A stretch of 64,000 nt of DNA from the NCBI GenBank assembly GCA_039096225.1, contig JBBPEB010000006.1:682001-746000 (forward strand), read 5' to 3'. The stretch is from Blastocystis sp. Blastoise (Eukaryota; Protista; Bigyra: Opalinata). A program made the position numbers and the translations under genes. Numbering within the stretch: the first letter of the stretch is position 1; each line of letters begins with the position of its first letter. Of this stretch, positions 1 to 64,000 are shown piece by piece. The notes under the pieces were generated by a model. It did not search any database, was not told the origin of the DNA, and saw nothing but the letters and a program-made list of their open reading frames with translations.

Positions 1-1909
1 GGTAAAAGAAATACTTAATATATATCATATGAAACTATCGGTTAATAAATGTAAGTGTTTAGCGATGAAATACTCCAATGATGGAAATAGAAAACTTACT
101 TATACTCCTCCTCCTCCTACTTATAATAATGAAGTGATTACTCTACTTAAAGATACTGAAATTCAAAGATATTTAGGATGTCCTATGGGTGAATCAATTA
201 CTAAACGAAGAGAATTCTGGGTGAATACGTTAGATGAAATCAAAGAAAAAATAAATTCATTAAACACAATTCCTATTAGTCCTCATCAAAAATTAATAAC
301 TCTTCGTCAATATATTATTCCTTGTATTGAATTCTTGGCTAGAAATGGTGATACTAATATACTTAAAATAAAAGAACTGGATGTACTAATAAGAAATAAT
401 GTTAAGAATTGGAATGGATGTTCTTCTGTCTGGCCTAAAGACTTTTATAGCACCTCAATACGAGATGGTGGACTTGGTGTTACTTCGTTGTTAGATAGGT
501 ATTATATTGGTAAAGCTTCTCTACTGGTAAGAATGGCTAATTCAAATGATATAAATATTAGAAATACTTTATATTATGCTCTTAGATATACTACTCTACA
601 AAATTCTCTATATGTGATTAATGATCCAATAAACTATATGAGAGGCCATATTCCTACTGGAATCCCTGAAAATAGAAAGAAAGATTTGGTATTCTTTAAT
701 CTATCTATCAACAACATTAACAAACCCTTAAAAGCAAAGAAAGAAAATAATACTGTTATTCCTCTAGATATAGACTTTACTACACTGAACCATCCCTTCC
801 CTTATATAAGAAAAGCTATTGATGCTATAGTTGCGTTAAACATGGACATATGTTACTATGAGAATAATCCGAAAAATGGAGCTGGAATAAGAATAAGAAG
901 TACTGATAATAGTATATCGAAATTTATAGAAGCGAAAGATGTGAAACGTAAAATGTGCAAATTATTAAATGAATCTTTGAAAATAAGACATGCTTCTATG
1001 CTGAAAGAATACTCCTATTTACAATATACTAAATACTTAAATAATAATATATCGTGTAATAAATGGATATACAAAACAAAACATATTAATCCTTCAAAAT
1101 ACTGTGCCTTATTGAATCTTCGAATGAGAACCCTATATACTGGTGAGATGGCTTATAGAAGACAAAATCCAAAAGGAAAGAAACCTACTCTACAGGATAC
1201 TGTCGCTTTATGTCCTTATTGTTTGAAAACTAAAAATGAATCAAAAATACATAGTCAAACCCACATCATGACTACCTGTGCTAGAATCTCTAGAAATGAA
1301 AATGGACACGATCTGATTAGCAAAAGACATAATGAAATACGAGAATGTTTAGCTAGATCTTTGGCAAAAACTCTTCCTTATACTATTTTTAAAGTCAATC
1401 AAGAAAAATCAATGAATACTATTCTATATGATGGTAAGAATAAAGAACAATGGGCTAATCGGCGTCCAGATATTATAATTACAAGTGAGAAAGAAATAAG
1501 AATGGTAGAAATTGGTGTTACTTATGAACAAGTAGATGGAACTCGTGATACTCTCTTAGAAATGAAACATACTAAAGATCATTCATATGATGAAGCTATA
1601 CAAAAATTACAACATGATTTCCCTAATAAACAAATCTCCTACTATACTGTTATACTTGGTGCTTCTGGGACAATTCCTGAATCTACTATTCATAATATAT
1701 CTCAAGTTTCAAAACTCAAAGGAAGATATCTTTACTTCTTAATATCAAAAATTAATGATATAGTCTTAGAATGGGCCTATAAGTATTGGAGACTATCTCT
1801 TTCTGATTCTAGACTAATTACAAAAAATATTTCTAGACTACATTCTTCTGCTGCTCATATTGAATTAACTCAACGAAATATGGAATAATATATTATATTA
1901 ATTATATTA
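1..1909 (+). mobile_element. RLE-type non-LTR retrotransposon, proximal part, interrupted by the Helitron; 3' UTR probably resumes at 14034
   Basis: ORF as above. Only 21 bp of 3' UTR precede the Helitron CTAG end. Confidence 0.8.
2..1888 (+). CDS. Non-LTR retrotransposon ORF, C-terminal part (end of RT, linker, CCHC zinc knuckle, restriction-like endonuclease); 5' end outside the window
   Basis: Frame is open from base 2 and has no introns. Motifs in order: RT C-terminus (KLSVNKCK...RYLGCP), RDGGLG, CPYC...HIMTTC knuckle, RHN, RPDII, VEIGV, K..SY. This is the order seen in RLE-clade (R2/R4/NeSL/CRE) elements. Confidence 0.92.
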   Translation, partial: VKEILNIYHMKLSVNKCKCLAMKYSNDGNRKLTYTPPPPTYNNEVITLLKDTEIQRYLGCPMGESITKRREFWVNTLDEIKEKINSLNTIPISPHQKLITLRQYIIPCIEFLARNGDTNILKIKELDVLIRNNVKNWNGCSSVWPKDFYSTSIRDGGLGVTSLLDRYYIGKASLLVRMANSNDINIRNTLYYALRYTTLQNSLYVINDPINYMRGHIPTGIPENRKKDLVFFNLSINNINKPLKAKKENNTVIPLDIDFTTLNHPFPYIRKAIDAIVALNMDICYYENNPKNGAGIRIRSTDNSISKFIEAKDVKRKMCKLLNESLKIRHASMLKEYSYLQYTKYLNNNISCNKWIYKTKHINPSKYCALLNLRMRTLYTGEMAYRRQNPKGKKPTLQDTVALCPYCLKTKNESKIHSQTHIMTTCARISRNENGHDLISKRHNEIRECLARSLAKTLPYTIFKVNQEKSMNTILYDGKNKEQWANRRPDIIITSEKEIRMVEIGVTYEQVDGTRDTLLEMKHTKDHSYDEAIQKLQHDFPNKQISYYTVILGASGTIPESTIHNISQVSKLKGRYLYFLISKINDIVLEWAYKYWRLSLSDSRLITKNISRLHSSAAHIELTQRNME

Positions 1910-1972
1910 CTAGGGTAACGCCGCTGGCGCACCGCCTAACGGCGACGCGCCGCGGCTGCGTTGTGCAGTTGG
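1910..1972 (-). terminator. Helitron 3' terminal hairpin and CTAG end
   Basis: Minus strand GCCGC-GGCGC-GTCGCC-GTTA-GGCGGT-GCGCC-A-GCGGC...CTAG. The core stem ends 12 nt before CTAG. It is a GC island in very AT-rich DNA, and the G-T wobbles work on the minus strand. Confidence 0.9.
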
Positions 1973-2145
1973 GTTTTAAAATTATTTCTTTAACTTTATT
2001 GAACAAAACAACCTTGTTTATTATAAACATTTTAAAAACAAATAAAAAGTGAAGAAGTAATAGATTAAAAAGAAAAAATAATTAACAAACATAAAACAAA
2101 AACAAACAAATATAACAAAAGAAGAAAAAAGAAAAAATAAAACAT

Positions 2146-5100
2146 TTAATTGTTTAGAGTAGACCTGAAGACCACGTTCTTAGTAAATATTTCATTACTA
2201 CTACTAATCATCTTACCTTGAGAGACACTATCAACTACCTTAATAAAAAGAGAGTTGAAAGATCGAGCACGACTGAAAGCAACATAGAGTTGACCATGAG
2301 AGAAGACAGGACGATCTAAATAAACACCAACTCTTTCAAATGTTTGTCCTTGAGATTTGTTAATAGTCATTGCGAACGCTAAACGAATAGGAAATTGTCT
2401 TCTGGATATAATAATAGGAAGATCTTCAGGATTTGAATTACAGATGATTCTTGGAATAATAACAGTACGTTCATCAATAGTAAGAGAAGGAGGAGGATTT
2501 AAAATAGTAGCAGTAATATTATTTGATCCTAATCGAGTAACTATAAGTCTAGTACCATTACATAATCCTTTAGAAGGATTAAGATTTCTTAAAAGCATAA
2601 TGATACAACCTATTTTTAAATTTAATATATGAGGAGGCATTCCAGAAGGTGTTTGAGAATTGATAAACTCGATAGGATAATTTGATTCTGGATCATCTGT
2701 TTCAGAATCAAGAATAGAATCAGAAGAGATATAAGGAGTAGTAGTTCCAGAAAGAAGATTATCAACAATGAAATCATTTAAAGTACCAACACAATCATTA
2801 GTAGAAGCTAATATAACAGAAGAAGCTAATCGTTTGATATCAGAATCAAGAGAAGTATTGATTCGATGTCCAAATACAGTAACACATAAATCATCATTCA
2901 CAATACATTGAGGAGGAATAGGAATATAATCTATATCTAAATGATGACTAATAGTATAATTATTAGAAAGAACACCATCTCCTACTTGTAATAACCATTG
3001 TCTAAAATCATCTGCTCCTTCTAAAGCTCTCATATTTCTCGATAAATGAATAACATTATTCTTTATAGAATTCCATAACGAACAAAACTTTATAGAAGAA
3101 CTAACAATCTGAGCTTGAGTTCCTTTTCTTATAACTGGTAAACATTGTCTGAAATCTCCTCCTAATACTACTGTTTTACCACCAAAAGGAATATCTAATT
3201 CTGTATTCATTATATCACATAATAATCTATGTACTACCATAAAACAATCACCTTTCATCATAGGAGCTTCATCCCATATTATTAAATCAGCTATTCTTAT
3301 TTCTTCTACTTTTCTTCTATCTCTAGCTAAATCTATATTTGAAGTAGAATCAGGATCAACATTCAAAGGAATACCAAATTGTTTATGAGCTGTTCTACCA
3401 CCTGGTAATAAAGTAGAAGCAATTCCTGTTGAAGCTACAGGTAATACATTCTTATTATGTCCACGTAAATAACTTAATAAACTATTATATAAGAAAGTCT
3501 TTCCACTTCCACCTGGACCATCTATAAAGAAACATAACTTATCTTCTATTCTACTACTTTCTATTGAATGAATTACTCTATCAAATGCATTTCTTTGTTC
3601 TTCATTTAATAATTCTATTACTCTATTAGCTTCTTGTAATTCTAATGTAGGATTATAATTATAATCATTATAATGATGTTGTTCTTCTACTTGAGGTAAT
3701 CCTAAATCATTATAATTCACTCCTATACTTATCATCATCTCTTTTATATCTTGTAAAGTACGTATTTCATAATCTTGAAGAACACTATTAGTATCATCTT
3801 CTATAACACTTGATGAATCTAAATCTTGAGCTAAAGGAGTATTTATATAATCTATTTCATTATTATGCATTGAATGTTTATAATCCTCACTAAGAAATGA
3901 TTTAAATCGAATCCAAAACTCTTTCACATTTGTTAATAATGATTCTGAAATATAAGTAATAAATAATTGTCTCAATTGACATGGAGTAGCAAAAACAATA
4001 GCTTCTGAAAATGAATCAAATACTTCTCTCTCATTATTCAATAATCCTCTTGCTATAGCTGCTTCACTAAAGGTTCTATAAGGTTCATTACTATTCAATC
4101 CTTTTACTATCTTCAAAGAATCAAAGCTATCAGCTCCTTTCGTATTCAATAATAATAATCTCAAAGCATATCGTTCCTTATCTTTTGGATTCACATAATA
4201 CATTCTTCCTAAAGCTTTTATATCTCTCTGACGTCTATTCCAAGTATTTGTATTTGATTTCCATACATAATATTTTGGTATTTCATGATAAGCATAAATA
4301 GGATATTTCTCATCTAATATTTTCAATAATTCTTCTGATATATTATCATCATCTACTTCATAACTATTTATTCTATTTATCTCTTCTAAACGAACTTGAA
4401 TCAATTCTCTTTCTTCTTCTACATTATTCATATTACGAATACCATGCTTCTTCTCTATATAATAATAAGTATATATCTTTCTTTGATTCTGAACTTCTTT
4501 CTCTAAATCAAAGTATTTTGTTAATTTAGTACCTTTCTCTAAACTATTTCTTAATGCTTCTTCTTCGTGTCCTTCTCGAAATAATATATATGGATCATCA
4601 GGTAAATGAATAGGTAATCTATTAATAGAAACAGAATTATAAGTAATTTCAAAACAATTCAAACGATAAGAAGCTTCAGGAGGAGAAACATATCGACAAT
4701 CTAAATAAGCTTGAGTTTCATCTACTATTCCATTATCATTCACTCTTCGTAATTGAGCTATCACAGAATCATTTCCTTTTAATGCATATTTATATATATA
4801 TTTAGTACTTTGAATATTACAACATACTTCTACATTAATATGAGCTTGATATTTCAATAATAAATAAGGATTATAAGGAACTACCCAACGATTATCAATA
4901 GTATAAGTATTATGACTACGAATAAGAGTAATAGTTCTATCAGGAATATTTCTTCTTTGATATAAAGGATAAGAATTTAAATGACAATTAGTTTGCTCTA
5001 TATATTCTTTTGGAAATCTCTTACTACATTTACCTGTTGATCTATCAATACAAACACAATTCGTATCATAATCAGGACCACATGGACCATGAATCATATG

Positions 5101-7157
5101 TTTCTTAACTAATTCATAAAGAAGAGGAGTTGATTCTTTATCAGGAATCTCTGCACTTATTATACTATCTACTTCATCTTCTGTTCTATATTTAGAATTC
5201 GTATCTAAAATAATTAATATATGAGAATGTGGTAAACCTCTCTTTTGGAATTCTACTGAATATAATAAAGCTTCTACCGTACCAAATATATTCTTATCCT
5301 TTATATCAGAAAGCAATTGTTTCAACTTTAAATGAAACACTCTTGAAACTAAATCTGGAAATTCATTAACAGTATAACCTTCTGGAATATTATTCTTTAT
5401 TTCTAACCAATCTGGATTGCAAGTAAATGTAATAAATAAATCAGGTTTACCATATTCTCGAACTACACTCATAGCATCCATATATTTCTGTTGTAAATTT
5501 CTTGGACTACCAACAAAAGAAGAAGGTAATATAATAGCTTTACCTATTCTATCTATATTTCTATCATTCTCATTTATTTGGTCTCCTCTCTCTTCTAACA
5601 TATTATTTATATTCTGATAAGTAGATGCTCTTAATTTATTTTGATTATTTCGTATATAATTAATTCTATTTTGTTCAACACGGATATAATTATCAGTAAT
5701 ATATTGTAAAGTTAATTTCTTATATTTTAATAAATAATTATCATAAGGTGGATCTTTCATTTGAAGCATATAATTATAATATTCTAACATCGTAATAGTT
5801 ATTTGATTAGAACGATTCAATGATAATAAATCTGGATACCAACCTTGTCTTCCAGTTGGAAACATAACTGGATAAACCATACAATCTATATATGAATTAG
5901 TATTCTTCATTACTATATATTGACCTGAAGTATAACGATTCTGTTCATTATTACTATTAGTAGCTACTATTTCCATACCACTTCTAGGAAAACAACAATA
6001 ACTTCTTTCTGGCATTACTCCTCCTTCTCTATATTGATATATTACTGCTACTTCATCTACTTGAGGAGTATTATATCTTCTTATATCAGGTACTTCTCTT
6101 CTTTGTTTCTTAAATTCTATTAATAAATTAATATTACTTCTATTCATTTGACTATTCTCTTCTATTACTTCATCTACTCTTTCTCGAAGTGAATTATATA
6201 TTTGAGCTAATGGATGATATTCTCTTATTGTACTATCTAATATTTGTAAAATATTTGGTTTTAAATCACAAAAATATCGATTCATACTTCTCATATGAGT
6301 AGCTTCATCTCCATCTATCATATAATATTGATTGAATACAGGATGTCTTGTAGGATCATTCACATCAAAATCTAAAGCACTCTTAAAAGTATGATATATA
6401 TTACCTCCACATTTAAATAGTAAAGGTCCAGAAGAATTTCTTAAATCATCATCAGAAGTATTATTTCCAGCTAAAGAAGCTAAAGCAACAGAATTATTAT
6501 ATCGAATTATATTATTAATAAATTCTCTTGAATCTGGATTATCTCTTTGTAATAAAGAACGAATAGTATTAGGAAGATCAGGAAGTTCAGGAAGAACTAC
6601 TTTACCACTACCACAGCAAGTATAAAACTTATCATTCATTCCTTTCTCTAATTCAAAATGTTTAGCATGACAATATTCACAATGAACATTAAAATCACCT
6701 AAATAATTAGCTTTATAAGTATTCAATGCTTCATTTAATACAAAATCACCATGAGAATCTATATAAAATAATATAAAATCAATATTAAATATATATAAAT
6801 ACTTCTTTGAATAGAAGCAATACAATTATGTAATCCAGGATATAATAATCTTTGTTGATTATCTATAAAAATAATTTTATTATTTAATTATTTATAAAGG
6901 ATTATAAAATATAAATAGCATACAAATATCTAAAGCTCTTCTTCTTCCTCTATTAATAATAGGATGAATAGTTATGTCTTTTTCAACTATAAAGAAGTAT
7001 TAAATAAATATATTTAAATAATAAAAAAACATACTATTATCTGCTATAGGTCTTCTAATAGTTCTTACAACTGGTATTTCATCATTGTTTTGAGTATTAC
7101 TATTGATATCAGGAAAAGGATCAATATAATCAGAATCAGAATCATTATCAGAAAAAT

Positions 7158-7249
<92 letters not shown>

Positions 7250-10200
7250 TTAGGTGTTGTTGTTATAATTTCTGATTCATTATCATTATTTAAATTAATA
7301 TGAGGAATATTTGTTATCAAACTTAAAGGAGGAAGAATAGGACTTAAATCAGGAATAGTTAAATAACTATTCATGATGGAATTAATAGATCTATTATTTC
7401 TTTGTATTATTGTTTCATTATTATTAGTATTAGTGTTATTTATAGAATGATTCGTATTATCATTAATGATTACAGAATTATTATTGTTAGATATATTTAC
7501 ATCAGTTGGAATAGTACTAACAACAGGTAAAGAGTGTGAAGAAGTATTAATAGAATCATTATTATTATTAGAAACTGAAATATTATTTTCTGTAGGTTGT
7601 ATAATAGTAGTTGATATAGGAATAGATGAATTATTATTATTTATTGGACTTTGAACAATAGATATGTTATTGATTGATTGATTTATTGGATTCATTTGAT
7701 TGAATAAGTTTGAACCATTATTTAACATAGAATTATTATTATTTATTTGTGAATAACTATTATCTATATCAATATCAATATTGTTATTTGAAATATTGTT
7801 TTGAATGTTTTGTAAAGGAATATTATTTTGTATATTAAAAGTCGAAAACAAAGCTAAAGGTTTTAAATTAAAACCAAATGATTTAGATAAATCATTATTA
7901 TTTATTTTATCCTTATTGGAACCTATATATATTAATAGTTAGATATTAATTATATTATGTTTAAGTTTAGAATAAAGTTTAGTTGTGTAGTATATAAATT
8001 AACTTTCATTGTTATAGTTGTTGAAGTAATTATTAATTAATATAAAGTATAACCTTTATTAATATAATATAATACATAGATATAGTATGATAATATATAT
8101 ATTAATATAAAGTATAACATTTATTAATATAATATAAGTCATAAGTATAGTATGATATATATTAATTAATATAAAGTATAACCTTCATCAATATAATATG
8201 ATACATAAGTATAGTATGATATATTAATTAATATAAAGTATAACCTTTATTAATATAATAATACATACATATAGTATAGTATGATATATATTAATTAATA
8301 TAAAATATAACCTTTATTAATATAATAATACATAGAATATAATATGATATATATTAATTAATATAAAGTATAACCTTTATCAATATAATATAATACATAA
8401 GTATAGTATGATATATATTAATTAATATAAAGTATATAATTCTTATTAATATAATAAGTCATAAGTATAGTATGATATATATTTATTAATATAAAGTATA
8501 ACCTTTATTAATATAATAATACATAGTTGTACTATGATATATATTTATTAATATAAAGTATATAACTCTTATTAATATAATATAATACATAGTTATACTA
8601 TGATATATTTATTAATATAAAGTATATAACCTTTATTAATATAATAATACATAGTTATACTATGATATATTTATTAATATAAAGTATATAACCTTTATTA
8701 ATATAATAATACATACATATAGTATGATATATTTATTAATATAAAGTAAAAACTTTATTAATTAACAATTATCTTCAATACTATAATGTAATGAAAGATA
8801 ATATTATAATTAATGAAAACTAATATTAAATAAGTATAGGTAATTAATATTGTATAATTTATTAAACAATCTATATGATTCAACCTCATAGAGGACATCT
8901 ATAGCTATTGTGCTTTGTTACAACATTCTATAAACATATAGCTAACTACCAGTTAATATCATATACAATGTGAGTAAGTGAAGAATCTTAACACTTAGAT
9001 ATCTCATCATTGATAGTATTACATCGGTTAGACTATATAGAGTTAGAAGCGAACAATAGTCAGCAATAGTATGAGTCATATAGGTAATCAATAGTTGTAT
9101 TAATTAAATTAAATACAAATATTAAAATACTCAACACTATTTAATATTAAGTAATTCAAAAATTATCTTAATATCCGACACCTTCCCGTTAATCGACACG
9201 ATTAAAGTAAAATTAAAATAAAAAAAAATAACAAAACAAAAATGAAAAAAGAAAGGATTCTATTAAATATTTAAATACTAAGTAGCTAAAGCTAAGCTTA
9301 GTAAATTAATATATAAATAGATAATAAAAAGAAAGCAGATAACAGAAAGCTATTATCTGTGAAAATAAAATAATAAAACAAAAGAAAAAGAAACTAAAAT
9401 AATAAATAATACTTACCCACAACTTTATTTGAACCTATATAAGTATAGAATATAATATAAGTATATATATACCTTGAATAATTGAAGAATTGTTGACAGC
9501 ATCAATGACTGAAGAATTATTAACACCATCACCTATATATATACAATAGTATAAGTATAAATAAATAAATAAAAAAAAATTATATATATATACCTTTATA
9601 TATATTAGTAGTAATCATATCAAGACCAACATTAGAGTGACAGGATCCCAAATTAAAAGACACACCTATATAGAAATATATAATAAGTAAAACAATATAT
9701 ATATATATATATATATACCTTCTGAAGAAGAAATAGAAGAATGACCATGTACTAACTGAGTTGAAGGACCTATATAAAAACAAATAAGAAAGAATTAAAA
9801 GAATAATAAAATATATATATATATGATATATCTATTTACCTTCAACCTCATAAGGATGATCACAATCAGACACAGTACCATTAGTAGAAGAACCTATACA
9901 TAAAATAAGTTAAATAAAAGAAAATAGATGATATATACCTTTATTATTATTACCATTAGCACCCATCATTGCATTAGAACAACCTATAGATAAATATTGA
10001 CAGGAAATTAAATAAAAATTAAAAGAATAGCAACGTACCTTCAAGACCACTAACACATCTTGCATCAACATCAGCAACAACAGCATCCACAACAACAGAA
10101 GAACCTATAGATAAATATAAATAAAAAAATAAAAATAAATGATTAGCATCATACCTTGAAGACCATGAGTAGAGTTAACATCACCATCAACAGCTCCAGT

Positions 10201-10576
10201 AACAGAATCCACAACAACAGAAGAACCTATAGATAAATAAAAATATAAAAATAAAACCAAATGAATGCCAACATACCTTCAGGACCACACGATAACCTCA
10301 CACCATCATCAGAATAGGACACCAAGGACATAGAAGAGCCTAAGATAATATAAAATAATAAAACAAAAAGAAATGTATAAATATATACCTTCAAGACCAT
10401 ATTGATAAGCACCATCACCATCAATGACATCCATACTTGTATCCTGTTGAGTAGAAGAACCTATATATGAATAATAAAAAAAAATAAATACAATACATAC
10501 TTGACCTTCTCTGAGAAAGGTAGTTTTTTTTGTTCAAGGACCTCCGCCTTGATGACATTCTGCCTTTTCTAGGCAT
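2146..10576 (-). CDS. Helitron RepHel transposase (HUH Rep + Pif1/SF1B helicase) with a long low-complexity N-terminal extension; 15 exons, ~2083 aa
   Basis: Last exon 6758-2146 carries CxxC..CC zinc motif, Rep motifs PDLFITFTCNP, VEFQKRGLPHSH, KYIYKY, and helicase motifs GPGGSGKT, IWDEAPM, GGDFRQ, FAMTINKSQGQT, HGQLYVAFSR. Upstream exons joined in frame by GT-AG: 10576-10501, 10460-10389, 10339-10277, 10226-10155, 10104-10039, 9983-9939, 9893-9840, 9769-9719, 9665-9594, 9532-9473, 9434-9417, 7922-7035, 6986-6924, 6862-6824. The core is very well supported; linkage across the 1.5-kb intron is inferred. Confidence 0.85.
7157..7250. repeat. (TAC)n microsatellite encoding poly-Ser in RepHel exon 12
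   Basis: About 30 TAC units read directly; AGT codons on the minus strand. Confidence 0.95.
8031..8760. repeat. ~63-bp tandem array (11 units plus a partial) inside Helitron intron 11
   Basis: Consensus ATTAATATAAAGTATAACCTTTATTAATATAATAATACATAnnTATAGTATGATATAT; 12 occurrences of ATAAA(G/A)TA between 8042 and 8741. Confidence 0.95.
8843..9125 (+). ncRNA. ~280-nt imperfect rod-like hairpin (candidate structured RNA or ssDNA)
   Basis: Nested helices CTATATGA/TCATATAG, GCTATTG/CAATAGT, ATATAG-CTAAC/GTTAG-A-CTATAT, CAATG/CATTG, TGAG/CTCA, TAAGTG/CACTTA. G-U wobbles favour the + strand. Confidence 0.55.
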
Positions 10577-10769
10577 CTTATTTAATAATTTAATAAAAAT
10601 AAGTATTTTTATGTAGAAAACAAAAACATATTCACTATTGAACTTTTGAAAAATAGGGTTAATATTTAAAATATGCATATTTAAAAATTAATAGGAATCA
10701 TAAATAACCTCGAATTTTCATTATTATCTTATGCTAAGCTGATAATTGGGTCATTTTTTGTTAAAAACA

Positions 10770-10797
10770 TTTTGGGTACCCAAAAACTATAGTTTTT
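10770..10797. promoter_or_regulatory. Two overlapping perfect 16-bp palindromes in the putative bidirectional Helitron promoter
   Basis: TTTTGGGTACCCAAAA (10770-10785) and AAAAACTATAGTTTTT (10782-10797), ~200 bp upstream of the RepHel ATG. Confidence 0.45.
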
Positions 10798-10799
10798 TA

Positions 10800-11301
10800 C
10801 ATTTTTTAAATATTTGTTTGTATTGATTGTCTGGGTATGTTTTATTAATTAATTTGATGTTATTTAGTTATTATTTTTATATTTATTTGTATATATTAAT
10901 TTATTTATTTATAATAATACACTTTTCTATAGGATTCTTTTGTATTTGTCTTGGTTGTGGTGATAGAAGCTTCTTGAAGTGGTCCTGGTTGTGCTATATG
11001 GTTTTTCTAGTGTAAGGTATATAAATATATTATTTATTTCTTAACATCTGTTTTTGTTTTACTAATTGCTTTTTGTTATTATTATTTTTATTATTTATTT
11101 TGTTTATTTTGTCTTTATATATCATTTATTCAATAGTTTTTAATTATTTTTATTCTATAGGAAAGAAAATGTTGTTGATGTGTTGTGGTCTTCGCTTTTT
11201 CATGTCGTTCTTCTTTAGTCTGTGGTTTCAGATTAATCTATTAGGTATATATTTATATTTTATTTATTGTTTTCATTTTTATTATTTATTATTTATGTTT
11301 T

Positions 11302-11336
<35 letters not shown>

Positions 11337-12090
11337 TTATATTTATATATATTTATTTATTATATTTATTTATTTATTTATTATATTTATTATATTTATA
11401 TATATTTATTTATTATATTTATTTATTTATTTATTATATTTATTTATTTATTATATTTATTTATTTATTTATTTATTTATGTTTTTTATTTATTTATTAT
11501 ATTTATTATATTTATTATATTTATTATATTTATTATATTTATTTATTTATTTTATTTATTTATTTATTTATTTATTTATTTTATGCTATCTTTTTATATT
11601 TTTTCTATTGTATATAGGTTTAATAGTCTTCTTGTTCCTTTTTCTTCTTTCTTCCTTCTTTCTACTTCATTTTACTTCTTCCTTATCCTTCCTACTACCT
11701 TCTTCCTCATTCTTCATTCTTCCTTCCTACTTCCTCATTCTTCATTCTTCATTCTTCATTCTTCATTCTTCATTCTTCATTCCTACTTCCTACTTCCTCA
11801 TCCGTCATTCTTCCTTCTTCCTTCTTCTTCCTTCTTCTTCCTACTTCCTCATCCTTCTTTCTTCATCCTACTTCTTCATCCTTCCTTCTTCTTCCTTCAT
11901 CCTTCTTCCTACTTCTTCCTTCTTCCTTCATCCTTCCTTCTTCTTTCTTCCTACTTCCTCATCCATCATTCCTTCTTATTATATATATATATATATATTT
12001 AATTATTATTATAATTTTTAAACTCCCTTTATGCTCTAGAAGGAGAGAAACAATCATTATAGATTGTTTTCAGGTTCAATTCCTGACATG
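10800..12090 (+). ncRNA. Putative spliced transcript divergent from RepHel, probably non-coding
   Basis: Host-type splice signals: GT 10835; exons 10933-11016 and 11161-11244 (each 84 nt, preceded by TATAG and followed by GTATAT); acceptor at 11617. Exon 2 has stops in all three frames; the last exon is a ~340-nt C/T tract. Confidence 0.5.
12023..12086 (+). other. Three consecutive hairpins ending in a tRNA T-arm/B-box mimic
   Basis: CTCC..GGAG (12023-12045), AAACAATC/GATTGTTT (12048-12069), TCAGG-TTCAATT-CCTGA (12070-12086). No acceptor stem found. Confidence 0.5.
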
Positions 12091-12269
12091 AAGTGCTATT
12101 TTTCTCTTTATATTAATATTTTATTTACATATTATTATATATATATATATATTCTCTTTTTTTAACCTTATTTTTATTTGTTTTAAATTATACTTTTCAA
12201 TTTTGACCTTATATATATATATCTAACTTTTTATATTTTTTGTAAACTTCCTCTTCTCAATAACAGTCA

Positions 12270-13480
12270 CAATGAGAACAAATCCATTTATACTTAAACA
12301 GCCAAGTCATCTTAAAACTGATTATATCAATCAAAATACATGTGTTAAACTTGTTTTATTGATTTAAACTCAATTTTAATAATTAAAAGTAAACAAACCA
12401 AACACACATGTTGACTTTAAAACTTTAAACTCAGTATTAAAAGATAATTTTTATAGAGTGGACATAAAATACTGATTTAAACAAAAATGAATGGAAACAA
12501 TCAACTCTTGATACAACTTTACCATTTGGCAAAACACTAATCCACAATATTTTCCAAAGTTCTTTTGATAAAGTATTTATATAGACATGTTATGTATAAA
12601 ATGAAAGTCAACTTCTTGAATCTCTTATTTTAGGACAGTCTTTAAAACATTTTGACAAATAGACAACCTTTAACTTGCTATTTAAAGCTAATATTTTAAG
12701 AGTAGACTTGACTTGGATCATTAACAACAACTGTCATCACCATAACACTTTTAAAGACACTTTACCATTTGGTCATACACTTTGATCAAAATATTTTTGT
12801 CCCTTTTTTTAACATAATATAGCTCATACACTCTAGTTTAATGAATAAACACTCTTATTTTGAATCTCGTCCTCTAAGTCACTCATTTTTACATTTTTCA
12901 AAATTTAAGACCCTTAGAGTTGATTTTTTGACTCAATTTTTCTACAGTGCACGAAATTCACGATTTTATATAAACTGAAGTAAAAATAAATTTTAAATAA
13001 TAGTCACAACCCTTCACACATCCACTCTCTAAAAATTATTTTCTTTGTACTTTTGATATGTTGTAGAGCTACTACAGCTGTACACTAATTAATATCTCTA
13101 AATTTTTTATTCACAGTTTAAGACTATGTTTTACACATTCTTTTGAATTTGACAACCTTAAACTATTTATTTAAAGCTCTTATTCATAAAATAGACTTGA
13201 TATAAGATTCCATACACATATAGAAACCCTTTTACTTTTTAAGACACATTTTGTCATTTGGTGATACACTTTGACCTTCATAATTTTGACTCTCCTTTTA
13301 ACATAGTATAGAGTATTATCTCTAGTTTACTAAACAAAAGTCATTATATTGAATCTTATCCTCTAAGACCACTTAATTCACATTTTTCAAAATTGTGACA
13401 CTCAAACTCATTATTTTAAGACTTTGTTTTAACTATAGTAGTTTGAGGACCTATCAATTACAATACTGTAATATTAGTCA
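12270..13480. repeat. Diverged ~245-bp tandem repeat (about 5 units, dimeric higher-order pattern) in the Helitron 5' half
   Basis: CATTTGG..ACACT at ~12523, 12766, 13255; TTGAATCT at ~12617, 12860, 13349; GACAACCTT..TATTTAAAGCT..TAGACTTGA at ~12662 and 13151. Confidence 0.75.
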
Positions 13481-13770
13481 ATTATAAGAAGATCGAAGAA
13501 AATATCGATCACTCAAAAATCGTCCTCAGGAGCTGAAAATTGGTACACCTAGGTTTTTCGACCTCCTGAATCAGAATATGATGTCAAAATAAGAATCTAA
13601 ATTTGACCGTTAAGGCCTCACGTGTTCAATATGAAAAAGTATTAAAAAGTAGATAAATATAAAGAATAAACACGGATAACGTATATTGTGGGATTGAGAA
13701 AAAATCAAGTTTACCCCATGTTTATTTTCCAATTGTCTGGTCAACAATTTTTATCGGGGTCATCCCAAAG

Positions 13771-13995
13771 AGCCAATCAAAAACGACTCAAAAATCATGT
13801 TTCCTGTTCTTTTATTAATAACTTTTTAATTATAAATAATATCGCTTAACCAAATATATGGTGCACAACTACAGCTTATATCGTATTGAACTGTGTTTCA
13901 ACCAAAAGTTAACTTCCCGTAAGTTTAGAGGAGTTGTGGGTACAAACTTGAGTATATAGTAGCCAATCAAATGCATTCTCCAAAAACTGACCAAT
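13771..13995 (+). promoter_or_regulatory. CCAAT-box cluster near the Helitron 5' terminus
   Basis: AGCCAATCAAA at 13771 and 13961; GACCAATG at 13989. Confidence 0.45.
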
Positions 13996-14039
13996 GGGAA
14001 TTTTTTTGCCTATTCTCATATATATAGTAATGATGTACA

Positions 14040-14280
14040 CTCTACTCATTATATTGGATATACTACTACTAATTCTATTATACTTACTATATTTATCTAC
14101 TACTTGTCCTCTATATATACTCTTTATTTTGAGAATAATATTACTACTATTTATTATATCTACTATTTGTCCTCTATATACTTTTATATTGGAAATAATA
14201 CTACTCCTAATGATTATATATTTACTACTTGTCCTCTATATACTTTTATATTGGATATAATACTCATACTTCTACTTTAT
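14040..14280 (+). repeat. ~62-bp tandem repeat (about 4 units), probably in the retrotransposon 3' UTR
   Basis: CTACTA(C/T)TTGTCCTCTATATA...TTTATATTGGA.AT repeated. It starts immediately after the Helitron 5' end. Confidence 0.75.
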
Positions 14281-14541
14281 ATTATACTTATATTTCTATA
14301 TATTCTTTAATTATATTTATTCTTTATACTCTATTTTATTTTTTAATAAATTAATTTTTCTGTTACTGATATTTTCTTTTATCAGTTCTATTGTACTATC
14401 TATTCTCTCATAGATAGATTTTTCTTCTTTTTCTATTAATTACTATTAATTAAACTCTTATATTAAATTATTACTTAAAAACTTATTCTATTACTTATTA
14501 ACCTTCAATATGAATTAAATTATATTAATTATATATATATA

Positions 14542-15150
14542 GTCGTGATATGAAAGGTATATTGTACCTATACATCAGCTATATCCCAGAAATGCTTGGG
14601 AGGTGTAAAAATTGTGTTACTAGATCTGGTATCAGTACACAAATCCCATTCAGAGAGTCCTATTGGTTATTTTAAGGTGCATACGAAATACATGTGTTGT
14701 GATATCCCCGCGGTAAAACATACTTAAACAAAACAAAATGAACAAATGTTATTAAATGATATTTTAAATTTATTTTAATTTTTTTTATGTTCTTTTTCTG
14801 TTTGTGTACCGTTCTCTCTGGTACAAATGGTTACTTTAATTGGCTAACACTTGGGGTTCGATCCCCCTATCAGGCGTTTCTTTTTTACATTTTTTTTGAA
14901 TATTACATCGATTTCTTTATATCTTTTTAGTTGACGTTTTCTAAGTTAAGTAATGCATATAGATGCCACCGGTGAAGTTCCGGAACGAAACTCCAAGTGA
15001 ATTATTTTCTGTTGATCAAAAGACACTGAAGAAGTGTTATTTGATTATGGCATCTATGCTAGACGGAACTCAGACCAGAATTCACGTATTCTTAGTAACT
15101 TAAACTAAAAGAAAGGATGATATCCAATGTAAATAAAAAATGTACAGAAA
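14542..15150 (+). ncRNA. ~600-nt structured cassette (distal retrotransposon 3' UTR and/or independent ncRNA)
   Basis: Hairpins AGGTA/TACCT (14555-14569), TCCCA/TGGGA (14584-14601), TTGTG-TACT-GAT/ATC-AGTA-CACAA (14612-14642). Then an A/B-box unit and a long closing stem (14886-14945 with 15091-15144) around three interleaved helices. Confidence 0.5.
14812..14886 (+). other. tRNA-like Pol III internal promoter unit (A box, B box/T-arm, T-run); not a canonical tRNA
   Basis: A box TGGTACAAATGG (14819-14830), T-arm GGGG-TTCGATC-CCCC (14853-14867), TTTCTTTTTT (14877-14886). Acceptor and anticodon stems do not pair. Confidence 0.55.
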
Positions 15151-15199
15151 ATCACAATCACAAATTTTTTAAAAATTCCCGTGAATATATCTTTGATTC

Positions 15200-16204
15200 T
15201 CTTTTTCAGAACAGTATTTTTTCCAGATGATTCGTTTTATCGATGTCTAAGTAATAAGAATAAACATAATGCATATGTTGTTGTATCTTAAAGAACTTTA
15301 TTCATACAAAAATAACATTTTAAAGTGAAATTATTAATTGATTTCTATGAAGATCATTCTTCTTTTAGGAATCACTAGGAATTGATACGTACATCTTCTC
15401 AAAACAATTAAAAATATGTCAAAAATAGAATCACTAATGAAATGATGGACAATTATAAAAATATTCCTTATATTATTTCACTTATTATTTTATAATATTT
15501 TCATAAAAACAATTATATTATGATGTTACAATAAGATTGATTACAGGTCTTTGTTAGCTAGTAGTATTCAAATTCTTTTTTATTAGTTTATGGTGAAAGC
15601 ATTAACAAAGTTATATGATTTATTTGTCCTTCTTCATTGTTTTCATTGATATACTACATTATATGTGGATTATTTTAAATTAATTAATTCATTAAACACA
15701 GAAAATTTCTATTTTTTTTTGAATCATCTATTTTTCTGCTTTTAAATGATGAATAGTTAACACTGTGTATATTTTTCTTTTAAATACATGCCAAACTGAG
15801 TGATTATGAGCTATCTAATAATAAATCTAATATAAAAGAACACTATAAATAGAATAATATTCAAATATGCCTAATAATTATTGATTTGTTTTTTGAAATA
15901 TACTATTAATATATCACGTATAATTTCTTGTATTCTATATGACCATAAAATTCAAATTACAATAAGATGATGATCACTACTTGATAATGTTTTTGAAGAG
16001 AAACAAATATTGTTTGGACAATTCAAAAAACAATTATTTAGAACAATAGTATTGAATGGACTTTTTAACTGATACCCTATTTGAATCATTACCTTCATAT
16101 ATATTTACAAAAATATTGCAAAAAAACAGTTGTCTTCATGTCTTCCATAAGACTTTTTGGATGTTTGTATGTATCCTGAAGCAAATGTTCGCATAGATAA
16201 TTAA
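15200..16204 (+). pseudogene. Possible decayed coding sequence
   Basis: Coding-like composition in broken frames (e.g. ...DFLDVCMYPEANVRIDN*). No long ORF and no recognisable family. Confidence 0.2.
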
Positions 16205-16534
16205 CCTATAATAACAAAATGTATCTATAAGTAACTAAGAAAAAAAACAAAATTGTGAATCAAAGATAAATTTCTATAGTTTCTAATTTATCATAAAGTA
16301 TATGTTATAGGTGCTAAATCATAAAAAAAAACATATTTTAAGATGTAAATAAATAGAATAATATAACAGAGAAACAGAAACAAGTGGAATAAAAAAAGGA
16401 AAGTGATTGAGAAAATGGTAACGAAAGTATATGAATATCAAAAAGAGACTGACTACTTTGCAAACATTCTTTTCTTTTTTATTATTTAATAGGTTTTATA
16501 CTCAATTTTGGTCATTTTTGTCTAGGATTTAGCA

Positions 16535-17352
16535 ATGTTCAGATATCTTGCTGTAGCTAAGAACGCTGTAAAGCCTTCTTTGTCTCTTTCACAACCTATG
16601 TTTGCTCGTTTTTCTCATGTTGGTAAAACTTGGCAACATTATGATGAACCTGGTAATCATGTTGATACTCCTTTTGATTTTACTGCTGAGAATTACAAGA
16701 AGATTGAAAGAACATTAAGCAGATATCCCAAAGCTTACAAGCAATCTGGTACTATTCCTCTTTTAGATATTGCTCAAAGACAAGTATTTCTATAATAGAT
16801 CTATTTCTTTGTTTTTATATATTTTTCATAATTATTTATAAATTTTTCTATATTATTTGTATTTTTCATAATTATTTATATTTTTCCAAACCAAATTGAT
16901 AACTTAAACATATTATTATTTATATATTTATCTTCATACTATTATTGTTTTCATCAATAGGTTTGGGAACAAACAGGATCCAATTTCCTTCCTGTAGCTG
17001 CTATGAATAAAGTTGCTGAAATTCTTGAAATCCCTCCTGTAAAAGTTTATGAAGTTGTTTCCTTCTATACTATGTTCAATCGGTATTTATATTGTTATAT
17101 GTTTTTTATAAATTTATTTGTTTTATATTTTTACATTTATTTGTTTTATATATTTTTAAATTTATTTGTTTTATATATGTTTAAATTTATTTGTTTATTG
17201 TTTATAATAAATTCTAAGTTAAATGCTGTTGTATATATAGTTTTTTACTTTTTATTTTATTTACATAATGTTATATTTTAATTTCTTTTTATTTCTAATA
17301 TATGATTATTTAAATAATGATTATATACTCTATATATATTATTGATTAACTC

Positions 17353-17404
<52 letters not shown>

Positions 17405-18410
17405 TGAAAAGCGTGGTAAGTGGTTAGTTCAAGTATGTGGTACTACTCCTTGTATGCTCTGTGGTAGTGAAGACTTAAAGAAACATATTTCCGATATTCT
17501 TGGCATTCAACTTAATGGTATATATAATGTAGCCTTTATTATTATTTTTTTTTTGTTTTTTATTTTTTTTTATTTTTTTTGAAAAATCATGTATCAGCTA
17601 TTTTTTATTAATATATATACTATATATCTATATATCTATATAGAAACTACTAAGGATGGTAAGTTTACATTTGTTGAAGTTGAATGTATGGGTTCCTGTA
17701 CTAATGCTCCTATGGTCTGTATTAATGATGATTATTATGTATATATATATATTTATTATGAATATTATTGTTGTTATGTATTTTCTTTTTATTATTTTTC
17801 TTATTATTTATTTTCTTATAATTTATTTTCTTATATATATTTTTTATTATTTTAAATGACATTATATTATTTGGAATTCCTATATATATATATATGAAGA
17901 TTTAGATCGTGACTCATTCCAAAAGATCGTTGATTATATTAATGAACATGATGCTCTTCCTCCTCTTAACTATAGTGGTAGTAAACCCATGAATGGACAG
18001 GAATCCTGTGAAGGACCTCATGGACAAACTGTTCTTACTGGAGATATTCGTGGTATATATATATATATATTATTTTGTAATCATTAATTATTATTATTAT
18101 TATTTATATATTTATATATAGTATAGTTTGTATTAATACATATTATAATAATAATAATAATAATTATTATTATTTTATTATTATTAGAAATATATATATA
18201 TTTCATTTAATTATTATTATTATTACTACTTATATTTCATAGTTTTTAATCATTCTTTTATATAAAATTATTTTATTTATATAAATATTATCTATATATA
18301 TATACTATAATTCATTGAATCTAGGTCAATATTGTCGTGAATTACCTGAAAAGAAAGTCAGTCCTAAACAAGTATACTTAGATATGTATGGTGATCTTGC
18401 TGATAAGTAA
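16535..18410 (+). CDS. NDUFV2: NADH dehydrogenase (complex I) 24-kDa subunit, mitochondrial/MRO; multi-exon
   Basis: Presequence [10 protein letters not shown]..., then [48 protein letters not shown] ([2Fe-2S] cysteines). Stop TAA at 18408-18410. Confidence 0.96.
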
Positions 18411-19125
18411 AAGAAATAAACACTGTGAAATTAACAATATTTTATATTACTTTTATTTTAATATATATATATTATATTGATGGATTATGTATACTTTTTT
18501 TTCTCATTTTCATGTTATATATAATAATATTTTCTTAATTCTTTTTTATTTGCTTTATAAACATAAAATCATAAATCTATAAAATTATTTTCTTGTTTAT
18601 GTTATATTTATTGAAAACTAGGTTTGTATATAATATTCAATAACATTTCAAACTATATATATATGATCGTAAACATATTTAATGATTATTAGTACTTCAT
18701 TGAATATATTTGTATCTATCTAAACAAATATAACAATAAAAATATATTAACTATACGGAATAGGAGTTTATAAATAGATAAAAAATAACATTACCACATC
18801 ATTAGCTGCTAAAATACGAAATTATTATATGTTGTGGAGTATCTTTAATCTATTTTCTGTTGCAAAGTTATTATACTTTATTTAAAGTCTAAGTATGTAT
18901 AAAGCATGTCAGTTTTAATGAAAAAAGAAAAAGAAGAAAAATAATCGTGAGGAAAACTAAAAAACTGTGTACACTACAAAAAATAATCAGTATTGACGAG
19001 TCATGGCATCATTTTTTATCCTACATAATTCTCGACAAGAGGGCATTTCTGTTTAGACTGCTTTTACAAACAAATATTAATTCTATTCTGTTTATTTCGT
19101 TTTGATTTCAACTTTTTTTGAATCA

Positions 19126-19657
19126 ATGGATGCTGAAAACGGTAGTGCTACAAAACAACAACCTGCTTGGATTCCTCCAAGACCTATGAAGTCTTATGAT
19201 GACTTTTGGAAATTAACTTATCCAATTAAAGTCTATAACAGTTTAACTAGAACTAAGGTTCCTTTTGTTCCTCTTGATCCTAGAAGAGTTTTGTGGTATA
19301 GTTGTGGACCTACTGTTTATGATGTTTCTCATATGGGACATGCTAGGTATGTTTTTTTGTTTTAATCACATTATAGGAGTATTATTCATATTTTGTTTTT
19401 ATTATATTAGTTAATATACATTTATATATAGAACTTATTTATCTCAAGATATTATTATCAGAATTCTTCGTGAATATTTTGGTTATAATGTTATTTTTGT
19501 TATGAATATTACTGATATTGATGATAAAATTATTAAACGTTCTAATGAACGTAATATTAAATTTGATGAACTTGCTCGTAAATATGAATTAGAATTCTGG
19601 GAAGATATGCAACAACTCGGTTGCCATAAACCTGATGTTATTACTCGTGTTTCTGAA

Positions 19658-19740
<83 letters not shown>

Positions 19741-20233
19741 TTAATTATTATACTTTAAAAAAGAAATATTATATATACTTTTTAAAATTATGCTTTAAAA
19801 ATATATTCTATATTCTCTTTTTATACTTTAAAATTAATATATTCTTTATGCTCTCTTTTTTAAAAATTATTGTTCTTTAAAAATAGTATATATATTGATA
19901 AACTAGTTTAAATATTCTTTATTATATACTATTTTAATTATAAAAAATTATATATAAATATAATTATATGATTTTATTTTTTTGTTAGATATAATTATTA
20001 TGATACTATTTATGATGCTATTTATAATACTATATTCTATTAATTATGATTATAATACTATTTATAATACTATTTATTATGCATCCTATGCTTATGCTAA
20101 CTATATAGTATATTCCTGAGATTATCCAGATGATAGAGGATATTATAAAGAATGGCTATGCTTACGAGAGCAATGGATCCGTGTATTTTGATGTCAATGC
20201 TTTCGCCAACAAACAACCTTACGGAAAACTAGG

Positions 20234-20265
<32 letters not shown>

Positions 20266-20964
20266 TATATATATATATATATATATTAAATACTAATATT
20301 ATATATTATATTAAATACTAATATTATATATTATATTAAATACTAATATATTCTATATTATTTTTTACTATTTTTAAAATGTTGGTTTTTATTTTTGTGC
20401 TTATATAATGCTTTTTAATTTTTATGATATATTTATTACTATTCTATAATTCAATATTTTATACTATACTATTCTCTTTATATATATATATATATATATA
20501 GTACCAGAGAATGTAGGTAATGTAAAGGAAAGTGGTGAAGATGAAGAAGCCGAAAAAGGAGAAAAACACAACGGAAGTGATTTCGCCCTATGGAAAAAGT
20601 CGAAAGAAGGAGAACCTAAATGGAATAGTCCTTGGGGTGAAGTATATAATATATATATTTTATTGTAGTGTTTTTTTTTATTTATATTAGTTTTTTTTTT
20701 ATCTAAATGTTTGTTATATTTATATTTATATTTATATTTATATTTATATATCTCTATCTCTATATCTATCTATATCTCTATATATCTCTATATCTATATC
20801 TCTATAAAGGGCCGTCCAGGTTGGCATATAGAGTGTAGTGCTATGTCAGGTGCTATCTTTAAGACTATAGGTACAGGGGTTATAGATGTACATAGCGGAG
20901 GTATTGATTTAAGATTCCCTCATCATGATAATGAAATGGCACAAAGTGAAGCTGCCTTTGGAAC

Positions 20965-21001
<37 letters not shown>

Positions 21002-23218
21002 CTTATTATATTTATTATCACACATATTATATTTATTATCACACATATTATATTTATTATTATTGTTATTATCACACATATTATATTTATTATTATTGTT
21101 ATTATTTATTAATATTCTCTATAAGAATTATTTTAAATCTATATTATATAATATTATTACACTATATATATAAAGACAGAGTGTAAATTATTTCTTACAT
21201 ACAGGTCATTTAAATATTGAAGGTTTAAAAATGTCAAAATCATTAAAGAACTTCATTACTATAAAACAATCTTTAGAGAATTATACTGCTACTCAAATGA
21301 GATTATGTTTCTTATTACATCGCTGGAATACTACTATGAATTATAGTGATGGTGCCTTAGAAGAAGCTAAAACTAAAGATAAAATGTTTAATGAATTCTT
21401 CCATAATATTAAAGCTATACTAAGAAATACAAATGTTGATTGTAAACAACATTGGAATGAAGCAGAAGTCACCTTAAATAATGCTTTATTAAAATGTAGA
21501 CAAGATGTCTTTGTATATTGTTATTATTATAGTTATTTATATATTTATTTATAGTTATATTTGTTATATATATATTATTATTATTATATTTATTTATATA
21601 TTTATTTATAGTTACATTTGTTATATATATTATTATTATTATTAGATTTATATATTTATTTATAGTTATATTTGTTATATATATATTATTATTATTATTA
21701 TTATTTTATTTTTCTATATATGAACTTTCTTATATAAGTATATATGATTTATTTTCAATTTTTGCTAATAACCACGATTATAGGATCATTTATGTGATGA
21801 TTTTGATACTCCTTCTGCTATGAGTGATTTAGAAATACTTATCAAGGCTTGTAATAAATATATATATATATATATTATTATTATTATTATTATGCTTATG
21901 ATGATTGCTATTATTATCTGAGATATTATTATTATTATTATGATTATTATTATACTTATGATTATGATTATGATTATTATATAGATATATGGAGGGATCT
22001 ATTGTTCCTCCTCTTCTTACTTCTGCAGCTGAATATGTTACTAAGATGTTAAAGGTATATATATATATACAGATATCTTTTAATTATAATAAACATAATA
22101 ATAATCATAATAATAACCATAATAATAATATATAGATCTTTGGTGTTATTGATAATCAAGTGAATATCAGTTATAACCGCGGGGGAGATGATGATTCTGT
22201 AGGGAACAAAGAAGAGGTTTTAACTCCTTTTATTAATACACTTAGTACATTTAGAGAACAAGGTATATATATATATGATTCTATTATTATAATTATATAT
22301 ATATATATATATATAGTTCGTTCTCTTCGTAATGATCCTAAAGCCCTTCTTAATCTTTGTGATCAAGTATATATATTATTATATATATAACTATATATAA
22401 GTTATATATATATAACTCTATATAACTCTATATATATATATAGTTGCGTGATGACGTATTACCTTATCTTGGAGTTCGTTTAGAAGATACAAATGATAAG
22501 ACTATTTGGAAATTAGAAAATAAAGAAGATCTACTTAGAGAACGTGAAGAAAAGAGTATATATATATTATTATTAATATATATGTTAATGAGATATAATG
22601 ATTATATATATATATATATGTTATTGAGATATATTAATATATGTGTTACTATACAATAATTTTATAATATTCATATTTATTCATATAACAATCGAAATAT
22701 ATATCTATAAAACTATTATATCTCTATATTAATATATATATAACTATATATATAAATAGTTCGTGTTGAGAAAGAAAAAGAGGAGTTAAAACGCAAACAG
22801 AAGGAAGAGAAAGAGAAGAAACAACGTGAAAAAGAAGAGAAGATGAAAGTGAATCCAGTTGATATGTTTAAAGGAATGACTGATTTATATTCAGCTTGGG
22901 ATGAAAAGGTATTCAGACTCTATAATTATATAATATTATTATTATTTAAATATTGTTGATTGGGATATATATAATGATTATTATAAAAATTAAATATTTA
23001 TATAAAAATAAATTATATATATATTATATATAATGATTATGTTATTTAAATATTTATATAAAAATAAATTATATATATATATATAGGGTATACCTACAGC
23101 TGATAAAGAAGGAACTCCTCTCGCAAAATCCGCTTTAAAGAAAATTATGAAGTTATATACTGCTCAAGAAAAGTTATATAATGAATATTTATCTTTACAA
23201 CAAGCTAAACAAGAATAA
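19126..23218 (+). CDS. CARS: Cysteinyl-tRNA synthetase, cytosolic eukaryotic type; multi-exon
   Basis: [74 protein letters not shown]. Confidence 0.97.
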
Positions 23219-23601
23219 GTATTATATATATTTATATATATATATAGAATCATTTTAATTTATGTTGTTATTAAGAATACTTATTTCTTTATTTAATTGA
23301 TTTTTATAGTAATTTTATTAGTATTTTTTTTTAATATTGTCTGGTTAATTCTATATTGTTATCATTTTATGAGTTTATATATATCTTTCTTGTAAATACT
23401 TGAAATATTGCTATAAAATGAAACAAAAACTTTAAACAATACTCAATAGACATGTGAATAATAAAAACAGATTATTTATATTTATAAATAAATGGAAACT
23501 AATAGAAACTCACAATTTTTCCATATAGAAAGAAATATAAAAATGAATTATATATATATGAAAATGAAATAAGAATTCATGATATATTAAAATAATGAGA
23601 G

Positions 23602-23877
23602 CTACATAATTGACTTTATACCAGAAGCCATTAAAATAAACATAAATAAATATTTTAATTTTTTAGCATCACATTTCATAGCTAATTTCGGACCAACATA
23701 CCCGCCAAGAATAGTTCCCGCCATAAGAGGGATTAAAATGGGGGTCATTAAGTGACCTAAACGATAATGAGTATAAGCACCAGTAAATGAAGGAATAACT
23801 ACAGAAGCAAGAATATGTATATATTTAGTTATATTTAAATAAATCTTATTAGTGTTTTAGATGATAAAAAATTAAGT

Positions 23878-23940
<63 letters not shown>

Positions 23941-25034
23941 TATGCAAGAGTAGTTCCTACAACTTTTTGTTGTTCTAATTCTGTGAATATACATAAAGCA
24001 GGAGTAATAACACTGCCTCCACCAACACCAAAGAATCCACTAATAAATCCACTAAATACACCAGTACCTAATAATGTTCTCCATTCAGTAGTAGCCATTG
24101 TGCCTTCCATTAATTTATGAATAAATCGTTTCCATATAGTTTGTTCTTGATCATTAGTAGTAGTAGTAGTAGAAACAGTAGTAGTATTATTAATATTATC
24201 AGTAGTATTAGTAGTAGCAGTAATACTATCATTAGTAGTAATATCATTATTAATATTATTATTAGCAATAGTAGCATTAATATTATTATTATTATTATTA
24301 TTAATAGTAGAAACAGGAGTAGGTTGAGAAGAAGGTAATGTAGATAAAGTAGATTGTTGTTCAAGTTGTTTCTTCTTACTATATTCTAATAAATAACTCT
24401 TTAAAGGAACAGTTGGTGCAATAAGAATACTAAACCAACCAAAAATCTTCTTTAATGTACGGCTATTAAATCGTCCAGTAAATCGTGCACTACATTGAGA
24501 TAAAATCATAGCTGTACAAGTTAAGACTAAAGCAGCAGGAACATCTACAGCACCATTTTGATAATATGTAACTGCACTAGTTAAACCAGTAGCAACAATA
24601 GCAGCTAAACTAGTACCTTGTGCCATATGTTGAGAAGCACCAAAGAATCCAGTTAACATAGGTATCATAATAAAACCACCACCTAAGCCAACCATAGATC
24701 CAAGACCACTAGCTACAAAACCAATACCAAATGCAAATGCCCATTTTTGAGGTTTAGAATAAGTTTTTTTAGCTTTTACAGCAGATTCAGCAGTATTCTT
24801 GGTAGCAGCTTCATTTAATGTTTTAGGAATAGATTCTTCAATGACTTTATTTGCTTGCTTAGATACATCTTGTGCAACTTTTGTAATATTTTCTGAAACA
24901 TTCTTTTCAATTTGTTCAGCAAATGTTCTTATAAAAGCATTATTTGGTCTAAAAATGACTCTTTGAGTAGATTGAGGAAGAGTAACAAGGCATCTTGTTA
25001 CAGGTCTATAAAGTTTAGGGATAGCACGAAACAT
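23602..25034 (-). CDS. TauE/SafE (DUF81) sulfite-exporter-family membrane protein with mitochondrial-type presequence; one intron
   Basis: Two GlGGG repeats (GSMVGLGGGFIMIPML; SGFFGVGGGSVITP), GTSLA/GTTLA motifs, Arg-rich acid-free N-terminus. Last exon ends at TAG 23604-23602. Confidence 0.88.
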
Positions 25035-25306
25035 CGCTTGATAAAAACTCAATAAATTCTTAGAAAAGAATTAGAAAATAAGGAGTTTACAATCAAGAAA
25101 TAATTAAATAAATTTAAGACTCTACAAAAACCAGAAACTTAATTAATCACGGGAAGTTTTCATTAATCGAGAAACTATTAAAGATTATTCGTAGAAGAAT
25201 CACATTTGTAGAATAAAAAAGAGTTTCCTTTGTATATCAGAGGGTTCACGAATTAAACTCAATTATTCTTAATTAGAATATATATACATATAGTCAGTAC
25301 CATTTT

Positions 25307-26733
25307 ATGAATCGACTTGTTGTCAATAGATTACATTTTTCTAAATGTTTACAACCTTTTCAGAAGCGATATGTTCATGCGATGGTTTGTGAAGAATATG
25401 GAAAACCCCTCGTTATGAGAGATTTAACAAGACGAGGGTTGAATAAAAACGAAATCCGTATCAAAGTACATTATTGTGGTATCAATCATGCTGATATTTT
25501 GTCGTGTTTGGGGAAATATCAAGAAAAAACTCCAGTTCCATTTGTTCCAGGAGTTGAAGTCACTGGAGAATGCGTTGAAGTTGGAAAAGAAGGTCTTATT
25601 AAGGTATTTTTATATATTTAATGTCATTTTTCTATAATATGTATATATATATATATATGTATTTTTGTTTTATATATATATAGAAAGGTGATAAAGTAGT
25701 ATGTATATATAAAGGTAGTGGTGGCTTTACAGAAGAGTGTATATGTAATAGTGATGATTGTTTTATTGTTCATCAAGTATGAAGAATATATATATATAAT
25801 AATAATACTATTATTATTACTACATATATAAATACTATATATCTATAGGATATACCTTTATGGGTTTATAGTAATATGGCTATTAACTTTATTACTGCAT
25901 ATATAGCATTAATTCATAAGTTGTCCTTACCTTTACCTTCTCTATCACATCCTCTTCCTATTCAATCTCAAACACCTCTTTCTACTCTATCAAATGACAA
26001 GTCAATCGTCATCACAGGTGCTTGTGGCGGTAGTGGAATTATTGCTCTTCAACTTAGTCTTTTTCTTCATCTACAATCCTATTGTATTGTAAGTGGTCAA
26101 GATCAATTAGATTTCTTAAAAGATTTTTCGCGTCGTTATATTCAGAATTATACACATTATTATTCATCTATTAAAGAACCTTCTTCTCCCGTGATTATTG
26201 ACTATGAGTTATATCCGAAATTTGGGGAACGAGTTCGTACTTTTATGCCTGTATATATATAAAGTTATTACTGATAATATGTATATACAATAGTATTATT
26301 ATACTATATATATATGTATAAATAATAATTGTTCTTATTTTGAGTATTATAATTATTAATTCTATATTCTAGGATGGTGTTGATATTATTTATGATTTAA
26401 TTGGAGGAAAAGATCAAGCAGGAAGAAATCTAACGAAATGTGCAAAATGGAATTCAAATATCCTTAAGATATAATAAATAATAAATAATAAATAATATAT
26501 ATAAAAATAAATAATTAAATAAATATATAAATAATATATAATTAATAAATATATAATAAATAATAAATAACTAATAAAATTAGTTTTCTTAATATCTATA
26601 GCTTTATTTCCTCTTGGGTTTATTCAAGGAATACCTTCAGTACAGTTAAACCATATTATGGTTAAAAATATGAATGTATTAGGTGTTTATTTAGGTAGTT
26701 ACAAGAAAAATAATCCTGCTATCATTCAACAAG

Positions 26734-26764
<31 letters not shown>

Positions 26765-27035
26765 TATTATATTCTTTATACCATTTGAAGAATTATTTTT
26801 TTTTAAATAAAATACATAGGCCATTGATGCATTAGGATTTTTATATAAAAATAATTTTATCTGCCCCTATATTGATAAGATATATAATTTGAATGATGCC
26901 AATCAAGCTTTGGAAGATATGAATTATGTCATTAACGACAAATTCAGTAGTCATACACCAAAGAAAAATAATGGCAAAATCATTTTATCTGTGGGACAAC
27001 CTTTATATGAACATTTTTGGGGATGTCAATTCTAA
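25307..27035 (+). CDS. Zn-independent medium-chain reductase / NADPH:quinone oxidoreductase family, mitochondrial-type presequence; multi-exon
   Basis: KVHYCGINHAD...GKYQEK..VPFVPGVEVTG, VITGACGGSG (Rossmann), DGVDIIYDLIGG, KIIL near the C-terminus. Confidence 0.87.
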
Positions 27036-27321
27036 TTTCTTTTCTTTTTCTTCATTTTTTAACAATTTTTTTGCATATATATATTAATCAGCATATGATA
27101 ATTGAAAAATAATTTTTTTTGTTATATTGAAACACACTTTAATTTAGTATAATAAAAGTTCACTACAAAAAACAAAAAACACTTGATTTTTTTTTTATTA
27201 AAAAAGCTGACTTGAAATTAAAAAAAATAATTCTTTTTTAATCAGTTTACTCTAATGTATGTATTTTTCTTGAAAATAAAACTATTATATTTTATTCAAA
27301 TACATTCTCTTTATAGTTTTA

Positions 27322-27768
27322 ATGAATCTTCAAAACCAAATCACAGGAAGCGTGGAAATCATTTTTCCTAACAACGATAAATTTGAAGGTATTCTGGAAA
27401 ATGGATTCATCAAAGAAGGAACAGTTGATGTAACGCTACCAAATGGAGATAAATATAAAGGTCATGTATCCAAAGGAAATATGGATGGTTATGGACAATA
27501 TGTTTATAAGAACGGAGATGTCTTTCTTGGTATGTTCGTGAATGGAAAGAAATGTGGCGTAGGAAAGTATATCTTTCGTGATGAAACTACATTAGAATGT
27601 GAATTTGTTAATGATCAAAGAAATGGACGTGCTGAATACACTTATAAGAATGGAGACATATTACAAGCTGAATATGAAAATGATCGATTAGTTCGTAAAG
27701 TTCAATACATCTATAAAAATGGAACTACAATTAATTATAAAGATTACAAGATGATTATTGAGCAATAA
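27322..27768 (+). CDS. MORN-repeat protein (148 aa, single exon)
   Basis: Repeated NGDxYxGxxxNGxxxGxGxY units. Confidence 0.88.
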   Translation: MNLQNQITGSVEIIFPNNDKFEGILENGFIKEGTVDVTLPNGDKYKGHVSKGNMDGYGQYVYKNGDVFLGMFVNGKKCGVGKYIFRDETTLECEFVNDQRNGRAEYTYKNGDILQAEYENDRLVRKVQYIYKNGTTINYKDYKMIIEQ

Positions 27769-28268
27769 AACATCCCTGAACTATTCAACTTATTCCATTC
27801 TTTATATTATATATTTCTTTTACATTAATCTTCAAACTTTTCTTCTTTTTTATTTAATAAAGTAGTATTATTTCATGCTTTATTATTTTTTTAGCAAAAT
27901 TATTTTTATTTAATTTATATATACTATCTAGTTCTTTTATATGTGATGTTTTATTTTTTCATGTTATTTCTTTTCTTTTCTACATAATTGTTTTTCTATC
28001 TTATATCGTTTATATTGTTCACTGTTAACATGATTTGCTTTATTTCTATATTCAATGCTATAAATCCATTAAAATACAAAAAGATTAAATATAAATGACT
28101 CATTGAAACAGAGAACTTTTTAAACTATTTCATCCCAACACAAAAAAGGAGAAACCCGTCAAGTTATCAAATAATATATAGTAATTGATAATCATTGTAC
28201 ATATTTGGAAAAGTGTTTTCATTGATGGTTTTTGTCTCAAATTTATTTTTGTTCTTTATCATTTAATA

Positions 28269-32480
<4,212 letters not shown>

Positions 32481-32877
32481 TAGTCATCATATTTGTTTTC
32501 ATATATGGTTCTTTATAATAATTATAAACTCAATATATTATTATATATTTTTAGTATTCTTTTGTTTATTTCATGTCTAATCACAACTCGTTTTTATGAA
32601 TTTTTATATATTTACTTTATATGTTTTCTCATACTTTAAAGGAATGTTTGACTGTAATTCTATTTAATTTGAATTGAACTAATTTATATATACGCTCTTC
32701 ATTACTGTAGACTAGTTAATAAGGACTAAAATTTAAATACTAGCCATTATTATAGAAAATCTTAACAAAAAAAAGAAACAACAAGAAAAGTGAGTCATGC
32801 AATGACGCATTTAATGGACAGAAATATTGTTCTTTGTTTTTTCTGGTGACAAATTTGTTTTAATATTTATAGACAAG

Positions 32878-34174
<1,297 letters not shown>

Positions 34175-34615
34175 TACTGTATATATCATAATAAATAGTA
34201 GTGATCCTCATATTATTATAAAAGTATAGATTTTAAAAATATTTACAATTTATATATTTCCTTTTATTTGTGCATGTGTTTATATGTTTTTTTTTCAAGT
34301 TAATCTTTATACAGTTAATTCGTGTTTATATATTATTTATTTGGTGATATATTATATTTATATCTATAAATGTATTTTGTTTCTTCTTAAAATTTTATTT
34401 GAAGAAAAACATTAAAAAAGGTTATAAAAGCAAAACATGACATTGAAAAACATATGTAAAATCAATAAGAAAAAGAAAATATATATATAATGAAATAAAA
34501 CTAGATAATTTAAGAATAAAAAAATACTGTAATGCCGATATGAAATTAGAAAATAGTTATGATCAATGAAGAATATATGCAAGTGTTACAATTCTATCAT
34601 GTGAATGATATTTAA

Positions 34616-34823
34616 TTAGTTTTTTTTGTTGTTATCATCAGATGGTTTTCGTTCTGATACTTTAGACCAATAGTTCTTTTGTTGACCATAATCTTCTTTT
34701 TTATTCTTCTGTTCGTACGCCCATCCACCAGCAACTAAACCAAATGCAACTACCCAAATAGCAATACTAGATATATATGAAATAAAGAGAAATATATGCA
34801 TACGACGAACCAGATACTCTCAT
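34616..34823 (-). CDS. Small (~57 aa) single-pass membrane protein; two exons
   Basis: MRVSGSS, intron 34803-34768, then IAIWVVAFGLVAGGWAYEQKNKK...KN*. Confidence 0.65.
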
Positions 34824-35117
34824 GAATGCTTCAAAAATAAAAACAAAGAAAATTCTATTGGAACAACAATCAGCTTTCGTTGATTAAAAAAATGATTTTC
34901 AAAAAATAGTTTCTTTTTTTTTATAATTAATTAAATAAACAAAACAATAGTTTGTGAAATATACAAGAATTATAGCATATTACATTTTGCAAAGAATGAA
35001 TAACAAGATACATAAGTATAAAACATTCTGAATATTAAAAAATTAAGTTTAAAAAATGATGTAATAAATACAGTACATGTTATAAGAGAAAGAAATATAG
35101 AACTAATTTGACTATTT

Positions 35118-35470
35118 TTATTCTTCAATTTCATCAGGAAGATCATTTAAATCTAATTTTTCACCAGTAATCTTATTATATAACTTTTCAACTTCATCAG
35201 CAACAGTTTCAAAGTGAGAAGTAGCATCATTAGAACAAGTGATGAAACATTTATCTTTCTTTCCACTGCTTACAGGAGCATAAACATCAGAAACATAATC
35301 GAATTTTTCAAGGATTTTTCCTAATAAGTCAATACCAGGTTGTAATTCTTTAATAGGTTTCTTAGTTTCAGCAGTAGTAGCAATAATACAAATATAGAAA
35401 CCCTTAGAACAAACGTGATGGTCAGAAGAAACACAAGTAATATAAATATCTATATATAATATTAAATAAA

Positions 35471-35501
<31 letters not shown>

Positions 35502-36945
35502 TAATAATATATATATATAAATATCAGAGCTTCTAGCAGGATATCCAGCTCTTTCAACTTGTTTAGCAGGAATAATAATTTGAGCAGAAGAAGCATTATT
35601 TGTACCGTCAATAGGATGGTTTAATATACAAATACTACGTACAACTTGACCAATAACTTTACTCTTTTCTTCAGGGAAATAAGAATGAGAACCAATAAGT
35701 ACTTTACAAGAAGCGGCCATATCCTCAACACGAATACCTACAGCTTGACCATTCTCATTATATAAGATTTCATCAGGATTACGATATATATATATATATA
35801 TATTCATCATTAATAATAAAACATAAAAATAATAATAATAAAAAAAAATAATAATAATAAAAAATAATAATATCTATATATACCGATTCATCATGAAAAC
35901 ACCTCCGTGAACAGAAGCAGAACGAGCAAATCCTTCAGGTAAATTAGATAAACCATATTGAGGATAAATAAAAGGAGAACTACCATATTGACTTAAAGAA
36001 TAACCATAAAGTTTAATAGCTCTAACAGTTTCAGTAGCAGGTTCTTCGAGATAATCATCATTTAACTTTAAAGCCATAGCATGACCAGTAAAATCTCTAC
36101 AGTTATCATCTAATCCATATTGATCAAATAATTCGTTCATAGTCATGTGATTAAGAGGGACATCAGCATCTTCAGCAACACCATCATCTCCAGGAATTTC
36201 CATATTCACAAGATTAGTAACAAAAGAACGATATTTCACTTTTTGAATCATACCTAATAAAGGAGTAGAAAGAGCTTCAGAAGCAGTAGCAGGCATCTAT
36301 AGAAATTATAGTATAGTATATTATATAGATAAATAATAATAAATATAATAAATATAAATTAAATAAATAATAATAAATAAATATAAATTAAATAAATATA
36401 AATTAAATAAATAATAATAAATAAATAATTACCTTAGAAACGTTCTTCTTCTTACCATTGTAAACAAAAGAACCTTCAATGGAAGAGAAAGACATATAAA
36501 CAGTAGTTCTAGTCTTAAGTAACATCTTTACAAGTTTACCTATAAAAACAAATAATAGAATATTTTAAAAATATGAAAATATTTAAAAATAAGAGAATAT
36601 AAATAAAAAAGAAAACATTAATATATATATACCACAAGCCATTAAGAACTTAGGGATAACATCAACGTTGTAATCTCTATCCTTACCGAACTTAGCGATA
36701 ACAGAATCACTAGGTTTTTCACCCTTGAATTTTTCATATAAATCACTAAGATGATAAGTAGCACATTCTTCACCATAATCTCTATTACGATCAATAGTTA
36801 AAACCTTCCAACCATGAGCAGAAAGTAAACCAGAGAGAATACATTCCTTAATACCGGTACCCATGACAATAGCATCGTATTCACCATCAGCAAGGTAATA
36901 ATAAGTCTTGTCGTTAATAGTTATAGATCCTTCCTTCTTATCCAT
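35118..36945 (-). CDS. GDI1: Rab GDP-dissociation inhibitor; multi-exon
   Basis: [60 protein letters not shown]. Confidence 0.95.
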
Positions 36946-38131
36946 TTCGTATACTGTATATTAATCAATAAATCTACAAAGAATTATTTATAAATTATTT
37001 AATCTTCATAATGAAATGAGATCCATGATTGAAACGAAAATGCTTAATTATCATAAAATATGACTCATCACTTTACATTTAAAACTTTGCTTTTCTAATG
37101 TCTTCTTTTTTTCATGAATTATTTGAAAGATATCCTTGTTATTCTATAAATCCCCGCAGAAAATTCCTATGTATTCTTAGTGTTTTCTTAGATTTTCTCT
37201 TGTTTGATTTCAACTTTTTATGGAAAAAGATATGGTTTCCTTTTCTATTTTTGATTTGTATATAGAACATACATTAAGAAATATCACTCAATAATTATGC
37301 GGACATAATAATTAAATCTCTTAGGACATTTGTATCTTATGAATATTTTTTATCATAATTTTCAAAAGTAACTACTCATAAATGAAATAAAAAAGTTAGA
37401 TGAATCATATTATGAGTGTGAAAATTATTCAAACTTTTGTGTTTTCTTTAATTGCCTCTAATTTTTTTTTCTATGTATTTTAATGCTTTGTATCATCTTA
37501 ATAAACCAAAAAAATTATTGAATTCATTTAAAACGAAAAGAAATTGCTATTAATAGTGATCAATTACAAATTACGACTTGTCAAACGCTTTGAAACCTAT
37601 ATTTATATGAGAAATAAGTATATGAAAAACCAATTTTTGTTTATTTTCAATCTCGAGGAGTCTCTAATCAACATTTTTATAAAAAAACGTTTGTTTCTGT
37701 AAACAATTAATAATTTCTCAAATGATTTGTTTTCTTTATGATTTATATATATAACTATATTGAAATTCGTAGCAAAAAAAGAATTTAGATTAAAAAACTA
37801 AAAAAAAACTAAAAAGATATTTTTATTCAAGCAAATTGAAAAAAAAAACTATTGATAGAAGAATATTTGTGTCAATTAATAAATTTGACACACTAAATGT
37901 ATATAATAAAGATATTAATATACAATGTAAAAAAAAATAGCTAATTATACTAGAAATACACAAAAGAGGAAATAATAGTTTGAAATGAATAAGAAGCTAT
38001 TTTATGAAAAAGAGAAAACGATATATATGTACACTTATATATATATAAATTAAAAAAAAATATATAAATGAAATATTAAACAAAATAACACATAACTAAT
38101 AATAATAGTATACATATAAATATATGTATAT

Positions 38132-41100
38132 CTATGATTTTTCTTCAAAAATTAGATGATGATGTTTCATAGAGATTATTATATGGTTAAGATGAAGAAA
38201 TATTTCTAGTGATTGTTTTAAATAATAATCTGATGTAAATAATCTATTTAAAAACGATTTCATAGAATTTGATAAAGAAGTTGAAGTATATTGAATATCT
38301 ATTTCTAATATATATTGATTTGCTATATATTCTAATAATTGAAATCTTGTTATTAAACATGAAGAAATACTATATGGAGAAGTCGAAGGAAGTAAAGTGA
38401 CTTTATTATAAATAAATTGTTTTAAAGAATTATCAATAGTAATTAATGGAATATTACTTATACGTAATGTATAATAACCAAAAGAAGTAGAAGATAATTG
38501 AGGAATAGAATTACATAAAATAGGATCTTTCTCAATTACTTTCATTTTATATCCATGTTGATCACAATAATAATTTTTAAATACTATTTGATATTCAAAT
38601 AAAGAAGTACAAAGAGATGTATCTATATTATATAATGATAAATAAGTACCATAAGCAAATGGAACATCTGTTTCTGGATTTATACACATTAAAGAGGCAG
38701 ATTTATTATTTATAATAATCTCATGACTTGTTGATACGAATGAATGAAATAATGTTTTATAAGATTTCTTTAAAGATAATAATATAGAATTCTCTTTAGA
38801 ATTCAAGAGTTGAAGTATAGTATATCGATTCTTTATATTTGTATTTAATGATATTTGTATTGTTAATGTAGCAGATGTCTATAAATAAATATATTATTAT
38901 TATTAATAATAATAAAAATAAAGAATAAAAAATATATTAAATATATTATTAATAATAATAAAAATAAAAATATAGAATATAAATATATTATTAATAATAA
39001 TAAAAATAATAATATTAATAATAAAAAATATATACAAAATTAAATTGATTATAATAAGGAAAAATATGAATTGAAGAGGAATATGTAGATAATATTCGAT
39101 TAATAATTTCTTCATATTTATAACTATCAAAATCTTGTATCATATAAAATGGTATATTATTATAATGAACAGTATCAATAATATGAATAGCATTTCGTGG
39201 CTTTTGAATAAATTCTATAACAAAGAAACATAAGAAATAAATTCGATAAAAATCATTTATATAATAATAATAAACAAAATAGTAAATATAATAATAATAA
39301 GTATAATAATAATAAGTATAATAATAATAATTAGCATAATAATAATAATAATAAACATAATAATTATAATAAACATAAAAATATATAAAATTTTCTATAT
39401 AGAATATATACGACATTGACTATTATCAATAGTATCCCAAATTTCTCCTTCTAGACATTGTCTACTTCTATATCCTTCATGAGTATTGTTACCACAAGAT
39501 AGATAAGCTATACTATTGACTAATGTTTTTGGCCATTCTTTTTGTTGTTTACAATAACTTTTCTTTATACAATTATTACCATCACTATATTCATCAAATA
39601 AACATAACTTACAACCTATATTATAATGTCTATTATTATCATGTATAAGGATACCGTTAGTACATATATCACATTCATTTATTCTTTCATTATAATATAA
39701 AATACCTTTACATTTATTAGTATTCTTTTGAAATAAACTTTGCTTATTCTTTCTCTTACTAGACTTTCGATGTTTTTGCTTAATAAAACTATTATCATCT
39801 TCATTATTTATATTTCTTAATCGTCTTATATGATTTGATTTTATTCTATTTTCTTTTTCTATAATATTTAATATTATTTGTTGTGAATAAGTATTATATA
39901 AAGTAGTTGCTATAATAGTATATAAAGTAGTTTGAGGAATTTCAAGAGGTATACCAGATATTATACCTGAATATTTATTTAAAATAACTCCTTCAGGTAA
40001 CTTTGGAGTTATTGAATATCTTATTTGCTTATCTGAAGATTGAATTACTTGAATATAAATAAATGTTTCATTTATATAATAAATAGGAAGAGAATCTATA
40101 GATATATGTTTTTGATGATATATACATTGATCTTCTACTAATATTAATTCTGATGAACATATATACTTTATATATCCATTATATCCATCTTCACATGTCT
40201 TATAATAATAAGAATTATTATATATATTATAATCTAATTGAGGAATCATACATAAAGAATTAGAATTATACTTATATTCAAAGAGAACAATAGGTAATAA
40301 TGTATTATTTAAAGAAGAAATATATGTAGATATATAAGGACAAATAGAATTAGAAGGAGAATTAGTATTTAAACATAATTTTATTTTCATCATATAATTA
40401 TTATAAGATATACTGTTATAAAAATAAAATGTTTTCTTTTCATTTCCTTCTTTTGTCCAGAATTGATTATGAACTCTGTCTAATAATACTTGAGTATTAT
40501 TATATATACCATATATCTCCCAACTTGTAGGCATATACTGTTTACAAGTAGTAGGACTATATATAGTATATTGATTTATAATATCATCTTCATTATTATG
40601 ATTATTATTATATATTTCGATATCTTGACAAGAAGATATTGATACTGTTGTAGACTTTTCTATAGTATTATATTCTAAAATAAAACTATCTTCTTTATTT
40701 TTATCTATATCAATATTTTTATCATCATCAATATTCATTGACTTATAAATAGTTTTATCAGAATCACTAATAACTGTATCTAATTCAAATAATTGAGATA
40801 TAATGCTTTCATTAAAGAATCCATAGTGACGATAATACTCATTGTATTTTTTCTCATAATAAATAGCATCTTTAAAACTATTTAACGACATACACGTGAC
40901 ATTCACATGTACTATATCTGTTTTACGATATATTTGTATTTGTTTATAAGAAGAATTCCATGTAGAATAAACTAATTGATTCTTATTATTATTATCCATA
41001 ATTTCTATTGAACATGATTCTTTTATATATGGGAAACTTAGTACAAAAGAAAGAGTATTATGATTATCGCTTACTATAGATTGTAATGTAAATGAATGAG

Positions 41101-44100
41101 TAATAATTTCACCTTCCATGTAACCAGTAGTTATTAATAAAGAAATTATATAATGTTGTTTCATAGATATAGAAGGAAACTGTCCTGTTATATATCCAGT
41201 ATATGGATCTAAATATAATGAAGAAGGTAAATCTGGATATATATCTATTACCATATTCATAAATATAGGACATAATTGTATATTTATTTCTGCTCCTTGT
41301 ATATTAATTAATTCACTTAAACAATTCTCTTTAAGTGTTAAATCTAATATATTATTATATAAAGATTTAAAACCTAAATAAAACATAGGAAGAGAAGAAT
41401 TCGTAATATTATATATAGTTGATAATGTTGATAATTCATATATAGAATAATAATGAGGAATATCTACGATAAAATCATTATACTGATGTGGATAGAAAGA
41501 TAATAAAGGTTCCATTTTATTTTCTTCTTCATTATATCCAGATAATAACACGCGTGTATCCATATCGTCCGTTACATAAGGAAGAGACACAATTAAATGA
41601 TGTGGTGATAATTTCCAATTATAAAACTCATAACGACTTATAATATCTTTATAAGATATAGTAGAATCAGGTATATATTTATTATCTTTTGTTCTAGGTA
41701 CATGTCCATTCTTTGTAGGTAATGGCGTATAATTATAAAAATAATAATTTGATCGCTCTTGAAAATGTATATCTGTTGTACTTTCTACTAAGAATGAAAA
41801 AGGAATATTTTGAGAATTATTTTTAGAAATATTTTGAGAAACATTTTCTGGTATAAATTCAATGAAAATATTATATATTTGATGATAAGAAGTAGAGGGA
41901 GGTAAATATGTAAATATATATACATTCTTTTCATCTGTATAATTATTAAATAATAATTGATAAGATTTAGAATATGTTTGATTAAAATTAAAAGTTATTT
42001 CTTTATTTCCATTTATATAAATAGTATAACGACCAAATGAATAAAATTTTATACTAAAAGGATTCGATTGACAATCAAAATAATTATTACAATCACGGGA
42101 ATCTTCAATTATAAATTGATAATATTGATATGGAGAAGAAGAAGAAGGTAAATTAAGAAGAGAACTTGAATTCCAAGAAGGAAATTGTACAGTTGATAAT
42201 GAATTTATAAACATATATTTTATATTATTATGATAATCATTAGAATTAGAATTAGGAAAAGGAGATAAATATCGTGGAAGATAAAAACAATTTTTATTCG
42301 TTATAGTACTTGTAAATTGATGATTTGGTTGAGAAACATGCCAATAAGTAATAGAAGAAATAGTATCAAGAAAATGACCATTATTATTTAATGAACATAA
42401 ATAAGTATATTCTTGTGGGTTATCACAACTAAAGTATATATTTTGTGAATATTTTTTTAAAGATGTATAGAGTATACTTACATTAGATCTTTCTTGTGTA
42501 TATCCTTCTATAATTGAAGCAGTACTATTAATATTATAAAATAATAAATGATTTTTACATGTATATTGATGGAAACAAAGATATGTATAATCTATAGATT
42601 TATCCTTAGCTATAGCTTGTATAACTATATAAAAAGGATTTCTAGAAGTAAAGAATATTTTGAGTGTTCCATCAGTTGTATTTAAAGAAATAGTAGGAGA
42701 AATAGTTGCTGTATTAATAGGAGAAACAGTATTAATAGGAGAAACAATATTATTAATAGGAGAAGAAATAGATTCTATTCTATAAGAATAAGATATATAC
42801 TTATTAAGTGGAATGATAGGTGCTAACCACATTCCTGTGAATATTTCATTAATAAAAGGAGGATATGAAAAGGAGAAGGAGGGAATTTTTTCATGATTAT
42901 TTATATATTTAAAGAATATTTCAGAAATACCTTGTTCTTTATAATTATTCTTGTCAAAATAAATTGTTAAAGAATAAGTAGAATAACCACGATTATTTAG
43001 TGATAAATGTTGACAATATAGATTGTTAAGAATATTATTATTATTTTGGATATTGACATGAAGAAGTGATATATACATATCTTCTTTCAAATCATAACCA
43101 AATAATTCATAATGATTTGGAAGTAATAAAGAAGAATCATTTGAATTAGCTATACATATATCAGTAAACCATATATAATGATGAGGAATAGAAAAATGAA
43201 TTGATATAGAAGAATCTAAATAGAGATTTTCAAATGAAATATAAGTAGATAAATTATTATCAAATAATAGAGATGTATTATAATATAATAATCGAGATGT
43301 TCTAGGAGAAGAAGAAAGAGTTGATGATGTATAAAAAAGTGATTTTATTTGTTTTTCATATTCAGTATAATTGTCATATATAAATTCAATTTGTTGTTGA
43401 ATATATGTATTTTTATTTGTATTCTTGGCAACTATCATAATACTTTCTATTTTTCTATTTTTTATTTTAAATACAGGAATATCAAAAACTATAGAATTTT
43501 CATTATTTTCAATAAGTTTTGGAGTAATAAATATATGATTAATGAGAAGTGATTCTATATTTATATTAGATATAGTAATACGAATCATAGTTACATTGTT
43601 ATTTAGTGTAATGCATGTTTCATTATATATAAAGATAGAATAAAGAGAATCATAAGGAAGAGAACTATATTGACTACAATTTTCAAATATATATCCAGGT
43701 AGATAATAATAATTATTATTAATTTGTAGATTATCTATTGATGAGGTACTATAAGAAGAAGAAGATAAAGGACAATGAATATAATTAAGTTGATTTTCAT
43801 ATAGATATAATCTTCTTCTTAAAGGATTGGCAGTTATATTATTATGTATAGAAGAAGGAGAAGAAGGAGAAGGAGAAGAAGAAGATGATGATGATGAATT
43901 ATATAATGAGAAATAAACTGTTTTTGGAATAGAAGCATTCTTATTGACTAAATCTATATATAGTTTGTATTAATGTATATATTGATTATAATTGAAATTT
44001 ATAAAGTTAAAAAAATATAAAAAATAAAAGCTAAAAACTAGCAAAATAAAAATAAATAATAAGTTAAGAAATATAAAAAATAATTGAAATACTATCATAA

Positions 44101-44558
44101 TAAACGAAATAAATAAGTTACTACATATATATATATATACTAAAAATCAGTTTAATTTGTTGAATAGGTGTAATAGATAAAGGAATAGATTGATAAACAA
44201 TTGTATTATTAATATTTTGAATGACATAGTGATTTATATATATCCAATTCTCTTTATTAATAGATATATATAAAGAATAATCACAAAAAGATAGAGGTTC
44301 ATTCAAAACAGAAGAGAAAAATGATAATATTATACTACTGGGTATGAAATAACTATATATATATATATATATGAATAAGATCTAATGATTTAGTGATATA
44401 GAGTAATATATATATTAAATATATCTATTTACTTATGTTTATATGTATAGATATATTCATGAAGTTCTGTTTCTTTATGAGAAATTGAAGTAAATGTATA
44501 AGGACATAATAATATAGGAATATCTATAGATATAAATATAAATATAAATATAAATATA

Positions 44559-44624
<66 letters not shown>

Positions 44625-45964
44625 AGAAAGAGATAAAGAAATAATATATAATACATATATATATAAATATTAATAGAAAAACATAATAATATAATAAAAA
44701 CTAGATACCATAAATTTGTTTTTTATTTCCAACAAGTATTATTTGGTATATATCAGATAGAAATTGTCTATTTAAGTCATTTTCAGAACTCTGAATTTCT
44801 ATGGACATAATAAAAGATCTAGTTTTTTGAGTATTATTATTAGTACTATTTAGAAGAGATTGAATAGGAAACTGCACACTATATATACAGAAAGGTAATT
44901 AATAAAAATATTTATGTATAATAATGTTGAAATATACCTATAATCTTCTTGATAAGTATTACTATATATATATATGATAAAATTAACAAAATAATAAAAT
45001 TATTATATATACCTTTTTGAATATGTTTCTAAATATAAAATAGAATTTATATATATTTTTGATGCTAATGAAGTTTTACATATAAAAGAAAACGAATCGA
45101 AAGATGATGAAGAAAATATAAATTGTTTTTGTAAATATAGAATTGTAGAGGAAATAGAAATAGTATTTAATTGTGTTTCATTCCAATAGTTATTGCTGTA
45201 TTGCTTATTATATGGATATGTAGAATATTTCCAAAGAGCTGTTGAGGGTAATAAATTGATTGAATCCAAATTTACTATAATAAAAAAATAGTAATAAGTA
45301 TAATAGTTATTCGAATAAATTAATATAAATAATATAAAAAAATATATAAATAAATAAAATAATATTAAAAAAAATAAAAATAATATAAATAAAATAAAAC
45401 AATATAAAAAAATAAAATAATATAAATAAAAATAATATAAATAAAATAAAACAATATAAATAACAATTTACAATTAAAATAGAGAATTGTTTTTGGTTGT
45501 ATTATATTTGATAGTTCAAGTGTTTTTGAGTATAAAGTTATACCAGAATAAACAAGAGAAATATTAAATTGTGGATTCATAAAATATAATATAACAGATC
45601 TATAAATAAAAAGTATAATAAATATTGAGATTATAATATTGAATTTATAAAAACATTATTAAACATACTTTGTATCAATTTCAATTTTATAGTTTTTTTG
45701 AAATTCTAGACAAGAAGTATAAAAGGGATTTGAAGCTGTTAAATAATTATCCTTCGTGAGCGATATTTTCTGCTCCTTGTCTCCTTGTTCATATATTCCC
45801 CATAAGTCATTTTTCTGGAAAAATGGATTATTTACATGAACTCGTATCTCATTTTGATTGGAAGGACAGGCTGAAAAGACTATATAAGAAAAAATATGAG
45901 TTGTAAAGATAATAAAATTCAACCTACCTCCTACGAGAAGTAGTAGAACGAATAAAAAACGCAT
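38132..45964 (-). CDS. Large secreted/surface protein with putative Ig (He_PIG) repeats, galactose-binding-like folds and a HormR-like Cys module; multi-exon, divergent
   Basis: Signal peptide MRFLFVLLLLVG; He_PIG-like YPDLPSSLYLDPYTGYITG and ITPKLPEGVILNKYSGIISGIP; F5/8-like PTSWEIYG; C...WPKT....A...C....EG..SRQC....W. Exon structure is approximate. Confidence 0.7.
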
Positions 45965-48123
45965 ATTTGATGAATTAAGATTAAACTAAACTAAAAAAAA
46001 TATCATTAAAAACGGAATGAACGAATAGATTATTAACAACATAGGCGTATGAAAAAAAGAAATATACATATTTTGAACAACTTGGACAATGAAGAGAATG
46101 TTAATTCTTCTAATAAAATATATTCAATAGATTTTTATAAGATTTCTAGGATAACTGATTGCAGTTAAATGATATAAAGTCTTAGATAAATAGAGTATCG
46201 GTCACAATACGTTTAAATACTTTTAGAAAAATTTCATATACAGAAAACGAGGCGAAGACATTATTTTGTAACTGACGTCAGTGTCTGTATTATCATCATT
46301 TCTAACAATAAGAGAATACTTTACGTTGCTAAGCTTATGTTAGATAATCTGAGATGCTATACCAAAAATATATGCTGTTCTGAAGTGATAAAAGCAGATG
46401 TAATTCACTTTATGTGATGACGTCAATAGGTAAAATAAAAATAAAGTTTTGAAAATTATAATGAAAGCTAGTATATTCTAACTAGCAATATTTGTATGAA
46501 TATAATAAAAAATACTTAAAGCATACAATCATAAGAGTATTTATTCAATATTAATAGTAGTCTGGTCATAGTTGACATATGGTGTTGCTTCATAGAAAAG
46601 ATAGAAATTGTTGCTAGAAGAACAATGATGTTATGTTCAATAAAATTTGTAAATGAAATAAAGTGTATGTAGCTGTGTTAGTTACATGATACATTTTGCT
46701 TTGTAGAAATCATGTCAAAAGTCGAATATAGAAATGTAAAATGTACATTTTATGAGAACGATGTGTATTTTTCGTGATAGTTTCTATTGTTAAACTCTAG
46801 CATTGATTCATGATTTTGATTGTTATGAATAAAGTAATTCTATGATGGTTTCATAGATAATAAAAGAAATATTTTCTAGATCTTTATTATTTTTCTTGTT
46901 CAATTAATAAAAAACAACCGTTTATTGCTTTCAGAAGTATAAATATGGTGTTAGATAAATACAGAATTGTTCATATTCAATCTTTGTATAAGTAATACAC
47001 ATGTTTTATATTAGAAAAAAAAATATTTTTTATTATTATTGTTTAAAAAATGTAAGCCTGAGCTCTTTTAAGATTAGCAATGTATATAGAAGATACATAA
47101 TTTGATGTTTGTTATGAATGCTTGTTTATCCTTTTTATATATTATAATATAGTTAAAAAGAGATAGATATAACAATATATATAAAATTACTAAATAATTA
47201 TCATATAGATTTTTATATATATTATATTTTCCTAGTTATATGAATAAATACATTATATATACATATATATAATTAAAAGATGAAGAGAATGTCTTTTTTA
47301 AAATGTGATTATTCGTAGAAATTGTTAGCGATATTACTAAGTAAACTATTCAACAATAAAATTCATATATATATATAAACACATACCTGACTGTATATTC
47401 TTTCTATAGAAACATAATAAAAATAATAAATTATATACATAAACACATTACTTTTCATCAAATACATGATATAATCATTTTCATAAAAATTGAATGTTAC
47501 AATTATATATATAATTACAAATATATGCTTAAAAAAATATTTTGAATTAATAGACCAAATCGTGACAAAAGCCAATGAAGAGTATCAGAAAATAACTTCT
47601 CTAATCTTAATATATTTATTAGAATCATAATATACAATTTTAACAATTCTATCTTGCAATTCTATAACAATGAAAATACAACACTCATTTACTTTTTTGT
47701 ATAAAAATAATTATATCAATCGTTAGAGAACGCTATTTAAGTATGAAGGACGACACATATATCGTTTACGATGCTAACTATTAATTCATTCACATCAATT
47801 ATATCAGTTTGTAATCTAGAGACCAGTTTTTATGTATCTTAAATACATATAGCACTTGATATTCAACATAGAATCCTATACTCCGAACTATATGTTCATA
47901 ATAAAGAAAAATAATTTGTTTTTCCTAAAAAAATATTATTTTTTTTTTGACGAGACATAATTAAAATAATCACGGTTTTTTTAGTGTACTATTTCTATGA
48001 ATAACATGGAATTAGGATTATAGGCTCAGAATCATTAAGAAAAAAATCAGTCAATAAATCCAAAGTCCCTTCTACTTTTTGAAATGCCACTTTTTAAAAA
48101 ATTATTCTTTTTATTTGATCGAA

Positions 48124-51100
48124 ATGAAGTTGACTATTTTAATTTTGCTACTAGGTATTTATTTTGAGATTGTTCTTTATGGTTAACACTTCACATTAGC
48201 ATTCTTTGGTCAATCAAATAGTTTTTCTTGCCCTAAAACAGAATTTAACTTAGTAAAAGATATGGCTATGTCAGGAATGAGATGTACAAGCAGTTCACTT
48301 ACTGTTAATCCTGAATTACCTGATGGCCTTTATTTTGAGAGTGGCAAACTCTATGGTACACCTGTACGAGGTCAGCAGCGAACTGAATATTATTTATCTG
48401 ATTCTATTTCATATGTTAAAATTTTTATAGGAAGTATATAGTTTTATTTAAACGAAATTTCTCTAAATATTATAAATATTTAGTTTATGATACACCAACA
48501 GAAATATCTTATGGATTTGATAGTCAAAAGATTATCGTTAATGTACCTATGGATTCTTTACCTATGCGATCCAATACTATATATAATCAAGTCACTGTTT
48601 CTCCTTCTTTACCTACAGGTATTTCTATTAATAATATTACTGGATTAATTTATGGTACACCTACTCAAACTTCTTCTACTACTCAATATCAAATTACGGC
48701 TAAAAATCCTTTTGGAACCATCTCTACAACTATTAATATTAGTTTTATTCGTATATAAATATTTTTTTTTATAGTTGTTTTATTATTATTTTATTATTAT
48801 TATGTTATTCTATTAATATAATTTTTATATAGAATCTTCTGAATTATCTACAAATGGTTTTAGTGGCTGTTATTATGCACGTACTTTAGGTTGTTCTATT
48901 CATTCTATGGAATGGTTTACTTCTAATGAAGCAGATATATGTCAATTAGAAACTAAATTTGAATTTAGTGATCAATATCGTCCTGATGATGATACTCACA
49001 GTTGGTCTGGACTAGATGAAAGGTAATATTTATTCTTATATTTATTATATTTATTATATTTATTATATTTATTATATTTATTATATTTATTATATTTATT
49101 ATTTTAAAAATTTTATTATTATAATAAAAAAAAATTTCTATTAATTATATTATATATAATATAATTAATTAATATATATAGATTTTTAGATTATTTCACA
49201 GCTATATTTACTGGTTATATACGTATATTTACAGATGCTGTATATACATTTAGTATTGTTTCTGATGATGGTTCTATATTATATATTGATAATACTATTG
49301 TTGTTAATAATGATGGATGTAGTCGTAATGGACCTCTTTCTAAATCTAATACTGCTTCTCTTACTGCAGGTATATTATTATTCTAATTATATTATTATTA
49401 TTATTATTATTATCTCTATTATTATTATATAACAAATTATATATTTATATAGGTATACATTTAGTACATGTTCTGTATATGCAACATGGTGGTACTGCTC
49501 CTCAACTCTCTATTAAATTCGAATCAACTCCTGCCTCTATTGCTGAAACTATTATCGATAGTAATATTATGGTTTATGGTATATAAATGATCATAATCAT
49601 ATAATAGTAATAATCATTATATATAGCTGGTCGTGGTCCATCTTTCTTAGCTTATAAGGATATTATGGCTTCAACGAATAGTAGAATCCCTAATCGTTAT
49701 CCTACTATCGGTAGTGGTATAGTTACATCTTATACGATTACTCCTACTCTTCCTAATGGTCTTACTATTGATCTCACTACTGGAGTTATAGCTGGTATAC
49801 CTACTGTATGTTAATAAATATATTATTATATTTTATTATTATTATTATATTATTATATATTATTATTATATTATTATATAGGTATCAAGTGCCTCTACTT
49901 CTTATACTGTTACTGCTACTGGCCCTATGGGAACTGCTTCTACTAAATTTAATATTTATATTAATAGTATATTATAAATACTAATAATCATATAACTCAA
50001 TATATATATAGCTGAATTACTTCCTGGTTTAACTGGTAGTTATTACACTTTATCTACTTCAGATATTTGTTCTCTTCAATATATTTCTCTTGGTTTACGT
50101 ACAAAACAAGTTGAACGTATTGATTTTATGATTAATTGGGAAGAATCTGAGTATTTATATATCATCATTATATATATTATCATTATGTTTATATATATTT
50201 ATAGAGATTATATTTGGCCTGGTTTACCTATAAAGTTTAGATCTAATTTCTTTACTGAATTTAATGGTTATTTATATATACCAACTACTGGTACTTATAC
50301 TCTTGCTATTAATGTATATATATTATATTTTATTTTATTATATTATTATTATTATTATATATATAGAGCATGGATGGTGCACGTGTTTATATCGATGACA
50401 CACTTGCTATTCGCCAATGGGGTTGCATGACTGCTATGAATACAACAACCTATGAACGAGTCTTTGATACCATCGGTATATATATTTTATATATTCAATT
50501 AAAAATGAAACTAAAAAATGTATATATATTATTTTTTTTATAATAGTGACGAGCATACTAAACATAATAATAAATAACTATTTTATAGGTTATCATACTC
50601 TTTTTATTGAATATTTCGCTCATACAACTCATTTCGGATTACAATTCCAATGGAAAACTCCTACAACAACTACTTTTGAAGCTATTCCTGCTTCTTCTCT
50701 TTATCATCTTCCTTCTGCTCAATTCACATATACATCTCCTGTTGCTCATTATTATAAAGGAGTTACTATTCCTGAAAATGGACCTGTTCTCTTTGGTTTA
50801 AGTTCTTTAAGTCCTTATACTATTACTCCTACTCTTCCTTCTGGGCTTTCTTTTAATACTACTACTGGTGCTATTACGGGTATACCTACTGAAGAAATTG
50901 ATCTCAGAGATTATTATATTACTAGTACTACACAATCTACTCAATCTACTATGATCACTATTCAAATCACTTGTATTTATATCTATGTTTTATCTATTTA
51001 TGCTACATATATATATTTATATTAATCAAATGTTATTATGAAGATAAGTATAATCTTTGATCTTCATATATAGCCTTTTTATTATTATTATTTACTATAA

Positions 51101-54100
51101 ACATTAATGGATTACTATATATAATATTTTTTTTATTATTATTCTTTTAAATATTGTATGTCTTCTGTTTTTCTATATATTATTAGAATAACTATATATT
51201 ATATTCTCAATAGATATTGCTCCTCCAACGGATCTTATCATTCGTAACGGCTCTGAAGGTGAACCAATCAAATCTATTGTTTTATCGATGACAGATACTA
51301 TTGCTTGGACAATCTCTTATAATAATAAAGTTTCTTCTTTAACTCTTTCTCCTTCTCTTCCTTCTGGTATCACTTTTGATTATCGTTATAAGCGTATTTC
51401 TGGAACGCCTAAAGAAATAATTCAACCTACTTTGTATATATATATATATATAATCTAAAATAATTGTTTTTTTTTTTAATGTTTTTTTATACTATTTTTA
51501 TTAAATAAAAATATGATTTGAAATTGATATTTCATCATAATTAATTTATGTATAAAATCTATATATAAATAGATTCTTATATATATATTCTATAGATATA
51601 CATTAACTGCTTCTAATGATGGCGGTTCTACTATTTATCAATTTACTTTATCTGTGACAGTATGTCAGTATGGTAATACATTCTTTATCACTGCATATGG
51701 TTTCTTATCTATTACTCTTAAAATAGGGTATATATATAATATTCTATTACTCTTAATATAAATGATAAAGAAAAATAATATTTTTAAATATTTTATTACA
51801 TTTTTTTTTTTGTAAATAATAATATATAAATATATATAGTGATGAAATAAAAGAACAAAACAATAATATAGAAGGAGGTAAGCCATGGATATTATGTATT
51901 CCCATGGAAATATATGATGTTGTTGCTATTTGCACAACAAGGTATATATATGTTATATATATACCTTTTTATAAATCATAAATATATATATACTATTTTT
52001 TGTTTTATTAATTATAAACTTACATATATATGTTTTTGTTTTATTAATTATAAACTTATATATATATATATTTTTTTTTTGTTTTATTAACTATAAACTT
52101 ATATATATATTCTTTTATTTTTTTTATCATAAACTTATATATATATATATTCTTTTATTTTATTAATCATAAACTTATGTATATAGTAAAGATTGTTCTT
52201 ATACTATTAAACGAAATGACGGTTATATTTATATTCAAGAATCTGTATATGCATATCAAAACTCAACGAGAACATTTCAAACTAGTATATAATTATTAAT
52301 AAATATTAGTTTTTATTTATAATCCATATATATATATATATCTAAATCTATATAACCTTAATATTATAATATATTTATATTATTCAAATAATTCTATCTA
52401 GAATTTAATACAAAGCCAGAGATCTCTTTAAGTTCTACTGTTATTCCTGCAACTTCTGGATTTGTATTTAATAAAGTTTTTATTACTATTGATATACCTC
52501 ATACTCCTTTAATATTTACTCCTGAACTTCCTGTTACTGTATCTTATGATAGTTATACAGGTGTTCTTTCTGGTCAGATTAAAAAGATTGGTACATATAC
52601 TTATACTCTATCTTGTAATAATACTTATGGTGTTGAAACAAAGAATATTACTTTTAATGTAGATATATGTAATAATGATAGATATTCTGTTTCTTTTACA
52701 CGTGATTCTGGTACTATTGGTGATTTCTATACAGTTACAAATGAGGATACACTTATATATTCAGAAATATGGACACCAGCTATTATTAATAAGAAGTATC
52801 TTCATACAGTTTGTATAGGAGAAGGTACTTATACAGTTAAAATAGGAACTACAAATATTCAAGGTGGTTGGGATATATATAGTCAATTAAAAGTAGTAAA
52901 AGGTGATAATGAAATCTTAGGATCTTTTATGTTAGCTTCTAATGAAAAAGAAATAACAAAATATTTTACTTTAAAATATTCTTTAAGTGCTAATAGTACA
53001 TTCTATTATTCTAATATGGGTTCTATACCAAATCAAAATTGGTATAAATATGAATATATTCCTGATCATTCTTGGCAAACAGGAAAAACAGGTAATTGGG
53101 GTATATTTAAACAAAATGGAGTTGCTTTCTTTAGATCTGAATTTAATGTTGATGATATTAAGAAATATCCTATTTTCCATTATAATATTCTTGTTCGTGA
53201 TGGTTATATATTATATATAAATGGTATAGAAGTAATGAGAAAAAATATTGATGTTGGTGCTAGTTCTCTGTCATATGCTTCTAGATCTTATGGTAATATT
53301 ATCTATAGAAAGTATTTTTATTTTTTAATATTTTTATTTTTAATATTTTTATTTTTAATATTTTTATTTATATTTATTTTTATATTTATTTATTATTCAT
53401 TATTTATTTATTTTTATAATTTTTTTTATATTGTCATTTATTTTTATATTTATGTTTTTATTTTCATTTATAGTTTTTTATATATTTTTTAAATATATAT
53501 AATATTCTATATAGAGCTTCTATTTCTTCGTCTTTCCTTCGTAATGGTATTAATAAAGTAGCTGTATCTATTCATAAAAATGAAGAAATGAATTCAACTA
53601 TTTATTTTGATTTTGCTATACAAATATTAGAAGGTACATGTATACTTCGTTCTATGTATGGTGTTGCTAAAGATAGTAAACATTATGAAAATGTATATAA
53701 TTCTATTTTATTTAAATATTTTTTGTATTTATTATTTATTATTCAATAATTAATAATGATAATAATGATAATTATAAATAATCATATATATAGTTTTTGC
53801 ATCCTCCTTCAATGGCCTTTAGTGGTAGTGAAAGTTCTTATTGGTTAGAAAAGATTTTACCTGGTTTTATTGAATATTCTTGGAAAAATGATCAATCTGA
53901 ATATATAAATAAAATCTCTTTAATTTCAACGGATACTTATAGACATGGTCATCCTCGTAAATTTATTATTTCTGGTAGTGAAGATGGTGAAATATATGAT
54001 GATTTATTAAGTGTAAATGATGATAGTTTATTTAGTTATTCTTATCAGAATGTAGATTTATGGATTACAAAACATAAAGTGTCTTATAATACGATAAGAA

Positions 54101-54590
54101 TGACTATTGATGGTATATAATTATTATTATTTATATATTATTATATTATTTAATGTTTATTATCTTGTTTTTATTTATAATATATTATTTGTTATGACCA
54201 TGAAGATTATCTTTATTGTAATTATAATTACATATATATATATATATAATTACATATATATAGAAAGTAATGATGATTCTGATTATGTTCAAATAAGTGG
54301 TATTGGTTTATATTCATGTACTGTAAATTATTGTAAATCAGATTCTACATGGCCTTCTACTTCTCCTAATGAATATGCTACTATTCGTTGTCCTTCTGGA
54401 TATATTGGTACATACAGAAGATTCTGTAGAGAAAATGGATATGACGCACCTATCTGGGATGAACCACTCATTTCTGAATGCTGTATATATAAATAATATA
54501 TAATAAATAATATATATAAATAATATATAATAAATATAATAATAAATATAATAATAAATATAATAATAAATATAATAATAAATATAATAA

Positions 54591-54628
<38 letters not shown>

Positions 54629-54802
54629 TCCCTTAATACCTCCCAAAGGCATTATATACATCGATTTTTCATTATCATCTAATAATGCTTCTATTTCTGA
54701 TTATAATCGTGTAATAAAACCGCGGTTAATTACTGTTTTTATTCAAAGTTTAAGTTTATCAACAGAACAAATTGTTTTCTTTGAAGATTCCGATTGTTCT
54801 AT

Positions 54803-54834
<32 letters not shown>

Positions 54835-55412
54835 TTTTTTGCTTTTCTATTTATTTTATATTCTATATTGGTATTAAACATTGTTATATATTTTATTATA
54901 ATATTAATAATATATATAAATTACTCATTTATTTTCACAATCATACATTATTTATTAATATATATATATAGACAATAGATAGAATGTGTAGTAATATACG
55001 TATTACTACTCCTTCTAGTCAATCCAATTATACATATAATCATTTATTAGATATACAATATAATATTACTTCTCTTGTATATAAAGATGTAGGACCTTAT
55101 TTTCCCATGGGAATTACTTTTACTATTGAAAATACACCTATATTAAGAGTATATTCGGACTCTACTCTTCTTATTGTGATTCTATCTGTTTCTATAACCT
55201 TAAGTATACTTATTATTATTGGTATCTTTATATCCATTCGTCTTTATTCACAAAGACATACACATTTTATTAATAAACAAAGAAGAAAATCTAGTTTTTC
55301 TTTATTAATTGCAAAGGACTCATCTATAAATAATATAGATAAAGATTCAAGAAAAAGAAGAGATAATACAATAAAAAGAGAACAAAAGAAAGAAATGAGA
55401 AATCTTATTTAG
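48124..55412 (+). CDS. Large type I membrane protein: He_PIG repeats, 2 PA14 domains, carbohydrate-binding-like domains, HormR-like module, TM; many exons
   Basis: Signal peptide; several P.LP.Gl.....TG.I.G.PT repeats; PA14 motif FTAIFTGYIRI..YTFSIVSDDGSILYID and a second copy; CKSDSTWPST...CPSGYIGTYRRFC...W; TM LLIVILSVSITLSILIIIGIFISI then a basic tail. Confidence 0.82.
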
Positions 55413-55705
55413 ATAACTTGCTTTTTTATCAAATAATTTCTCAATTATATTCTCTATATTAATATATATTTCATTTTTCATTTATTCATTATACAAGTTT
55501 TCATAACATTTTAATTCTACTAGATATAAGCAGTATATTCATCTGTTTGACTTAATTTTCTCATCCTCAAATATAGTCTATCATATATATATATATGGAG
55601 ATATTTCTGGTTTTTTTGTATTATATATCATTATGTTTTGAAAGTCTTCTGTTTCTATAACCATTTTCATTTGTTTCATTATAAATAATAATATTCTTTT
55701 CTTAG

Positions 55706-55791
<86 letters not shown>

Positions 55792-55921
55792 CTATTTATT
55801 TGTTGTGTTATAAACTATAATCAAATTTCTTTTTATTATTTCATAAAGGTATTTGCTTAGAACAGTTATAATAGAAACAATTCTAGTTTACTTTCATCAT
55901 TATAGATTTATATAGCACTTT

Positions 55922-56156
55922 TTAAAATAAAGGATTCATAACATCTATATTTATCATTTCATTTAAAGGAATAGAATCAAGATCAAGAGAATTATCGAAA
56001 TATTCAATCAATTTAGCGAGAGATAGAGATGGAGAATCAATATAGTATGCTCTATCGTCTACTGGATAATTATTCTGACTCTGATAAGTTAGAAATAAAA
56101 TAAATGTTGGATAATTCTTCAATATTGACATTGGAATTCTTTTTTTTTTTATTCAT
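55922..56156 (-). pseudogene. BTB-like N-terminal gene fragment
   Basis: SILKNYP...DDRAYYIDSPS.SL..LIEY resembles the DGSIYLDYP...YLVNY segment of the neighbouring TLDc genes. It is short, and the ATG at 56156 is out of frame across an A-run. Confidence 0.4.
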
Positions 56157-56472
56157 TTTGAAATAAGAAAATCTATTAGTATTTTCTGAAGTGTTTGAAT
56201 ATTTTCAAACGTTTGATTACTTCGTTTTTCTTGATTTGGGAGAACATGATCTGTTATTTTTGACATCTTAATTTATTTAAAGGTAATAAGTGAATAACTT
56301 AAATTGGATTATACTCTAATTCATTTATTCTGAAGTTTGAATTTATTATAAAACATGTTTGAAAAAATGATTGAATTTATGTGGGAAAACAATTGTAAGT
56401 CACTGTGATTCGATGAATTTTCACGAGAGGCAACTTTTGCTTTGAATTTATTTAATTATCATTATTTCATTA

Positions 56473-57969
56473 ATGGTGAAAGAAAAGGTGTTATTTGATA
56501 TTGATAAATTCGATAGATTGAAGGAGGATATCAATATATATGAAGAATTGATGAAAGATGTTGTTAATGTATTTGGATCAGTAATGAATCTTGGTATACA
56601 TTCAGGAATATCGATTAATAGACTTATAAAACATATTGGTGATGGCTATATTAATAATGAAAGCGGAAAAAATGAATTTGAAATGAAATCTGCTTATGAA
56701 GATAAGAATAATGAAAATATGAATGTCAATATGGATGATAAAGATGATGATGATGTGGATTCCATTAGATTTACCAATAATGGTCCCATATTTCAAATAT
56801 CGAAATCTGTTTTAGATTCTTTGAAAGGTTCTTTTATTGAAGAACAATGTAGTGAAGAACTTAGGACAAATGATGGATCTATATATCTTGATTATCCTGG
56901 AAATGATGCCGCTGTTTATTATTTAGTTAATTATTTGAATGGAAAGAAAGTAGATTTTGATTCTCTTTCTTATGAAGAACAATTAAAAATATTAGATTTA
57001 TTTGAATATTGTGGTTTACCTATTCCTTTAGAATTAATAGATTGTAGAGCAAGAAGAGATACAAAGAAAAAGAAATATGAAGAAGGAGATGAAATAGAAT
57101 TGATTATTAATGGAAATAAGAATGATATTATTAAAGAATATTTGATAAAGAATGGATTATGGAATGAATATGTTAAGAATTATGATAATGGATTTATTGA
57201 TTATAATCATATTGATGAAAGTTTTTATGTGAATAAGAAATATGAATATATTGATTATATTACTGAATATGTGAATAATAGATATATATATATAGAATTC
57301 GATAAGATTATTGATATTAATAAAGAATTATTAGAGAACGAAATATATGAATTTTTTGGTGAAGAAGGAAGAGAAGAAGCGAAAGAAGCAATGATAGGAA
57401 AATTAAATGTATTTATGAACTCTACTATAATAGAAAAGAAATGTTTTGAAATTCCCTTAGTAAATTGGTTAGGTAAAGAAAAGAAATGGAAATTATTATT
57501 TAGAGCAAGTGAACATAATTATTCAAGAAAAGCATTCCATAAGTATTGTGATAATCAAGGAGAAACAGTTATACTTATTAAACATAAAGGTCATAATAAT
57601 ATTATGAATATATTTGGAGGATATACAGATCAAAGTTGGGAATCTGGTTTATATGAAGGTAAACCTGCTTCTAAAGAATTTCTATTTACTTTAAGTAATG
57701 AACATGGTATTCCTCCTACTCACTATCTACATAATGGTAATGGTAGAGGTATTTTATGTGCTTCTTCTTGGGGTCTTGTATTTGGAAGTGGTTTAGATAT
57801 TGCATTAAGTGATGAATGTGATACTGACAATGTATATACATATACAAAAGCTTCTTCTTTCACATGGATAGATACTCCTCAAAAGTCATCCTTATTTGTT
57901 AATACTGCTGGTCCAGATGAAAAGAATTACTTTAAAGTTGAAGATTATGAAGTTTGGGGAAGAGCGTAA
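56473..57969 (+). CDS. BTB-like + TLDc domain protein (498 aa, intronless)
   Basis: WKLLFRASEH...FHKYCDNQGETVILIK...IFGGYT..SW...FLFTL...FGSG.DI...DYEVW is a TLDc signature. Confidence 0.9.
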   Translation: MVKEKVLFDIDKFDRLKEDINIYEELMKDVVNVFGSVMNLGIHSGISINRLIKHIGDGYINNESGKNEFEMKSAYEDKNNENMNVNMDDKDDDDVDSIRFTNNGPIFQISKSVLDSLKGSFIEEQCSEELRTNDGSIYLDYPGNDAAVYYLVNYLNGKKVDFDSLSYEEQLKILDLFEYCGLPIPLELIDCRARRDTKKKKYEEGDEIELIINGNKNDIIKEYLIKNGLWNEYVKNYDNGFIDYNHIDESFYVNKKYEYIDYITEYVNNRYIYIEFDKIIDINKELLENEIYEFFGEEGREEAKEAMIGKLNVFMNSTIIEKKCFEIPLVNWLGKEKKWKLLFRASEHNYSRKAFHKYCDNQGETVILIKHKGHNNIMNIFGGYTDQSWESGLYEGKPASKEFLFTLSNEHGIPPTHYLHNGNGRGILCASSWGLVFGSGLDIALSDECDTDNVYTYTKASSFTWIDTPQKSSLFVNTAGPDEKNYFKVEDYEVWGRA

Positions 57970-58553
57970 TATATATTATATATATTCTATTATATGAATG
58001 AATCTATTTGAAATACTCTGAAAATATATATTTTTATATTTGTATTATTACTTATTACAAGTTTTTTATCATCATTTTTATTTGTTTGTGTTTCTTATAT
58101 GTTTAGTAATTGTGAATATATAATAGAATTTACATATCATTGACATCATAAAAAGATATCTAAACATTTTAGTTAATATATATATTATATTATATTTTAA
58201 AATATTCATGTCCTTACAGTAGGATCCTATTTATAATTCATGCCTTTTTAATGTGAATGAATACTATATTATAGAATAAATAATTATTATAGAACAAAAA
58301 AATGATTACATTCTGAGGTTAATAATTCTAAAAAATATATATTTTAATTAAAAAAATGCTAAATAATTAATAAAACAGTAGATATAAATATATATAGTAT
58401 ATAATAAAGAAAATATATATATGTACTGTACACATATACATATAAATTCTATTATGAAATATACGTTAATATGAATATAAAAGATTTAAAAGAACAAATA
58501 ATAAAAAAGATTTAAAAAAGAAGATAAATATTTTTGATATTTATTTTTTATGA

Positions 58554-60819
58554 CTAACTCGTAAACACTTCAAAATCAATTAAATCAAATTCATTGTTTT
58601 CACCAGGTTTATTAGTATTAACAAAGAAACTATTTCCTAATTCAGGATAAGGAGATATATATACGGGATCTTCATTACATAAAAATACATTACTACCATT
58701 TGTAAATCGATCTTTACTAATTTGAGAATGTAAATATATACTACAACAAAAAGTTAATTCAAATAAAGAATCATTTGAAACTAATGCACTATAAGACTTT
58801 TCAGGATTAATATTTGTTTTCGTATAATTATGTCCATGAGGATTTGTTAATGAAAATAAAAAGGCTTTTGGATCTGCTCTAAATCCTGTACCTTCTATAT
58901 ATATAAATATTTGTTTATTTATTTAATATAAATACTTCTAAGTGAATTTTCCATATCATTATGATTCTTCCCCCAACCAACACTAGTATATCCTCCAAAT
59001 ATATACGATTGACCATCTTTTCCTTTTCCTTGTATAATTACTAATGATTCTTTATCATCACATTTCTCATGCCATTTCTTTATACTTCTCTTCTCATCAG
59101 AACATCTATATATATAATACTATAAAAAATATTATAATATACCTATATAATAATTCCCATTTTTTATTCCCTTTAAACCATTTAGTTAACTCATTACCCA
59201 TTTCTTCATTAATAAGAATTGAATTTGGTAAATATAAAATAGTATTTGGTATTAATTCATAGACTTCATATTCATCAACACTAAAATAATTAGTGTCTTG
59301 TGGACCAGCTGTATTCACAAATAAAGATCGAAATTGAGGAGTAAGACTATGCGAATAATCACCAGTTTTACCATTAATATAACTATTCTTATTATTATGG
59401 CAATCATCACTAATATGTATATCCATAAAATGAGGACCACTATTCATATCACAATATAATGCATTATAAGGATCCAGTATATCATATTTAGTAGGAGGAA
59501 TATCATGTTCATTACTTAAAGTAAATAAGAAAGATCCACTATCATATTTCCACCCTATATTGTATTATACTATTAAATAATAAATATATATATACAATTT
59601 TCAGTTCTAGATTCCCAATATTGAGTAGTATATCCTCCAAAAATATTAATCTTATCATCATGACCTATATGTTTAATTATAGTAACAGTAGGACATTTAG
59701 TATCACAATATTTATGGAATTCACTTGCTTTAAAATTATGGTCACTTGCTCTATAAACATAGATAATAAATAATAATATACATACCTAAATAATAATTTC
59801 CATTTCTTTTGTTTACCAAGCCAATTCACTAATGGAGTTTCAAAACATTTCTTATTAATAATCTTTGATTCTAGAAATACAGTAGGTCTTTTCATCATAT
59901 CTATAATACATTGCCTTCCTTTATCACCAAATAGAGTATACATTTCTTTTTTCAATAAATTAATATTCAAATCATTATTGACTGTTTCTACTATATGACA
60001 AAATTCATGTTCAGCATATTGAGTAATATATTTTATAGTATCACATTTCAAACTCATAGAGAAAGAATTATCAATAAAATTATAATCAACGAATCCATCA
60101 TTATACTTCATTACAAAAGAATTCCAAATCTCATTCTTAATTAAATATTGTTTTATAACATCTTCTTTCTTTCCATTAATAAAAAGAGAAACTTCATCAC
60201 CTTCTTTATACTTCCTTATTATCATCTCTTTGTTCACGACAACCAACTAATTCTACAGGAATTATTATATTACAAAATTCATATAAATGAAGTAATTCCA
60301 ATTTGTCTTTTATATCAAAAACACTATAATCAACTTCTTTTCCATTCAAATAATCTAATAAATAATATACATAAATATCGTTTCCTCAATAATCAAGAAA
60401 TATAGTTCCATCTTTAGTTCTCATTTCTTCTTCAGATTGTTCATATATATAAGAATATTGAATTGAATTGAGAATGCTTTTAGATATGGAAAACACAGGA
60501 CCATCACTAGAAAACGAATCAAATCAGTATCTTCAGCATGATTATAATATCTTTGACTCATATTCATAGCTTCATTCACATTATTGTTCTTTTCATTTTG
60601 AAATTGTTTGTAATTCAAATTCTTATCTTCTTCATTTGCATTATTATTATTATTTAGATTCTTCAGAACATCATGGAATGCTTTTCCAGTGTATAGAGTT
60701 TCAGATACTATAGATGTGAATCCATCAACAACTTTCTTCATCAACTCATCAAATCCAGAAGCAATATCCTTTAGTTGATTGATAGAATCAAGATCAAGTA
60801 GAACTCCTTCTTTCACCAT
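58554..60819 (-). pseudogene. Paralogous BTB-like + 2 x TLDc gene with introns, disrupted
   Basis: Same MVKE start and domains as 56473. Frameshifts near 60512 and 60225 and an in-frame TGA near 60387 (DY*GND versus DYPGND). Two TLDc copies end EYEVYE and DFEVFTS*. Confidence 0.78.
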
Positions 60820-61859
60820 TTCCTTTATTAATTTAAAAAATCAAAGTAACTTTCAGTAACTCAATCTATAACTATCGAAATAATGAAAAATCAAGTATGA
60901 AGAAGAGATTTTTCTTGGTATTCTTGATATTTTGATTAAAATGATTTAGGAATGTTAGTTTGATTAGAATGTGAGTATTACTGGATAGAATGATTTATAA
61001 AGAAGAATAATGAATTGAATATGATTTAATTAAAGAAAGAAATGAATGTGTTTTTGAAATTAGTATTCTTATATATGAAAGAATCAATGTATTATGAATG
61101 TATATGTGAATGCGATATTGATGAATAAGTAATTCATGTTATTTGAAACCATTAAAATTGGTTTTTTAACATAAATTCAAATATTTCATTGAAATTAATA
61201 TAGAATAATAATTATTATATCTATTTATGTGGCTAAGAAATCTTTATAATCATTAAATATATGTAATGAGAGTTCGATCAAGAATTCAGTATATTATTCT
61301 TTAATTATTTTCATTTAAAACATCTATAGAACAGTTTATGAATGTAATAAATATATAATGAATAATATTATTATGAAACAACATTTTCTTTTTCTTAATA
61401 TTTTCTTTCACAGGAATATTTACAAATAATAAGCAATATTATCTTGAATAATATCAATGAAAGAATCGAAATAATGAATGATTAGAATAAAAAGGTGACT
61501 TTTATAAACAAAAAAAGAACAATTCTATTTTTTCAAAAAAAAAATTAAATAATTATTTGCTTTATAATTCATTATAATAAATAAGATTCATAATATATAA
61601 ACAAAAGAAAAACAATATTTTCAAACCTTCAAATGCTTCAAAACATTCAGTTTATTCATTCCTGCTAAACCTAGTACAATCAGTGCCAAAACCTGACAAC
61701 CTCGGTTTTTTTTTTAAACTGGCGAGTTTTTCTTTGTTTTTTTTTTATTAAGTCATTTGTCATCAAAGGTTGTATTGACTATTAAAACAGGGAAACAAAA
61801 CAAATAAGCGTCATGGAAAAAAATTTAAAAAACCATTTTTTTGAATTGAAACACAAATA

Positions 61860-62872
61860 TTAATATCTTGTAAATCCACCATTATTGGCTATTACTGCCT
61901 CAATTCTTTTCGGCATTGATAAAACAAGCCTTTCACATACATTTACAGGTATTGACCTCCATATCTTGTCAACTTCGACCTTTAGTTGACTCAAAGTATA
62001 TCCGCATGGGAATTTCTTTGTAATCTTCTTTTAATATAGACCCAAAGATGTTCAATGGGATTAAGGTCTGGGGACTGTGGAGGCCAATCAATCACTGTAA
62101 GTTGAGCAGTTTTAAAGAAACTATTCATCTTTTTTGACTTGTGAATAGGAGCATTATCCTGTTGGAATACCATAGTTTTGGGGTCAATTTGCAATTTTTC
62201 CACGGTTGACGGAAGAGTTCGACCAAGAGTTTCTCCATACTTTAATGATGTCACATGACCATCAAGGACCTCCATTTGACCAGCACCATGTTGCGTCATA
62301 CATCCCCAAATCATAATCGATTTTCCATCGTTTTTCATGGTTGGAATGATTTCTGACGGCTTATTTGGAGAACCAGGTTTCTTCCAATAGTATTCTTGAA
62401 AGGTTGATTGATGTGTTCTAATAGAACACTCGTCAGACCAGAGGACGTTTTCCCAGAAACTTATTGGCATATTTCGGTATTTTAAACACCAATCCAATCG
62501 GACTTTTCTATTTTTCTCCGATATGAGTGGTTTATGAAGCTTCTTTTTGGCGACGTAACCAACAGCATGGAGTCCTCTAATAAAGGACCTTTTTGAGACA
62601 TGAGTACCGGTTTTCTTTTGGAAGATATCCAATAAAACGCTAGAGTTCTCAGAGCTTTTTGGGACAATATTATTGATTTCTCGTAAATTAGAAGGAGTTA
62701 AAACTTGTGGTCTTCCACCTTTCTTAGTTGACTTGGACATATTGTATTGGGACCTTCTACGGGCAACAGTTCTAAGCGAACAATGAAAATGAATGGCAAT
62801 CTGTTCATCCGTGTACCCGTCTCTTATCATCTTTCTAAACTCTCTTTCAGTTATAACGACGTATTTACCCAT
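61860..62872 (-). pseudogene. Tc1 transposase with a single frameshift near the C-terminus
   Basis: HTH region, GGRP, WSDE, QQDNA, SPDLNPIE (34-residue D-E spacing). The typical tail LKVEVDKIW...SMPKRIEAVIANNGGFTRY* continues in another frame after ~62010. Confidence 0.88.
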
Positions 62873-62976
62873 ACACAACTTATTTTTAAAGAATAAAACT
62901 ATTTTTAAAGGGTTAAAAAAGGTCTCAGAGTAATTGTGTTCCAATTAAAATTTCTGTTTTTCCAAAACCACTAATT

Positions 62977-63004
62977 ATATATTCTAGAAATTTCTAGAAT
63001 ATAT
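62977..63004. promoter_or_regulatory. Heat-shock element within a 28-bp palindrome in the Tc1 promoter region
   Basis: TTC-ta-GAA-at-TTC-ta-GAA (62982-62999), four alternating nGAAn units, next to TATATAAT on the minus strand, ~110 bp upstream of the transposase ATG. Confidence 0.65.
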
Positions 63005-63328
63005 TCTACATGTTATTACAATTCAAACAAAAAAAACCGCGTCAAAAAATTCCCCGTAACTATTGAAAACGATAAGGGTTGTCAGGTTTTGGCACTGATT
63101 GTACTTTCAAAAGATGAGATTTCATCATAAAAATACTATTTATACTATTTCTATTTGAGATTCTTGACGAAGACTATCGTAGTCGATGACAATTCTTACG
63201 TAAAGAAGAAATCCATATATTATTGGTTCAAAGAATCAAAGGGAAATCAAATTGAATTCTCCTCAATTGTTTAGATTTCATTTTTTTGACATTTTTATTT
63301 TATTTTCATATTTTTTTATTATTTGAAA

Positions 63329-64000
63329 ATGGTAAAAGAAAAGGTAGAATACGATAATAATAAGAATGGTGATATTCAGAAGAATATAATTCACTTTGAA
63401 CAACTAGTTGTTGATTTGATTGGTCTTTTCAGTAAGTCAATTAGTTTCTGTAATCACTCTGGTGAATTCATCAATGAATTAATCAAACAATTAACTAGAA
63501 ATAATGAAGAAATCAATCATAAAAATGAAGATGAGAAACAAGAAATTCTTCAAAATGATTCTTTTATTCATGAAAATAATGTTAATATGGATAATGATGA
63601 TGATGATGATGTGGATTTGATACGTTTTTCAAATAGTGGTCCGGTTTATTGTCTTCCTAAAAGAATAACAAACAGTTTAGAAGGTAGTTTAATTCATGAA
63701 TATTCTGAAGAAAGTCAAAGAGCTAGTGATGGAAGTATTTATTTAGATTATCGTAATGATGATACTTTTGTTCCTTATGTTATGGATAAATTAATGAATA
63801 AGAAAATAGATATTGAAGTATTAAACATGAAAGATCAAATTGGTTTATTAAATTTATTTGAATATTGTGGTTTACCTATTCCTGAAGAATTAATGAATTG
63901 TAGAGAAAGAAGAAATAGTACAATGAAGCACTATTCTTATGGTGATGAAGTTATTCTGTGTATAAATGATAAGAGGGATGATATATTACGTGATTATTGG
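63329..64000 (+). CDS. Third member of the BTB-like/TLDc family, N-terminal part (runs off the window)
   Basis: MVKEKVEYD...DDVDLIRFSNSGPVY...DGSIYLDY...LFEYCGLPIP, collinear with 56473; no stop before the window end. Confidence 0.88.
   Translation, partial: MVKEKVEYDNNKNGDIQKNIIHFEQLVVDLIGLFSKSISFCNHSGEFINELIKQLTRNNEEINHKNEDEKQEILQNDSFIHENNVNMDNDDDDDVDLIRFSNSGPVYCLPKRITNSLEGSLIHEYSEESQRASDGSIYLDYRNDDTFVPYVMDKLMNKKIDIEVLNMKDQIGLLNLFEYCGLPIPEELMNCRERRNSTMKHYSYGDEVILCINDKRDDILRDYW

Follow-up and report, generated by a model that had tools for sequence, protein, structure and literature searches.

An intron of 1,494 nt in the RepHel gene of an autonomous Helitron from Blastocystis sp. 'Blastoise', a tortoise-gut Blastocystis, consists for about 80% of its length of two imperfect DNA palindromes, a 283-bp rod and a hairpin of ~230 bp with an expanded loop. 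We read the content of this intron as tolerated passenger DNA, palindromes and a minisatellite that would loop itself out, and not as a dedicated structured RNA; we give this reading about an even chance. The original prediction had described the intron as built almost wholly of self-complementary domains, and this holds; small hairpins accompany the two palindromes. Coordinates prefixed 'w' refer to the window, the whole stretch of 64,000 nt that was analysed.

The host Helitron and its long intron

The Helitron spans 12.1 kb on the minus strand (w1910-14033), as delimited by its end sequences, by the limits of homology among its copies and by a head-to-tail junction, CTAG-TA-TC, on C10. Its 5' end reads A|TC at w14033, and its 3' end comprises a GC-rich hairpin (palindrome) and CTAG at w1910, followed by T. 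It therefore has the TC and CTAG ends, the subterminal 3' hairpin and the insertion between A and T without target duplication that mark an autonomous Helitron, and the same ends recur on nested relatives and in the tandem junction on C10. The main RepHel open reading frame (1,559 aa, w2146-6825, minus strand) carries the Rep HUH and PIF1-type helicase domains, with Pfam matches to Helitron_like_N (2.2e-56), PIF1 (2.1e-64) and Pif1_2B, and matches the NCBI protein WA158_002607 from the same organism at 100% identity. In a protein search the only close matches to RepHel were two Helitron families of this genome, the next lying at ~38% identity in animals and plants.

The family is prolific, with about 20 copies of 97-100% identity and intact reading frames. 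Our comparisons rest on two lineages in total: that of the window copy (W) and a sole diverged lineage represented by copies C4 and C24, in which the 1,559-aa frames are intact and the flanks differ, showing that they have transposed. The young copies are mosaic. Identity between W and C4 breaks at about w7955, inside the long intron, and a second mosaic breakpoint, between the autonomous element and non-autonomous family 3, falls in the same intron at about w9313.

The original prediction of a 1.5-kb RepHel intron was correct to within one base, the true length being one less than given. The intron (w7923-9416, minus strand, phase 1) runs from GTAAGT (5' splice site, w9416-9411) to TATAG (3' splice site AG at w7924-7923) with a continuous frame, as expected of a spliceosomal intron. 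A public gene model, P0001, splices at exactly the w9416/w7923 junction, reading ...SNKVV|GSNKDK...; the annotation pipeline behind that model favoured junctions supported by RNA-seq, and it is through the model that use of the junction is known here. Upstream lies an 18-nt micro-exon (..SNKVV, w9417-9434), evident in the sequence and in P0001, and downstream an Asn/Ser-rich exon (w7000-7922, minus strand) that is open from the 3' splice site in the list of open reading frames; from residue 219 on, P0001 maps to w7926-6586. C4/C24 keep both the splice sites and the frame. A CTAAC motif at w7942-7938, 16 nt upstream of the 3' splice site, is the likely branch point, to judge from its sequence and position. 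Read off the sequence, the neighbouring introns measure roughly 40-70 nt, against 1,494 nt for this one. [quoted passage not shown]

Palindromes, minisatellite and short hairpins

The rod lies at w8843-9125, where the original prediction had placed it, and is an imperfect palindrome in which 109 of 123 aligned pairs are Watson-Crick. Its MFE is -65.3 kcal/mol on the plus strand and -62.1 on the minus strand, with z-scores against shuffles of -5.3 and -3.7 respectively; among windows of 283 nt from across the 64 kb, compared through a regression of MFE on GC over 452 windows, it ranks no higher than about the top 2-3% (z -2.1). A BLAST self-palindrome scan is unusable as a base rate, and the rod is not recovered there as a single match because indels split it. 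The W rod is cleaner than that of C4, with 109 vs 94 Watson-Crick pairs and -65 vs -50 kcal/mol, and the rod of C4/C24 folds no better than shuffles (z -1.46/-0.77). Among 17 young copies 6 of the 283 rod sites vary, compared with 20 of 291 in the remainder of the intron (p 0.008), a weak test given that the copies are mosaic and that homopolymers abound in the region used for comparison. The 20 genome copies of the rod all lie within this Helitron family.

The second palindrome is closed by an inner clamp, in which the arms at about w7998-8052 and w8745-8812 pair in both the MFE and the centroid structure of the whole intron, on both strands, much as originally proposed; the rod likewise appears in the centroid folds of either strand. 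With the array removed, the inner clamp folds at -33.4 kcal/mol on the plus and -34.9 on the minus strand (z -5.8 and -7.2 against arm shuffles), and the clamp domain of W as a whole has z-scores of -4.4 and -7.1 on the two strands. In C4 the clamp domain has z-scores of -4.4 to -4.8, and no other domain is significantly structured in W and C4 alike. Outside the inner clamp, an outer clamp had been proposed between w7922-7958 and w8798-8840: the pairing is present but weaker than claimed (z -2.3 plus, -3.2 minus), and in full-length folds a local hairpin at w7925-7955 takes its place, although it does form in the C4-type MFE on both strands. This outermost helix includes the 3' splice site, as had been pointed out, and the likely branch point is inside it too. 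Between the outer and inner left arms an unpaired bulge (w7959-7997) has diverged by about 50% between the lineages of W and C4.

Within the clamp loop sits the minisatellite that the original prediction had recognised as a 63-bp array. It occupies w8031-8762 and comprises 11.5 copies of a 62-64-bp unit. The array is young, because young sibling copies hold 10.7-11.8 units and C4/C24 hold a single unit as the hairpin loop. In or beside it there are at least six TE insertions or breaks of independent origin, a count that has no proper denominator.

The remaining 291 nt of the intron include the three short hairpins described earlier and a fourth, at w9144-9174, that had been missed. The stems of this fourth hairpin are identical in C4/C24. 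TTAATCG/CGATTAA (w9189-9205) is lost there, TACTAAG..CTTAGTA (w9276-9303) has two mismatches, and CAGATAA..TTATCTG (w9335-9359) is a perfect 10 bp, the single W difference being a G-U pair on the sense strand. Hairpins w9144-9174 and w9335-9359 are thus almost invariant within a region of 73-78% identity. The remainder folds better than shuffles in W (z -4.05 plus, -3.68 minus), as do the rod and clamp; in C4/C24 the remainder is not structured beyond shuffles (z -0.74).

Strand preference, covariation and dispensability

A structure specific to the plus strand, antisense to RepHel, was central to the original prediction and is not supported by comparison of the two strands. The z-scores swap strands between domains, and the MFE of the whole intron favours the minus (sense) strand, at -313.6 kcal/mol vs -285.7 on the plus. 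Most non-Watson-Crick pairs had been thought to be G-U on the plus strand only; in the clamp 6 mismatches are G-T and 1 is A-C, whereas in the rod none is G-T and 1 is A-C, which does not uphold this as a general rule. The palindromes have no consistent strand preference, and each of them folds on itself on either strand because it is palindromic.

Covariation between W and C4 is essentially absent. Over about 250 pairs, and with two lineages only, there are 2 double-sided changes against 47 broken pairs on the plus strand and 5 against 40 on the minus; the reciprocal count is symmetric. If anything, the ratio of kept to broken pairs leans to the minus strand (23/40 vs 15/47 on the plus). No Rfam family matched the intron (cmscan, E up to 1), and no tRNA-like gene was found in it. 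A large structured RNA transcribed antisense to RepHel, whether a regulator or a scaffold that binds RepHel, is extremely unlikely: the mismatches of the clamp and the slightly greater stability and lower z-score of the rod on the plus strand are what it would predict, but the rod mismatches, the preference of inner clamp and whole intron for the minus strand, the kept and broken pairs, the lack of an Rfam match and the loss of structure in C4/C24 all oppose it.

Two contrasts that might have indicated selection were set aside. In the pairing register of W, 21 pairs are broken only in C4 and 1 only in W (binomial p 1e-5), but in the register of C4 the asymmetry partly reverses (16 vs 8) and counts from MFE structures are symmetric; as a sign of maintenance this polarity test was dropped, being dependent on register. 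Divergence is 14% at positions paired in W and 26-28% at unpaired positions (p about 1e-5), which we rejected as proof of selection owing to ascertainment, since paired positions are by construction unmutated in W, and to confounding with domains of different histories. Only the totals for W and C4 are robust, namely the difference in rod pairs given above and 4-15 kcal/mol per domain, and the cleaner W palindrome is a hint that something may be maintaining it.

The element can do without the rod and the array. C4/C24 are intact, yet their rod and intron remainder fold no better than shuffles; in a sister Helitron family the homologous phase-1 intron is 297 nt long and unstructured (z +1.18); and non-autonomous relatives with w14034-9313 in common are without the module, yet show proper TC...CTAG ends and a record of repeated insertion. 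No analogous palindrome or array module was found in the sister and non-autonomous families. As the non-autonomous elements transpose well, the module is not needed in cis.

Alternative readings and biological meaning

Among the functional readings, we think that a fold affecting splicing, the second idea of the original prediction, is the most plausible. It could act as a throttle, in which the outer helix and the conserved short hairpins are a selected regulator of RepHel mRNA through intron retention or slow splicing. The position of CTAAC and AG in the outer clamp, its formation in C4-type folds, the structure that the clamp domain alone keeps in both lineages and the conservation of hairpins w9144-9174 and w9335-9359, the latter with its one change to a sense-strand G-U, are consistent with such a role. 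We nevertheless consider it unlikely: the outer clamp is weak in W and gives way to a local hairpin in full-length folds, its left arm lies within a block of 97-100% identity and its conservation is therefore uninformative, compensatory changes are absent, and the sister family manages without the outer helix. A role for the DNA itself in rolling-circle transposition, with hairpins on the single-stranded intermediate priming or pausing synthesis, or being polished by hairpin-templated correction and acting as hotspots of recombination and insertion, is unlikely to the same degree. The module resembles a single-strand origin in size and form, both mosaic breakpoints fall in the intron, at least six insertions or breaks fall in or beside the array, and the palindrome is cleaner in the prolific lineage; against this, non-autonomous relatives transpose well without the module, the sister family lacks it, the hotspot count has the defect noted above, and the internal loops, which are ancestral and common to W and C4, argue against wholesale arm-to-arm conversion. 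Single-strand origins (sso) of rolling-circle plasmids are required in cis and depend on orientation. The rod is like them in being a 200-300-nt imperfect palindrome in the non-coding part of a rolling-circle replicon, and unlike them in that relatives without it transpose and that it has no consistent strand preference.

Were the rod (an imperfect duplex of about 125 bp) and clamp cut into small RNAs, they could silence the Helitron family as host defence or self-limitation. Long, near-perfect hairpins inside a Pol II transcript and a Piwi-domain gene found in the genome accord with this, as does the precedent of Dictyostelium discoideum, in which Dicer-dependent small RNAs arise from the hairpin repeat thug-S and from intronic hairpins, among them those of miRNAs (PMC6161686). 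In both cases the protist genome is AT-rich and has long AT-rich hairpins in its repeats and introns; unlike thug-S, however, the rod has no free copies, and an exon-by-exon search of the genome with PF00636 and PF14622, which can miss a domain, detected no RNase III domain. The family is prolific regardless, the rod has been left to decay in the C4 lineage, and we hold a source of small RNAs to be quite unlikely. Very unlikely, finally, is an origin of rod and hairpin-plus-array as nested MITE or foldback elements that each landed in an ancestral intron of ~300 nt. The compact palindromes abut, 2 nt apart, and the homologous intron of the sister family has about that length; known foldback elements, moreover, have tandem repeats between or within their inverted arms. 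Yet a genome search returned no copy of rod or hairpin outside this Helitron family, all 20-21 matches lying inside its copies, inspection of the rod edges found no clear target-site duplication, and the array is a late expansion that was not brought in with an element. For want of free copies in the genome, a MITE origin was rejected.

The reading as tolerated passenger DNA would account for the intron as follows. Two old inverted duplications at the DNA level may have given rise to the 283-bp and ~230-bp palindromes, and the minisatellite would have arisen where the loop and inner stem of the second slipped, only in the younger, more prolific lineage. In the pre-mRNA, which corresponds to the minus strand, about 1,100 nt would be looped out by the rod and inner clamp; in silico, in both the sense-strand MFE and centroid structures, the predicted helices bring the 5' splice site to within about 370 nt of the putative branch point, instead of 1,477 nt, giving an effective intron close in predicted length to the 297-nt intron of the sister family at the same place. 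We propose that extra DNA is tolerated at this single spot because the palindromes loop themselves out and so shorten the intron.

Parts of this arrangement have known counterparts. In long yeast introns 'zipper' stems bridge the intron, and in long vertebrate introns complementary repeats do so; such stems pair near both intron ends and are conserved. The predicted helices resemble them in shortening the path to the branch point, and differ in being self-contained palindromes that remove themselves, without covariation; of the path-shortening helices predicted here, those of the clamp domain are structured in C4 as well and the rod is not. DINE-1 and Helentron derivatives have central tandem repeats that are carried and expanded in non-autonomous copies, and Helitron-borne satellites are also known. 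The likeness to these elements lies in a minisatellite and inverted repeats of varying array length in the non-coding interior of a Rep/helicase element. The array described here, unlike that of DINE-1, lies in an intron of the autonomous element's RepHel, is enclosed by a hairpin stem, keeps to about 11 units and is absent from non-autonomous derivatives.

If the content is passenger DNA, the Helitron provides a well-documented case of palindromes and a minisatellite accumulating where an active transposon has its single tolerant site, and an example of mosaic evolution among Helitron copies; this would help annotation of Blastocystis genomes and would not be surprising. A stronger version, which we regard as doubtful, is that selection, or correction templated on the hairpins while the element is single-stranded, actively preserves them in the successful lineage; the reason would be that a Blastocystis spliceosome tuned to very short introns could remove the 1.5-kb intron only when the extra RNA is looped out, and the outer helix would set the dose of RepHel. 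Should the hairpins be needed to remove the intron, they could reveal that the tolerance of introns follows a structural rule and show how a transposon tunes its own transposase, and, with the hairpins so maintained, the Helitron would be a natural test bed for the limits of intron length and for structure-dependent splicing in Blastocystis.

The Helitron and its long intron

The genome of Blastocystis sp. 'Blastoise' comprises 33.3 Mb in 34 contigs, with a G+C content of about 22% in the window, which spans C14:682001–746000; tortoise-derived Blastocystis isolates have genomes of 26–33 Mb with 21–23% G+C, and introns that are longer and more variable than the 30-bp introns of human subtypes (preprint, PMC10690189). 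The Helitron occupies 12.1 kb of the minus strand, from A/TC at 14033 to a GC-rich palindrome and CTAG/T at 1910, and its 5' 635 bp are present more than 40 times in the genome. Helitron_like_N, PIF1 and Pif1_2B domains lie on a long ORF (6825–2146, minus strand), the product of which is NCBI protein WA158_002607 of Blastocystis sp. 'Blastoise' (100% identity). The insertion point directly follows a different repeat (1–1893) with a 619-aa ORF lacking a Pfam match, which recurs at a spacing of about 8.6 kb on contigs C14, C13, C10 and C29. A head-to-tail Helitron pair with only TA between (CCCTAG-TA-TCATTAC; C10:16500–16560) is a rolling-circle-style tandem or else a precise end-adjacent insertion.

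The RepHel N-terminus (9417–10560) consists of tandem micro-exon and intron units of about 105–125 bp (TRF: period 122 at 9976–10288), which vary in number among copies and the exons of which are used in P0001, a public protein model of 2,079 aa from a sibling copy. An 18-nt micro-exon (9434–9417) ends in GTGG, directly followed by GTAAGT at 9416; the intron closes with TATAG at 7923, from where the downstream exon is open in frame. At 1,494 nt, it compares with roughly 40–70 nt for neighbouring introns of the micro-exon region, as read from sequence. P0001 crosses exactly the same junction (SNKVV/GSNKDK), and the annotation pipeline behind the public models is tuned to retain RNA-seq-supported junctions. 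Diverged copies keep the splice sites, micro-exon length and phase. As far as can be told from boundaries, frame and public model, 7923–9416 is a genuine intron, as the original prediction held.

Folding of the intron

The predicted fold is largely real. The rod, a 283-bp imperfect palindrome (8843–9125), forms 109 Watson-Crick pairs at 123 aligned palindromic positions, with minimum free energies of -65.3 (plus) and -62.1 kcal/mol (minus; z -5.3 and -3.7). It ranks only in about the top 2–3% of 283-nt windows in the same 64 kb, and such palindromes are unusual, yet not unique, in the AT-rich Blastoise genome. A minisatellite array of 11.5 units of 62–64 bp (TRF; 8031–8762) was proposed to be enclosed by two clamping stems. 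The inner stem (about 7998–8052 with 8745–8812) appears on either strand in both the minimum-energy and centroid folds of the full intron (z -5.8 and -7.2 with the array removed), while the outer is weak (z -2.3 and -3.2) and is replaced by a local hairpin in full-length folds. Four short hairpins lie in the other 291 nt of the intron (z -4.05 plus, -3.68 minus), three as predicted and a further one at 9144–9174.

The observation was borne out in part: intron, palindromes, array and hairpins hold, strand specificity does not. An excess of G-U pairs on the plus strand had been claimed; G-T against A-C mismatches number 0 to 1 in the rod and 6 to 1 in the clamp. By z-score the plus strand is favoured for the rod and the minus strand for the clamp, with no preference in the remainder, and the whole intron folds better on the sense (minus) strand (-313.6 against -285.7 kcal/mol). 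The domains are DNA palindromes without a consistently favoured strand.

Copies, relatives and maintenance

Genome-wide there are about 20 occurrences of rod and clamp, all of them within this Helitron family. Eighteen copies share 97–100% intron identity; the other two, on contigs C4 and C24, represent a diverged lineage with intact 1,559-aa ORFs, and their flanks differ, so they are separate transpositions. Their 852-nt intron has the same layout without the array, a single unit forming a hairpin loop of about 55 nt; it follows that the array expanded later, and it is now stable at 10.7–11.8 units among young copies. In the C4 copy the hairpin domain remains structured (z -4.4 and -4.8), and neither the rod (-50.0 and -56.7 kcal/mol, z -1.46 and -0.77) nor the remainder (z -0.74) exceeds shuffled sequence. 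Pairs predicted in the window copy are broken in C4 at 47/242 (plus) and 40/266 (minus); one-sided changes preserve 13 or 18, and two-sided changes only 2 or 5. C4's own folds give a similar count (39/238 and 41/257 broken), and a covariation signal is absent in both directions. Hairpins 9144–9174 and 9335–9359 are nearly invariant within a stretch of 73–78% identity, the other two being lost or damaged. A GTGTCG motif, present twice about 25 nt apart (9170–9200), is kept in both lineages amid diverged sequence.

The rod is cleaner in the window copy than in C4 (109 against 94 pairs). Scored in the window copy's register, 21 pairs are lost in C4 alone and 1 in the window copy alone; with C4's register the same table reads 8 against 16. 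Divergence at paired positions is half that at unpaired positions, a contrast we discount because paired positions are by definition unchanged in the window copy and domain histories differ. Among young copies 6/283 rod sites vary against 20/291 in the rest of the intron (p 0.008), likewise discounted because copies are mosaics. These sequence comparisons are suggestive of maintenance, at about 0.01–0.02 after allowing for choice of the better-looking lineage, and not decisive.

The window copy is 97–100% identical to the C4 and C24 copies from the 3' end to 7955 and 55–86% beyond. Mosaic breakpoints fall at about 7955 and 9313, both inside the intron (12% of the element). The Asn-rich exon of the window copy (7300–7870) differs from all other copies, C4 and C24 included, at about 30 shared sites (5%), and the adjoining intron by only about 1.5%; the pattern suggests gene conversion from a lineage not seen here. 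Nested elements have accumulated in the array and at its left edge (copies on C6, C7, C8, C15, C23, C28 and C31), at roughly ten times the density elsewhere in the element by a rough count: a 6.3-kb non-autonomous Helitron (A/TC...CTAG/T) in C8, a 2.8-kb Helitron relative in C6, a 2.7-kb Helitron at 7931 in C23 and two C31 copies, and, in opposite orientations in C7 and C28, another element with ends CAAGCGT..ACGCTTG. The C7 insertion has a TTAATA target duplication, the C28 insertion follows the same motif, and the C15 copy has a further break.

In a second Helitron family (C16, C15; public model P0013), with RepHel DNA 66–72% identical, the corresponding position, immediately 5' of that family's Asn-rich exon, also carries a phase-1 intron; this intron is 297 nt long (z +1.18) and contains neither palindrome nor array. 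A non-autonomous family, seen on C29 and as the C8 insert, matches 14034–9313 at about 83% and is diverged beyond; its members end properly in TC...CTAG, have inserted several times and lack any rod-like palindrome. As these relatives transpose without the module of rod and clamped array, it is not needed in cis for transposition, and its role, if any, must concern RepHel expression.

Origin and possible role

The palindromes probably arose as inverted duplications, and the array by slippage of the hairpin loop with the inner stem; both may have persisted because the intron is the element's tolerant spot. The palindromes would loop out of the pre-mRNA: closing the rod and the inner clamp would bring the 5' splice site at 9416 to about 372 nt (291+2+28+51), rather than 1,477 nt, from CTAAC, the likely branch point, at 7942–7938, a distance near the length of the sister family's intron (297 nt).

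Among functional roles, the splicing-related alternative of the original prediction is the most plausible. A selected throttle on splicing through the outer helix, with its likely branch point and AG, we consider unlikely, and a DNA-level role or side effect in single-strand transposition equally so. The hairpins as a source of small RNAs seem slightly less probable still: a Piwi-domain gene is present (C26:481274–482069) and Dictyostelium offers a precedent (PMC6161686), but RNase III was not detected with either Pfam model in a six-frame genome search, which works exon by exon and could miss it. Nested MITEs are a fainter prospect again. Least probable is a strand-specific structured RNA, antisense to RepHel, which is not supported given the mixed strand z-scores, the absent covariation, and searches of Rfam (E up to 1) and with ARAGORN that returned nothing.

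The module falls within known kinds: it carries both palindromes and a tandem array, as rolling-circle transposons can, and the RepHel intron is predicted to fold on itself like other self-folding long introns.
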